This document shows, one piece after another, positions 1-64,000 of a stretch of DNA of 64,000 bases (within the stretch, counting starts at the first letter, position 1; the number at the start of each line of letters is the position of its first letter). The notes below the pieces were generated by a model. That model had not been told where the DNA came from and made no database searches. It was given only the letters and a program-made list of their open reading frames with translations. The position numbers were made by a program, and so were the translations under genes. The DNA lies in NCBI GenBank assembly GCA_963817895.1, contig CAWFQB010000014.1, positions 192,001-256,000 on the forward strand. The letters run 5' to 3'. The DNA comes from an uncultured Chthonomonadaceae bacterium (GTDB lineage Bacteria > Armatimonadota > Chthonomonadetes > Chthonomonadales > Chthonomonadaceae).

Positions 1-27
1 ATCGCGGCGCGGGGCAAAGTGCGTTGA

Positions 28-77
28 CCTCACCCCCCGCCCCTCTCCTTGCCGCGCAACGCGCCAGGAGAGGGGAG
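28..77. repeat. CCCCTCTCC...GGAGAGGGG palindromic intergenic repeat
   Basis: cctcaccccccgcccctctcct...aggagaggggag hairpin; related copies at ~9615, ~23472, ~53752, ~57291 and ~60229. Confidence 0.7.
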
Positions 78-164
78 CCAATGCGTCTTATGGCGCAACT
101 TGTTTTACATCGGTTCTGTCTGTTATTAGCGAACGATTTAATTTGATGAGGAGAATAGCGGTTT

Positions 165-1929
165 ATGAAGGCGTCTCAATTGTTTATACCGACCCTGCGC
201 GACGTTCCCAAAGACGCGGAACTGAAAAGCCACCAACTACTGCTGCGGGGCGGGTTTGTGCGGAATGTGGCGGCAGGCGTGTATTCGTATCTGCCGCTTG
301 GCTGGCGGGTGCATGAGAAGATTTCGCAGATCGTGCGCGAGGAGATCAATGCGTTCGGCGGGCAGGAGATACACATGCCCGTGCTGGTTCCGAAAGAACT
401 GCTGGATGAGACGGGACGGTCTGCCGTGCCCGTTTTATTTGCCCTGAAGGACAAGAACAAGCGCGATTTCTTTCTCGGCTTTACGCATGAGGAGGTGGTG
501 ACGGATATAGCGCGGGGCACGATCAGTTCGTGGAAGCACATGCCGCTGTATCTGTACCAAATTCAGACCAAAGAGCGGGACGAACCCCGTCCGCGCGGCG
601 GGCTGATACGCGGACGCGAATTTACCATGTTCGACGGCTACTCTTTCGACAGCAGCGATGAGAACCTGAGCGTGATTTATCGCGCCAACTATCGCGCTTA
701 TGAGCGTATTTTTCAGCGGTGCGGGCTGGAGTATCTGGCGGTAGAAGCCGATCCCGGCGCGATTGGCGGCAGCGAAAACCACGAGTTTATGGTGCTGACG
801 GAGAGCGGCGAAGATACCGTTCTGCGCTGCGATACGTGTACCTATGCGGCAAATGCGGAGCGGGCGGAAGTACCGGAGGAAGGGAACAGGGAACAGGGAA
901 CAGGGAACAGGGAGGAAAGTCAATCGTCAATCGCCAATCGTCAATCGTCAGTTGTCCAACTCCGGGCGCGCATACGGTGGAGCAGGTGGCGGCGTTTTTG
1001 AGGGTGGACGCGACGCTGATTTTGAAGACGATTATCGCGGTTGCGGATGGCAAGCCGGTTGCGGCGCTGGTGCGGGGCGACCGGGAATTGAATTTGCCTA
1101 AGTTCGCGCGGTTTGTGGGCGCGAAGGATGTGGAACTGGCGGATGCGGCGACGGTGGTGCGGGTGACGGGCGCGCCGGTCGGGTTCGCGGGGCCGGTTGA
1201 TCTGGCGGAAGCGGTTCCGATTTATGTGGACAACGAAGTGGCGGATGGCGAGAACTATGTGGTGGGCGCAAATCAGGCGGACGCGCACCGAACCGGCGTT
1301 GCGCCGGGAGCGCATTTTGCCATTACGAAGCAGGGGGATATACGCACGGCGGTAGCGGGGGACAAATGCCCGCGCTGTGAGGGCGGGCATCTGACGGACG
1401 CGCGGGGGATTGAGGTCGGGCATATCTTCAAACTTGGGCACGAAGTACAGCAAAGATATGAACGCGCTTTTCCAGAACGAAGCCGGGGAAAAGCATCCGC
1501 TGATTATGGGATGTTACGGGCTGGGCGTGAGCCGGACGATGGCGGCGGCAATCGAAGCGCATAACGATGAGAACGGCATGGTGTGGCCTATCAATATCGC
1601 GCCGTTTGAAGTGGCGATAGTGGTTGCGAATGTGAAGGACGAGCAGCAAATCGGGGCGGCGCGCGACTTGTACAGCGGCCTGAAAGGGCAGGGGATTGAC
1701 GTCCTGCTGGACGACCGGGAGGAGCGCGTCGGCGTCAAGTTCAAGGACATGGACTTGATCGGCGTCCCGATTCAGGTGGTGGTGGGCAAAGGATTGGCGG
1801 ACGGCACGAGTAGAGGTTGGCCTGCGGCGCAACAAGGCTACGCGGGAAAGCGTAAGCGTTACGAATGCGCAGGCTACGATAGTCAATCTGGTTGCGGAGG
1901 AGAAAGCGCGTCTGCGTCCCACGGAGTAG
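165..1929 (+). CDS. proS: Proline--tRNA ligase with editing domain; split by apparent sequencing frameshifts
   Basis: MKASQLFIPTLR, SHQLLLRGG, RDEPRPRGGLIRGREF, GIEVGHIFKLG, MGCYGLGVSR, LDDREERVGVKFKDMDLIG across ORFs 165..1001, 719..1564 and 1410..1952; restored frame stops at TAG 1927-1929. Confidence 0.95.
882..954. repeat. Heptamer tandem repeats (GGGAACA)x4 and (TCAATCG)x~5 inside proS
   Basis: Read directly at 882-909 and 920-954. Confidence 0.9.
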
Positions 1930-1948
1930 AAGTCCATCAAGATAGAGG

Positions 1949-2029
1949 GTAGGGGCGCTGCTTGCCGCGCCCTCTGCAAACGGTAGCCGCGACTTGCTTT
2001 CAGGAGGGTTCAGCGAGCAGAACCCCTAC
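1949..2029. repeat. GTAG-type REP doublet (REPIN-like)
   Basis: GTAGGGGCGCTGCTTGCCGCGCCC ... GGGTTCAGCGAGCAGAACCCCTAC in inverted orientation. Confidence 0.7.
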
Positions 2030-2096
2030 AAGTTACCCTTATGTTCTACCTTGAAGGAGTATAAGGAAGCGGATAAAGCGAAAAAGTGTGATGAAT

Positions 2097-2195
2097 GCGG
2101 GCCGCGTCGCGGCCCGCGATTTTTTGAGGGGGCGTACGCCCCCTCAAAAAATCAATTTGATACGTGTCTTGGCACACTTATATTATCGGACGTTT
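2097..2195 (+). repeat. Composite element copy 1: GGGCCGCGTCGCGGCCC hairpin + 36-bp perfect palindrome + ATTATCGGACGTTT
   Basis: Same layout at 12789-12894 and inverted at 51001-51106. Confidence 0.85.
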
Positions 2196-2334
2196 CAAGT
2201 GAGGAAGTTTCACGATTTCGATGATGCCCCCTATATTGATTTAACCTGCTTATGTTTTTAACGGATTTTTTAGCCTGACCAACGGACAACACTTTGTACT
2301 CGCAAACCGGCGCAACGCCTTACTGAGACAATCA

Positions 2335-4210
2335 TTAGAGTTTGGCGGTGGCAGGTTTACTTTGTATACGTCGGCATCCGCATTGGAGTGTACCAGTTCC
2401 AGATAGAGAGGGGACTGGACCGTTTCACTGAGCAGGGGATTGAAGGATAATCGGGATTGGATTGATAGTGTTTTTGTGAAAACATCAGATATTGTACGCG
2501 CATTTCAGTCAGCATGTTTATGCGGAACTCATCAGGCATATCGGGTCTCGAAAACCGGATCAATTTCTGTAATTTGTCCCCATAGTCGGGAGTTTCGCCC
2601 CAGTGTCCGCAATACACATGACGATGGGTTAAGCCGGGCGCAAAACAGGCGGGCGTTATATCGAGCAGGCTCAATTTTCTTCTGCCGTAAGTCCGACCCA
2701 GGGTAACGGCTGTATTGCCGCATCTTGCGGGCGTATTAATTTCTATCCAGCGCAACGCTTCCAATTCTCCGGGATTCAGATAAGCGCGTTGCCCGGACTG
2801 AACGCGGTTGTCCTGATAATTGGTGATTTCACGGGTAATAAAGCGAAAGTTCGTCAGGGCAAGCACAATCAGTAGGACGGCGGCTGCGAAATTCACGCTG
2901 CGAATGGCGCGGCGTACAGCCGGGTGCATCAACAGCAACGCGAGGCCGCAACCCGCGAGAATGGCAATGGGAAAATGCGCCCCCTGCAGCATTTTGCGCT
3001 GAAAGGGGAATTTGGAAACCGGCAGATACGATACCAGAATGTTGATGACAGCCCACGTACGTCAGCAGATGCAGGGCGGCCTTACTTGTGAACAGAGTTT
3101 GTCCAATATTAGTGAGTTGATGGTTCTCATCTGTCGTGCTTTCATCAGCAGAGTTTGATTTCGGTAACTTCTTGCTTTCGACTGGCGAGGAGAACGCCAT
3201 AAACCGCAAGGCAAGCGTTAGGCCATATCCAAGCAGTACCCAAACCGGCAGAGCGGAACCAGTAACGACATTGGCGCGTTTGAGAAAGGTGGCTTCGGTT
3301 TGCAGTTGATGGTAGATGTATGCGACAGCCGGGAGCGGTACAATCCGGCAACAAGGGCTTGCAGCAACGCTTGCTTTACATGTTCCGGTGTAAGGCGGTG
3401 TTCCTGATTTGGGGTACTGCTGTTTTGGCTGAGAGCATCGTACAATGACGACACCGAGGTAGACGACCCACACTGCGCTGACGCTGAGGATGTCGTAGGT
3501 ATGGATCAAGCCAAGAATGAAACCGCATAAGCCTGCGGCAAGGGCATAGCGCAACCGTTGGGTTTGTTCGCCTTTGAACAGCAGCAGCAGGATGCCGACT
3601 TGCAGGGCAAGTGAAACGCAAAATAGCGGGCTGAGAAGCAGAGACAGAAACGTAATTGCTTCCGGCTGCCAGAGATCAATCGGGCCGGCAGGGCAGGTCG
3701 GCGCGGTGGGGAACGCTTCCCAGGAGAACGGAAGCCATCCCAAGCCGGACGCGAAAGCACACGCAAAGCAGGGCAAGGCGACGCGCGAACGGATCGGCAA
3801 CCGTGGCTTTGAGAAACCCCCAAACGATAATGAGCAAGCCCGCGCCACATGCCAGCCTTGCGAAGATGGTACACGGCAATCAGGGGCAGATGCGTCAGCC
3901 TCCCAATCCAGCCAAGCGCGAGAAAGAACGGGTTCAGCAACATTCCCTTTTGTGGGTCGGTTGTGAACAGGTTCAGGGCGCGGAGAGAACCGTCTGCCGC
4001 CTGCCGCATCCATGACAGGTACACGCAGCTATCGTCGAGATTGTAGCCCAGCCACATGAACACGCGCTCCTGCGCGCCCATCCACCCGATGAGGTAGGGG
4101 AGCATAGTGACGAGCATTGTGAACAGGGCAACAAGCAGCATCCAGCGCCGTTCAGAAGAAGGGTGTCGGGTGTCAGGTGTCGGGTGTCGGGTGTCAGGGG
4201 TTTCGGTCAT
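2335..4210 (-). CDS. Polytopic membrane protein, probable GT-C-type glycosyltransferase (frameshifted; 3' end approximate)
   Basis: N-terminal TM then YNLDDSCVYLSWMRQAADG; many TM segments; C-terminal ALRWIE...VYCGHWGETPD; pieces in ORFs 3506..4210, 3676..3879, 2829..4013 and 2357..2992. Confidence 0.65.
4161..4195. repeat. (GGGTGTC)x5 heptamer repeat encoding the N-terminal TPDTRHP repeats
   Basis: Read directly; same unit at 37490-37512. Confidence 0.85.
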
Positions 4211-4248
4211 AGCGAATCAGGATAGCGATTGGGAGATGTTCTGAGTTA

Positions 4249-5374
4249 TTACGATTGTATAGCAGCAGCGACAAGGGCGCGACATTCGGAATCAAAGCGT
4301 TCGATTTCGGACTTGCCGCTCAGTACGCCTATTTCCAGATCGTAGTGGCGTTGTTCGCCGGGAGCCAAAACCTGGAGCGTACCGGCTGCGCGTTCCGCCG
4401 CGCGGCCCAGTACCGAGCAGTTGGCGGGTTCCATGCCAACCACGTAGGTTCCCGAATCCAGCATTTTCCATTCAGTGAAGCGCGGCAGTTGGGCGGGGGA
4501 GTAGGCGCAATACACGCCGAAACCGGGGCCATCGCTGCCGCCGCTGTCCGTCTCGTCATCCACAATCGCGGTTGTAACCTGTCCCTTCGCATCGGGCGCG
4601 AGCGTATGAAAGTACACTTTTTCGCGGAAACCGGCTTGGGGCGGCTGTAAAGTTGGCGTAACGCTCTTTTCCCTCTTCGGCATCCGCATCGCGGGGTTGG
4701 GCGGCAAGGGTGGGGGCGATCAGGCGGGCCGAGTCGCTGACGGCGGGAAAGCCGATGTTGATATGGTACAGCATCATGTGTTCGGACGGTTTCGCGCCCA
4801 TATTTTCAACGGTATCGCGCAGAAACAAACGCTTTTCGCCCAACTTCGCTGTTATTACGCGCGTCAATTGCAAATTCTCGCCGAATACGGTGGCTTCCCG
4901 CACTTTGCCTGAAATAGTGAACAGGTATTCGTCTCCCTCCCAATGCCCTTCCCAGGCGACATTGGTGGCGGGAAGGTTGCTGATGCGGCCATGCAGTCCG
5001 TATTGCTGCCCCTGATCTTCGCCATTCGCGCCCGCATAAGTCAGACCGCACGTTACCACAAGGCCGCCATAAAAGCCGCGCAGCCATCCTCGCCCATTTT
5101 CGCCTTCGTGGTCGAAATACGCGGGGTGCGTGTCCGTTGTGGCGGAACGCCAGGCAAGCGAACGCCCATTGTAATTGGCGGAGGATATGTCCATTCCGCG
5201 TGACGCTAAAACGGTAAAATCCAGTCCGCTTCCAGTAGTCACATCAAGGGCAAAGACACCATCTTCCAGCCCCTCGATGAGACGATAAGGCTTGACGCGG
5301 GCAATCTGGCTGATGTCGCCAACTCTGGCAAGCAGTTCCGCCCTCGAATAGTTTTTGCCGTAAACGTATGCCAT
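4249..5374 (-). CDS. Aldose 1-epimerase family protein (DUF4432-like), frameshifted
   Basis: GSGLDFTVLASRGMDI, GLHGRISN, YHINIGFP, QLPRFTEWKM, VGMEPAN; ORFs 4556..5374 and 4249..4707. Confidence 0.85.
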
Positions 5375-5746
5375 GAAAGCTCCTCTTCCAGTTCAGTTGA
5401 GATGTTGATGCTATAGGAATTGCACATGTATCATCTGTTTTCCTGCGCGGTTGCGCGGTTGCGCCATTTGTTTGCGCTGCAAACTTCTTTTCCTCATGTC
5501 ACACGGGTGAGTGGTAGTCGTACATGCAATTGGAATACGGAAAATTCCGCGTTGGTGGGAAGCAGGGTGTAAACACGTAAACATCAGAAAAAACGATGTT
5601 TGGGAACATCAGCAGGCGTTCAATCGTCCTGTATTCGATCTATTCCGCCAATGTTTAGCAGTTTAATATCGGAGTTGTGTCGGGATTATTCCCCGGCAAC
5701 AGTGAGCCTGTCTCGTGATGGACAATACGCTTACGGAGAAAGAACA

Positions 5747-7090
5747 ATGAAACACAATAGAATACGCAGCAAAGCTTTCGGATTGGCGACATTGAGCGCG
5801 ATGCTGTCATGGGCTGCGATTATGGGCGCATCGGCGCAGACGCGAACGGCTTCACTGGACGCCGGGGCTGTGCTTCCGGTGAAGCTGGATGATGCGCTGA
5901 GTTCCAACAATTCCCGCAAAGGCGATACGTTTACCGCTACCATTCGCAACGACGCGGATACGGAATATTACCGGCTGCCGACAGGAACGCGGGTGGAGGG
6001 CGTTGTTCGTGACGCGCGTCCGAAGCAGGACAAAGACCCCGGTGTGCTTGACCTGGAGTTCCGTCGCTTGCGCTTCCCGGATGGCAAGTCGTATGCCATC
6101 GAGGGTTCGCTCATCGGGCTGGACAGCAAGAGCGTGGAGAAACGTTCGGATGGCCGACTGGTCGCCAAGCCCGGACACACGAATGATCGCCTGACATACG
6201 TGGGCTATGGCGCGGGAGCCGGGTTGATCGTCGGGCTGCTGACCAAACACGGAATTGAAGATACGGTCATTGGCGGTGGATTGGGCTATCTATTCGGTTC
6301 ACTGCAAAAGGGCGGCAATAACACCCCCAACAATGTGTCGCTGAAGCAGGGAACGGAACTTGGCGTCCGGCTGGATCATCAGGTGACGCTGGCGAATTAC
6401 GGCAGTCAGGACGATTACAACAACTACCGCAATCGCAACGGTGGTACGCAGAACGGGACAGATGCGACCGGAAATCGGGCCGATGATGCCCGTTACCACC
6501 GCGCAAACGACGGTACGGATACCAATTCGCGCTACCGTCAGGATGACAACAATCGTCAGGGCGATAACAGCAATCGCGCGGACAACCGCCGCCTGAATGA
6601 CAATCGTTCGGATCAGGAGAGGCGTGACGACAACTCGAATTCGGATCAGCGCAACACCAACCGGGATCGAACCAATGCCAATGGCATAGGCATGATGATT
6701 GGGGATCGGGATGTGACCTTCGCCTCAACGGCCCGCCCGTTCATGTCGCATGGCATTGTGATGCTGCCGTTACGATCCGTTTTGGACGCGGCGCATATTC
6801 CGTTTACCTACGATGCGCCCAATCAGCAGGTTCGGGCATCGGGGGATGGTGGCCGTGTTCGCCTCGCGCTGAATAGTTCCATTGCCGTTGTAGATGGCAG
6901 TCGGCGGGTAGACTTGGGCGCGACTGCGCAGCGTTTGAACGGAACCCTGTACGTGCCGATGCGGTTTTTCAATGTGTTGACGGGAAGGGAAATCACTTAT
7001 GATTTGAGCAGTCGGACGGTGATTATGAACCAGCGCGACAATCGTGATGACAACCGCAGAGATGAGAACCGGAACGACAACTCACGCTGA
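5747..7090 (+). CDS. Secreted protein: beta-rich N-domain with glycine zipper, N/D/R-rich linker, C-terminal copper-amine-oxidase-N-like domain
   Basis: SD GGAGA before ATG 5747; signal peptide; AGAVLPVKLDDALSS...GDTFTA; GAGAGLIVG; MLPLRSV...GTLYVPMRF. Confidence 0.75.
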   Translation: MKHNRIRSKAFGLATLSAMLSWAAIMGASAQTRTASLDAGAVLPVKLDDALSSNNSRKGDTFTATIRNDADTEYYRLPTGTRVEGVVRDARPKQDKDPGVLDLEFRRLRFPDGKSYAIEGSLIGLDSKSVEKRSDGRLVAKPGHTNDRLTYVGYGAGAGLIVGLLTKHGIEDTVIGGGLGYLFGSLQKGGNNTPNNVSLKQGTELGVRLDHQVTLANYGSQDDYNNYRNRNGGTQNGTDATGNRADDARYHRANDGTDTNSRYRQDDNNRQGDNSNRADNRRLNDNRSDQERRDDNSNSDQRNTNRDRTNANGIGMMIGDRDVTFASTARPFMSHGIVMLPLRSVLDAAHIPFTYDAPNQQVRASGDGGRVRLALNSSIAVVDGSRRVDLGATAQRLNGTLYVPMRFFNVLTGREITYDLSSRTVIMNQRDNRDDNRRDENRNDNSR

Positions 7091-7130
7091 TTTTGCTCAG
7101 TGCCTACTCAGTGAAGGCTGATTTGAAGCC

Positions 7131-7168
7131 GCAGGAAGACGGAACAAAATTTTGTTCCGTCTTCCTGC
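7131..7168. terminator. Perfect 38-bp inverted repeat, probable terminator
   Basis: gcaggaagacggaacaaaa|ttttgttccgtcttcctgc shortly after stop 7090. Confidence 0.65.
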
Positions 7169-7178
7169 TGTTCAGGTC

Positions 7179-7207
7179 TTGCAAAGTCGCTTGGAATGGT
7201 GTATACT
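7179..7207 (+). promoter_or_regulatory. Sigma-70-type promoter for the tRNA
   Basis: TTGCAA (7179-7184), 17-nt spacer, TATACT (7202-7207), 50 nt upstream of the tRNA. Confidence 0.6.
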
Positions 7208-7257
7208 ATTTAACATCGTTCCCAAGACGATGTAATGTGTACAGCAAAGGCATAAAC

Positions 7258-7330
7258 GGGGCTGTAGCTCAGTTGGGAGAGCGCTTCAATGGCATTGAAG
7301 AGGTCAGGAGTTCGAGCCTCCTCCGCTCCA
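7258..7330 (+). tRNA. tRNA-Ala (GGC), CCA not encoded
   Basis: GGGGCTGTAGCTCAGTTGGGAGAGCG-CTTCA ATGGCAT TGAAG-AGGTCAGGAGTTCGAGCCTCCTCCGCTCCA; G3:U70 pair, A73 discriminator. Confidence 0.97.
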
Positions 7331-7336
7331 TTATAG

Positions 7337-7366
7337 AAGGCGCAGCGTTTAATCGCTGCGCCTTTT
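7337..7366 (+). terminator. Intrinsic terminator after the tRNA
   Basis: aaggcgcagcg-tttaat-cgctgcgcctt followed by tt. Confidence 0.75.
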
Positions 7367-7454
7367 GGCATTGTCAGGCATGTTAGTCAATCGGGTGTTC
7401 AGACTGCGCGGCAGCCTATTGTCAGGGCTATGATAGCAGCGGAAAAGTGGGCGC

Positions 7455-8341
7455 ATGAATATCTATGAAAAGCCTAATCTGCTGTCTATGATGCGCAATC
7501 TTGGTTTAGCGCTGTTCGCCGCTCTCGTCGTTGTTGACCCTTCATGTTGTTATTCGCAGTCTGCTTCGCCTGCCCCTTCAACAGAACAATCCGTATCCTC
7601 AAACAAACCATCCGGCAACGCGATACAGAAGCAGCAAGGCAGTGTTACGCAATCCCCTGCGCAGAGTGTCGCTGACGACGCGGTTATTTTCGTTCGCCCG
7701 CTGGCTGTCGAAGGCGCAAATATCGGTGTCGCGTATCGCGCTAAGGTGTCCCATGCTCTGGTGAAGGCTGATGTAAACCGGCTGCTCACTGCCGGACACT
7801 GGCAGATGGAGGGGCCGCTACAGATTACCGATGAGAGTTTGCACCCGGACCGGCCTAAAGAGTTTCCGCCGACAACAGGCGTTTTCTTCCGGGTGGCGCG
7901 CGCCCCGCAGGTGACGGCCAACGCGCCCAATCTCCTGCCCTACCTCAAAGCTTTTCAGCGCCTTCAACGGTTCGACCTGAATTTTGAACTTGGAACACTG
8001 GAACCTTATCGCGGCGTGACCAGAGTTCAGAATAACGTCGTTGATATTCAGATTGCTGCGCGAGGAGGGATTGTATTCATTTCAAATTAGCGTTCACAAT
8101 CACAAGGAAAACATTCCCACTTTGGCGAATAGTGGGGAAGCCATTGACCATACGCTTGTGAACAATTCTAATGCGCCGGCTTCGCCTGAACAGGGACAAA
8201 TAGAGGCGCGCGCGAATGATGCGCAGGAAACGGACGTCCCGGCGTCCAAATATGCTGTTGGTTGTGACGCTTGGGCTGGTCGCGGGCGTATTGGTTGGGG
8301 GAAGCATTTATGTGGCGATGTCGCGCCACCCCTCGCGCTAA
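7455..8341 (+). CDS. Hypothetical exported protein with C-terminal TM anchor (frameshifted)
   Basis: Signal-like N-terminus in 7455..8090, continuation in the 8041 frame, terminal MLLVVTLGLVAGVLVGGSIYVAMSRHPSR* ending at 8341. Confidence 0.55.
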
Positions 8342-8457
8342 TCAAAAATCTGCCGCGCTTTGATAAGTCGGCGTATGTCAGGCAATGTACCCGCGTTTGC
8401 AGTGTTCGGCAGAATGTGCCGTTGTGTGTCGTTGTTTCAGAAAGGAACTCTATCCAC

Positions 8458-9600
8458 ATGGAACTTGATCTTGATAAGATGATTCTGGATTCGTTTGCCG
8501 AGTCCGCCTCGGATTTGTTTGTCAAATCGGACAGCCTGCCGTCTATCCGCAAGCATGGGAAAATCACGCGGCTGGAAGGCTATGGGGAACTCAGCTTCGA
8601 TCAGGTGAAAGAATCTGGTGTACAGCAAAATGACGCCGCGCCAGCAGGCGATGTTCGAGCAGCACCATGAGATGGACCTCGCGTTTTCCGTTGGCGAAGG
8701 CCTGCGCATCCGCATGAACATTTACATGCAGCGCGGCGGGCTGCGCGACCGTCTGCCGCCTGATTCCGACAAAAATTCGTTCGCTGGACGAACTCGGCGT
8801 TCCGCCGAAAGTGAAGGATTTTATCACGCACCGCAATGGGCTTGTGCTGATTACCGGGCCGACGGGATCGGGCAAAACGACCACGCTGGCGGCCATGATT
8901 GACCTGCTCAACGCAGACTCGCAAGGTCAACATCATCACGCTGGAAGACCCGATCGAGTTCGTGCATAAGGACAAGGAGGCGATTGTCAGCCAGCGCGAA
9001 ATCGGCATTGATACGGATAACTTCAACGTGGCGCTGCGGCACGTGCTGCGACAGGCGCCGGACATCATTCTCATCGGAGAGATGCGCGATCTGGAGACCA
9101 TGAACATCGCGCTGCAGGCGGCGGAAACCGGCCACCTTGTTTTCGCGACGGTCCACACCGCAAGCGCGGCGGAAACGCTGGATCGTATTTCCAATATGTA
9201 CGCGCCGCACGAACGCCCGATGCTCTGGCTGCGCCTGTCGGTCACGTTGCGCGGCGTGTTGTCGCAAAAACTGCTGCCGCGCGCGGATGGCAAGGGGCGC
9301 GTGGCGGCTATCGAAGTGATGGACGTGACGCCGACGATTATCAAGATGCTGGAAGACGGCAAATCCGATGAGATTTACGCGGCGATCCGGCAGGCGGGCA
9401 CGGAAGCGTACTGGGGTATGCAGACGATGAACCAGTGCCTGCTGCGCTATTACAAGGCGGGCATCATTTCGGAACAGGACGCGCTTGCCAACGCGGGACA
9501 GCCGACGGAACTGCGGCAGATGATTCGTATGGCATACCAGCGCGGGGAAGTGGCCGCGCCGGTTGGGGCGTCACAAAATCCGGCGCATGCGCCACGTTAA
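8458..9600 (+). CDS. pilT: PilT/PilU-family type IV pilus retraction ATPase (frameshifted)
   Basis: ASDLFVK; Walker A ITGPTGSGKTTTLAAMID; IITLEDPIEFVH; LRQAPDIILIGEMRD; AAETGHLVFATVHT; GMQTMNQ. Confidence 0.9.
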
Positions 9601-9775
9601 GAGTCTGAGTAGCGTCACCCCCGGCCTCTCCTAGCGGCGCAAAGCGCTAGCAGAGGGAGGCCCTTCTTTACGGACAGGGTAGTTTCTTCACGAAATTGTG
9701 GGTTAAGTAGGAAACTGATAAGCGCTTTAAGAGCATAAGTATTTCAGAACGAAGGATGTTCAGGATAATCATACT

Positions 9776-10572
9776 ATGGCAGGAATAATGGAAGGGAAGC
9801 GCGTTCTGGTGACGGGCGTGCGCAACAAATGGTCTATCGCGTGGCATACCGCGCTCTCGCTGCATCGGGAAGGGGCGCAATTGGCGTTTTCCGTGTTCGG
9901 AGATCGGGAAGCCGGGGGCGTGACCAAACTGCTGAAAGAGGCCGAGTTTGATGCGCCCGATATTGCAATGCGATGCTTCGGATGACGCGCAGGTGGACGC
10001 GCTGTTTACGCAAGTAGGCGCAATTGTTTGAGGGCAAACTGGATGGCCTGCTGCATGGCATCGCGTTCGCCAACAGAGAGGATTTGAGCGGGGAGTATGT
10101 CGCCACATCCAAAGCAGGGTTCACTCTGGCGCACGAGAGCAGCGTGTATACGCTTGTCGCGCTGGCGCGGGGCGCGCGGCCGCTGATGCAGGCGGCGGGC
10201 GGCGGCAGCGTGGTGACGCTTACGTATCTGGGCGCGGAGCGGGTTGTGCCGAATTACAATATCATGGGCGTGGCGAAAGCCTCGCTGGAAGCCAGCGTCC
10301 GCTATCTTGCCTCGGATTTGGGGCCGGACAACATCCGCGTCAACGCGGTATCCGCCGGGCCAATCAAAACTCTGGCGGCCAGCGCTATCGGCGATTTCAA
10401 CACCATGCTGAAGCAGTTCGCGGAACGCGCGCCTTTGCGCCGCGCCGTCGACGCGGATGAGGTCGGGGATACGGTCTGCTTCCTGCTCAGTCGGATGGCG
10501 CGGGGCGTGACCGGCGAAGTAATCTACGTGGATTGCGGCTACAACATCATGGGGATGTGGCTAATAAGATGA
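9776..10572 (+). CDS. fabI: Enoyl-ACP reductase (frameshift near 9960)
   Basis: GKRVLVTGVRNKWSIAW, YNIMGVAKASLE, NAVSAGPIKTLAA, TGEVIYVDCG. Confidence 0.93.
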
Positions 10573-11692
10573 ACACGATATGACGAGCAGCGACTTCCGT
10601 TTCCGCGTATTTTGCTGGGGCCTGGGCCGAGCAGCGTGACCCCGCGCGTTCTGGAAGCGCTGGCGCGCGCGCCGATCGGCTATCTGGACCCGGAACTCTT
10701 TACACTGCTGGACGAGACTGCGGGCCAATCTGCGGACGGTGTTCGGAACTCGCAATGGCTTTACCATTCCGCTGACCGGAACGGGAATGGCAGGCATGGA
10801 GTGCTGCCTCGCCAATCTGCTGGAGCCGGGGGATAACGTTGTCATCGGCGTTGCCGGGCTTTTTCGGCGGGCGGATGGTGGAAATTTGTCGGCGGCTTGG
10901 CGCAGAGGTGACAGAGGTTGATGCCGAATGGGGACGCATTCTGGAACCGGAACAGTTTGCGACAGCGCTGAAGCCGATGCAAGAACGTGAAACTGGTCGG
11001 CTGCGTTCATGCGGAAACCTCAACGGGCGTTCATCAGCCTCTGGAAGCGATTGTCGCGCTGGCGCATCAGCACGGCGCGTTGTTTTTGGCCGATGCGGTA
11101 ACATCTCTGGGCGGATTGCCCGTAGAGATAGATAAGACGGGCGATAGATGTCTGTTATTCCGGAACGCAGAAGTGCATGGGAGCGCCGCCCGGACTATCG
11201 CCGATCACGGTTTCCGAACGCGCGCTGGAAGCGGCTTTCAACCGGAAAACGCCGCTTGCCGATTGGTTCTTCGATTGGAAGCTGCTGCGCGATTACTATG
11301 ATGGCGCTCACGCCTATCATCATACGGTTCCTGTAAATCTGTATTACGCGCTTCACGCCGCGCTGCAGGAGATCATGGAAGAGGGATTGGAAGCGCGGTT
11401 TGGGCGGCATCAGGACTGTGAGCGCGCAATTGATGGCGGGCTTGCAGGAACTGGGAATTACGCCGTTCGCGCAGGAGGGGCATCGGCTTCCCACGCTGAA
11501 TGCGGTCGAAAATTCCCGACCGATGTGAGCGATGAAGTGGCGGTACGCAAGCGCCTGCTGATGGAATACGGCTTGGAGATCGGCGGCGGGTTGGGGGAAT
11601 TGAAGGGCAAAATCTGGCGCATCGGCACGATGGGCGCGTCGGCTACGCCGCGCAATGTGACGCTTGCTGCTGGCGGCGCTGAAGGCCGCTGA
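10569..11692 (+). CDS. Class V aminotransferase (alanine-glyoxylate/serine-pyruvate type), frameshifted
   Basis: [64 protein letters not shown]. Confidence 0.9.
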
Positions 11693-11753
11693 CTGCAGTC
11701 GAAAGCATACTGATACGAAGCCGGCTTGCCCGAAGCAGGGCAGAGACTGACGA

Positions 11754-12760
11754 ATGGGACTTATTTCCAAAAGAGTCGAAATCGAGCGACATAGTGTTGG
11801 GATCGCTCCCGACGGATGCAGTGGACGCGGGAACGGGGTACGCGCACGCCTGCTGTTGGCGGCTTGCCGTTGCCACGCCGTCTGGTTTGTGGCGACGCAG
11901 GCGCAGGACCATATGCTGCTGCAAAAACATTGGGAGCCGCTCTGACGAATCCACAAGCAGGGCTTGACTGTGGTAGGGACGCTCAACTCGCGCGAAAGCT
12001 ACGACCGCAATCTGTATCAAGATTATTACGGCGAACAAATCTTCGCGCGTGGTGCTGACGGAATACGGCTGGAAGCCATTTTCGACGTGCGGAACGGCCC
12101 GATGTTCGAGGACCGGACGGCGACGCGATTGAGGCCGCGCTGAAGCAGGATGATGTAGTCGGCTATGCTGATGCTGAGCCGTATCTGCGGGCGCGCGCTG
12201 CACAACCAGATGGGCGATACGGGCGCGTACAGAGTATCCGCGAGGAACTGCCGATCGACATTCCCAGACATACCAAAGATGGCGCGGACGAGACACACCA
12301 CTTTAGGCGCGTTGCTGCGGCGGTATGCAGGGCAGGAGGGGCGTGAGGCAGCGACAAGTCGGAGAGTGGCGATACGGGCAGCAACAGCGGCAGGGAGAAA
12401 GAGAATACTGTCACTATTCCTGCGGAAACGCTGATTGAGGCGTGTCCCGTCGTGCTGACGGATGAGCAGTGTACGGGCGCGTGGATAGAGGAGTTGCCGG
12501 GAAATTTATTGACGCCAACGACGTACACGGTGCATCTGGATTTAACGCCGGAAGGCAGGTCGCGCTTTTTTCAGTGGTCGCATGAGCATGTAAATGAGAA
12601 TGTGGTGTTTGTCCTGAACGATCAGGTGGTCGCTGCGCCGCGCGTGACACAGACGCTGAATGTAAGCGATTTCAACATCAGCAACTTGCAGGATAAGAAA
12701 GCGGCGCAATCGGTCGTGGATTATATCACGCGACAGGGTACGAAACAGGCCGTGAAGTAG
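11754..12760 (+). CDS. Hypothetical membrane-anchored protein with C-terminal SecD P1-head-like domain (frameshifted)
   Basis: Hydrophobic N-terminal stretch; C-terminal VHLDLTPEGRSRFFQWSHEHVNENVVFVLNDQVVAAPRV. Confidence 0.5.
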
Positions 12761-12788
12761 CTAAAATATAAGGTGAAAATAGAGGGGC

Positions 12789-12894
12789 GGGGCCGCGTCG
12801 CGGCCCCAATTTTTTTGGCAGGGCTTAAGCCCTGCCAAAAAAATCGTTTATAGTGAAAACTTGCTTTCGGACTATGCTACATTATCGGACGTTT
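12789..12894 (+). repeat. Composite element copy 2
   Basis: GGGGCCGCGTCGCGGCCCC; 36-bp palindrome 12809-12844; ATTATCGGACGTTT 12881-12894. Confidence 0.85.
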
Positions 12895-12955
12895 CGAGAC
12901 AGCAAAATTAGTTTTATGCTGTCTCGCCTAACTCAATCAGGTACGAAGTACAGGA

Positions 12956-14861
12956 TCAGTATAAGGTGCGCTCATCTGCTACCCTGCGCGTGAACTTAAT
13001 GGTGTCCATGTATTCCAATGCCAGCAGGGAGAAGCGCCGATTGGATTGCGTGAGGTCACGGAAAGCGCCAACGCTGATGCTTTCATGCGCTTGCAGGTAG
13101 TCACGCAGCACGTTTTGAAGCCTTGTTACCGTGGCGGCATGATAGTAGATACCGTCTTCCACTTTTACAAAGCTGGTTGCGTTCCTGTCCCACTTTGAGC
13201 AGGGAAGTGATACGGCATCTACGGGTGTTCTGAGTTCTTTGGCGACCTCTTCAATGGTGGGAACTGCAATATCGTAGCGCTTGTAGATCTCTTCGATTTG
13301 CGCCAGCAATTGCTGTTGTTTTGGGTTTAGCTGTACCTGAAAATCGGCGCGGTGCACAAACGCGCCTTCGGAAGTAAACCGCTGTTCTTTGTGCCAGTGG
13401 GACAGCAGCGAACCAAAGGCTTTGCTGTCTATGTTTTTGCCTGATGCGGCGCGCAGTTCTTCACGCGGCAGGCCGGGACGCAGTGGAAATTGCTCATGAA
13501 AGCGTTCTACAGCTTCTGTCGCGCGTTCGGTCAGCCCATTGCAGTACAAGGGCATGGATGATGCGCTCGTGGGGAAGCGCGACGAGGGTTTGCGCTGTCA
13601 GCAGTGTTTCGATGGCGGAAGCGGCTTCCGTGCGGTGATGCCGACTGGCAGGCGCAATATCGCTCGCAATACGCCCGCAGGCGATTTCAGCAACAGGGTT
13701 TCCACCAAATCTTCCGGCGTACCCCGTTCCCTGGCTTCCAGCGCGGCAAGCGTGGCCGCTTCGCCCTTGCGATGGCGGGCGGGCGTGCGCATCCAGCACA
13801 ATGCCGCCGCCAATAACCGTCATGGGCGAATAGGCGCGGACGACAAACCGGTCGCCGCGCAAGGCGGCGAATTCCGTTTCGCCGCGAAACTGTATATAGG
13901 ATCGTTCTTCCGGCGCTAGCTCGGATTTGTTTTCCAGAATCTCGTATGCGTCCCAGAATTTCCAATGTGCCGATATGGACGCGAACGCGGGCGCGGTCTT
14001 CGAGTAATCTGTCCGCGTTCGGCAGCAGGCGCAACACAGCGTCGAAGGTTGTGGTTGGAACAATGGCTCCGGGCGGCGGCGACCTGCGCGCCTCGTTCCA
14101 ATTCGACAGCATCAATACCGGCAAGGTTGATGGCGACGCGCGAACCGGCTTCGGCTTCAGTGACTTTCTGATTATGCACCTGAAGCCCGCGTACACGCGC
14201 CGTAACTTGTTGCGGCACAATTTCGACCGCATCGCCCGTTCGGATCGTGCCGGAGGCCAGCGTACCGGTAACGACCGTGCCAAATCCGGGGCGCGTAAAC
14301 ACGCGGTCTATGGGCAGGCGGAAAGGGAGGGCGGCGTTGCGGGCTTCGGCGCGGCTGACGGCAGCCATCAGCGACTTTTTTGAGGGCTTCAATGCCTTTG
14401 CCGGTTGTGGAGGATACGCGGATGATGGGCGCATTGGCGAGAAAGGTGTCTTTCAAATGCGCGCGAACATCTTCCTCAACGGCATCCGTCCATTCTTTAT
14501 CCACCATATCCATTTTGGTGAGCGCGACAACGCCGTTTTTTACATCCAGCAGGCGCAGCACGTCCAGATGCTCAACGGTTTGGGGCATCACGCCCTCATC
14601 GGCGGCAATGACGAGCAGAACCACATCCACGCCGCTTGCGCCCGCCAGCATGTTTTTGAGGAAGCGCTCGTGGCCGGGAACGTCCACAATGCCTGCGATG
14701 GTTCCGTCGGGCAGGCGCAGGGAGGCAAAGCCGATGTCAATGGTCATGCCCCGTTCCTGCTCTTCCTTGAGCCGGTCGGGGTTGGTTCCGGTGAGCGCCT
14801 GAATCAGCGTGGTTTTGCCGTGATCTACATGTCCGGCGGTTCCAATGATGACGTGCTTCAT
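12956..14861 (-). CDS. selB: Selenocysteine-specific elongation factor (frameshifted)
   Basis: [70 protein letters not shown]-terminal [20 protein letters not shown]. Confidence 0.93.
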
Positions 14862-14877
14862 GGTGTAGGGAGTAGCG

Positions 14878-15896
14878 TCAGGGATCAGGTCGGAATACAC
14901 TGAGCGAGACATAGGGGCCTTCGCGCAAGATTCGGGTTCTGCTGTGGTGGCGACGGCGTATTGCCAGAGGCGGTCGGGGGCGGCAAAGCCGGATTGGGTT
15001 CCTGCCGCGCCTACCTGTCCGTCTTTGCGAATGGCGATAAGGGCCGCGCCGTAATTGTCGTGAAGTCGGGGATCGCGCTTGCGCAGCAGATAGCGAAGGG
15101 TTTCTTCACAGGCTTCCTGCGCGGTTCGGCCCTGTTCCATGAGCATCACGACTCGGTAGGTGACACATGCCTGCATCATCTCGTCGCCGTGCCCGGTCGC
15201 TGCCGCGCAGCCTACTTCGTTATCCACGTACAGGCCGCTGCCGATGATGGGGGAATCGCCGACACGTCCCGGCACTTTCCACGCCATGCCGCTGGTCGTG
15301 CAGCCGCCTGCCAGATTGCCCTGCCCGTCCAGAGCGCACAGGCCGATGGTATCATGATTGTCCGGCGTCAGTTCAGGAAGCATTTGCGCGTTGGGATGAG
15401 GCCTGCCGTGCGGTTCGCCATAAGGTGAGGAGGTTTTTGGGCCGACATCGAAATGCGCTACATCGGAGGAGTGGGCGTTCTGGTTCCACTCCTGCCATTT
15501 TTGCAGGCTGTCGGGCGTGAGCAGTTCCTGCTCCTGAAAACCCTGCTGAACGGCGAACCGGCGGGCGTTTTCTCCCACAAGCATAACATGCGGCGTTTGC
15601 TCCATCACGCGGCGGGCGACGGAAATAGGGGTTCGGATATTGGTCAGGGCGGCGACCGCTCCCGCCGTATGGTTCAGGCCGTCCATAATGACCGCATCCA
15701 ATTCGACAACACATTCCGCATTGGGACGTCCGCCATAGCCGACCGAATTGACGGCGGGATCGAGTTCGGTGACGTTGGCCGCCGCTTCAATGGCATCCAG
15801 ACGCTGCCGCGCCTGCCCGACAGCTTTCTGCCAGCCTACGCGGGCGGCGGCAATGCCAAACTTCCATGTTGTAACCATTACAGGCTGAACGCTCAT
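14878..15896 (-). CDS. N(4)-(beta-N-acetylglucosaminyl)-L-asparaginase (Ntn hydrolase)
   Basis: [54 protein letters not shown]. Confidence 0.88.
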
Positions 15897-15992
15897 AAAA
15901 TTGAAGACTCCGATTAAGAACACATCCGGTCAAAGTTCAGGACACAACATGTTGTGTCCCTCCGAATGTTTGATTGAATATAACCCGAAATG

Positions 15993-17695
15993 CTATGACG
16001 CTTGAGCCATCGTTTCGCGCCGAAGTTTCTGCTCCTGATACAGCTGGCGGAAAATGTTGAATTTGGCGGCGTGATAGGCGGCGGTGGCCGGGTTCGGATG
16101 GATGCGCTGTCCGGCATGGCTCATGTGCTTCATGGCGGTCAGAACATCCGGGTAGATATCGGCTCCGACTGCGGCTAGAATCGCGCTGCCGAGCAGAACC
16201 GCTTCCGGTTCTTCGGGAAGAACGAGCGTCAAACCCGTAGCGTCCGCGTGTTCCTGTAGCCAGAGGGGGTTTTTCGTTCCGCCGCCCGTGACAAAAAGCG
16301 TATCAATCTGATAGCCCGCCTCATTCATGGCGCGTACTATGTCGCGCGTTCCATAGGCGACTGCCTGCAAGGTGGCATAGTAGCGCAATGCCTGTGAGGT
16401 AAGGGAGGCGTCCAGCGTCAGGCCGTCTATGATGGCATGGGCGTACGGATCGGCATTGGGCGAGCGGTTGCCCAGAAAATACGGCAAAACGTGCAGATCG
16501 CGCGTGAGCAATGCGGAATAGGGCAGATCCTTCCTGTTGCTGTAGACGTTCCAGTTCCGCGTTGAGAAGTTGATAGACTGTAACGCCCTGTTCCCGCGCT
16601 TGCGCGTTCAAAGCAGGCGCATTGGCGTGGTCGGCGATAACGTGGTCTATCGCGCTGCCTGCCGCGCTTTGCCCGCCCTCCGTCAGCCACAGGCCGGGAA
16701 CCATCGCGCCGAAATAGGGTCCCCATATTCCGTTGATGAATTTAGGTTCGCGGGACACGGCCATGTGGCAGTTGCTTGTACCGCCGATGAGGGCAAGCGC
16801 GGTTTCCAGCTTCGCGGTATCGCCTCGCGCTTTGCCTGAACTCGTTTCCAGTATCCTTCTGTTGCGCTGTATTCTGGCTCGTCCTGAAATACGGCTCCCA
16901 GGAGGCCTAATCCGCCCGCGTGAGCGTCTATGATGCCGACGCCGACGTGGCATTGGGTTGTCAGGCCGAGTTCCGCTGCGGCTGCGGGCGTGAGTGTGCC
17001 AAGCGGCGTACCCATCGGGCGAACATCGTTGCCGATTTTCTCGCCTTCCAGCGCGTCGCCAATGCCGATGGCATCAAAGTAATTGCGATCCCACTGCCCA
17101 TTTTGGCCCTCATGCCCTAAATACGTCCATTTGCAAACGACGGTACACAGACTGCGCGCGTTGCTGCCCGTCGAGCGATAGGTCAGGAAGTCGGCCAGAT
17201 CAAGAAACTTCCCGGCCCGTACCCACGTTTGCGGCAAATGCGTTTTCAGCCATTTGAGTTTGGGCGTTTCCATTTCGGGCGACAGGCTGCCGCCGACATA
17301 TTTCAGAACATCGTAGCCGCCCTGATTGATGGCGGCGGTTTCGGCAAGGGCGCGATGATCCATCCAGACGATCACATTGCGGTTATTGTCGCCTTCCATG
17401 TCTACGGTAAGCGGCTTGTCGTCTTATCCAGCACAACAAGGCTGCAAGTGGCGTCGTAACTGATTCCCGCAACCTGTTCGGGCGAAATGCCTGCTGTTTC
17501 TACACAGGCGCGTACCGTTTTGCAGATTGCCTGCCAGATGTCTTCGGAAGACTGCTCCACAAAGTTTGGGCGCGGCTTCCAGGTTTGTATCGGCTCCACA
17601 GCGGAAGCGAGCAGAGCGCCATCAGCCGTGAAAAGTCCGGCTCGCGCGCTGCCCGTTCCCACATCTACGCCGATGATAGGTGAGGTGAGGGTTGT
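15993..17695 (-). CDS. FGGY-family pentulose kinase (frameshifted; start approximate)
   Basis: [73 protein letters not shown]. Confidence 0.9.
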
Positions 17696-17699
17696 GCTG

Positions 17700-18549
17700 T
17701 GAGTTCAGGCTGCAGTTGATTTCTCCCTCAAAGACCTGTTCGGCGGGGCCGGTCATGATGACGCGGTTGTCGCCCATCCATTCGATGCGCAGGTCGCCGC
17801 CGGGCAGATGTACGAGGACGTTACGCCCGGTTTTGTTGTTGAGGACGCAGGCGACCACGCAGGCGCAGGCTCCCGTGCCGCAGGCCAGCGTTTCTCCGGC
17901 GCCGCGCTCCCACGTTCGGACGATGATTTCGCCTGTGCTATTGACCTGAACAAAATGGACATTCGTCCGTTCGGGAAACGCTTTATGATTTTCGATGAGC
18001 GGGCCGAATTTTGCGACGGGAAAATCTTCCACGTGATCTTCAAAAATAATGACATGGGGATTGCCCATAGAAACGGCGGTAATATCGAACTTGCGGCCTT
18101 CCACTTTCAATCCTTCGCCAATCACGCGGCCATTGTCGTCGCCGCGCATGGGGATTTCGGAGCGGAGCAGTTGGGGCTGTCCCATATCCACGCGAACCGC
18201 CTCCACTTTGCCGGCGCGCAGCAAGCAATCGCAGCAGTTTCACGCCCGCCAGCGTTTCCACTTTGACCTGCGTATCCGAACAGAGTTTGCGGTCATAGAT
18301 ATATTTGGCGAAACAGCGGATGCCGTTGCCGCACATTTCGGCTTCGCTGCCGTCGGGGTTGAACATCCGCATCTTGTAATCGGCCACTTTGGAGGGCAGA
18401 ACCAGCAGCAGGCCGTCGCCGCCAATGCCGAACTTGCGGTGACACAGGCGACGGCTGATGTCGCCGTATTGCGCTTCTTCAAGGGTTTCCGTCAGGGCAT
18501 TGACGACAACAAAATCGTTGCCGATGCCGTGCATTTTCGTGAATTTCAC
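17700..18549 (-). CDS. dapF: Diaminopimelate epimerase (frameshifted; 3' end approximate)
   Basis: KFTKMHGIGNDF, NPDGSEAEMCGNGIRC, SMGNPH, WERGAGETLACGTGAC. Confidence 0.93.
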
Positions 18550-18612
18550 CTTGATTTCACCTTCAACTCCTGCAACCAACCATTGTTCGGGCAACCAGCA
18601 GAGTTGGCAATA

Positions 18613-18966
18613 CTACGCGGCAACTGACGCGGGCACAGGGTTGCCCCTACTCCTGTGAGGAATTCGCGTGTCCCGCGCTTCGCGGCTTTCGCGCGGTTCG
18701 CGCTCCGCGCGTTCGCCCATCGAGTCGCGGTGCGTTTCCTGATAGAAGTTGGATACCGGGCGGGAAGGCACAATGGACGTGACCGCGTGTTTGTACACGA
18801 GTTGGGTGGGCTTGCCGACAGAATCCAGCAGGATGGTGAACGCATCGAAACCGCGCACCATGCCGCGCAATTGAACGCCGCCGATGAGGTAGATGGTGAC
18901 GCCGATATTCTCCTTGCGCACTTGATTCAGAAATATGTCCTGAAGGTTCAACTGGGGTTTGTTCAT
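18613..18966 (-). CDS. hfq: RNA chaperone Hfq (C-terminal end uncertain)
   Basis: [51 protein letters not shown]; directly downstream of miaA; SD CAGGAG. Confidence 0.95.
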
Positions 18967-19045
18967 GTTCAATCTCCTGCCCGATGAAAAAGTTTCGGGA
19001 AAAATAAAACGATTCGGACTTCTGAGAAATTGGTGGTCCCGATTG

Positions 19046-19993
19046 TCAGAGTTCCGACTGAATGGCAGCCGCAACTTCGGCGGCGTTCTGTCCGGCAGAC
19101 GTCCATCCACTGCAATTGCTTGTCGGCGCGAAACCAGGTGAGCTGGCGTTTGGCGAAACGGCGCGTGTTGAATTTGATCTCTTCGATAGCGGCTTCCAGT
19201 TCGTGTTTTGCCCATCAGGTACGCGCAAATCTCTTTGTAGCCCAGACTGTTCATCGCGCTTAAATCGGGCGTATAGCCTCGAAGGATTAATTGGCGCGCT
19301 TCTTCGATAAATCCTGCCGCAATCATGGCATCTACGCGCTTTTCTATGCGCTCGTATAAGTACCTCTCGCGGCAGGGTCAGCCCGAAACGGCGTATGGGC
19401 CTGTGCGGGCGCGTTCGGCGGTCTTCCGCCTGATAAACGGAAAGCGGCGTCTTCGTGACCTGATACACTTCCAGCGCGCGTATGATGCGCAGCGCGTCGT
19501 TGGGGTGCAGGCGGGCCGCTGTTTCCGGGTCTACGGTTTGCAAACGCGCATATAGGTTTTCAATGCCCTGCGCCTTCCGCTCCGCTTCCAGTTCTCTGCG
19601 TACCTGCGAATCGCCCGGCGTGGCGGCAAGGCTCCAGTCTTCCACAAGGGCGCGAATATACAGCCCGGTTCCGCCGCAAACTATGGGCTGTTTGCCGCGC
19701 TCGAAAATGTCTTCAATGGCGGCTTCGGCCTGCGTTTTCCAGTCCGATACCGTAAATTGCTGATCGGGATCGGCGACATCCAGCAGATGAAAGCGGACTC
19801 GGGCCTGCGCTTCCCTATCCGGTTTCGCCGCGCCGATGTCAAGGCCGCGATAGACCTGAACGCTGTCGGCATTGACGATTTCGCCGCCGATACGCTCGGC
19901 CAGTTCCAGCGCGGCGTCGGTTTTGCCGGTTGCCGTCGGCCCGACAATGGCAATGGGTTGCCGCGCCTGGGTCCATAATTTTTGCGCTTCCAA
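19046..19993 (-). CDS. miaA: tRNA dimethylallyltransferase (frameshifted)
   Basis: [53 protein letters not shown]. Confidence 0.93.
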
Positions 19994-20073
19994 AAGGTTT
20001 GATTTCCCGCGAATGGCAGCCATAAAATTGCTGTCTGATTGGCGCATCACGCGACAACAGTATAGCACAACTA

Positions 20074-20832
20074 TTAGGGGGGCGCAAGACGAAAACTCTC
20101 ACCGGGCGCGATGGCATGGATGGTCAGGCCAGCGATGTTCTGAGTATGGATTGCCAAGTTCTTCGGGTGTGCCGGTCAATGCCGGGAACGTGGCATAGTG
20201 GATGGGAAGCACATGCGATGACGCCGAGCAGTCGAATGGCATGAGACGCCTGCTTCGGCCCCATTGTAAACAGATCGCCAATGGGAAGCAGGGCGAGGGT
20301 GGGGGAGTACATCAGATTTCAGCAGCGCCATATCTCCGAACAAAGCCGTATCGCCCGCCGCGTAAACAGTAAAGTCGTCTTCCATGCGGAGAATGTACCC
20401 TGCCGGCTTCGCCGCCATAAACAACGGTTCCATCCTCTTCGGTGAAACTGGACGAGTGGATGGCCTGCGTCATGATAACTTCGATGCCTTCAATATTCTG
20501 GCTGCCGCCCTTACTCATGGGCCTGATGTTCTGCTGGATGTTGGGAATGTTTTTGGTTGCAAGCCAGTTGCAGGCCTCGAAAATGCCGACAACAAGCGCC
20601 TCCGGGTTGGCCGCGCAAATCGCTTCCACATCCCCGACATGATCGCTGTGGATATGGGTCATAAGAATGGCATCCAGTTTGCCCAGTGCTTCAGGCGATT
20701 TGTATTGTTCGGGACAGCGCGGGTTTCCGGTTGTCCAGGGGTCAATAAGCAGGCGCTTGCCGCCGGGTGTTTCGATCAGAACCGTGCTGTGTCCGAGATA
20801 GGTGAATTGCGTATATGTGGTGTTGTACTCAT
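20074..20832 (-). CDS. Metal-dependent hydrolase, metallo-beta-lactamase fold (UPF0173-like), frameshifted
   Basis: YLGHSTV..LLIDPW, THIHSDH, AIHSSS, AGDTALFGDM, LPIGDLFTMGP, PIHYATFP. Confidence 0.85.
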
Positions 20833-21325
20833 AACGTGCTTATTTCTTTCTTGTTTGTCCAGAGGGCGCGTTCATAGGCTTTGATACGGAACCAGAGCAG
20901 CATCAGCGTCAGGGCGAAGGTGGCTCCAACAGTATCAATGAGTACATCGTGGATACTGCGGTTCGTCCGGGGACGAAACTCTGATGAAACTCGTCCAGAC
21001 AGGCGTAACCCGCGCACAGGGCAATCCCGCCGACGAACGCCTGCCATTTCAATTGCTCCTGCCCGAACTGTACGGCGCGGGCGGTAAGTAAGGCGAGTAT
21101 GGCGTATTCGGTGATATGGGCGCATTTACGGATGAGAAAGTTCGTTTTGCCGATGGCGTCCGCGTTGAGCGAGCTGGCTTGATCGGGCGTGAGCAGTTTG
21201 AGCAGCCGTATCAGGGCGTGAAGCGTGACCTGTTCGGCTCCCAATTGGGTTGACGCGAGAGAAATCACGATCAGCCAGATGACTACGGGAACAACATAGA
21301 AAAGGGCGCGGGCGCGTTGCGTCAT
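20829..21325 (-). CDS. VanZ-family membrane protein (in frame with the upstream M61 tail in this assembly)
   Basis: IRKCAHITEYAILA, YACLDEFHQSFVPGRT, DVLIDTVGA; own SD (AGGGGAG) and ATG at 21325. Confidence 0.8.
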
Positions 21326-23387
21326 GGCGTGGAACGCTCCCCTGTTTGCTGTTTGGGCCAGTGGCGTAGGGCGCGTCGGGGCAAACAACCGATTCTGTAA
21401 CTCCTTCGCGTCCTGCTGCTCCTGCGGCGATAAGCGACCTGCCGGGAGTGGCGACAGTTGATGATGCTCGTAGACCTCACCCGCTTTTCCTGTCAAACGA
21501 AGAATCTGATCGCCGCGCTGGACTTGAAGGGTCAGCATGGCATTGCGGGGCAGCGCGTGAATGACATCATGGAAATTGTCTGCGGAAACCGCGCGTCTAC
21601 GGGTTGCCCGTCTGCGTTCGCTACGATACGCAGCAATCGGTCACCCGCTTTGACGCCCATGCGGGCGGCGGCATGACCCGCTTCCACGACTATCAACCAC
21701 CGCGCCGGGCTGACCGCTGTTTTGCGATTCGGCAAGGCGGACGCCGAGGAACGGGGCGGTGTCGCGCTGCAATTGCAGACCGGCAGCGGCAAGCGCGACA
21801 TTCCAGTCTATCTCGTCCGTATTCTCAATCAGGCGCGCGTATTCCGCCCCTAAATCCTGTCCGGCAACGGCATTGATGGCGGCTGAAGGGCGTCTTCGGG
21901 GTACGCTAGATTGCGCGCGCCGTACAGCGTATCCAGACGCCGCATCACGTCATCCAAGACCGGCCTGATTGTGGGTCAGCGCGCGAAGGCGCAGGTCGAA
22001 GTAAAGGCCGACAAGACTGCCTTTCAGATAGTAACTCAGGCCGTCGTACCCTTCGCTGCCGCCCTCCCAGGCGCGGGTACTCGCGTCATGCAGGGTTACG
22101 CGAACGCGGGCAGGCGTGTGGTCCAACTGCTGAATACGATTGGTCATGTCGCGCCAGAACCATTCCCGCGTTTTCAGGCCGCTGCGAACCAGTAACAGTT
22201 GCGCGTAGTAATCGGTAACGCCCTCGGCAAACCAGAGCGAAGCAGTATGAACCTCCTGCGTATAATCAAAAGGGCCAAGTCCGCCGGGGCGCAGGCGCTT
22301 GACGTTCCAGGCGTGAAAAAATTCGTGCGCGGATGTAGTCAGAAAATCGTCGCTCAGTGCCGCTTCCCAAATCCGGTTCCCAGGTGAATTACGGTAGAAT
22401 TGTGGTGTTCCAGGCCGCCGAAGAAACCCGCGCCGCCGAGATGGTAGATAAAGTCATAGCGGGTAAAGGGCGCATTGCCGAAGACGGCGATGGCCGCATG
22501 GGTGATACGCCGCAGCGAATCGCGTATGCCCTCTTTGTTGCCTGTCTGCCTGCCAACGATAATGCACTGAAACTGTGCGCCGCTCTCCTGAAATTCAATG
22601 GTGTCGAATTTGCCCAATTGAATGGGGCAATCTATCATTTCATCGTAGGTACGCGGCTTGAAAGTAGAGTGGAGCGGATGCAGGCTGTCATCGTGATGCA
22701 ATCTCTTTTGGGGAAGCGGGTTCCAGCGGCGTGGCGATTTGCCAGCCGGTAGGAACTTCCAGCGACAGGGTACAGGGATTTTGAGTTTGGCCTACGGGAT
22801 ACATCAGGGCGGAGGCGCCGTTGACATAGCCGCGCTGATTCCGCATGTCCAGGCTGCTGCCGAAAAAGCCAAGCCCCGCATCGTTCGCGTCCACATCATA
22901 GGAAACGGATGATCGGCTGAACGGGCGCAGGAGACAGGGAAGAGGAATTCGACGCGCCATGAACGCGCAGAAGGGTGGGCAACGGTTACGGAGCGACCCT
23001 GCGCATCCTGAGCGCGGACGTTATGGATGCCCGATTCGTAGTGTAAAATCTGATAATATCCCGGCGTCCAGGCTGGAATGGCAAACTCCGATAGCTATCA
23101 TTGTTCAACCGGGGCGCGGTAATGGTGACATGAAGTTGCGCCGCATGATTAGCAGTTTGCGGCGTGGGTACAGAAAGCGTATAGCGAACAGGCTGTAGGG
23201 CAGCAGTATTTATGGCTTCCTGACGAACTGGCGCATTTTCAATGACACTTGCTTGCGACCAGGCGGATGCGGGCAGCAAATACAGGGCTATCAGCAGGCG
23301 CAGGAGACTAAGATGCAAACGCGGTTCGTCTTTCGTTGGTAAAGGTAAAATCTTTGCAAGGCGTGAGTTCCTTTTCGGTTGGTTCAC
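21322..23387 (-). CDS. M61-family metallopeptidase with C-terminal PDZ domain (several frameshifts)
   Basis: YDEMIDCPIQLG, GGLEHHNST, AHEFFHAWNVKRLRP, WFAEGVTDYYA, YYLKGSLVG, AARMGVKAGDRL. Confidence 0.8.
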
Positions 23388-23538
23388 AGGCTAATTCAAT
23401 TTTTCGCTCTTATTCTCCTGCCTGGACGATTTCTCTTATAGGCGGGTATGAAGCAGGAACGAGGACAAATAGCCCTCAACCCCTACCCCCTTCTCCCAAA
23501 AAAGCCTGGGAGAAGGGGAAGCCGGCACAGGAGTAGTC

Positions 23539-24135
23539 ATGGGATCGGACATACTGGAAGCGAAGTTAATAAGCAGGCTGGCGCCAATTCGGTTGTTGAC
23601 GATGGATGTGGACGGCGTGTTGACGGATGGAACGTTTTCTTATGATAATGAGGGCGGGGAATCAAAACGGTTTCATGTTGCGGATGGGCTGGGAATTGTG
23701 TTATTGAGAATGCAGCAGATCGAAGTGGCGTGGATTACCGGGCGGAAAAGCGCGATTGTAGCGCGGCGGGCGCAGGAGTTGGGCGTTGCAAACGTGGTTC
23801 AGGGAAGCTGTGACAAGCGCGTGGCACTGCATCATATTGCCAAATCGCTTGATATTCCTTTATCCGCAACGGCCTATATCGGGGATGATTGGAACGATCT
23901 GCCTGCGTTTGAGGTTGCGGGCATTCGGATTGCCGTCGCCAATGCCGTGAGGGAAGTTCGGGAGCGGGCGGATGTGGTGACGCGGCAATGCGGGGGGCAG
24001 GGGGCGGTTCGGGAGGTGTGCGAAATGCTGCTGGAAGCGCGGGGGGAACGGGAAGCGTGTTTACAAGCCTACTTGAAATCTCTGGAAGCGCCTGCCACAA
24101 ATGATACAACGGGAAACGAACAGATGGGGCAGTAG
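23539..24135 (+). CDS. kdsC: KdsC-family HAD phosphatase
   Basis: MDVDGVLTDG, WITGRKS, YIGDDWNDL, GGQGAVREVCE. Confidence 0.85.
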   Translation: MGSDILEAKLISRLAPIRLLTMDVDGVLTDGTFSYDNEGGESKRFHVADGLGIVLLRMQQIEVAWITGRKSAIVARRAQELGVANVVQGSCDKRVALHHIAKSLDIPLSATAYIGDDWNDLPAFEVAGIRIAVANAVREVRERADVVTRQCGGQGAVREVCEMLLEARGEREACLQAYLKSLEAPATNDTTGNEQMGQ

Positions 24136-24177
24136 TTGCAAATGCCTGTTGCGCCTGCGTGTAGGGTATACTGAACC

Positions 24178-25119
24178 GTGTTTACTCTCCTGCATACCAA
24201 CGATTTTCATAACCATCTAACTGCAACGCAGGCCGATATTCTGCGGCGTTTACGGCAGGCTGTCGGCGCGCAGGGTTTGCTTGTGGATGCCGGGGATGCA
24301 GTCGCGTCGGGCAATGTGACGTTTCGGCCCTGGGGCGAAACCATTCTCAAAACGATGAACCATATCGGTTATGACGCTATGACCGTCGGCAACCGGGAAT
24401 TTCATGTGTCGCGGGTTGGTTTTCATTGCAAAGTGGGGTTGGCGCAGTTTCCCATTTTGTGCGCCAATGTACGATCTTCTGGACGCGCAGGGGAGAGTAT
24501 AGAAAATGTTTCCGGTACGCCCGCTGAACTGGAAGCCTCTTTTGTCGAAAAAGGCAAGACAAACGCTGCCCCGCCCGCATGTTCGCATATCGTCCGAGAG
24601 TTGAAGGCCGAAAACGGCGCGACCCTCAAAGTTGTGGTTTTCGGGCTGACCGTGCCGATGGTGACAGAGCGAATGACGGCCCGCCATGCGTCCGCGTACC
24701 TCTTTGATCAGCCTATCACAACCGCGTTGAAAATGGTTCCACAATGGAAGGCCGCGTACCAGCCAGATTTGATGATCGCATTAACGCATATCGGCTATTC
24801 GCAGGATCGAAAACTGGCGGAAGCGGTTCCCAACATTGACCTTATTATCGGCGGTCATTCTCATACGCGCCTGCCCGAAGGTGAGCGCGTCGGGAAAACG
24901 TTGATTGTACAGACGGGATGTTTCGGGCATAATATCGGGCGCGTGGATGTGCGTCTTAATGATACACCGGCTAATCATACGCCGGATCGCTTTACGTTGC
25001 GCGCTGCCCTGATGGATTTGCCGAAGGTATCCAGCGAGGCGGAAATAGAAATGCAGATTGTTCGCTTTCGCGATTCTTTGAAGATCACTCCCATGCCGGA
25101 TACGGAAATGACGGTTTAA
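24178..25119 (+). CDS. Calcineurin-like metallophosphoesterase (5'-nucleotidase N-domain)
   Basis: LHTNDFH, DAGD, GNREF, LTHIG, IIGGHSHT. Confidence 0.85.
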   Translation: MFTLLHTNDFHNHLTATQADILRRLRQAVGAQGLLVDAGDAVASGNVTFRPWGETILKTMNHIGYDAMTVGNREFHVSRVGFHCKVGLAQFPILCANVRSSGRAGESIENVSGTPAELEASFVEKGKTNAAPPACSHIVRELKAENGATLKVVVFGLTVPMVTERMTARHASAYLFDQPITTALKMVPQWKAAYQPDLMIALTHIGYSQDRKLAEAVPNIDLIIGGHSHTRLPEGERVGKTLIVQTGCFGHNIGRVDVRLNDTPANHTPDRFTLRAALMDLPKVSSEAEIEMQIVRFRDSLKITPMPDTEMTV

Positions 25120-25121
25120 CA

Positions 25122-27494
25122 ATGGCCGCACTGCTGCTGATACTCTTATTTGGCGCAATTGCCGCGACTTTTGGCCGAACGCTGCTGGATCGCATGGGAT
25201 TGCCCGCCCTGCATGCCCTGGAACGACTGGCGTACGCCGCCGCGCTCGGATTGGGCATTGCGGCGTATGGCGTGTACGCGCTTGGGCTTGCCGGGCTGCT
25301 GTCTTTCGTGCCGGTTACAGTATGGTGGCTGCTGCTGACGCTGGCAGGCTTGCCGGGACTGCGTTCGTATGGACGAGATTTCCGATTATGGCGCGACAGG
25401 CGTTCAGGAACCTCAACCCTATCGAGAAGTCTGGTCACTGATAGCAATGTAAACACGCTTTCTGATGCCTCCACGCAGCCGGCTTCTCTGTTGCAATCCA
25501 GCGTGAGCGTGGAACACGGCCTGATTGTCGCGTGTGGCCTTGTCCTGCTAATCTTCGGCTCTATTGCGGTTCTCGCCTGCTTTCGGCCACCCGGCCCACT
25601 GGAATGGGACGCGCTGGCCTATCACCTTGCCGACCCCAAACTGTTCCTGCTACAGCATCGTATCCCCAATCTGCCCACCGAGCATCACAGCAATTTTCCG
25701 TTTACGATGGAGATGCTGTTCACCGTTGGACTGTTATACAATGGGTACGCGCTTGCGAACCTGTTTCATCTGCTTATGGCCGCGCTCACGCTGGCAGGAA
25801 TGATCGGCTTTTGCTCCCGAACATTGCGTCCCGTCGTAGGCTGGTTGAGCGCGGTTATATTTTTCACGACGCCGATGGTATTGTGGGAAAGCAGTGTCGC
25901 CTACATTGATGTCGGCCTCGCCTGTTTCACCACGCTGTCCGCTTTTGCCGCTGTTTCCGCGTCAGGAGAAGAAAAGGAGAAAAGGAGAAAAGGAGAAAAG
26001 GAGAAGAGGAGATACGAGATACGAGAAGGGGAGCCTTCATCCTTCATCCTTCATCCTTCATCCTTTCTCATGCTCTCCGGCTTGCTCATGGGCTTTGCGC
26101 TGGGGATGAAGTATCTTGCGCTGGTTCCGTTCGGGCTGACGGTGTTACTGCTGTTGTTGGCGCGGGTTCCGGCGCGACGAGTGTTGTTGTTTGTGGCTGT
26201 GGCGGCCCTTGTGGGTTCGCCCTGGTACATCAAGAACGCGGTTGTGATGGGCAATCCCGTGTACCCGTTCGTGACCAAAGTATTTCCGCATAGCCGCTAC
26301 TGGAGCGCGGACAGGGCTGCCGCGTATCAGACGGAGCAGGACAAGTTTGGAACCAAACCGCTGTCAACCGACGTTCGCGGCAAACTGCTAAATCTGATGC
26401 AGGCTCCCTGGCATCTGCTCACCCGGCCCAATCCCTGGCTGCTGCTGTCGCATCCTGAGTTGAAAACAAACGTTTTATACTGCAATCCGGGGGAATTCAA
26501 CTTTGCGGCTATTTTCGGCGGATTGTACGCCGCGCTCGTGTTGCCGCTGGCCTTTGTCCGCCGGGTTTCTCCCTCTGTTCGCTTTCTGTTGTGGCTTGGC
26601 GCGGGGCAGATGTGCGCGTGGTTTGTGTTGTCGCAGGTGGGGCGGTATCTGATACAGGTCATGCCGCTGTTCGCCATTGCGGGCGCGTATGCCGCGTGGC
26701 GACTGGCTTTACCTGCAACGGTCAATGAGGAGGAACAGCGCGGCGATGCGCGGGGCATTACGTTCAAGCCGTTCCGCGTTGCGCAGTTGCCCGGATTGTT
26801 GGGTGTTGGCGCGATTTTCGGGCAGGCGCTGTATGTCCTGCTTTCCGTTTGTACTCTGCCGATGAACGCTACCGGACAGGAGCGCGTGAAACTTGCCGCG
26901 CTTGGACAAATGACTTCCAGCGTTTCGGTTCCGGCGTTAGTGGCGAACCTGGGGCAGACGGAGGCGTGGCAGGCCGACCTGCGCCGCCGCTTCGATGCGT
27001 ACAAAGCCATCGAATGGATCAATCAGAACACGCCCCAAAACGCCGGGATCGCGCTTGTGGATGAAACGCGCGGGTTTTATCTGGATCGTCCGTATCTATG
27101 GGCCAATCAGCAGCACTCGTCCTATATTCCTTACGAAACGCTGCAAAACGGCGTGGAATTGTCGAACTGGTTCCGCGCGCATGGCATCCGGTACGTGCTT
27201 GTCAATCTGAACCTTGCTGCGCAAAATAACGGCGCGACTCGCGACGCCCGATTTCCCGATGGCCCGAACCATGTGGAAGAGGACGCGCTCAACAAGTGGT
27301 ACGGGGAGGAGATGGCGCAGGGTTCTTCGGCAGACAGGGGACACCAACTGATGGGGGATGCGATCAAGCGCAGTTTGTGGCCGACGGCTTTTGAGGCGAA
27401 TGGCTGCATTGTGCTGCAAATCAATCTCGTTGGGGAGAAACCTTCGTCGGAGAGTAGAACAGGGGGGCAGAATGAGCCGTTCGCCACGCCGTAA
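25122..27494 (+). CDS. GT-C/ArnT-like membrane glycosyltransferase
   Basis: Multi-TM; WDALAYHLADPK, AYID, GFALGMKY, PWYIKNAVVMGNPVYPF. Confidence 0.75.
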   Translation: MAALLLILLFGAIAATFGRTLLDRMGLPALHALERLAYAAALGLGIAAYGVYALGLAGLLSFVPVTVWWLLLTLAGLPGLRSYGRDFRLWRDRRSGTSTLSRSLVTDSNVNTLSDASTQPASLLQSSVSVEHGLIVACGLVLLIFGSIAVLACFRPPGPLEWDALAYHLADPKLFLLQHRIPNLPTEHHSNFPFTMEMLFTVGLLYNGYALANLFHLLMAALTLAGMIGFCSRTLRPVVGWLSAVIFFTTPMVLWESSVAYIDVGLACFTTLSAFAAVSASGEEKEKRRKGEKEKRRYEIREGEPSSFILHPSSFLMLSGLLMGFALGMKYLALVPFGLTVLLLLLARVPARRVLLFVAVAALVGSPWYIKNAVVMGNPVYPFVTKVFPHSRYWSADRAAAYQTEQDKFGTKPLSTDVRGKLLNLMQAPWHLLTRPNPWLLLSHPELKTNVLYCNPGEFNFAAIFGGLYAALVLPLAFVRRVSPSVRFLLWLGAGQMCAWFVLSQVGRYLIQVMPLFAIAGAYAAWRLALPATVNEEEQRGDARGITFKPFRVAQLPGLLGVGAIFGQALYVLLSVCTLPMNATGQERVKLAALGQMTSSVSVPALVANLGQTEAWQADLRRRFDAYKAIEWINQNTPQNAGIALVDETRGFYLDRPYLWANQQHSSYIPYETLQNGVELSNWFRAHGIRYVLVNLNLAAQNNGATRDARFPDGPNHVEEDALNKWYGEEMAQGSSADRGHQLMGDAIKRSLWPTAFEANGCIVLQINLVGEKPSSESRTGGQNEPFATP
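25965..26065. repeat. In-frame tandem repeats (AAAGGAGA)n, (TACGAGA)2 and (CCTTCAT)4 inside the CDS
   Basis: Read directly; translated as EEKEKRRKGEKEKRRYEIREGEPSSFILHPSSF. Confidence 0.85.
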
Positions 27495-28812
27495 ACCGCT
27501 TCTCAGCGAACCCGGCCCGCCCATGTCTCCGCTTCCCCCCGCGCCGCAACTGCCGCCCGGTTTGTGGAGGGGCGCGATGGCGGTTCTGCTGGCCCTGTAT
27601 TTGCTGCTGGCCGGTCTTCATGCCAGTTGGGTTCCCACAGGCGAGACGGCGTATCAGAACGCGCCAGATGAGGCCGCGCACGTCCGCTATGTTCGCAGTT
27701 TGGCGTCCGGGCAGTTGCCCTCGCGGGCGTCCGCCGCTCTGGATAAAAGCGGCAAGAACTACGAATGGCATCAGCCGCCTTTATATTATGCGTGGGCAAC
27801 GCTGTTTTCGCCGTTGGGCGAGAAGGGGTTGCGGCTTGCGTCCATTCTGTTGGGATTGGTTGCCATCAGTTTAATATATGCGACCGTTCGGCTGATTTTT
27901 CCCGACGAGCCTATACTGGCGATTGTATCGGCGGGGTTTGCCGCGCTGCTGCCCACGCACATCGCCATTCTATCCACCGTCAATAATGATATATTGCTGG
28001 AAGTGTGGTTCAGCCTGTGTTTGTGGCTGCTGGCGCAATGCCTGCTGCGCGGTTTCTCCCTGTGGCGGGCGGGCTGGCTTGGCGTAATATTGGGACTGGC
28101 GTTGCTGACAAAAGTATCCGCGCTGCTTCTCGTTCCCGTCGCGTTGTTTGCCCTGTTGTTGATGTGGCGAGGCGGGGAATCGCCCCTCAATTTAGCGCGG
28201 GGGTTGGCATGGACACTAACGCTCATGCTGCTATTAAGCGGATGGTGGATGGTTCGTAATCAGCAGTTATATGGCGAACTGCTGCCATTAAAAGTTTTTA
28301 ATCAAGCGTTCGGGGGTACGGCTCAAGCGTCTAATTTTATCGGACGTTTTGGCGTGGGGCGTTACACAGAGGACGTTATCTACAACTCTTTTCTCAGTTT
28401 TTGGGCTGTGTACGGAAATAAAGACTCTGTCGCGCATTTCGGCTTACCGAAGTTTTTACCCGAAGAAATTTATATTTTGCCCCTGATTCTCGCACTTGGG
28501 GCCGGGGCAGGCATGACTCGCCTCCACTTCATTCGTAAAACCGCCTTTACCGAGTCGCAATTACGGTTTCTTTGGATATTGATGCTGACGTTCTTGCTTG
28601 TAGGGGGCGCGTTTGCTCTGTTTTTGACCAAATACTATCAGACGCAGGGCCGCTATCTGTACCCGGCCATGCTGCCAATCAGCGTGATGGTAACAATGGG
28701 CTGGCTGGCATTATTTCCCGCAAAATACAAACCTCATGCGGGCTTGATTCTCTTAGTTATTGTAGGAATCCTCGCGCTTCTGTTTATCATCAGCGTTCAG
28801 GCCACAGTGTAG
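27472..28812 (+). CDS. GT39-family membrane glycosyltransferase
   Basis: APDEAAH, HQPPLYY, VNND, LALLTK, WMVRNQQLYG, QGRYLYPA. Confidence 0.8.
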   Translation: MSRSPRRKPLLSEPGPPMSPLPPAPQLPPGLWRGAMAVLLALYLLLAGLHASWVPTGETAYQNAPDEAAHVRYVRSLASGQLPSRASAALDKSGKNYEWHQPPLYYAWATLFSPLGEKGLRLASILLGLVAISLIYATVRLIFPDEPILAIVSAGFAALLPTHIAILSTVNNDILLEVWFSLCLWLLAQCLLRGFSLWRAGWLGVILGLALLTKVSALLLVPVALFALLLMWRGGESPLNLARGLAWTLTLMLLLSGWWMVRNQQLYGELLPLKVFNQAFGGTAQASNFIGRFGVGRYTEDVIYNSFLSFWAVYGNKDSVAHFGLPKFLPEEIYILPLILALGAGAGMTRLHFIRKTAFTESQLRFLWILMLTFLLVGGAFALFLTKYYQTQGRYLYPAMLPISVMVTMGWLALFPAKYKPHAGLILLVIVGILALLFIISVQATV

Positions 28813-29033
28813 CAAAGTATGAGGGATGAAGGATGAAGGCTGAAACAATGCCTGCATCTATTGTACTTTTGCCTGTGCAGCAAAATCAGGTAGAAACGGA
28901 GTTTTTCATCCTTCATCCTTCATCCTTCATACTTTGCTTACGGGAACTGTTTGGCGGTGTTCTGCGTTTGAACGGGTATAGATTTGCGAAAAATTTTATG
29001 ACAGTCTGATATTTGGTAGGGTAGGGGACAGGT

Positions 29034-29876
29034 ATGAGCGACGCTGAAGACAATATTCCTGAAGGGGGCTTGCATCAGGAAACAGAGGACGATAATCCTG
29101 ATCTGGAAGATATTCAGGAACTGCTCGACATGGGCTACGAGCAACTGGATGCGTTCCGGGAGTGGGTAGATACCCGTTTGGAACTCGGTTCTCGTATCGC
29201 GGAGCAGGATTGTTTCAACGCCGAATTTCTGATTGATTACCTCGCCAATCAGCACCGTAAAAGCGCGGCCAACATCAACGAGTTTGAACTGCGCTGGTTT
29301 CTGTTCAGCCACTACATACGCAAGGCGGCGGCGGAAGAGGAGATTGAGGAGCGATTGCCCGAATCCCTGCAACGCTTTTTCGGCTTTCTGCGCAGGGAAC
29401 ACCGCGAACTGACGCCGGAATGGGTAGAGGCCGTCCTTGATGATACCGCTTTTTACGCCAAGCGACGGCGCGATTACGCGCTACTTGATATTGAGGATGA
29501 GAGGGCGTGGGAGACAGGTTTCCGCGCGTGGTGCGAGGAACTGGAAGACGATCTGGATACGCGCTGTTTGTGGCTGCCGCGTGAAATCGGCGATGGTTTG
29601 GAATGGTCGGAAGTGATGGGCTGGCGCGAAGCCACGCTGTTTCAGGAGGCCAATGGCAACTGGCAGCGTGAACGGGAGCGGCTGTTACGCAATGGTCTTG
29701 ATTACGAGGCGGCGCGTACCCAACTGCTCGACACCTACGAGGCTTGGATGGACACGCCGCAGGCGCGGCTGGATGATGAAACGCCTCGTGAAGTTGTTAT
29801 CGCGGAACGGCTGGAAATTGAGGAAGAGCAGGACGAAACCGACTCCGGGGATGCGCGTCAGGGTGACGACTTTTAG
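29034..29876 (+). CDS. Highly acidic hypothetical protein
   Basis: Intact 280-aa ORF with purine-rich RBS and E/D-rich composition. Confidence 0.8.
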   Translation: MSDAEDNIPEGGLHQETEDDNPDLEDIQELLDMGYEQLDAFREWVDTRLELGSRIAEQDCFNAEFLIDYLANQHRKSAANINEFELRWFLFSHYIRKAAAEEEIEERLPESLQRFFGFLRREHRELTPEWVEAVLDDTAFYAKRRRDYALLDIEDERAWETGFRAWCEELEDDLDTRCLWLPREIGDGLEWSEVMGWREATLFQEANGNWQRERERLLRNGLDYEAARTQLLDTYEAWMDTPQARLDDETPREVVIAERLEIEEEQDETDSGDARQGDDF

Positions 29877-29987
29877 CGTGGGCGATGTGTTGTATGCAGG
29901 GACATAACATGTTATGACCCTGCGAACGTGAAACTTGGCATTCCAGCAAAATAAAATGGGTAATCCGCTCATATTGCGTTATATCTC

Positions 29988-30016
29988 TTGACACTGATGA
30001 AATAATGCGCTATAAT
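29988..30016 (+). promoter_or_regulatory. Consensus sigma-70 promoter upstream of guaA
   Basis: TTGACA (29988-29993), 17-nt spacer, TATAAT (30011-30016). Confidence 0.85.
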
Positions 30017-30273
30017 GGAGGAGAATTCAGGCGGGTTCCCGCTTGAGCCTCCGCGTTTGCCCACAGGCCATTGTCGCCCCAACTCTTTCATTTGGTTTAG
30101 CTCTGGCATGTTCGCTCTTCCCTGACGTGGCATCGTCTATTTTTCCCGATAGTTCAGCAGGTTTGCTGCCTTTCCGTTTGTAGTCTCGTTGTCATTGCGC
30201 CGCAATTTGTTTGTCGGCGTCGTATTCTCTTCTCAATCTCTTCTAATAACCGTTGAGCAAGTTCCCACAGGCC

Positions 30274-31848
30274 ATGAATGAATCGGTTTCTCCAATAGCG
30301 TCAGCGTCACAGGAACTCGTTGTGATACTGGATTTCGGCGCGCAGTACACGCAATTGATAGCGCGTCGTATCCGTGAATGGCGCGTTTACTGCGAGATAC
30401 TGCCCTTCAATACGCCTATCGCTGAATTGAGTGCGCGAAACCCACGCGGCATTATTTTTTCGGGCGGGCCTTCCAGTGTGTATGAAGCTGACGCGCCCCA
30501 TGTTGATCCTGAAGTTTATACGCTTGGTGTTCCTATTTTAGGAATCTGTTACGGGCAGCAGCTCATGGCGCATCAGTTGGGCGGCAATGTTCAGCCCGCG
30601 CAAAGCCGGGAATACGGGGATGCGCAGATTACGGTCCAGCAATCGCAGCCTTTATTTGCCAACATCGCGAAGGAGGGGGATACACTGCCCTGCTGGATGA
30701 GCCATGGGGATAAAGTGCTGTCGCCGCCGTCCGGATTTACCATCGCGGCCACAACGGATAGCACGCCTGTCGCCGCCATGATGGACGAGCAGCGGCATCT
30801 GTATGGCGTCCAGTTTCATCCCGAAGTGGGGCATACGCCTTTTGGAGCCGATCTGCTGCGGGCGTTTGTCACGGGGCCATGCGGCTGTCAGGGAACCTGG
30901 ACCCCTGCCAATTTCGTAGAAGATAGTATCTCCCTGATTCGCGCAAATGTGGGCAGTTCCGGCGTGGTTTGCGGCGTTTCCGGGGGCATTGATAGCTGTT
31001 GCGTGGCGGCCCTGATGCACAAAGCCATTGGCGATCAACTGACATGTATTTTTGTGGATCACGGACTGTTACGCAAGGGCGAGGCCGAGCAGGTGCGCGA
31101 TGATTTTGCCGCCGCTTTTGGCATCAATCTGATTTACGCGGATGCGAAAGAGCGTTTTCTCACCCGTCTGGCTGGCGTCTCCGACCCGGAGCAAAAGCGT
31201 AAAATCATCGGTGACGAGTTTGTACGCGTTTTTGAAGAATATGCCGATAATCTAACAAACGTGGAATTTCTCGCGCAGGGAACGCTTTACCCCGATGTGA
31301 TTGAATCAGGCGGCAGCAAACACGCGCAAACCATCAAGACCCATCACAATGTCGGCGGCCTGCCCGAAGATATGGTTTTGAAGGTTATCGAACCCCTCCG
31401 GCTGCTCTTCAAAGACGAAGCCCGCGCCGTTGCTTCCGAACTTGGCCTGCCGGATAGTATCGTCTGGCGGCATCCCTTTCCCGGTCCCGGACTTGCCATA
31501 CGCATCCTCGGTGATGTGACTGCGGAGCGTCTGAACACCCTACAGCAAGCCGACCACATCTTTCTTGAGGAACTTCATACGGCGGGATTGTACCGGGAGT
31601 ACAGTCAGGCGCTTGCGGTGCTGGCGACGATACGCAGCGTGGGCGTAATGGGGGATCAGCGCACGTATGCCCATCCCATCATTTTACGCGCCGTGACAAC
31701 GGACGATTTTATGACGGCGCGGTGGGCGCGAATACCCTACGACGTTCTGGAACGCGTCAGCACGCGCATTGTCAACGAAGTTTCCGGCATCAACCGCGTG
31801 GTATACGACATCAGTTCCAAACCTCCCGCTACCATTGAATGGGAATAA
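30274..31848 (+). CDS. guaA: GMP synthase (glutamine-hydrolysing)
   Basis: [69 protein letters not shown]. Confidence 0.98.
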
Positions 31849-31976
31849 TCCAACATATTTTTGCCGACATACTTCTGAAAATCGGCAGGAGTGTTCGTAT
31901 AGCAGGCGAGGGCATTGAAGAGGGCAGGGCAGGGGAACGGAACAACACCTGTGGGAAATGTAGAATGGATGGGGGC

Positions 31977-32550
31977 ATGGAGGAGCAACACGAAGAATTG
32001 CCGGGGCATACGCTGGATGAAATGCTGACGGAAGCGGATATACAAAACCGCGTTCGTGAAATAGGGCAGGCGATTACGCGCGATTATCCCGATCCTGCCG
32101 AACCCCTGCTGCTTGTCGGCGTCTTGAAAGGCGCGACGCTGTTTCTCGCCGATCTGGTACGCGCCATTGACCGCCCTGTAGAGTTTGATTTTGTCGCCGT
32201 GTCCTCGTATGGAAGCGCGACAAAAACATCCGGCGAAGTGCGCGTTTTGAAAGGATTTGGATGCCGCTGTATCCGGCAAGCACGTTCTGATTGTCGAGGA
32301 TATTCTGGATACCGGCCTGACGCTCCGGTTCAGCTACCTGATAGAAACCCTCCGCGCCCGCCATGCGCGCAGCGTCAAAGTGTGCGTGTTACTGGACAAG
32401 CCGGCGCGGAGGCAAGTCCACATTGATGTAGACTATCGCGGTTTTGAGATCGAAGATAAGTTCGTCGTCGGTTATGGCATGGATTATGCCGAGCGGTACC
32501 GAAACTTGCGCTATATTGGCGTCGTCGCGTTCGACACGCCCAATGATTAG
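31977..32550 (+). CDS. hpt: Hypoxanthine phosphoribosyltransferase (frameshift near 32250)
   Basis: [47 protein letters not shown]. Confidence 0.95.
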
Positions 32551-32669
32551 CCATTCCTCACAAGACACATCTCAATTTCAACTCCTTTGTTACGCAGCGC
32601 TGTGCCGGAAGCGGGCTGCGGGTGACAGGCATCGCTTCCGGGCATCCTCGCGAGGTAACGAAAAACACA

Positions 32670-33950
32670 ATGGAAGATAACCTCAGTTTCAATCTGTCCG
32701 ATCTGGAAAACAAGAGTCTTAACGATTTGCAGGAGCTTGCCAGAGATTTGGGCGTCGGGCCAGCCGCAACATCCACGCGCAAAGACGAGTTGATTGGGCG
32801 CATCCTGCAAGTGCAGACCGACCGCAACGGCTATATCCACGCCAAAGGCATCCTTGAAATTTTGCCGGACGGGTGGGGGTTTTTGCGGCGCAGCAACTTC
32901 TCGCCCAATGCGGAAGACATATACGTGTCGCAAACGCAGATCAAGCGTTTCGGCCTGAAAACGGGTGATGAGGTTTCGGGGCAGGTTCGCCCGCCGAAAG
33001 ACTCCGAAAAGTATTATGGCCTGTTGCGAGTCGAGGGCGTAAACGGCGTTGACCCGGAAGTGGCGCGTAACCGCGTGAACTTCGATGACCTGACGCCGAT
33101 CTATCCCAATGAGCGCCTGAATCTGGAAACCACCCGACAGGAGATGACCGGGCGTATCATGGACATTATCTGTCCCATCGGCAAGGGACAGCGCGGCATG
33201 ATCGTGGCGCAGCCCAAAGCCGGTAAAACAACCGTGCTGAAAATTATCGCCAACGCGATTACGGTCAATCATCCCGAATGTATTTTGATCGTTCTGCTGA
33301 TTGATGAGCGTCCCGAAGAGGTAACGGACATTCGCCGCTCCGTAAAGGGTGAAGTCATCAGTTCTACGTTCGATGAGACGCCGGAAAACCACATGCGGGT
33401 CGCGGATATGGTGTTGGAACAGGCCAAGCGTCTGGCGGAAAGCAAGCGCGATGTGGTTGTTCTGATGGACAGCCTGACCCGTTATACCCGCGCCTCGAAC
33501 CTGACGGTAACGCCGAGCGGACGAACGCTTGCGGGCGGTCTTGACCCCGCCGCGCTGTATCGCCCGAAACGTTTCTTTGGCGCAGCGCGTAACATAGAGG
33601 AGGGTGGGAGCCTGACGATTCTGGCAACCACGCTCGTGGAAACCGGCAGCCGCATGGATGACCTTATCTTTGAAGAGTACAAGGGTACGGGCAACATGGA
33701 GGTGGAACTGGATCGTGGACTGGCGGACAAGCGTATTTTCCCCGCCATCGCGCTCAAATCCAGCACCCGCAAAGACGAACTGCTGTACGATGAAGAGACA
33801 TTCAAGCAGATCGTAAAACTGCGCCGCCTGCTGCATGGCCTTGACCCTCTGGAAGCCACAGAACTGCTCAAGGATCGCTTGCAGCACACAAAAAGCAACA
33901 AGGAATTCCTCGCCGTCGTAGAAAGAACCATCAAAAGCGGCGATGATTAG
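32670..33950 (+). CDS. rho: Transcription termination factor Rho
   Basis: GILEILPDGWGFLR, DIYVSQTQIKRFGL, PIGKGQRG, PKAGKT, LIDERPEEVTD, FFGAARNIEEGGSLTI, KGTGNME. Confidence 0.98.
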   Translation: MEDNLSFNLSDLENKSLNDLQELARDLGVGPAATSTRKDELIGRILQVQTDRNGYIHAKGILEILPDGWGFLRRSNFSPNAEDIYVSQTQIKRFGLKTGDEVSGQVRPPKDSEKYYGLLRVEGVNGVDPEVARNRVNFDDLTPIYPNERLNLETTRQEMTGRIMDIICPIGKGQRGMIVAQPKAGKTTVLKIIANAITVNHPECILIVLLIDERPEEVTDIRRSVKGEVISSTFDETPENHMRVADMVLEQAKRLAESKRDVVVLMDSLTRYTRASNLTVTPSGRTLAGGLDPAALYRPKRFFGAARNIEEGGSLTILATTLVETGSRMDDLIFEEYKGTGNMEVELDRGLADKRIFPAIALKSSTRKDELLYDEETFKQIVKLRRLLHGLDPLEATELLKDRLQHTKSNKEFLAVVERTIKSGDD

Positions 33951-34024
33951 GCAGTTTGAGAGTTGTTTGCGCAAAGTTTTCTGTACTGAGATTTCACTTT
34001 GCCAGTTGAAAGTGGAGGAAAGCG

Positions 34025-34543
34025 GTGGGCAACGATTTCAAGGATCTGTTTGGGGATTGGCGACCCGACGACGAGGGTTTGCGCGCGTCCGAAGGCTCAA
34101 GCGGGCCTCCTGAGACGCGGCCCTCGCCGGCATTGAATGAGAAAGAAGTGAAAGTCGTCAATGTGTATGAGGTGGATACGGGAAATCCGCTTCATAACAC
34201 CACCTTTGTTCTGATGCGCGATAATCATGGCCGAGAGTTCAAAATCTTCGTGATGCGGGATGTAGCGGTCGCGATTTCTATGGCTATCGAGGGTGATCGC
34301 CCGGACAGGCCCTTTACGCACGATCTGATGCGCGTTATCTTAGATAGGCTTGGAGCCAAAGTCGAACGCGTTACTATAGATGACCTGTTGCAGGAAACCT
34401 TTTACGCGAAGATCACTCTGGCTCGGGGCGAAGAGTTGATTGATATAGATGCGCGTCCCAGTGATGCGATTGCGATGGCGTTGCGGTATCGCGCGCCCAT
34501 CTATGTGGCGGAGTCGGTTCTGGAATCTACGCAGAGCGAATAA
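34025..34543 (+). CDS. Bifunctional nuclease family protein (DUF151)
   Basis: RPFTHDLM, TFYAKI, IDARPSDAIAMALR..APIYV. Confidence 0.9.
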   Translation: MGNDFKDLFGDWRPDDEGLRASEGSSGPPETRPSPALNEKEVKVVNVYEVDTGNPLHNTTFVLMRDNHGREFKIFVMRDVAVAISMAIEGDRPDRPFTHDLMRVILDRLGAKVERVTIDDLLQETFYAKITLARGEELIDIDARPSDAIAMALRYRAPIYVAESVLESTQSE

Positions 34544-34572
34544 CCCCATTGCGTATAATTGATGTACAAGTT

Positions 34573-34615
34573 TTAGAACCCCGGCGCAGTTGATAAAACT
34601 GCGCCGGGGTTCTAA
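34573..34615. terminator. 19-bp-stem hairpin after the DUF151 gene
   Basis: ttagaaccccggcgcagtt-gataa-aactgcgccggggttctaa. Confidence 0.7.
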
Positions 34616-34708
34616 TGATTCTGAGACGGGGTTCTGAGAAAATAAACTGAGTGAAATAACCCATTGCTTCCAACGGGTTATAGCTGTAGTGTGGTATGGA
34701 GTGTATAC

Positions 34709-34738
34709 GTTTACCATACCTTGTATTATCGGACGTTT
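34709..34738 (-). other. dif/Xer-like site, copy of the AAACGTCCGATAAT motif
   Basis: Minus strand ACGTCCGATAA-TACAAG-GTATGGTAAAC (11-6-11); right arm matches 8/11 of TTATGTTAAAT. Confidence 0.5.
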
Positions 34739-34960
34739 TAAGAAATAAAGATTTATTAGAAATTAGTGAATATCCATTGGAACCAACGCCCTGTTTATCT
34801 TTACCAATCCATTCGCAAACAAACGCAAGCTATCACAAGAGATTTCCCCACGCTATCTTACGAAATTCAAACGAAAATGAAGAGGAACAGAATGGAAGAG
34901 GAACAGAATGGAAGAAATCCATTCTGTTCCTCTTCATTTTTATAACTACAACCGTGCCAG

Positions 34961-35221
34961 TTAGTTGCGTGATCTGTCCATTGACTGAACTCTACTCAAT
35001 GGCTCGGTTTGCGCTAATTCCGGAAGATGTTGTTCGATCTCCGTGATCTTCTTGTAGCAATCGGTGAGAACGTCCTGAACATCTCGTAAACGGTTAGAAA
35101 CGTTGCCTTCCGTTATGGAACGATCCCGTAAGTTGATGAACACGGCTATGGCTACGACGCCTGCCGCCGCTGCCGCCAGTCCTGTCCACAAAATCACACT
35201 GGATTTCTTGCCTGCTGCCAC
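34961..35221 (-). CDS. Small single-pass membrane protein with helical tail
   Basis: 86 aa, TM ILWTGLAAAAAGVVAIAVFI, SD-like AAAGGG. Confidence 0.7.
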   Translation of the reverse strand: MAAGKKSSVILWTGLAAAAAGVVAIAVFINLRDRSITEGNVSNRLRDVQDVLTDCYKKITEIEQHLPELAQTEPLSRVQSMDRSRN

Positions 35222-35322
35222 GTCGCAACCCTTTCGAGGTCAAGTGAGAGTGAAGAGTGAGAGTGAGAGACAAAAAACAAGCATTTACTCTCACTCTTCA
35301 CTCTTCACTCTCACTATGTATG

Positions 35323-35751
35323 TTAGAAACCGGAATTTTTGGAACTGCCCAGATCAATGTAATTGCCGCCCTCGCTCTCCTGCATGGAGGTGAAAATGCG
35401 CTTTACAAAGGAGATCAGTTCCATCGGATTGAACGGTTTGGTCAGGTAACAGTCAACGCCGGACTGCCAGCCGCGAAATACGTCTGCATCCTGCGCTTTG
35501 GCGGTCAGCATGATGACGGGCAGATCGCGGGTACTCTGGTTCTTGCGCAGGGTTTGCAGCACTTCAAAGCCGTCCATGTACGGCATCATCACGTCCAAAA
35601 CTACCAGGTCAGGGTTTTCGGACTCGACTTTTTCCAGCGCTTCCCGACCATCGAATGCCGTCACGACCTGATAGCCCGCGCGCTCAAGGTTGACTTGAAC
35701 CAGACGCACGATATGCCGCTCATCATCCACTGCTAAAATCTTTTTAGGCAT
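35323..35751 (-). CDS. Stand-alone response regulator receiver protein
   Basis: KKILAVDDE, LVVLDVMMP.MDG, IMLTAK, YLTKPF. Confidence 0.93.
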   Translation of the reverse strand: MPKKILAVDDERHIVRLVQVNLERAGYQVVTAFDGREALEKVESENPDLVVLDVMMPYMDGFEVLQTLRKNQSTRDLPVIMLTAKAQDADVFRGWQSGVDCYLTKPFNPMELISFVKRIFTSMQESEGGNYIDLGSSKNSGF

Positions 35752-35904
35752 CGGTATTGTTCCTTTTGGAAGGGCTGGTTTACATAAGTAGAAACCAACC
35801 GCAGGGATTATTTCAGAAGTATACTGGACGCAGTATATCACAAGCATCGCAGAGTGTCAATGCCGTTATATCAGGCAGCCTGTAAGAAAGGCAAGAGAAG
35901 TCGC

Positions 35905-36297
35905 TCAGTGTCCGCCCGCATCGGCAAACCGCTCGTAGTCCGCGGCGTCCATCAGTTGTTCCAGTTCTGAGGGGACGCTGAAACGCACTTTCATGAGCCA
36001 GCCCTGACCGAACGGGTCGGTGTTGATCACGTCGGTTTTGGCGGTTATTTCGAGATGCGTTTCCACGACTTCACCGGAAATGGGCGAAAACAGTTCTGAT
36101 ACGGCCTTAACCAATTCCACTTCGCCGAACTGCTCCTCCGGTTTGAGGATGCGCCCCACTTCCGTAAGGTCCAGATAAACGATGTCGCCAAGTTCCGCCT
36201 GCGCGTGATCCGTGATGCCGACTGTAGCAACATCACCCTCTATCTTCACCCACTCATGGGTGCTGCTGTATTTCAAATCTGCGGGTACGTTAGCCAT
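35905..36297 (-). CDS. gcvH: Glycine cleavage system H protein
   Basis: LKYSSTHEWV, VGITDHAQAELGDIVY, VELVKAVSELFSP. Confidence 0.95.
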   Translation of the reverse strand: MANVPADLKYSSTHEWVKIEGDVATVGITDHAQAELGDIVYLDLTEVGRILKPEEQFGEVELVKAVSELFSPISGEVVETHLEITAKTDVINTDPFGQGWLMKVRFSVPSELEQLMDAADYERFADAGGH

Positions 36298-36321
36298 GTT
36301 TCACCCCCACTCTAAACTATG

Positions 36322-37482
36322 TTACAAACTATGTTCTTCCGGCGCAGCTTTTGGTTCCAGCAGAGACTTCTTCTGCACGACCGTCATACCGGCGAATTTA
36401 TCGCGAACCGCCACACTGACGCTCAATCCCGGTTTGGCATACGCTACATTCATATACGCCATTGCCACGCTGTGGTTGCGGGTGGGAGAAAAAACGCCGC
36501 TCGTAATCACGCCAATGGCGGATGCGGCCTCCGCGCTAGAACTCTCCCCTGCCCCACTGCCATCAGAAGGCGCATAGATAGTATACCCTTGACGCGGGAT
36601 TATCCGTTCGCTGGAAGTCAAACCCATCAGCCGTCTTTGCGGGCCGGCCTGCTTAATTTTTTCTATGGGAGACTTTCCGAAAAAGTCGCCCTTATCCAGT
36701 TTAACGACCCACATCAATCCCGCTTCAACCGGCGACGTGGTTTCATCTATTTCGTGTCCATAAAGAGGGTAGCCCGCTTCGATGCGCAGGGCGTCACGCG
36801 CTCCCAGCCCGCAGGGAACCGCCCCGGCCTCTACAAGCGCGTCCCACGCTGCCTGCCCCTGTTTAGCGGGAACAATCAGTTCGAAGCCATCTTCACCCGT
36901 ATATCCCGTGCGGCAGAAGGTGGCCGGCACACCCGCCAACATTCCCGTCGCGTACTGAAAGCGTTTGCGTTCCAGAAGCAGGGGATTGCCGGCCAGCCGC
37001 GCTACCATTTCGGGCGCTTGGGGCCCCTGTACCGCGATCATCGCCGTCGCCTCGCTCTGATCCTGAATAGTCACATTTTCGGGAACATGATGCCGCATCC
37101 ACGCCAAATCTTTTTCGGCATTGCCCGCGTTGATGACAACCAGATAGCTGTCTCTATCCTCGCGATACACGATTATGTCGTCAATGATGCCCCCCTCCGG
37201 GTTCATCAGTAGCGAATAGTGGGCGGAAGAGGGTTTGAGGGCGGCTACATCGTTGCTGGTTAGCTGTTGCAGGAAAGCGGTTGCCTTGTCGCCAAACACC
37301 CGGACGCGCCCCATGTGGCTGATGTCGAAGATGCCAACGTTACTGCGCACAGCCCGCGATTCCTCTAAAATGCCGGAATATAAGACGGGCATAGCCCATC
37401 CCGCATACTCCACCATCCGGCCTTTCAGCACAAGATGCGCCTCATACAACGGCGTTTGCTTCAAAGTGTTTTCAGTGTTCAT
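36322..37482 (-). CDS. gcvT: Glycine cleavage system aminomethyltransferase
   Basis: FDISHMG, GGIIDD, RTGYTGEDGFE, GLGARDALRIEAGYPLYGHE. Confidence 0.97.
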   Translation of the reverse strand: MNTENTLKQTPLYEAHLVLKGRMVEYAGWAMPVLYSGILEESRAVRSNVGIFDISHMGRVRVFGDKATAFLQQLTSNDVAALKPSSAHYSLLMNPEGGIIDDIIVYREDRDSYLVVINAGNAEKDLAWMRHHVPENVTIQDQSEATAMIAVQGPQAPEMVARLAGNPLLLERKRFQYATGMLAGVPATFCRTGYTGEDGFELIVPAKQGQAAWDALVEAGAVPCGLGARDALRIEAGYPLYGHEIDETTSPVEAGLMWVVKLDKGDFFGKSPIEKIKQAGPQRRLMGLTSSERIIPRQGYTIYAPSDGSGAGESSSAEAASAIGVITSGVFSPTRNHSVAMAYMNVAYAKPGLSVSVAVRDKFAGMTVVQKKSLLEPKAAPEEHSL

Positions 37483-37536
37483 AAGGATTAGGTGTCAGGT
37501 GTCGGGTGTCAGGGGGCGAGTATCCAGCCGCACCTG

Positions 37537-38352
37537 TTATTTAATATCTTTCGCTACGGGTATGGAGGCGCGGCCCGTGATGATGATCTCATCGTCCCCT
37601 ATCTCAACTTTTTCCATCACAAAGTAGCCGCCAAGTCCTAAATCCGCATCCGTATCCAGTACGGGATTGATCTGCTTCAACAAATTCTGTACGCCTGATG
37701 GCGTCATAGGGATGCCGTTCAGAAACATTTCCGGGTTTGCCATATCCAGAAAGCGTCCGGCGCGGGGTACGAGGGTTCCCGTCGCCGAAAAGGGCGTCGC
37801 GCCGGAAAAAATGGTGATTTTGCCCTCAATGCGAACGCGGTGATTGGGAAATTCTACGTTTACGTCCAGCAACTTGTCGGCGAACTTTTTGCGTATGAAG
37901 GCTTTCAGGCCGTCCCCATCCACTTTGACCGTAGAAGTCCCCTCCCCCGTCCCTCGCAGCACGAGTTGGCTTTTACTCAGCGCGTAGCTGATGTCAAAGG
38001 TGGCCGAGGGTATATCCGCTTCAAAAGAGCGTATCGGCAGGCCCTTTAAGGTAAAGCGTTTCAGATGCAGCCGCAGATGCCGTATACTCCCCTTCCAACC
38101 CGAACGCGGATAAACGTAGAACGGCAACTGATCCGACTTCAAATCCACGCCGTACACATCTACCGACCAGAAACGACTCGCTTCCAGACCGAACAGGCCA
38201 CGCGGCTGAAGGACGGCGCGTACCGTTCCCGTATGCTGAAAACTCTCGCTGATCTGCCGTTCCGCGCCGTGTTTGGCGCGCTGCTCCAAACTGCCATGTA
38301 TCGTCAGAAACGCCAGCAATCCATACGTCAGCGCGCGGGTAATGTCATCCAT
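37537..38352 (-). CDS. DUF2993/LmeA-like protein
   Basis: Intact 271-aa ORF; N-terminal TM, beta-rich body, INPVLD near C-terminus. Confidence 0.55.
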   Translation of the reverse strand: MDDITRALTYGLLAFLTIHGSLEQRAKHGAERQISESFQHTGTVRAVLQPRGLFGLEASRFWSVDVYGVDLKSDQLPFYVYPRSGWKGSIRHLRLHLKRFTLKGLPIRSFEADIPSATFDISYALSKSQLVLRGTGEGTSTVKVDGDGLKAFIRKKFADKLLDVNVEFPNHRVRIEGKITIFSGATPFSATGTLVPRAGRFLDMANPEMFLNGIPMTPSGVQNLLKQINPVLDTDADLGLGGYFVMEKVEIGDDEIIITGRASIPVAKDIK

Positions 38353-38441
38353 AATAGTGAGAGTGGAGAGTGAGAGTGCTAAGTGAGAGTGGAGAGTGGG
38401 AGTAGATAATTATTTTCTCTCACTCTCACTCTCCACTCTCA

Positions 38442-39182
38442 CTATTCTCCTAAATACGCTTTGCGAACGCTGTCGTTTTGCAGCAGGGCTGCTGCGGTAT
38501 CGGCAAGAACTACGCGGCCTGTTTCCAGCACGTAACCCCGGTGGGCGATGCGAAGGGCTTGATTGGCGTTTTGTTCCACAAGCAGAATGGTCATGCCCTG
38601 CGCGTTGATGTCCTGAATGATCTGAAAAATGTTTTTGACAAGAAAGGGCGCAAGGCCGAGCGACGGTTCATCGAGCAGCAGCAGGCGCGGGCGGGCCATC
38701 AGCGCGCGTCCAATCGCAAGCATCTGCTGTTCGCCCCCCGACAGCGTACCCGCAAGCTGCGTTTCCCGCTCCTTCAAGCGGGGAAACAGCGCGAAAGCCT
38801 TGTCCATATCTTCGCGTTTCTCCGCTTTGTGCCTGTCCCGCGTAAACGCGCCCAATTCAAGATTTTCACGCACAGTCATGTTGGCGAAGACCCGCCTGCC
38901 CTCCGGCGACTGCCCTACCCCAAGCATGACAATCTCATGGGGCGGCAGGCGGTGCAGGGGCTTGCCTTCAAACGTCACTTCACCCAGGCGTGGCCGCACA
39001 AGCCCCGAAACAGTGCGTATCGTAGTGCTTTTCCCGGCCCCGTTCGCGCCGATCATACAGACGATTTCGCCCTGATTCACTGTCAGGGACACGTCGTTGA
39101 GCGCCTGTATCGCACCATAATACACGTTCAAATTAGAAATCGTCAGCACGACGCCACTCCCTACAATTTCCTGCCCAAACAC
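38442..39182 (-). CDS. livF: Branched-chain amino acid ABC transporter ATPase
   Basis: IGANGAGKST, SPEGRRVF, TLSGGEQQMLAIGRALM, LLLDEPSLGLAP. Confidence 0.95.
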   Translation of the reverse strand: MFGQEIVGSGVVLTISNLNVYYGAIQALNDVSLTVNQGEIVCMIGANGAGKSTTIRTVSGLVRPRLGEVTFEGKPLHRLPPHEIVMLGVGQSPEGRRVFANMTVRENLELGAFTRDRHKAEKREDMDKAFALFPRLKERETQLAGTLSGGEQQMLAIGRALMARPRLLLLDEPSLGLAPFLVKNIFQIIQDINAQGMTILLVEQNANQALRIAHRGYVLETGRVVLADTAAALLQNDSVRKAYLGE

Positions 39183-39253
39183 GCCTCTTCAATTGGGCAG
39201 ACACAGGGGTTTGCCCTTACACCTGACACCTGCGTTTGCCCTTACGCCTGCAT

Positions 39254-41486
39254 CTACTTTACGCCGTCCGGCTGCCCGTCGCCATCTGCATCGCCCAATT
39301 CTTCGCCAAGATACGCCGCGATCACTTTAGGGTTGCTGCGTATCTCCTGCGGCGATCCCTCAGCAATGATACGCCCGTAATCCAGCACATAAATGCGCTC
39401 ACAAATGCCCATAACCAATTTCATATCATGCTCGATGAGGAGAATTGTCAGGCCGTACTCATCGCGGACGCGGCGAATCAGGCGCATCAAGCTGCGTCTT
39501 TTCCTGCGGGTTCATGCCCGCCGCCGGTTCATCCAGAAGGAGCAATTTGGGGTCGGTCGCCAGCGCGCGCACGATTTCAAGGCGGCGCTGATCGCCGTAT
39601 GGCAGGTTCTTCGCCTGCTCGTCCTGAACGCGCAACAGATTGAATTCCGCAAGCAATTTCCGCGCCTTCTGGATGGTTGCCGCCTCCTCCTGTTCAAGAC
39701 GGGCTGTGCGGAACAGAGCATCGAAAACATTGGTACGGCGGCGCAGGTAGGTTCCGATGCGGACATTTTCCAGAACGGTCAGATCGGAAAACAGGCGGAT
39801 GTTCTGGAACGTGCGCGAAATGCCGCGCTGCGCGAAGCGATACGGTTTAAGGCCGGATACAAAGCGGCGTCGCTTCCCGATTGTGGCAAGCGACAACGCA
39901 ATGCCGATAAGAGGACCGAGCCAGCGTATGACGGTTTGAATCTGAACCATTTGCGGGTTGATGGCGGCGGGTACGACAGCGGTTGCCAGAATGGTGCTGA
40001 TGATCCAACCACCCAACCCGGCAATCAGGGTATCCAGCGCAAGACCGGCAAACCGCGTATTCTGCGGCATGGGACGTTGTCCCGCAAGCGGAGTGCCATC
40101 GAAGTCCAGCTTGCCTTCACTCGGCTCGTACACGCCCGTCAGCAGGTTGAAAACCGTAGTTTTGCCCGCGCCGTTCGGCCCGATCAAGCCAACGAGTTCT
40201 CCGGCGCAAAGCTGAATATTGACATTGCCAACAGCGGTCAGCCCACCGAACCGCCGCGTTAAATCCGCCACATCTAAAAGGACGCTTCCAGTCTCCGCGC
40301 CGGTTCGCATCGTCACAGAAGAGGCGGTTGTAGAGGATGCGGATGCGGACACGTTGCCAGTATCCGCAAGGGCATCTTCGCCCTCTTTCTCAAGTCCTTC
40401 GGCAAAAGTGGTGACGGGAGATTTGCCCCGACTCAGCCAGCGCTTCAATCCCGCAAAACTGAGTTCGCCCGTGCCGAATACGCCGGTTGGACGCAAAATC
40501 ATCATCAGAACCAGCAGCAGCGCGTAAATCACCTGCCGGTACTCGTCCGTAAAAAACGGCACTTTGTCTTTCACGGGTTTGAGCAGTTCCGGCAGGATGG
40601 TCAGGCCAATCGCCGCCATTGTCGCGCCCGTGATGCTGCCCGTACCCCCAAGAACGATCATCACAACGTAGTTCATGGAGAGGATGAAGCCAAACGTATC
40701 CGGTTTAAACGCTTTGTAATGGGCGAACAGTACGCCCCCCACCCCGGCAAAGAACGCGCTGAGAACAAATGCCGTTACCTTGATACGTGTTGTATTTACG
40801 CCCATCGCGTCGGCGGCAATCTCATCCTCTCTTATGGACATAAAAGCCAGTCCATGCGAAGAGAATTTAAGATTGCGGGTCAGAACGATAATCAGCGCCA
40901 ATGTGCCAAAGACGATACCAAAATTTGTCAGCCCGCTTGGAATGTTCTGAAAGCCGGACGCGCCGCCCGTAAATGCGAGATTGGAATTGATGTCGGAGAT
41001 GTTTTCCAGCAGGACACGGATGATTTCGCCAAATCCAAGCGTGACAATCGCCAGATAATCCCCGCGCAGTCGCAGGCTGGGAACGCCTACCACATACCCG
41101 GCAAGCGCGGCGCACAATCCCCCCGCCGCCATTGCCAGCAACATCCATTGCAAACCGGGCTGCTTGACATGTTGATTCTGCGCGACCTGATAGGTGATGC
41201 TCGCGCCCGTGTACGCGCCCGCCGCCATAAACCCGGCGTGGCCGATGGAGAATTGCCCCGTAAGGCCATTGACGATATTGAGGCTGACCGCCAGTATGAT
41301 GGCAAAGCCGCACTGCAAAATAATGTCCTGATAATAGTCTTTGAGGTTGTTGCTGATCGCGTTCCCGATAGCGAGAAAGGCGACGGCGACCATCAGCCAG
41401 CCGACGCGCTTGAACCAGCGCAGGAACGGGGAGGAGGCGACAGCAGGTTTGGATGTATCGGTTTGAAGCTTGCCGGTTTAAATCAT
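39254..41486 (-). CDS. Fused LivM permease + LivG ATPase (frameshifts near both ends; start approximate)
   Basis: [72 protein letters not shown]. Confidence 0.9.
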
Positions 41487-41622
41487 AGATGTCGAGGCGA
41501 ACGGGAATATTTCAACGCTGAAACGAAGTGGAATCATAAAGCAGGTTACAGGTAGATTATCAGAAGATTGCTCCTCTACTTATCTACCCATCAACCCATT
41601 TAGCTATCTACCTGAAAGACAA

Positions 41623-42744
41623 CTACACCTTTTCTATGGTGTTGCGTCCCAAAATGCCCGCAGGCCGGAACAGCAGAACCGCAATTAAAATTACAAATCC
41701 AACCCCATCCTTGAAGGCGTTCAGCGCGGAGCCGCCCGTGAAACTTTCGGCCAGACCCATCAGCATGGCTCCCAGTACCGCGCCCTCGATGCTGCCGATA
41801 CCGCCCAGAACAGCGGCGACAAAGGCTTTCAGGCCAAGCTGTATGCCGATATTGGCGTCGAATTTGATCTGCCCCAAATTGTGGTTCAGAAAGCCGCCCG
41901 CGCCCGCCAGCGCGGAACCGATAACGAACGTCAGCGCGACAATACGATCTGTTGGTATGCCCATCAGCGCGGCGGCTTCTATGTCGTAGGATACGGCGCG
42001 AATGGCGCGTCCCGTGCGCGTTTTGCGGACAATGTAGACCAGCAGGGCCATCAGTATCACGGCGGCCACAAGAACAATCAGCCGTCCCGAATTGATGTTC
42101 ACCTCAATGGAACCGAGGGCAAGTATCTGCGGCTTAAAACCCTGATCCGGGTACTGGCGCGGCGTCGCGCCGAACGAGGCTTGCCCCTGATTTTCCAGCA
42201 GCAGCGACAGGCCAATGGCGGTAATCAGGGCTGTCAGGCGGTTTCTGGAGGGCCGCAGACGCTTGCCGACGCTGTTGAACAATCGTTGCAGCAGGGGCGT
42301 CAGGACGACGAAGCTGATGCCTGCCGTAACCAGAAACGCGCCCACGCCGTTCAACTGGCTGTGCGCCGACACTGCCGGACCGGCAAACAGCGCGATGTAC
42401 AAGGCCCAGAATAGCGCCCAGGGCCACGCATCGTTGCCGCTCAAACCGTTGCGAAGCGGACGATACGCCAGCCGCTCGATAAACGCGCCGAGCAACCCGC
42501 AGCCCAACATGCACAGCATCAGCACAATTATGTCCTGCGTCAGCGGCCCGTTGTGCGGCAGAATCGCCGCAACCGCGAACAGCCCGATGTAGGCTCCCAC
42601 CATGTACACATCGCCATGCGCGAAGTTGATGAACTTCAAAACGCCGTACACCATCGTATACCCGACCGCAATGAGCGCGTAAACGCTCCCGGTCTGGACA
42701 CCATTGATAAACTGCTGCAAAAATATCTCTACGGCCTTAGACAA
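41623..42744 (-). CDS. livH: Branched-chain amino acid ABC transporter permease
   Basis: GSVYALIAVGYTMVYGVLKFINFAHG, ERLAYRPLR, GLKAFVAAVLGGIG. Confidence 0.93.
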   Translation of the reverse strand: MSKAVEIFLQQFINGVQTGSVYALIAVGYTMVYGVLKFINFAHGDVYMVGAYIGLFAVAAILPHNGPLTQDIIVLMLCMLGCGLLGAFIERLAYRPLRNGLSGNDAWPWALFWALYIALFAGPAVSAHSQLNGVGAFLVTAGISFVVLTPLLQRLFNSVGKRLRPSRNRLTALITAIGLSLLLENQGQASFGATPRQYPDQGFKPQILALGSIEVNINSGRLIVLVAAVILMALLVYIVRKTRTGRAIRAVSYDIEAAALMGIPTDRIVALTFVIGSALAGAGGFLNHNLGQIKFDANIGIQLGLKAFVAAVLGGIGSIEGAVLGAMLMGLAESFTGGSALNAFKDGVGFVILIAVLLFRPAGILGRNTIEKV

Positions 42745-42762
42745 GAAGAACTCCGTAACTCA

Positions 42763-42832
42763 AGTGAGAGTGGAGAGTGGAGAGTGAGAGAACACATGCC
42801 TTTTCTCTCACTCTCCACTCTCCACTCTCACT
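42763..42832. repeat. Inverted pair of AGTG(G)AG tandem repeats
   Basis: agtgagagtggagagtggagagtgagag ... ctctcactctccactctccactctcact; similar pairs at 35243-35315 and 38356-38443. Confidence 0.85.
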
Positions 42833-44126
42833 ACTTCGCCGGCATTGGCTGGTCAGGATCGGGAATCGTCGCGGCGTAATCGAAACTGCCGTTTTTCACA
42901 ACGTTGATGACAGCGGGCTTTCTGGCGTTGCGGTTTTCATCAATGGTAATCTTGCCGGTAAGCCCTTCGTAATCTTTGGTTTGGGCGATGGCGTCGCGAA
43001 TGGCCTTTTTGTCCGTAGATTTGGCGCGGGAAATCGCGTCAAACAGGATTTTGGCTGCGTCGTAGCCCAGTGCCGACATGGAGGTGGGTTCCGTGTTGAA
43101 CTTGCCCTTGTAGCCCTTGACGAAGTTCTGCACAACGGGCTTGGGGTCTTTGATCGACATGTGATCGCTGAAATAGCAGCCCTCGACCGCAGTGCCGCCA
43201 ATTTTCAGCAGTTCGGGGGAACTCCAGCCATCACCGCCAAGCAGCGGAACCTTGATGCCCATTTCGCGCGCCTGCTTTGCGATGCTGCCTGCGTCGGAGT
43301 AGTAGCCCGGAACCAGAATGGCGTCGGGGTTGACGGATTTGATGGCCGTCAATTGCCCGCGATAATCCTGATCATTGGTTCCATACGTCTGCTCCATGAT
43401 GATTTTGCCGCCGTACTGGACAAACTTCTTCTTGAACTCGTTGGTGAAACCCGTCGAGTAGCTTTCCGATTTGTTGGTAAAGGTGGCGACGTTTTTCACT
43501 TTCAGGCCGTCTATGATGTAGCGGGCCACAACCCCGGCCTGATAGCTGTCAATGAAGCACACGCGGAAAACCTCATCCCGGTCTTTAGTAACGCTCTCAT
43601 TCGTGGAGGAGGGCGAAATCATCGGGACGCCACGCTCCTGGCACACTTTGCCACCCGCCTGGCTGTTCGAACTCGCCACTTCGCCCAGTACGGCGGTAAC
43701 GTTTTTCTCGTCAATCAGGCGCTTGACGGCGGTATCCGCTTTGGTGGAGTCGCTCTGATCGTCTTCCGTGACCAGTTTCACCTTCATCTTCTTGCCGCCG
43801 ACATCAACCCCGCCGGCCTCGTTGGTTTCCGCAACCGCAAGCTTGATTCCATTATCGGTCTGTATGCCAAAGTCCGACTGCTTACCCGTGAAAGAGCCGT
43901 ATTCGCCAACCACGATCTCATCGCCGGACGCGCTGCTGCCCGTGCCGCCTGAACCGGTGGATGCGGTGGATTTGCCGCTGTCACTGCCGCTGCTTGCCGT
44001 AGTGCCGCTTCCGGCATCGGTTTTGTCTTTACAGCCGGCCAGCATCAGAGTCAGTCCCGTCGCCAGCAGCAGAGTTCCCTGAATTCTGCGATTCCAGAGT
44101 GTAATGTTGCCAATACTTGCGCTCAT
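42831..44126 (-). CDS. Branched-chain amino acid ABC substrate-binding lipoprotein (LivK/LivJ-like)
   Basis: Lipobox LAGC; GEVASSNS, PMISPSST, FRVCFID, LGGDGW, ALGYDAA. Confidence 0.92.
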   Translation of the reverse strand: MSASIGNITLWNRRIQGTLLLATGLTLMLAGCKDKTDAGSGTTASSGSDSGKSTASTGSGGTGSSASGDEIVVGEYGSFTGKQSDFGIQTDNGIKLAVAETNEAGGVDVGGKKMKVKLVTEDDQSDSTKADTAVKRLIDEKNVTAVLGEVASSNSQAGGKVCQERGVPMISPSSTNESVTKDRDEVFRVCFIDSYQAGVVARYIIDGLKVKNVATFTNKSESYSTGFTNEFKKKFVQYGGKIIMEQTYGTNDQDYRGQLTAIKSVNPDAILVPGYYSDAGSIAKQAREMGIKVPLLGGDGWSSPELLKIGGTAVEGCYFSDHMSIKDPKPVVQNFVKGYKGKFNTEPTSMSALGYDAAKILFDAISRAKSTDKKAIRDAIAQTKDYEGLTGKITIDENRNARKPAVINVVKNGSFDYAATIPDPDQPMPAK

Positions 44127-44259
44127 GTGTCCTCTCCCGTCCTTCTTCTCTGACATGTTAAAACATGTTCAAATTTGTTTCTTGTTTGTTTCTTGTTCCA
44201 ATTGTTACCGGAACATTCCAGATCAAGATATTTTAAGCGATGACGTATGCCAATCGCTT

Positions 44260-44709
44260 TCAAAGCAACTGTTCAAAAACCGCCTGAATGATGTCAACCC
44301 GGCTGACCGTACCCACAACCCGCTCCAGATCATCGGTTACGGGCAGGCATTCTACAGCATGGGTCAGCAGCAGTCGCGCCGCCTGCCGCGCATCGCAATG
44401 CTCGGAGATGCTGATAGCGGGGCGCAGCATAAAGTCTTGAACCAGTAAATGCGCGGCATGGTTTGCCGCTAAAGCGCGATTCAGGTCCGCTTCGCTCATC
44501 GCCGCGCCTGCTTCCGCCGCTCCCTGCGCTTCCTCTGTCATTGCCCGTAATACGTCGTCATCCATCAGGATGCCACACAGACGCTTTGTAGCGTCTACGA
44601 CAGGCAGGCACGGAACTTGATACAAATCCATCAAGTCTACGGCCTCGCCAAGCGTAGATTCAGGGCGCGTGGTGGTCACATGGGTTTTCATCAGTTCCAA
44701 AACTTGCAT
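44260..44709 (-). CDS. CBS-domain pair protein
   Basis: V.ELM...V.T, LPVVD...LCGIL, LPVTD..RVVGTVSRVDII. Confidence 0.85.
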   Translation of the reverse strand: MQVLELMKTHVTTTRPESTLGEAVDLMDLYQVPCLPVVDATKRLCGILMDDDVLRAMTEEAQGAAEAGAAMSEADLNRALAANHAAHLLVQDFMLRPAISISEHCDARQAARLLLTHAVECLPVTDDLERVVGTVSRVDIIQAVFEQLL

Positions 44710-44747
44710 CACGACAACAATTCTAGCACAAATCCATCGGAAATCCA

Positions 44748-46614
44748 TCAGGGCGCGTCTACTCTTTTCAGCCTGTCCACTCTCTTTTCCACTTTCATAC
44801 TCTGTTCGCTCCCTTTTGCCTCCCTGTGACGGCTATACAGATAGCCGTCAGGAACCGGATAGACGCCAATCGTAAAAAATGGGCGCAGCATATCGGGAAA
44901 AGCCATTATACGGCGCTCCGGGCGCACAAGGTCAGGATACGCGCGCAGCCAGTAGCGCTCCTTCCATCTATTCGTCCGGCTATCGAACTGATTTGAAGCC
45001 GTATCTGAAACTGAATTTTGATCCAGAATAAGAATGTAGCGCGGCGCGGGCGCGGCCTGCTCAATCGGGTGTTTGTCGTTGCACAACCCTTCGATCACAT
45101 TAACGCACCGAAAACGGTTGTCCAAACTCAATCCGGGCGAGACAGCTCCAATCAGTACGCTGCCGACAGGAAGATGAGAAGCCAGCCAGCTATCCGCGTT
45201 GCGCTGCCGGTAACTGAGGTGTAGCAGCCAATCGGCGTGCCAGTAACCATTGCCCACAATCCAACTCACTCCGAACAGACAAAGCAACATCCGGTAGTTG
45301 CGGAACTGCAACGGCTTTACACTACTTACCCGCATATCTGATACGCTATTCAGCGTTAAAGCGGCCAGTCCGGCAAGCGGTGGATAGAACAGAACGTAAT
45401 AGCGGCTCGGCGCATAGTTGACGCTCAACGTCAGCGCGGAAATCAGCAGCAGCCATCCCCACAGATACAACTCACATAGAGAATACCCGGTGTCCGCTCC
45501 CTGCCGTCCACGCTTTTGCCATGCTCGTAAGATGGCCGCAAGCAGCAAAACGGGCGAGTGTTTCAACAGGTACGGCAACATGCCCCTTTGCCAGTCCCAC
45601 AGCCCGCGCGCCACGTTTCGCATCCATTCGCGGACATTATGCGGCAGCAGTTGTTCATGCACGTAATACGCATTGACGCGGGCAATTTCCTGATGATGCG
45701 GCACATACCACAACAGCGCATAAGGCAGCAGCGCCAGTATCAACCCGGCAACAAAGACCAGCAGGGGCGCAAAGCGCGTAGTAGTCTTAGCGTCCCCTTC
45801 CCTCTTGTGTTTGCGTTCCCCAACTGCCTGTATCAGCAGCAACAGCAACGGCACAGGCGCGACAATGGCCGCCAATCCCCGCACACTGTAAGCGATGCCG
45901 AGGCTTACACCGCAGAGGAAGAGGGGGAAGAAAAGGAGAAAAGGAGAAGAGGAGAAAAGGAGAAGGGGCAACATTAGTGTTTGTGTTCTCCGGTTCCTCG
46001 TCTAATCGCGCGTGTATTGGTTCATTCGCCAATCTTGCCGACGTATTCTGCCTGGTGTCCCTTAATTTGTAATCTGTTCTCTTCTCCTTTTCTCCTTTTC
46101 TCCTCTTCTCCTTTTCTTCCTCATAGCGACTCCACGCGTAAAAGGCGCAGCACAGGGGCAGGCAGGCGGGCGTGTCCATCAGTGCGAGACGGTTGTACAG
46201 GACGAATACAGGGTCAACACCTAAGAGTATGAGGGTTAGCCATGCGCCGCGAAGGCCGAAAGCGCGACGCATGGCGGCAAAGAAGACAAGGAGGGAAAGC
46301 AGGCCCGTCGTGACGGAAATCATTCGCGCCTGTATCGCTCCCACGCCGCAAAGCGTGAAGACCACGACTTGAATGCAGTGCAGCAGGGGCATGATAAGGT
46401 CGTTGTTGAACTCGTCCGCGCGGGTTTGTCCAAACAGGAGGAGGTTGCGGGCATTATGAATGTAAAAGCCCTCATCTGTCAGCAACGCGCTGCTCCACGA
46501 CAGGCGGGCATAGGCATCCGAGTCGAGATGCGCGACGCGCAGCAGTACCATGAGAAGCCAGAAGAGCAGAATGAGCGTTGTTCGTATGGCTTTGGAGTTG
46601 AGGAAACGTGGCAT
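44748..46614 (-). CDS. GT39-family membrane glycosyltransferase (frameshift within repeat insert)
   Basis: LLTDEGFYIHNARN, ARMISV, YNRLALMD; ORFs 45787..46614 and 44748..45974. Confidence 0.75.
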
Positions 46615-46705
46615 GGCGCTGTACAGGGATGAGTTAGAGTGTTTTCAGAGTAATTTCAGGCAACTTGTCAATGACGCGGTGGTTACAGATGCTGTTATGC
46701 AGTTA

Positions 46706-49171
46706 TCAGGGTCGCGTTTTCGCGTTTATCCACGCTTGTATTTGCAAATACCCTGTTAACGCGGTTAATGTTCCAACAGCAAGCAGGGATAAGTAGAGTC
46801 CCAACGCATAGCAGGCAGGCTTGTATTGCAGGAAAACGATATGCTTGCCGGAGGGGAGTGTCAGGCCCATGATCGAACCGTCTGCGCGGTGAATTGGCGC
46901 AGGCTTTGCATCCACCTGCGCCTGCCAGCCGGGAAACGCCGTCAGGCTGACCATCAGAAACCCCGGACTCGCGCCGCAATCCGCTTCCACTCTCATTGTA
47001 TGCGCGTCGAGAAAACTAACGCGGCATGTCGTATCCGTCGGTTTCAACATTGCGTCTGGCGCGCTTTGCGCCTCCGGCCATTCCATCCGGCTTGCGAGAG
47101 CATCCGGCGCGTCTTGCAGTATCGCGGTCTGTTCCGGGTGAAAATCCGGGTCTGCAAGAGCCGCGCTCAGACGTGTTTGTCCCTCCACATGGCGTATATC
47201 GCGCGCAATCCAGACGCGGGGCAATACGTCCTCATTCTGCGATGTATTCACGGGCAAGCGAACGTTGCGCTGTGCCGGTTCCGGCGTACCGGCGACAGAT
47301 TTTCCATGCTGCGATTGTGCCGGCACATCGGCTGCATGGAAGCGCGGATCACTGATGCGGTCGTTTTGCGGCAATATCAGTGATCTTGCCCCCATAATCG
47401 CCAGCAGCCGTGACAGGTTGGGTTCTCCGCGCCGCAACGCCACTCTGCCAAGCGCGTCCACTCCGGCGGGCGCAGACAGGGGAACGGGTTCGTACCCGGA
47501 GGCCGATTCCTGACCCCACCCGGTATTCAGGTTGGGCATCATCGTATCGAGTACGGTCTGAAAGTGGCGCGCGTCCACCGGGCCATAATCGCTGTAACCG
47601 TCCGTTACATAGTGTTTCCAAAACTGTTCATGTGCAGGCAGATACGTTCGCAGGCTGCTATTCATTTCTTGCTGCATAGCGTCTGCATTGCTTGCGAACG
47701 CGCTTGTTGGCGGAATTGTAGCCGCTCGTGAACGTATCTGAAAAAATTCGTGTGGCACGGTCGGGTTCCAATCCTTGCCAACCCACCACAACGGCAGGGC
47801 AATGCCAATAATGCCCATATAATTTAGCGCATGGCTTCGTTTCGAGAGTCCAACCTGCCAGCCCAAAGTCGTAAGTACGGCAAACGCAAACGTCGTGAAA
47901 ATCAGAAAACGGGCGGGATCATGGAAATTGGACAAGCCGGGTACGGTTTTGAAAGCGATCCAGTATAAGCCGCCCATGTTGCCGAAAGCCAGCCATATTC
48001 CCACAATTGTGGCGCCAATCCAGAACTGAACCTTGCGCCGCTTCCTGAACCGAATACAGGCTATGCCAATCAACAGCAGAGGCAGCCAACCGATAAAGAA
48101 GGCCGGTTCCCACGCATTGCCGCCACCCCAGAAATCTCCGCTTGCCGGGTGTCCCCAGAAGCGCGGAAAGAGGAGCCGCAGCAGATGCGCCGGTTCCAGA
48201 TAAAAACGGTTGGCCTGCGCGGGCGTCAGTTTTTCGCGCGGACTCTCCAGCAGCACCTGAATAGCGGGCAATATTTGCGCCGCAGCCAGCATCAGTCCGA
48301 GCAGTCCCGCGCTTATCAGCCAAAAAGCGGCAGGTAAGGCGTGTCTGATGTTATCCCGAATTTGTTGTAGTTGGGAACGCTTCAGTGTATTATTGGACTG
48401 AACTCTGTCCCTGTGGTTGCGCGTGTCATTCAGCAGGCGTACCGCCGCGTACAGGCTCCCCGCCGCCAGAATGAGGTACGCCATTTGCGGATGCGCGGCC
48501 AGCGCCAGCAGTCCGATGACAAGCGACAGGCACAAGTGCGCCTTGATGCGCCGAATACGCTGTGATTTGCAACCTGAGCAGGCAGATAAACAGTTTTGGT
48601 CGGGATATTTACAGCGAGTTGTACAGGACACAGATTGGGTGTCAAGGCAACAGTCAAGGCAATATAACAGCAGGGGAAAATACGGCGCGGAAAAGATCAT
48701 CGGCGGGAACTGAATACGCCCTATCAGGCACTCGCTGCCCATATACACAAGACTTCCCGCAACCCGCGCCCAACGATTCCCGCTCCAACCGCGCAAATAC
48801 AGGTTCATAAACGCGCCGCATAGAAACACATGCGCGATTGTTGTAACGCTGAGATACAGCCATACCGGCAGAATCAGTAACAGGGGCGTCGTGGGATAGA
48901 ACACGCCCATTTGCGGATTGCCCACAAGCGGCTGTCCGCCAAGTATGGTGGGGTTCCAAAGGGGAATATGCCCGTGCAGCAGGGCGTTTTGCTGTAAGCG
49001 CAGCATGGGCGCGAAATACAGCAAAATGTTGCCCCAGTACAGCGCGCGTCCCATGCAAAGCGGCCAGAGCAGCAGCAGGGTAACCCCCAACAGAAACAAA
49101 TATTCCCACGCAGGCGACTCGCGGCGGGGCAAATGGAACACCGTTGAGACCTTTGCCGCTTGCGTTGACAT
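46706..49171 (-). CDS. YfhO-family membrane protein (GT-C fold)
   Basis: PLWNPTILGGQPLVGNPQMGVFYP, HPQMAY, PARF, FPGWQAQVD..IHRAD...GLTLPSGKH. Confidence 0.85.
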   Translation of the reverse strand: MSTQAAKVSTVFHLPRRESPAWEYLFLLGVTLLLLWPLCMGRALYWGNILLYFAPMLRLQQNALLHGHIPLWNPTILGGQPLVGNPQMGVFYPTTPLLLILPVWLYLSVTTIAHVFLCGAFMNLYLRGWSGNRWARVAGSLVYMGSECLIGRIQFPPMIFSAPYFPLLLYCLDCCLDTQSVSCTTRCKYPDQNCLSACSGCKSQRIRRIKAHLCLSLVIGLLALAAHPQMAYLILAAGSLYAAVRLLNDTRNHRDRVQSNNTLKRSQLQQIRDNIRHALPAAFWLISAGLLGLMLAAAQILPAIQVLLESPREKLTPAQANRFYLEPAHLLRLLFPRFWGHPASGDFWGGGNAWEPAFFIGWLPLLLIGIACIRFRKRRKVQFWIGATIVGIWLAFGNMGGLYWIAFKTVPGLSNFHDPARFLIFTTFAFAVLTTLGWQVGLSKRSHALNYMGIIGIALPLWWVGKDWNPTVPHEFFQIRSRAATIPPTSAFASNADAMQQEMNSSLRTYLPAHEQFWKHYVTDGYSDYGPVDARHFQTVLDTMMPNLNTGWGQESASGYEPVPLSAPAGVDALGRVALRRGEPNLSRLLAIMGARSLILPQNDRISDPRFHAADVPAQSQHGKSVAGTPEPAQRNVRLPVNTSQNEDVLPRVWIARDIRHVEGQTRLSAALADPDFHPEQTAILQDAPDALASRMEWPEAQSAPDAMLKPTDTTCRVSFLDAHTMRVEADCGASPGFLMVSLTAFPGWQAQVDAKPAPIHRADGSIMGLTLPSGKHIVFLQYKPACYALGLYLSLLAVGTLTALTGYLQIQAWINAKTRP

Positions 49172-49172
49172 G

Positions 49173-49994
49173 TCAGGGCTTACGCCCCGACGGAGTCGGA
49201 GGAACGGCATCTGCGGTGTTGGAAACTGTCGTATCCGTAACTGCCGTTACGGAGTTAGAAGCGTTTGTGATTTCGCGGAGTACAAAAACAGGAGTCAGTT
49301 CATCGTTTTGGCCCATCGGATTGTCCAGCATCAGCAGGCGGGCGGTGGAAAGACTGACGTTCAACGCCGACATATTGCGGCTCATGCCAATTACTTCCAC
49401 ATTGATGTTGTTGCCATCAATAATGTAACAGCCGCAGCCGAAGCGCGTCGCCAGCTCATCGCAGGTTTCATTGGGGCGCAGGGGTGGCAGCATCGCGTAC
49501 TCATCAAAAGGTTTCATCGCTTCGGGATTGAAACCATCTATTTCTGAAATACGGTTGCCCGCAATCCGGTAAAAGTCGCCGCGACGTTTCAATACCAGAC
49601 GGCTGAACCCGCCGAGGATAACAGCAGTCACAATGCGCGGATACCCGGCAAGTTCAATAGCAACCTGCATTTTTTTTGGATGCGAGTATCCAATATCATC
49701 CCGATGTTTGGTAACATATTTAACAATCAATCGCGCAAGCCATGTATCGTTCACGTCGCTGATGTGCCGCACATTGTTCTGACAGATCGTAACGAACTTT
49801 TCAGACAGACAAATCATGCTTGTCGGCGTCAATTGCCCTCCCGCGTAAGCGGCAATCACGTCGCCAAGATTTTCGCCGAACAATACTTTATGGGTTCGTA
49901 TGGCAAGCCGCTCGAAACGGCGCTCCTCAACCTGTTTTATATCCCGTCGGGGCGCGTCATTGTGTGGCACATCGTTGAAAGTATGGGTAGTCAT
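49173..49994 (-). CDS. CofE-like (F420-0:gamma-glutamyl ligase family) protein
   Basis: LSEKFVTICQ, RGDFYRIAG..ISEIDG, IIDGNN, DNPMGQNDELTP. Confidence 0.7.
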   Translation of the reverse strand: MTTHTFNDVPHNDAPRRDIKQVEERRFERLAIRTHKVLFGENLGDVIAAYAGGQLTPTSMICLSEKFVTICQNNVRHISDVNDTWLARLIVKYVTKHRDDIGYSHPKKMQVAIELAGYPRIVTAVILGGFSRLVLKRRGDFYRIAGNRISEIDGFNPEAMKPFDEYAMLPPLRPNETCDELATRFGCGCYIIDGNNINVEVIGMSRNMSALNVSLSTARLLMLDNPMGQNDELTPVFVLREITNASNSVTAVTDTTVSNTADAVPPTPSGRKP

Positions 49995-50114
49995 GTTAAA
50001 CAGGAGTATACCGAACGCGCTTGCCTGTGTCAAGACCGCGCCGGAAGTAGTCTCGCATAAAGTCACTCACCCGACATAGGGGGTGTAGTTCAAGAAAATA
50101 GGAAGGCAGGCAAA

Positions 50115-50921
50115 GTGGAGACAAGGATTTCAGAGGAAATGGTTGTAATCGGCGGACATGTCGCCATTGTGGGCGGCACAGGTTTTGAGCAATTGCCGCC
50201 TGAGATACACGCCGAAGTTATGGATGTAGAAACCCCGCATGGGCTGGCCCGCGTGTTGAGCATTTCCGATAACTATGTAGAGCCGTACAAACTCTATTTT
50301 CTGTCCCGGCATGGGGTGTCGCACGGCCTCGCGCCACATCAGATCAATTACCGCGCAAACATCGCCGCGTTAAAGCAGCTGGGAGTACGCTATGTGTTTG
50401 CGACCAATGCCGTCGGTTCGCTGCGCATGGATTTGCCGCCCGGCGCGCTGGTTCTGCTGGATGATTTTATAGATTTCACCCGCGCCCGCGCCATCACATT
50501 TTTCGGCGCTGAGGAAGCATGGGCGCACGTAGATTTCTCCACTCCGTACAGCCCGCTGTTACGTAAGGCGGTCATGGCTGCCGCCGCGCAGATGGATGTT
50601 CCCCTGAGCGTTCGCGGCACGTATGTATGCTGTGACGGCCCCCGTTTTGAAAGTCCCGCCGAAGTTCGGCTGTTCGCGCAGTGGGGCGGCGATGTAGTAG
50701 GCATGACCGGCCTGCCGGAAGCGACTTTCGCCCGCGAAGCCGGATTGGAATACGCGGCCCTGTGTATCGTCACAAACTACGGGGCCGGCCTGACCCCCAC
50801 CCCCGTAGATCACGAAGCCGTCACCGCCAGTATGCAGGCGTTATTGCCACAGGTGCGGGAACTCCTCCTCAACGCGGGCAGAACCCTGATCGAAGCGCAT
50901 AACCGGACGACAGAAAAATAG
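50115..50921 (+). CDS. mtnP: S-methyl-5'-thioadenosine phosphorylase (MTAP family)
   Basis: AIVGGTG, RHG..H...PHQINYRANI, AVGSL, DGPRFESPAE, VVGMTGLPE..FAREA. Confidence 0.88.
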   Translation: METRISEEMVVIGGHVAIVGGTGFEQLPPEIHAEVMDVETPHGLARVLSISDNYVEPYKLYFLSRHGVSHGLAPHQINYRANIAALKQLGVRYVFATNAVGSLRMDLPPGALVLLDDFIDFTRARAITFFGAEEAWAHVDFSTPYSPLLRKAVMAAAAQMDVPLSVRGTYVCCDGPRFESPAEVRLFAQWGGDVVGMTGLPEATFAREAGLEYAALCIVTNYGAGLTPTPVDHEAVTASMQALLPQVRELLLNAGRTLIEAHNRTTEK

Positions 50922-51000
50922 TTTATCATTTGCCCTTTACTCATGTACTCATGGTATGAACAAACGTTAGCTTTTTAGAACCCCGGAAACTTGCCGCTAA

Positions 51001-51106
51001 AAACGTCCGATAATGTTGTACGCCTCTAAACAATTAACGATTTTTTTGGTGTCCGGGGCTTAAGCCCCGGACACCAAAAAAATCGGGCCGCGACGCGGCC
51101 CGATTT
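51001..51106 (-). repeat. Composite element copy 3 (inverted)
   Basis: AAACGTCCGATAAT 51001-51014; 48-bp palindrome 51038-51085; GGGCCGCGACGCGGCCC 51085-51101. Confidence 0.85.
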
Positions 51107-51127
51107 CAACACTCATTCCGCGCTCCA

Positions 51128-51460
51128 CTAACGAGTGACCGTAACATCATCTCCACTCACGCTCACTGTCGCGCCCAACCCCGTTTCAAAAAAGTCTATC
51201 GGCACATACAGATGACTATCCGAGATTATGGGAGCCGCGCTCAACGTATCCACTTGGCCGTCGTTAATCAGGCTGGTATCCCCCGCCGTCACACTCAGCT
51301 TCTTGCCATCTATCTCAACGATAGCCTCCTTGCTCTCGTTGTTCCAGTACACATACCCGCTCAGTGTTTCCACGATCCCGGCAAGCGGCACGAACGTTGC
51401 GCCATCCTGCTCGACCGGCGCTGCCAACTCCTGAGACGATCCATTGATGGTATAGGCCAT
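51128..51460 (-). CDS. Copper amine oxidase N-terminal-like domain protein
   Basis: DGATFVPL..IVETL...V.W, APII..HLYVPIDF; SD GGAG. Confidence 0.8.
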   Translation of the reverse strand: MAYTINGSSQELAAPVEQDGATFVPLAGIVETLSGYVYWNNESKEAIVEIDGKKLSVTAGDTSLINDGQVDTLSAAPIISDSHLYVPIDFFETGLGATVSVSGDDVTVTR

Positions 51461-51577
51461 GTTGTCTACTCCCTGTTGTTAATCACTTGCGCATAGGAAT
51501 ACGCGGCGCTTCCGGCAGAGTACAGGAAGCGCCGCGCAGCTTGGATTACCAGATGACGCCCTGGTTGAGGGCAACTT

Positions 51578-52213
51578 CTAGTGCTTGCCGACCATCAGTT
51601 CGTTCTGAACTTTGTAGGAGCCGTCAGGCGAAGCCTTCTTCGCGATGTCTTCCGCCAGCTTCTTCATGTCGTTCGTCTGCACATTTCCCTTCAGAATGAT
51701 TGTCTGACCATCGCTGGCTGTATCCACATTGATCTTGTTCAGGGTGGCATTGCCCGTCGGGTAGAGCGTCTCATTCTTCAGCAACGCCGCCTTCACGGTG
51801 GGAGTTACCGTCGCCACCTTGCCGGCGTGCTTAACCACTTGCCCCGCATCCCCTACTGCCTTAGCGGCTCCAGCAGTGGCGTCTACGGCCACTTTCTCTG
51901 TGGTTGCCGCCGCGTTGGCGACGCCCTTCTCAGTAGCGACTGCTGCATTGGTAACGCCCTTTTCCGTTGCGGCCGCCGCATCGCTAACGCCCTTAGCAGT
52001 GGCGGCGGCGGCGTCTGCCGCGCCTTTTTCTGTGGCCGCTACGGCTTTTTCCGTACCCTGAACGGTCTTCGCAGCCGCAGTATCCACGCCCTTTGCCACT
52101 GCGGCAGTGTCATTGGATGCATCTTTCGCCGCGCCATCCGCCGTATTGGAGCAGCCTACGATGCCTGTCCCGAACAAAACGGCGGCGGTCGCCAGTACAA
52201 AAAGTTTCTTCAT
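51578..52213 (-). CDS. BON-domain lipoprotein with 11-residue repeats
   Basis: Lipobox IVGC; VKAALL..INVDT..IILKGNV..KKLAEDIA..VQNELMV; SD GAGGAG. Confidence 0.85.
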   Translation of the reverse strand: MKKLFVLATAAVLFGTGIVGCSNTADGAAKDASNDTAAVAKGVDTAAAKTVQGTEKAVAATEKGAADAAAATAKGVSDAAAATEKGVTNAAVATEKGVANAAATTEKVAVDATAGAAKAVGDAGQVVKHAGKVATVTPTVKAALLKNETLYPTGNATLNKINVDTASDGQTIILKGNVQTNDMKKLAEDIAKKASPDGSYKVQNELMVGKH

Positions 52214-52518
52214 GTTCTTCTCCTCACGCGAATATATACTTCAAGGGGTGTTTTGGTTCTATAAACAGGTTGGCATTGCTGTCAGCCCGACTTGTTTCTG
52301 AACGCTAAGACGAGCAGGCAACGCGCAAAGTTCCGTAACTTTAGGAGTATACGCAACTTCCATGTTCCTGTTGCCGTAAATGCAGGTTTTTGTCACTATG
52401 CGGCTTTCAATTTACGCGCCACCCAATTTCAGAGCGCGAAAGCCTAACCTTGATAAATTCAGGATGCCCCATTGAAAACATAGCAGGAGAATCGTCATTT
52501 CAAGTAGAAACTGATCTC

Positions 52519-53353
52519 ATGTGGAAATATGCGATTTGCAACGAAACTTTTGGCGACATGGAATGGGCGGAAACCTGCGCTCAGATTGCCTCCTTCGGCT
52601 ATGAGGGCGTGGAACTCGCGCCCTTCACGCTTGCCGCAGATGTTCGAGACATCTCCTCTCGCGAACGGCAAGCCTACAGGCAAACAGCGCAACGCGTAGG
52701 GCTGGAGATTGTCGGCCTGCACTGGCTGTTGGTTTCTCCCGCCGGCCTCTCCCTGACCAGCCCTGATGACGCGGTACGGGCGCATACAGCCTCGTATCTG
52801 GCCTCCCTTGCCGATTTTTGCGCCGACATGGGCGGCACAGTACTGGTACTCGGTTCTCCCAAACAGCGCCGCATCTCGGAGGGAGAAACCATTGACACTG
52901 CGCTTAATCGCTTGCAGACCGCGCTCCAACCCGCGCTCGAACGCGCCGCCCTGCACAATCTAACCCTTTGCCTGGAACCCCTGCCACCACCGGAAGCCGA
53001 TCTGATTTTGACGCTTGAAGACGCCGTAAATGTCATTGAACGTCTTCAGCATCCCAATCTGCAAACCATTCTCGACATCAAAAGCGCGTCCAGCGAACAA
53101 GATCTCCATTCTCAAATTAGCGCGTAAATTTAGTTCCCATATTGCCCATGTCCATGCCAACGATGCCAACCGACGCGGCCCCGGTTTCGGCGAAACCGAC
53201 TTTGTGCCTGTCTTAAACGCGCTGCATGAGATACAATATACGGACTATGTATCGGTAGAAGTCTTTGATTACACGCCGGATCCCGTCACCATTGCCCGCG
53301 ACAGCCTGGCCTATTTACGCCGTTGCCAACAACTAGCGTCTAACAACGTATAA
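52519..53353 (+). CDS. Sugar phosphate isomerase/epimerase (TIM barrel), frameshifted
   Basis: GYEGVELAPF, VGLHWLL, LGSPKQR, CLEPL, HVHANDANRRGPGFG, VSVEVF. Confidence 0.88.
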
Positions 53354-53423
53354 ACTTGTTGTACCGACAGTTCAACCATCAACATTCAACAAACTACAAA
53401 TTCTTATACCAGAGGAAAAAATT

Positions 53424-53702
53424 ATGCAGGCACACGTCAAAGTAAGTATGCAGAATATCAACGTAGATGAAACATTCGAGGGCGCGACAGCGGATGAGAT
53501 CGTCGGAAAGATGAAAGCGCGGATCGCCAAAGAGGTCCCCTTCTTGATGCGGCCTTTTGTCAACGGCTTCAGCAACGTCGGCTTCGCGCAGGAAGTCGTG
53601 AAACGCTACAACAGCAATTCCAAACTAAATCTGCCCATTCCCAGCTCGTGCGACGAATTTTTAACCCTCGCGCAGCAGCAGGGATTTGCCACAATTTCCT
53701 GA
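53424..53702 (+). CDS. Small hypothetical protein
   Basis: 92 aa, SD GAGG, plausible composition. Confidence 0.7.
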   Translation: MQAHVKVSMQNINVDETFEGATADEIVGKMKARIAKEVPFLMRPFVNGFSNVGFAQEVVKRYNSNSKLNLPIPSSCDEFLTLAQQQGFATIS

Positions 53703-53846
53703 GCCACATGTAACCTCTTACACGCTTTTTGAGAAGGGCTATCTCAACATTAGCCCCTCCCCCATGTTCCGTATTTCTGCTTCGCTTTGAAATACGTTTT
53801 GTGGGAGAGGGGATGTCCACAAGTGGACGCCCGGGTGAGGGCATTG

Positions 53847-55301
53847 TTACCCGCTGTTCGCCTGCATCCGAACAGCCTTTTCCAGCGCATTGCTGAGAAA
53901 CACCAGAGCCTGCTGTAACGCGGGCGCGGCGGTCGGTTTTCCCTGCGCGTCGCGCACATCTTTGATACCGGCCTCAATATCTGTCGGCGTAGAAACCGCT
54001 ATCGCGGCGCGGTACTCCTTCTGCGCTTCCATCCAGTTGTTCTGCGTCGCGTACAGTAATCCCAGATTCAGCCGCGCGTAAGCCAGTGAGCCATCCAGTT
54101 CCAGCGCTTTGCGGGTGTTCTGAATGGCTGCCTCATACTGCCCCGCCTCGTACTGTGTCCAGCCGAGATTACCCCACAGCGCGGCATTATCGGGCGTGAT
54201 TTTCAGCGCGGCCTGATACGCTTTGATGGCATCTTCGCGACGCCCCGGCGTATCCAGTATTTGCGCCAGCGTGGATAATACATTGGCCTGCTGCAAAGCT
54301 AATTGCGCAACCTGCGCCTGTGCCTGAGCCGTCGTCCTCGCGTCTGCGCCCAGGGCGCTCGCTTTGGCTTTCCACTGCAAACCGGTAATTTCCAGTTCGC
54401 TGCTCAATTTTGCCAGCAAATCTTCCGCCTGCCGTAATTTTCCATTTGCCGCCAGCGCGGTCGCGCGTCCCAATTTCGCGGGAATATACCCTGCATCAAT
54501 ACGCATGGCCGCGTCGTACTCATCCAGCGCCGCCGATTGCCGGCCCTCCTGCGCGTACACATCGCCCATGCCCACATGCGCGACAGGGCTGTCCGGCGCG
54601 CTTCCCAATGCCTGCAAGAATGCCTGCTCCGCCCGCCGACTATCCTTCTGTTGCAGATAGATACTACCCTGTTGTATAATCAACTCTGAAGCGTTGGGAT
54701 TTAACTCAATGGCGCGATCCAGAGCGCGTAACGCGGCATCGTTCTGATTGGCCTGCACCAGCGCGTTGGAAAGCAGAGCATAAGATTGCCCGCTTGTCGG
54801 CGTCAGTTCCGCCAGTTTCCGAAAGGCTTGCGCGGCTTCCGGCCACTGTCTCTTAGCCTCATACGCGGCCCCAAGCCCGAACCATGCGCCCGGATTGGAG
54901 GATTTCAACTGCGTGGATTTTTTGAATGCCCCCACCGCGTCGTCGAACTTGTGCGCGCCCATAGCCTCCCGGCCTTTTTTCTCCCACTCTTCCGCGGTCA
55001 ATTTTGATGAGGCAGGGATAGCCAGCGGGCCGACAGGTTTGTTTTGCGCTCCGCCAAACAAACCTGTCCCCGGCTTAAATGGCGTAATCAGCGCATCGGG
55101 CTTCTTCGTATCCTGACTGCCGGACGGCTTCACAGGTGGCGTTGTTTTCGTTTCCGTCTTTGGTTTACCCGGCGCGGGTGTCTGCGCCTGCGCCCTTGAG
55201 AGCGTTGTAACAAAACCGCAGATCAACATCACTATCTGCACAGACAACCTCGAATGGCAACCAGAACGGCATCCGTGTTGTGATTTGAAAAAGATTGGCA
55301 T
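53847..55301 (-). CDS. Exported TPR-repeat protein
   Basis: Signal-like N-terminus; repeated TPRs (AWFGLGAAY, AHVGMGDVY, LWGNLGW, ARLNLGLLY). Confidence 0.88.
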   Translation of the reverse strand: MPIFFKSQHGCRSGCHSRLSVQIVMLICGFVTTLSRAQAQTPAPGKPKTETKTTPPVKPSGSQDTKKPDALITPFKPGTGLFGGAQNKPVGPLAIPASSKLTAEEWEKKGREAMGAHKFDDAVGAFKKSTQLKSSNPGAWFGLGAAYEAKRQWPEAAQAFRKLAELTPTSGQSYALLSNALVQANQNDAALRALDRAIELNPNASELIIQQGSIYLQQKDSRRAEQAFLQALGSAPDSPVAHVGMGDVYAQEGRQSAALDEYDAAMRIDAGYIPAKLGRATALAANGKLRQAEDLLAKLSSELEITGLQWKAKASALGADARTTAQAQAQVAQLALQQANVLSTLAQILDTPGRREDAIKAYQAALKITPDNAALWGNLGWTQYEAGQYEAAIQNTRKALELDGSLAYARLNLGLLYATQNNWMEAQKEYRAAIAVSTPTDIEAGIKDVRDAQGKPTAAPALQQALVFLSNALEKAVRMQANSG

Positions 55302-55449
55302 TAGATTTTTCCTGATGAAGTCAGTTCAAACTTTATTGACAATACGCGCGCAGGAAAGATACCCGTTCCTGTCGAATCATCCTTCACAAACTACCTGCAG
55401 ATTTATTGTACCGCAATCTACATTCAAGACGGAAGATTTAGAATTCACT

Positions 55450-56559
55450 ATGCTGCCTGAGACAAGCCGCGCCGCTATCCTGCCCGCTCCGGGCGCAGAA
55501 CCGCAAGTTCGCTCGTATCCTGTTCCCGCTATGGAGCCGGGAGCCATTCTGCTGCAAACGCTCGCCTCGGAAGTGTGCGGCACGGACGTTCATTTATGGC
55601 ACGGGCGTTTCGCCGGAGTTCCCTACCCGCTCATCCCCGGCCACGTCAGCATCGGCATTGTCGAAAATGTAGCTGGCAATGTCCGCGATGTAAATGAGCA
55701 GCCCATCCAATGCGGCGATATTGTAACCTTTCTGGACGTGCATGGAACCTGTAACCAATGCTGGTACTGCCTTGTCGCCAAAGCCACCACACGCTGCCCC
55801 CATCGCCGCGTGTACGGCATCACGATGGGCGCCGACGACGTTCCCGGCCTTGCCGGGGGCTGGAGCGAACGCATCTATTTACGCCCCGGAACCAAAATCA
55901 TTCGCCTCGCCCCCAACGTCACTCCCGACGCCTGGATTGGAGGCGGATGCGGCCTGCCCACTGCCGTACACGCCGTCGAACTTGCGCGTATTCGGTTAGG
56001 AGATCGTGTTCTCATTCAGGGCAGCGGCCCCGTGGGACTGAGCGCCTGCGCCCTCGCCCTGTTGAGCGGCGCGAGTTGGGTCGGCATCATCGGCGCTCCC
56101 CCCGCCCGCCTGGAAGCCGCCCGCAAAATCGGCGCGGATTGGACATGCGATCTACAGCGGCATAATCGAGACGAACGCCTCCGCTTCGTCCGAGATGCAA
56201 CGAACGGACACGGCCCCGACATCGTGATTGAAGCCAGCGGCAGCCCGAACGCCATTCCCGAAGGCTGCGAACTTGTCCGCGACGCGGGCCGCTACATCGT
56301 TGTTGGGCAGTATACCGACAACGGCGACATTCCCATTAACCCGCATCTGCACATCAACAAAAAACATCTCGAAATTCAGGGCTGCTGGGGTTCGGATTTC
56401 TCCCATGTCTATCGCGCAATGGAAATCATGGCCCGCTTCGACTCTCGAATTGGTTGGGCCAATCTCATTTCGCACCGTTACGCGCTGAAAAATGTTGGCG
56501 ACGCCCTGCGCGATGTAGAACAGGGCCGCGTCATCAAAGCCGTCGTCATACCCAGATAA
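55450..56559 (+). CDS. Zinc-dependent medium-chain alcohol dehydrogenase
   Basis: VCGTDVH, IPGH, C..C.YC...RC, GSGPVG. Confidence 0.9.
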   Translation: MLPETSRAAILPAPGAEPQVRSYPVPAMEPGAILLQTLASEVCGTDVHLWHGRFAGVPYPLIPGHVSIGIVENVAGNVRDVNEQPIQCGDIVTFLDVHGTCNQCWYCLVAKATTRCPHRRVYGITMGADDVPGLAGGWSERIYLRPGTKIIRLAPNVTPDAWIGGGCGLPTAVHAVELARIRLGDRVLIQGSGPVGLSACALALLSGASWVGIIGAPPARLEAARKIGADWTCDLQRHNRDERLRFVRDATNGHGPDIVIEASGSPNAIPEGCELVRDAGRYIVVGQYTDNGDIPINPHLHINKKHLEIQGCWGSDFSHVYRAMEIMARFDSRIGWANLISHRYALKNVGDALRDVEQGRVIKAVVIPR

Positions 56560-56597
56560 GGAACTCTTACACTGACCACTCCCAACTCCAAAAACGC

Positions 56598-57289
56598 TTG
56601 CCCGCATCCCTGCGACTTTCGCCTGACCCGCGTTTTAGATCGGGGTTGGGGCGAAATGGCGTTTGAATATCGCTGGAACTCTACTTCCTACCCCTCTAAT
56701 GACACTGCCAGCCGCGATAACTCCAACACTACTCCCGCAGATATTCTCGATCTGGAACACTGCTTCCTATACGAATTGACCACGTATGCGGACAATAAAG
56801 GAACGTACCGGAACGGCTATTTCACGCCGCCTAATCCTCCCTTTGCAGAGTGGTGGTTCCGCGATCCAACTGACGGGCGTACCGCTCCCGTTGCGCTCGG
56901 ATATTTTGCCGCCTCGCCAGGTTGGGCTTGGGATCGTCACAAATTACACGGAAAACTTGTCATACCTGATGTCTCCGTGACACCTGTTGAGCCTTCTTAT
57001 GCCATCAAAGCAACACAGCAGTACCGATTTCATTGTGAACGTTGCGGAACGGATGCGATTGTTTCCGGTCCCGCTTCCGGCCCCCATGCCATTCGTTCGA
57101 ACATTCGCGCCACTCAATGCCAATCTACCCGCCAATCCTTTATTTGATTGGCTGCTTAGAGCTAATGACACAATCTGGCGATACACATTCCAAAAACACG
57201 GCCATAAGGCTACTCTCGATATCAATGCAAATGGGCGCTATATTAACGACAGCGCACATCTCGGTAACGGTTCCTTTTCAACATTTTAA
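56598..57289 (+). CDS. Hypothetical protein (frameshifted; start approximate)
   Basis: ORFs 56656..57147 and 56987..57289 join; followed by hairpin 57291-57321. Confidence 0.55.
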
Positions 57290-57438
57290 AATAGCCCCTC
57301 TCTGGTTTTTTGAGAGGCTATATAAAAACATTTTTCTCCACATGGTAGCATCCTTCTACTTTGCGCGTCCTGCTGCTGTGAACAAAGTTCATCATCTTTC
57401 ATTTTCGCTGTTTGCCCGTTTCTGGAGAGGGTTCCTCA

Positions 57439-58487
57439 TTGGATAGTAACAAGCAAGGACAGGCGCTCACGTCCGCCCTCGCCGATACTCTCCCCCTGCG
57501 CGTGTCGTTTACGCGCAGGGATACGCTGTTACCTTCGCTGGAACGTCTGGTCGCGGAGGTTCGTCCCGCCGTTCGCCGCCGCTTACAGCAAAAAGGCATT
57601 TCCGGCGAGGAACTGGAAGACCTGCACCTTGAAGCGCTGGAACGGTTTTCCGGCGCATTGACCCGGCGCAGCCAGTGCAGCGACAAAAACCAAATAGATG
57701 TTGAAGACCCGACGCGCTACGCCCTTGCTGTCGCGGATACGGTTTTCGACGATCATCTGCGCCGGACGCGACCCAACTGGTGCAGGCTGAAACGGCGCAT
57801 TTTATACCTGCTCGACAACACGCAACATCAGAAACTGTTCGCGCGCTGGAAACATCGTACTGCCTGGATCGCCGGCTTCACCCGCTGGAATCTGCATCCT
57901 TTTCGGCCAGGCGCGCGGTATCACGCTTTTTGCAATCGTCCCGCCCTGTTCTGCCAGCAGGAATTGGGCAATCAGGAACCCGATAAATTCCGTTGCCTGC
58001 CCTGATGGCGCATCTGTTCCGATGGCTTGGCACACCCGTAGAAGTGGACGAACTGACCACGCATCTGGCGGCCCTGCAAAACATCACGGACGCCCGCCTG
58101 CTTTCCCTTGAAGGCATGGCGGAAGAGTCGGGCGCATCCGTGGATTACTGGCTCCCGCCTTCGCCCGAAGATGTATCCGCCTGCGTCCTGGACGCGATAG
58201 AGGGAGAAACATTTCGCGTTCAGTTGTGGCAGATTGTTTGCAGCCTGCCTCTCCGCCAGCGCCATGCCCTTCTGCTCGGCATGTCCTCGGATGAGCTGCT
58301 GCTGATGGCTCCCACAAGCGATATAGCCGCTATGCTGGAAATGTCCTGCGACGCGCTGAACAACATCTGGTGCGACCTGCCGCTTGCGGATAACCAGATC
58401 GCGCCGCGTCTGGAAATCACGCCCAAACAGGTTTCCAACCTGCGCAAATGCGCCCGCGAACGAATTGCGCGAAATTTGAAACTATGA
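57439..58487 (+). CDS. ECF-like sigma-70 family factor with long central insertion (frameshift near 57995)
   Basis: SD GGAGAGG + TTG 57439; region-2-like ELEDLHLEAL..YALAVADTVFDDHLRR; region-4-like SLPLRQRHALLL..IAPRLEITPKQVSNLRKCARERI. Confidence 0.75.
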
Positions 58488-60190
58488 ACGCCTGCCCAAC
58501 ATCCGACAACCTTGCCCGCTATCGCGGCGGAACCCTGACCGATGCAGCCGACATACGCGCTTTTGAAGACCATCTGCGCCAGTGTTCCTCCTGCCGCGAA
58601 AGCCTGCGCCGCCAGACCGCGTATGCCGCCGTTCCTCTCGCCGCCCGCCTGATGCCGCAGCCGGATCAATCCCTGCATCTGTCAGACGCGGAAATGCTGG
58701 TTTTCGTTCGCGGGCAAATGGAAGACGTGGAACTGGAAGTTGTTCACTCGCATCTGGAACTATGCGGGCAATGCCGCGCCGATGTTGCCGAACTACAGGC
58801 GTTTGAACGCCAGATGCAGGACGACAAATTCAGCCATGTGGAAGAGCGCCTTGCCCACCCTTCCCTGCGCGAACGCTGCGAATCCGCGTTCTCCACATTC
58901 GTTCACGCCTTCGGCGTCGGCAGCCTGCGCAACGCCCTCAATGGATGGAACAGTCGCACTCTCAATTACAGGCTTGGGCTTGGCCTTGTGTTGGGCGTCC
59001 TTGCCGGTTTGCTGTTACAGAGCCGCGCTTCAGCCTGAGCGATGTTCAAAATGTTTTTCTTGCCCTGTTGCAGGCGCTTGCCACGCCTTTCATTTTTGTC
59101 GCTATCACGCATACCCTGATGGATGCGGATGTTACGGGGCGCATGGCGCGGCGTCTTGCCTATCTCGCCCTATCCAATACCCTCGTTGCCGTCTGCATCG
59201 GCCTGTTCGTCGGCGCGGTCGCCAAACCCGGCGTCAATTCCGGCTTCAATATACCCACTTACGCTTTGCAGCGCGACGCTTTGGGCAGCCTGACCGCGCA
59301 GGTTCCCCGCACTCTGTTTCAGCCCCTGCTGGACAACCATATTCTGTTTACCGTGCTGATAGCCGTCGCGTTCGGCATGGCCCTGCGCATGGCGCGGCAG
59401 GAACAAATCAAAGAGCGCCATAAAGACTATCAGGTAGTTGGGGCAGTGCTGTCTTCCATTTATCGCAGCCTGACCATCATGCTGAACTGGGTTGTCGCGC
59501 TCGTGCCGTTCGCCGTATTCGCCGCCGCCGCCGAACTCGTGGGAACGCGCCACTGGCGCGATTTTCAATCTCTGTTTCACTTCTTCGCCGCGGTTCTTTT
59601 CGCCCTGTTCCTGCAAATCTCGTTTTACCTGATCCGTTTATGGTTCCGTGCCGCCATGCCACCCCAAAAATTTTTACGGGGCGCATGGGCCGCCGTTCTG
59701 ACCGCCTTTTCAACCGCCAGTTCCGCCGCGACGATCCCGATTACCTATACCAGCGTGCGGGATCGCGTCGGTGTGCGGGAACGTTCCGCCAGACTTGGAG
59801 TCTTAGTCGGCGCGCATTTCAACCGGGACGGCACGGCCCTGTACGAAGCCATCACGCCAATTTTCATCGCGCAGGCGCTTGGTCGCCACCTTGATTTTAC
59901 GCAGCAGATTGTCATCGTATTTATGGCGATTATCGCCTGCATTGCCGCCCCCGGCGTTCCACAGGCAGGCTTGGTAACAATGGTTCTGGTGTTAAAAGCC
60001 GTTGATCTTCCCATCTGGTGCATCGGCTGGCTGCTTCCCCTCGACTGGCTGCTGGATCGTTTCCGAACCGCCGTCAACGTTTTGGGCGGCATGACCGATG
60101 ACCTGCCTGCTGGATCGCCGCAGCATCCCCTATCCCAGCAGCGAACATCCAGAACACGCAGAACCATTGGAACCCGAAGTCGTCAACTGA
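58484..60190 (+). CDS. Double zinc-finger anti-sigma (ZAS) domain fused to a DAACS dicarboxylate/amino acid:cation symporter domain (frameshifts at ~59035 and ~60098)
   Basis: HLRQCSSC and HLELCGQC lie in the same frame as DAACS TM1; then [50 protein letters not shown]. Confidence 0.75.
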
Positions 60191-60305
60191 CGCACCAGTC
60201 TTTTTTATGCTGTCCCTTTTTTTGATAAGCCCCTCTCCCAGGCTTTTTTGGGAGAGGGGTTGGGGTGAGGGCTAACGCCTTCCGTTACGTCAGGAGTTTT
60301 TCGTT

Positions 60306-61630
60306 ATGGCACACGACGCGCATGGAACATCCTCTGCACCAACCGGCAAGGGCTTCTGGGCCGCTTACAATCGTGTCCCTCTGTTTGTCCGCATTTTAGT
60401 TGCCATGACCTTCGGCATCATCTTGGGCGAACTGCTGCCACCTGCAACTATGCTGCAAATCGCGCCCTCTCTTAAAATCGTCAGTGACACCGTGTTGCAG
60501 TTGCTCAAACTGCTCGCCACGCCGCTTATCTTTATCGCCGTCGTTCACGCCATCTACAAAGCGCAGGCCAGCGGCAAAACCGCCAGCCGTCTGTTCATTC
60601 TGCTGATACGCAACACCGTTGTCGCCATCGCCATCGGCCTGCTTGTGGCGAATGTTCTTCAGCCCGGACGGTGGGCCCATGTCGCCAATACCGGAGAACG
60701 GTTGGCGAAAAAGCCCTCCAACTTCTTTCTGGACTTGATCGAAAAGATTCCCGCCAACCTCATTGACCCGCTTCAGCATAACGAGATCATCTCCATCCTC
60801 ATACTTGCCGTCGCGTTCGGTGTTGCCATGCGGATAGTGCGCGACCAGCAGACTCGCGACGGCAAAACGCGGAGTTCACACCATTGGCGACCTGCTGGAT
60901 ACAGGCTTCAGCATCGTCATGGTCATGCTGCACTGGATTTTCGCCATCGTGCCGCTTGCCGTGTTCGCCGTTGTCACTCGACAGGTCGGCACGAACGGCG
61001 TCAAGCCGCTTATCGGCATGATCGGCTTCGTAATCGCCGTCGTTCTCGCGTTGGGGCTACAGGCGGTCTGGTATCTGGGAAACGTGCGATTTTACTCGTG
61101 GGTGCGCCCCGGCCAGTTTCTGCGCGGCGCGTCCGACGCTCTCGTGATGGCGTTTTCCACCGCCAGTTCCGCCGCCACCCTTCCCGTAACCTATGCCTGC
61201 ATGAAAGATAAAATCGGAGTGCGCGAAGAATCCGCCGGATCTGGGCGTAATGGTGGGCGGCACGTTCAATCACGACGGAACCGCGCTGTACGAGGCGATG
61301 GCCGCCCTGTTCATCGGCCAGATGTTAGGGCAGCATCTTAATCCCGGGGAACAAATCAAAGTGGTAATAATGTCCGTATTCGCGTCTGTGGGCGCGGCAG
61401 GCATCCCCGAAGCCGGATTAGTAACGATGCTGGCCGTGTTCTCCGCCGTGAACCTCCCAACGGAATACATTGCCCTGCTCCTGCCGCTCGACTGGTTCTT
61501 AGACCGCTGTCGCACTGCCGTCAACGTCATGGGCGACATGAGCGTCACCTGCATGATAGACGGCAAAACTCCTCCAACTGTCGCGCAACAACATGTTGAG
61601 GAAGCAAACAACGCCAGTATAGCCCTCTAA
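60306..61630 (+). CDS. DAACS-family dicarboxylate/amino acid:cation symporter (frameshifted)
   Basis: [63 protein letters not shown]. Confidence 0.9.
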
Positions 61631-61681
61631 AATTTACTTTATGCAGGAATGGGCTTCGCACCTCTTCAACAGTACGAAATG

Positions 61682-64000
61682 TCAGCGTTCCGGGTCGTAG
61701 TTCAGGTTGGGCGCGAGCCAGCGTTCTACCGTTGTGATTTCCATCCCCTTACGTTTCGCGTAATCCTCGACCTGATCTTTTTCAATTTTGCCGACCGGAA
61801 AATAGCGCGACGCGGGATGCTGAATGTAAAAGCCGGATACGCTGCTGGCCGGGTGCATGGCGAAACTCTCCGTCAGGCAGATTCCCGTCTTGTCTTCCAC
61901 CGTCATCAGGTCGAACAGCGTCCGTTTTTCCGTATGGTCCGGGCAGGCCGGATAACCGGGCGCGGGCCGAACGCCCCGATACCGCTCTTTAACCAAATCT
62001 TCCGCGCTCAGATTTTCGTTCCGCCCATATCCCCACTCATCCCGAATGATCTTATGCAGTCGCTCCGCAAACGCCTCCGCCAGTCTGTCCGCCAGCGCAT
62101 CCGCCATAATCGCGTTATAATCGTCATGCTCCGCCCTGAACTTCGCCTTCATCTCGTCCACGCCAATCCCCGCCGTCACCGCAAACCCGCCGAAATGATC
62201 CGCCAGACCCGTTGCTTTCGGCGCAACATAATCCGCTAGACACAGGTTGATGGTTGAGGGTTCTCCCTTCTCCTGCTTCTCCTCTTCTTCTCTTCTCCTT
62301 TTCTTCCCCGTTCCCCTCTTTGTCCATTTGCTGACGCAGGAAGTGGAAGCGGGTCAGAACTTCGGAACGGCTCTCATCCGTGTACAATTCCACATCATCG
62401 CCCACGCTGTTGGCGGGGAACAGGCCATACACGGCGCGGGCGGTCAGCAGTTTGTTTGCCACGATATGCTTCAGCAACGTCTGCGCCTCCTCGTACACTT
62501 TCTGCGCCGCTTCGCCCACAACCGCATCGTCCAAAATAGCCGGGAAGCGTCCATGCAGTTCCCACGTATGGAAGAACGGCGTCCAGTCAATGTACGGAAC
62601 CAATTCTTCCAGCGGGTAGTTGTTCAGGACGCGAACGCCCGTAAATTCCGGCTGCGAAACGTCTTCCGCCTTCCAATCTATCACGGTACGGCGTTTTCGC
62701 GCTTCGGTCAGCGGCAGCATCTTCTTTTCCACGCGCCGCGCCGCGTACTGTTCGCGCAATGCATCCTGTTCCAACCGGTTCCGCTCCGCATAGTCCGACT
62801 TCTGCTCCTCGCTCAACAAGGCGCTGACAACGCCCACCGCCCGCGACGCATCCAGCACATGCACGACTTCCTTATTGTAAGCAGGCGCGATTTTGATGGC
62901 GGTATGCGCCCGGCTCGTGGTCGCGCCGCCAATCAGCAGCGGAACCTCAAAGCCCCGCCGCTTCATTTCGCTCGCGACATGCATCATCTCATCCAGCGAG
63001 GGCGTAATCAGGCCGCTCAATCCGATAATGTCTACATTTTGATCTATAGCCGTTTGCAGTATCTTCTCCGTGGAAACCATCACGCCCAGATCAATCACCT
63101 CGTAGTTGTTGCAGCCCAGCACGACGCCCACGATGTTCTTGCCGATGTCATGCACATCGCCCTTGACGGTCGCCATCAGCACCTTGCCCTGCGCTTTCAC
63201 TTCCCCGCCCGACGCCCGCAACGCGTCCTTTTCCGCTTCCATATAGGGCAGCAGCACGGCAACGGCCTTCTTCATCACCCGCGCCGATTTCACCACTTGC
63301 GGCAGAAACATCTTGCCCGCGCCGAACAGATCGCCCACGATGTTCATGCCGTCCATCAGCGGCCCCTCGATTACGCTCAGCGGCCTGTCGTACTTCTGCC
63401 GCGCTTCTTCCACATCCGCCTCGATATAATCGGTTACGCCCTTCACAAGCGCATGGGACAGCCGCTCCTCGACCGTTCCCAACCGCCATTCCTCTTGTTC
63501 GGCCTTATCTTTCTTCTTCTCGCCCTTCACCGTTTCCGCAAACGCAAGCAGGCGTTCGGTAGAATCGGCGCGGCGATTGAGCAGCACATCCTCAACCAGT
63601 TCCAGCAGGTCTTTCGGTATCGTGTCATATACCGCGAGCTGCCCCGCGTTCACAATGCCCATGTCCATTCCGGCGTTGATGGCGTGGTACAAAAAGGCGG
63701 AGTGCATCGCCTCGCGCACGACATTGTTGCCCCGGAACGAAAACGAAATATTGCTCACGCCGCCCGATACCTTCGCGCCCGGTAAATTCTGCTTGATCCA
63801 GCGCGTCGCTTCGATAAAATCAACGGCGTAGTTGTTATGCTCTTCCAGCCCCGTCGCAACCGTCAGAATGTTGGGGTCAAAGATAATGTCTTCGGCGGGA
63901 AAGCCAATCTCTTCCGTCAAGATTTTGTACAGCCGTTCGCAAACCTCAATCTTGCGGGCGTAGCTGTCCGCCTGCCCCTTCTCATCAAACGCCATCACAA
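61682..64000 (-). CDS. metH: Cobalamin-dependent methionine synthase, 3' part (5' end outside the window; frameshift near 62240)
   Basis: [59 protein letters not shown]. Confidence 0.97.

Follow-up and report, generated by a model that had tools for sequence, protein, structure and literature searches.

The window, i.e. the whole stretch of 64,000 nucleotides that was analysed, derives from an uncultured Chthonomonadaceae bacterium (Armatimonadota; contig CAWFQB010000014.1). In it, a long sigma factor gene is followed by a gene fusing two ZAS anti-sigma modules to a carrier of the DAACS family, and then by a stand-alone DAACS paralogue. The features are as follows, in window coordinates.

57344..57370, + strand: candidate sigma promoter GGTAGC-N16-CGTCC (consensus GGTAG(C/A)-N16-CGTCT)
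57439..58487, + strand: long gene for an ECF-like sigma-70 family factor of ~350 aa with large insertions; the window assembly has a frameshift near 57989
58484..60190, + strand: fusion gene of ~568 codons encoding ZAS2-linker-DAACS, its frame interrupted by indels at 59033-59038 and ~60098
58571..58594, + strand: first HxxxCxxC zinc motif, HLRQCSSC, kept in 21/22 fusions (P0006 begins after the motif)
58751..58774, + strand: second HxxxCxxC zinc motif, HLELCGQC, kept in 22/22; its helix touches the sigma C-terminal domain in the complex model
58775..58945, + strand: predicted helical cytoplasmic linker from ZAS to carrier TM1, partly of low pLDDT in the AF2 model
58946..59017, + strand: TM1 of the carrier, read in the same frame as the ZAS motifs and aligning with GltPh TM1
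59821..59835, + strand: TM7 motif NRDGT (GltPh NMDGT), with R at the M311 position
59947..59970, + strand: HP2 gate tip APGVPQAG, with P at the A353 position
60043..60090, + strand: TM8, with D390, D394, R397, T398 and N401 kept and G at the D405 position
60225..60275, no strand assigned: palindromic, REP-like genomic repeat between fusion and paralogue, with 167 matches across the genome by blastn-short
60306..61630, + strand: stand-alone DAACS paralogue with NHDGT and a retained D405, its frame shifted near 60870 and near 61239; an optional part of the locus

In the window the genes of this locus carry four or more indels, as would fit an assembly artefact or a chance fusion in decay, but the probability of this explanation is negligible. 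The search for ZAS and DAACS domains in one protein that the preliminary description had proposed returned 22 intact relatives with both domains in one chain, from several sources; the fused carrier is under strong purifying selection (dN/dS of 0.03-0.13 in nine close pairs); and an independent contig of run X1, 91% identical to the window and spanning 57323-59706 with 213 differing letters and two gaps, keeps the frame open. The intact relatives and the X1 contig rule out an assembly artefact and establish the ZAS-DAACS fusion as genuine. The ATGA overlap of the sigma stop with the fusion start (58484-58487), the coordinates of both HxxxCxxC motifs and the shared reading frame from these motifs into WNSRTLNYRLGLGLVLGVLAGLLL at 58946-59017 were all correct on rechecking. 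The break at 59033-59038 (GCC TGA) had been predicted to be repaired by one base, and P0002, the closest intact relative (92% identical over the carrier part), indeed reads RASALSDVQ there. Relative to the window, run X1 has one additional base after 57989 and after 59033 and one base fewer at 60098 and at 61239; judged from such alignments, the breaks in the window are single-base indels. Frameshifts beyond the one first reported affect the sigma gene (~57989), the 3' end of the fusion (~60098) and the paralogue (~60870 and ~61239), and the window assembly is generally rich in indels, the neighbouring metH being aligned in four pieces with frame changes.

The fusion matches zf-HC2 twice (E 6.6e-8; 33 bits against a cut-off of 22.2) and SDF (PF00375, E 6.5e-80) in Pfam. 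Its carrier part matches PF00375 over the full length, has the full GltPh fold in an AF2 monomer model (TM-score 0.82 by target length), and shares this fold together with HP1, NxDGT, HP2 and the TM8 substrate residues with GltPh/GltTk/EAAT, GltP and DctA (DAACS, SLC1). No additional membrane span was found between ZAS and TM1, the hydropathy maximum over the first 150 aa remaining below 1.0 in the 20 full-length fusions. In the GltPh topology TM1 is part of the static scaffold and not of the moving domain; ZAS is joined to this scaffold, which counts against the interpretation favoured below. Class I (ZAS) features were seen in the fusion, namely an N-terminal helical Hx3Cx2C domain and a gene placed directly after that of its sigma factor. 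The class I (ASDI/ZAS) anti-sigmas RsiW, RsrA and ChrR, as presented in PMC7406223, resemble it in the HxxxCxxC motif, the gene position and membrane binding, whereas the fusion has two ZAS modules and a whole DAACS carrier in place of one TM and an extracytoplasmic domain. In ECF241, too, an anti-sigma domain is joined to a membrane protein from a different family; however, as outlined in PMC7826278, a 'heavy-metal resistance' membrane protein is there followed by a FecR-like domain, the reverse order, and neither ZAS nor DAACS is involved.

The sigma factor differs from those of the class I systems in its length of ~350 aa with large insertions, among them an insert of ~130 aa. Intact relatives match TIGR02937 end to end (E 1e-9 to 1e-6), at 28-38 bits against a cut-off of 42.9. 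The intact protein of genome G002 has no Pfam match, and alignment against PDB sequences gave no significant match; the top matches listed by Foldseek are all sigma factors or sigma-containing complexes, all of them weak (best E 0.064). On the strength of these comparisons the protein is taken to work like an ECF sigma and is not assignable to a numbered group, although the ECF group descriptions of PMC7826278 might mention the type. Wherever a fusion locus includes upstream DNA, the sigma gene lies directly before the fusion, and in genus g1 the two overlap or nearly overlap. Elsewhere the same sigma and double-ZAS module ends in a TM and an extracytoplasmic tail, the usual sensor position. 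Modelling of the sigma-ZAS complex, also proposed beforehand, gave a score of 0.87 against 0.00 for the best of three controls, a pass that may stem from likeness to ECF sigma/ZAS complexes already solved; 116 of 157 solved pairs attained the mark, as did 2 of 215 mismatched ones. The runs share at least 94% of contacts, with a partner pLDDT of at least 88, and the contacts involve sigma residues 49-131, 167-177 and 225-327, i.e. the N- and C-terminal domains. Conserved gene order and the complex model together support a predicted role of the fusion as anti-sigma for the upstream sigma factor.

Of 68 genomes of the order, 8 carry the fusion; they belong to two genera (g1 and g19), and the fusion always lies behind the same long sigma gene. 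The fusion carriers form one clade (SH-aLRT 97), sister to the Armatimonadota H311 carriers (SH-aLRT 95), in a quick tree. A weak search for longer proteins with the same ZAS (244 candidates) found two, both known fusions, and no new fusion was retrieved with P0125 as query. Among 301 genomes of the phylum searched at E 1e-95, only two g19 genomes passed, at a threshold too strict to recover the known g1 fusions.

The motif GGTAG(C/A)-N16-CGTCT is found once in each of the 11 fusion loci, two of which were not used to define it; it precedes the sigma gene in g1 and lies between sigma and fusion in g19. At 57370 run X1 differs from the window, towards the consensus T. From this arrangement we infer a bipartite autoregulatory promoter read by the sigma factor of the fusion locus. 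Outside the locus, sites scoring at least 12 appear at an NfeD/SPFH locus in 6/8 fusion genomes and 0/22 others, and the motif precedes a Gly-rich lipoprotein gene in 6/8 against 0/14, on a background of 0.26% of 400-bp windows; in both contrasts the fusion genomes represent two genera rather than independent replicates, and the target genes were chosen after sites had been seen in some of them. The NfeD/SPFH locus of the window genome itself has no motif site, and no usable protein family was found in the atlas for the lipoprotein. A large regulon was rejected, as there is no genome-wide excess (14 sites against 4-16 for other spacings) and the reversed pattern, used as a control, occurred at least as often. 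Three hits at the 3' end of an ABC ATPase gene (L080, L083, L085) were discounted, since they probably reflect conservation of the coding sequence, and a 572-aa membrane protein was rejected as a general target, with the motif in both g1 genomes that have the gene and in 0/5 of g19. Induction of uptake had been envisaged as the main output, but the predicted targets are membrane and envelope genes; we infer a membrane-protective regulon (NfeD/flotillin and lipoprotein genes), the NfeD/flotillin part of which resembles yuaFG of the B. subtilis sigma-W response (PMC3503724).

The motif might instead belong to another regulator such as a SigW-like ECF, with the fusion locus merely one of its targets. 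It does precede the SigW-like ECF gene in 3/3 g1 genomes, and the window genome (G000) encodes at least three other long-sigma paralogues. However, the SigW-like ECF is present in 42/42 family genomes and is preceded by the motif in 0/5 g19 and 0/22 non-fusion genomes, a distribution on which it was rejected as the reader; the target genes have no preceding motif in non-fusion genomes; and 0/11 other long-sigma/double-ZAS loci tested carry it. A different regulator is therefore considered very improbable.

The binding and coupling site of the fused carrier (GltPh numbering) combines conserved and altered positions. D394 and R397 select acidic amino acids, and M311 and D405 are among the ion-coupling positions (PMC12668577, PMC7673805). 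Of the acidic-amino-acid site, S277, S278, T314, D394 and R397 are kept in 22/22 fusions and T398 and N401 in 21/22; T314, D394 and R397 are invariant down to ~37% identity. Position 311 is R in 22/22 fusions and in 0/108 stand-alone relatives (N or H in all 108), the HP2 proline is present in 22/22 versus 5/108, and position 405 is H in ten fusions, T in six, G in three, S in two and A in one, never D, compared with D in 106/108 stand-alone relatives. The fusions fit neither of the coupling signatures given in PMC12668577: they fail the Na+-coupled, GltPh-type signature (M311, D405), with R311 in 22/22 and D405 in 0/22, and the H+-coupled, GltP/DctA-type signature (L311, N405, hydrophobic 92), with R311, a G/A/S/T/H at 405 and N92. 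They also fall far under the cut-offs of the DctA and GltP profiles. As D405 is lost in proton-coupled carriers too, as D405N (PMC12668577), its loss is no proof of lost transport. Dicarboxylates, put forward as possible ligands, are unlikely because D394 is kept. Three active-site positions fixed in a new state, alongside invariant substrate residues, suggest that the binding pocket itself has been under selection. Of the interpretation first proposed, the transceptor-like role is supported, the substrate site being intact and the coupling residues switched, but not the induction of uptake as the main output.

Membrane-bound class I anti-sigmas are commonly freed by proteolysis. The fusion could be a real anti-sigma whose carrier is a mere polytopic anchor and stress-labile proteolysis substrate, so that damage or misfolding rather than a ligand would lead to degradation and free the sigma factor, the site being kept for folding. 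The faster divergence of the fused carrier (52% identity between G001 and G002, against 77% for the paralogue) is in keeping with this, as is the membrane-protective character of the predicted regulon, which recalls the yuaF-flotillin operon of B. subtilis, induced together with the sigma-W response (PMC3503724). Such a passive role nevertheless appears unlikely in view of the invariant T314, D394 and R397, the three newly fixed active-site positions, and a transport core more conserved than the scaffold by dN in 10 of 12 pairs.

The paralogue bears on the proposal of the preliminary description, in which a working or trigger transporter senses its substrate during transport and assembles with the paralogue into mixed trimers, with induction of uptake as its main effect. 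The intact substrate site would allow this. Where present, the paralogue lies in the same direction downstream of the motif, 19-134 bp after the fusion. In addition, CbrA, whose Na2 site contains a lysine, both transports and signals (PMC13022988); transport may therefore be compatible with a tethered cation such as R311. Genes for D-Glu catabolism (DgcA/DgcN-like) adjoin the locus in G001. However, among the 10 loci that include downstream DNA the paralogue is adjacent in only 4, which makes mixed trimers dispensable, and it was not found in G068 (86% complete), where the fusion is the sole SDF match. A separate promoter at 60306 is not borne out either: the paralogue has no motif of its own, and the gap before it is a genomic repeat in the window and only ~19 bp long in G020. 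Where adjacent, the paralogue could be inducible only by read-through. Furthermore, none of the motif-bearing genes that recur between genomes was recognised as catabolic for amino acids or dicarboxylates. Taken together, a transporter that mainly induces uptake seems distinctly improbable.

The Armatimonadota fusion of ZAS to a glutamate-transporter-like carrier probably acts as a sensor through which genes for membrane protection are switched on. The reading that we consider moderately probable is that of a one-protein, SLC1/DAACS-derived receptor controlling an ECF-like sigma factor and a membrane-protection regulon, and not mainly uptake. The sequences support a scenario in which a stand-alone Armatimonadota carrier was duplicated once, with the copy replacing the TM and extracytoplasmic tail of a double-ZAS anti-sigma. 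The two zinc modules would, as modelled, hold the sigma factor at the inner membrane face. The carrier would still bind an acidic amino acid (Asp or Glu), but its ion-coupled transport may have been detuned by the missing Na1 aspartate, the arginine in the NMD loop and the HP2-tip proline, so that it would report on the occupancy by ligand or on the state of the membrane instead of pumping. A change in its state could free the sigma factor, via the helical linker or by exposing the protein to proteolysis. As footprinting suggests, the free sigma would then read GGTAG(C/A)-N16-CGTCT and induce its own locus and a small membrane and envelope set, comprising the NfeD-like and SPFH/flotillin genes, the Gly-rich lipoprotein, other membrane proteins and, in g1, the SigW-like ECF, with an adjacent normal carrier induced only by read-through. 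A more specific version, possible but doubtful, makes the SLC1 carrier a damage receptor for Glu/Asp escaping from the cytoplasm of the cell itself or released by lysed neighbours, or for D-Glu from cell-wall turnover: R311 would be a tethered cation replacing Na+, and a conformational change would pull the double ZAS off the non-canonical sigma factor, which would then induce the flotillin/NfeD genes for membrane repair and, in some species, a further carrier for recapture.

Transporter-derived receptors in the literature have kinase or cyclase outputs, and a literature search found none with a sigma-factor output and none on the SLC1 fold. The transceptors CbrA and CrbS (SLC5 transporter-STAC-histidine kinase) also unite a secondary transporter and a signalling module in one chain, and in CbrA the canonical Na site is likewise replaced by a basic residue (K196 in Na2; PMC13022988); they differ in their LeuT fold, C-terminal kinase, phosphorelay and STAC, whereas the fusion has an SLC1 elevator fold, an N-terminal zinc anti-sigma that, as modelled, sequesters sigma directly, and no STAC. 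The ammonium receptors Ks-Amt5 and Sd-Amt1 are similarly repurposed trimeric transporters that bind without translocation (PMC11152129), but have an Amt channel fold and a histidine kinase or diguanylate cyclase output, and a function that was measured there and is predicted for the fusion. In the co-sensors LysP/CadC and DctA/DcuS, too, carrier state controls transcription (PMC5936718, PMC5703999), as it may in the fusion; these are separate proteins acting without a sigma factor, DctA being a DAACS member unfused to its regulator.

In the fusion, a transporter domain and a predicted signal-output module share one polypeptide, as in transceptors, and the promoter-like GGTAG(C/A)-N16-CGTCT motif, with putative NfeD/flotillin and lipoprotein targets only in fusion-bearing genomes, is new here. 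The system offers a complete circuit open to test, consisting of receptor, sigma, predicted promoter and predicted targets, and synthetic biology could gain an orthogonal switch in the form of a ligand-gated sigma/anti-sigma pair and its own promoter. For SLC1 biophysics the system provides a natural M311R, D405-less, A353P variant that has evolved under purifying selection, through which the removal of ion coupling from an elevator carrier can be probed directly. If the damage-receptor version were true, the system would represent transporter-to-sigma signalling in one polypeptide, without a phosphorelay or obligatory proteolysis.

In the window (G000:C14:192001-256000, placed in the family Chthonomonadaceae, Armatimonadota, by its named relatives), all coordinates of the preliminary description proved correct on rechecking. 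The locus and its surroundings comprise:

55450-56559 (+), Zn-dependent alcohol dehydrogenase (ADH) gene upstream of the locus, 73-87% identical
56656-57147 (+), 163-aa ORF between ADH and sigma, with no Pfam or NCBIfam match; among the loci seen, a 66%-identical copy occurs in related genome G002 only
57439-58487, sigma gene
58484-60190 (+), fusion of a double-ZAS anti-sigma factor and a DAACS (SDF) carrier
60306-61630, stand-alone DAACS gene (paralogue)
61682-64000 (-), metH, convergent, downstream of the locus

ADH and metH flank the fusion locus in both fusion-bearing genera (g1, g19), with a dacB/PBP4 gene before ADH in g19. Pfam detects two zf-HC2 stretches in 58484-59035 and picks up the SDF body in the next frame, from profile position 29 onward. 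The assembly is rich in indels: sigma, fusion, paralogue and metH each align to their G002 orthologues in 2-4 pieces. A single contig of sequencing run X1, from a relative and not from reads of the window's own genome, covers 57323-59706 with 213 other letters and just 2 gaps; the X1 indels are +1 after 57989, +1 after 59033, -1 at 60098 and -1 at 61239.

The fusion of zf-HC2 and SDF domains recurs in intact relatives, and an artefactual origin is extremely improbable. A search started from the carrier body has fusions only among its best 11 non-self matches (54-92% identity, 505-581 aa), nine with PF13490 and PF00375 and two with the motifs on inspection; four more (P0121-P0123, P0125) came from a profile search of 50% representatives, and others from genomes and metagenomes. 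Within the order, 8 of 68 genomes carry it, namely all three of g1 and all five of g19 (one split across two contigs), and none of the 39 other genera searched does. The proposed sigma-fusion-DAACS order stands in its first part, the sigma gene lying directly 5' of the fusion at every locus with upstream DNA; a stand-alone DAACS gene follows in only 4 of the 10 loci with downstream DNA (G000, G001, G002, G020), and the other six (L029, L031, L033, L040, L042, L043) lack it. In G068 (86% complete) the fusion is the sole SDF match.

At one locus only (L021:3039-5302, G001), DgcA/DgcN-like D-glutamate catabolism genes, below cut-off, are convergent to the paralogue, a weak hint of D-Glu as ligand. 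The third DAACS gene of G000 (L025:14474-19354, C11) has a DcuC-like carrier on one side and a TIGR04222-like + DUF692 (MbnB/TglH/ChrH) pair on the other. A 545-aa DAACS protein of G001 (L092:2195-3832) has a long insertion that splits its SDF match. Six DAACS proteins whose long C-terminal extensions bring them to 750-880 aa (P0150, P0186, P0191, P0195, P0199, P0207) are possibly other DAACS fusions; neither of the two tested has a second Pfam domain.

The modelled complex of the G002 sigma with ZAS residues 1-125 scored 0.87 against 0.00 for the best of three controls (116/157 solved and 2/215 mismatched pairs reach the mark of this test), with at least 94% of contacts shared between runs and partner pLDDT of at least 88; since solved ECF/ZAS pairs exist, the predicted sigma-ZAS association conveys a likeness at minimum and stops short of showing binding. 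This sigma is of an atypical kind, with a TIGR02937 match below cut-off, a pTM of 0.36 modelled alone and weak structural matches to sigma factors. Elsewhere in the order the same long sigma + double-ZAS module ends in a TM and an extracytoplasmic tail, and therefore the carrier fills the sensor slot in the fusion. Sigma factors of 350-400 aa that carry large insertions form a wider family (L006-L010, L017-L020, L026; G000 C4:200846, C5:391863, C11:192550, C14:274405), and many of them have a double-ZAS anti-sigma partner that ends in a TM and Ig/TPR-like tails. The members tested score below the standard ECF cut-off, and the family is apparently unclassified.

The AF2 carrier model (pTM 0.61) matches GltPh with a TM-score of 0.82 by target length. 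On GltPh numbering from the PDB alignment, 22 fusions were compared with the 108 stand-alone matches of the carrier-body search. Both sets are invariant at S277, S278, D312, T314, D390, D394 and R397; R397 and D394 select for acidic amino acids and against both neutral amino acids and dicarboxylates (PMC12668577, excerpt). Position 311 is R in 22/22 fusions versus N74/H34, position 353 (A353 in GltPh) is P in 22/22 versus 5/108, and position 405 is H10/T6/G3/S2/A1 versus D in 106/108. M311 mediates Na+-dependent HP2 gating (PMC7673805, excerpt) and M311L/D405N are proton-coupled signatures (PMC12668577, excerpt); by its residues the fusion carrier matches neither coupling signature, and we infer that R311 takes the place of a cation. 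A working trigger transporter serving uptake is unlikely.

In a quick IQ-TREE phylogeny built from 72 carrier domains (with SH-aLRT support only; L042 left out, and 9 of 20 order loci removed by a motif filter), all 21 fusions and one fragment form one clade (97), sister to an Armatimonadota H311 stand-alone clade (95). The 289-aa fragment, P0147, has H at 311 and 405 and may represent an intermediate or a reversion. For the fused carrier, Nei-Gojobori dN/dS is 0.03-0.13 across nine pairs of the g19-type clade, dS being close to saturation in distant pairs; for G001/G002 it is 0.32, versus 0.13 for the paralogue and 0.14 for neighbouring ADH. A carrier acting as a passive anchor, with sigma freed by proteolysis, has a modest chance of being right.

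Reading the intergenic DNA of fusion loci revealed GGTAG(C/A)-N16-CGT(C/T)(T/C), present exactly once in 11/11 fusion loci with diverged spacers (two of these regions played no part in defining it) and in 0/11 other sigma/ZAS loci. In g1 it lies before sigma (at 57344 in the window); in g19 it sits in the gap that separates sigma from fusion. Genome-wide it is not enriched (14 sites versus 4-16 at other spacings). The sigma probably recognises this candidate promoter; its reading by another regulator is very unlikely. Some g19-type loci have a GGGTATAAAAT-like housekeeping -10 about 90 bp before sigma (L037, L040-L042; L033 has a variant form, and L028 has no gap), the sigma-specific motif preceding the anti-sigma fusion only, a possible negative-feedback layout.

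Sites common to several genomes precede an NfeD-like gene (atlas 0.94) with its SPFH partner (PF01145), a Gly-rich lipoprotein, the operon of a SigW-like ECF and two membrane proteins, one HEAT-like and one of 572 aa. With a weight matrix from nine locus sites (score 12, reached by 0.26% of random 400-bp windows), the NfeD/SPFH site occurs in 6/8 fusion genomes versus 0/22 others (of the 38 genomes that have the gene, 30 were examined; in G020 the site is a variant with a 17-bp spacer, and G000 has no site), the lipoprotein site in 6/8 versus 0/14 with upstream DNA, the SigW-like site in 3/8, all g1, versus 0/22 (30 of 42 examined), and the 572-aa site in 2/7 versus 0/13 informative others; these counts are not independent replicates, because only two genera are involved, and targets were picked after sites were seen in some fusion genomes. 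Held-out genomes also carry sites (G066, G067 for NfeD; G001, G066, G067 for the lipoprotein). In G002 the NfeD-like and SPFH genes lie on either side of an oxidoreductase gene and each has its own motif (L078:1766 and 3928), and the TIGR04222 gene also carries the motif upstream; in G001 (L162) the motif lies between the NfeD-like and SPFH genes. Induction of the yuaF-flotillin operon accompanies the sigma-W response in B. subtilis (PMC3503724, excerpt).

The preliminary description knew of no anti-sigma with this architecture, and among the papers listed by full-text searches of the open literature no title or abstract opening describes a ZAS-DAACS fusion; excerpts from two ECF/anti-sigma surveys (PMC7826278, PMC7406223) do not mention one. 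The proposed input side resembles CbrA and the Amt receptors, and the output side a class I anti-sigma system; we could not find these known kinds described in combination in the literature searched. On balance, a transporter-derived receptor is the probable reading: the two zinc modules would hold sigma, as modelled, a change of state in a carrier that presumably has a ligand and has lost coupled transport would free it, and the released sigma, recognising its predicted promoter, would induce a membrane-protection gene set.
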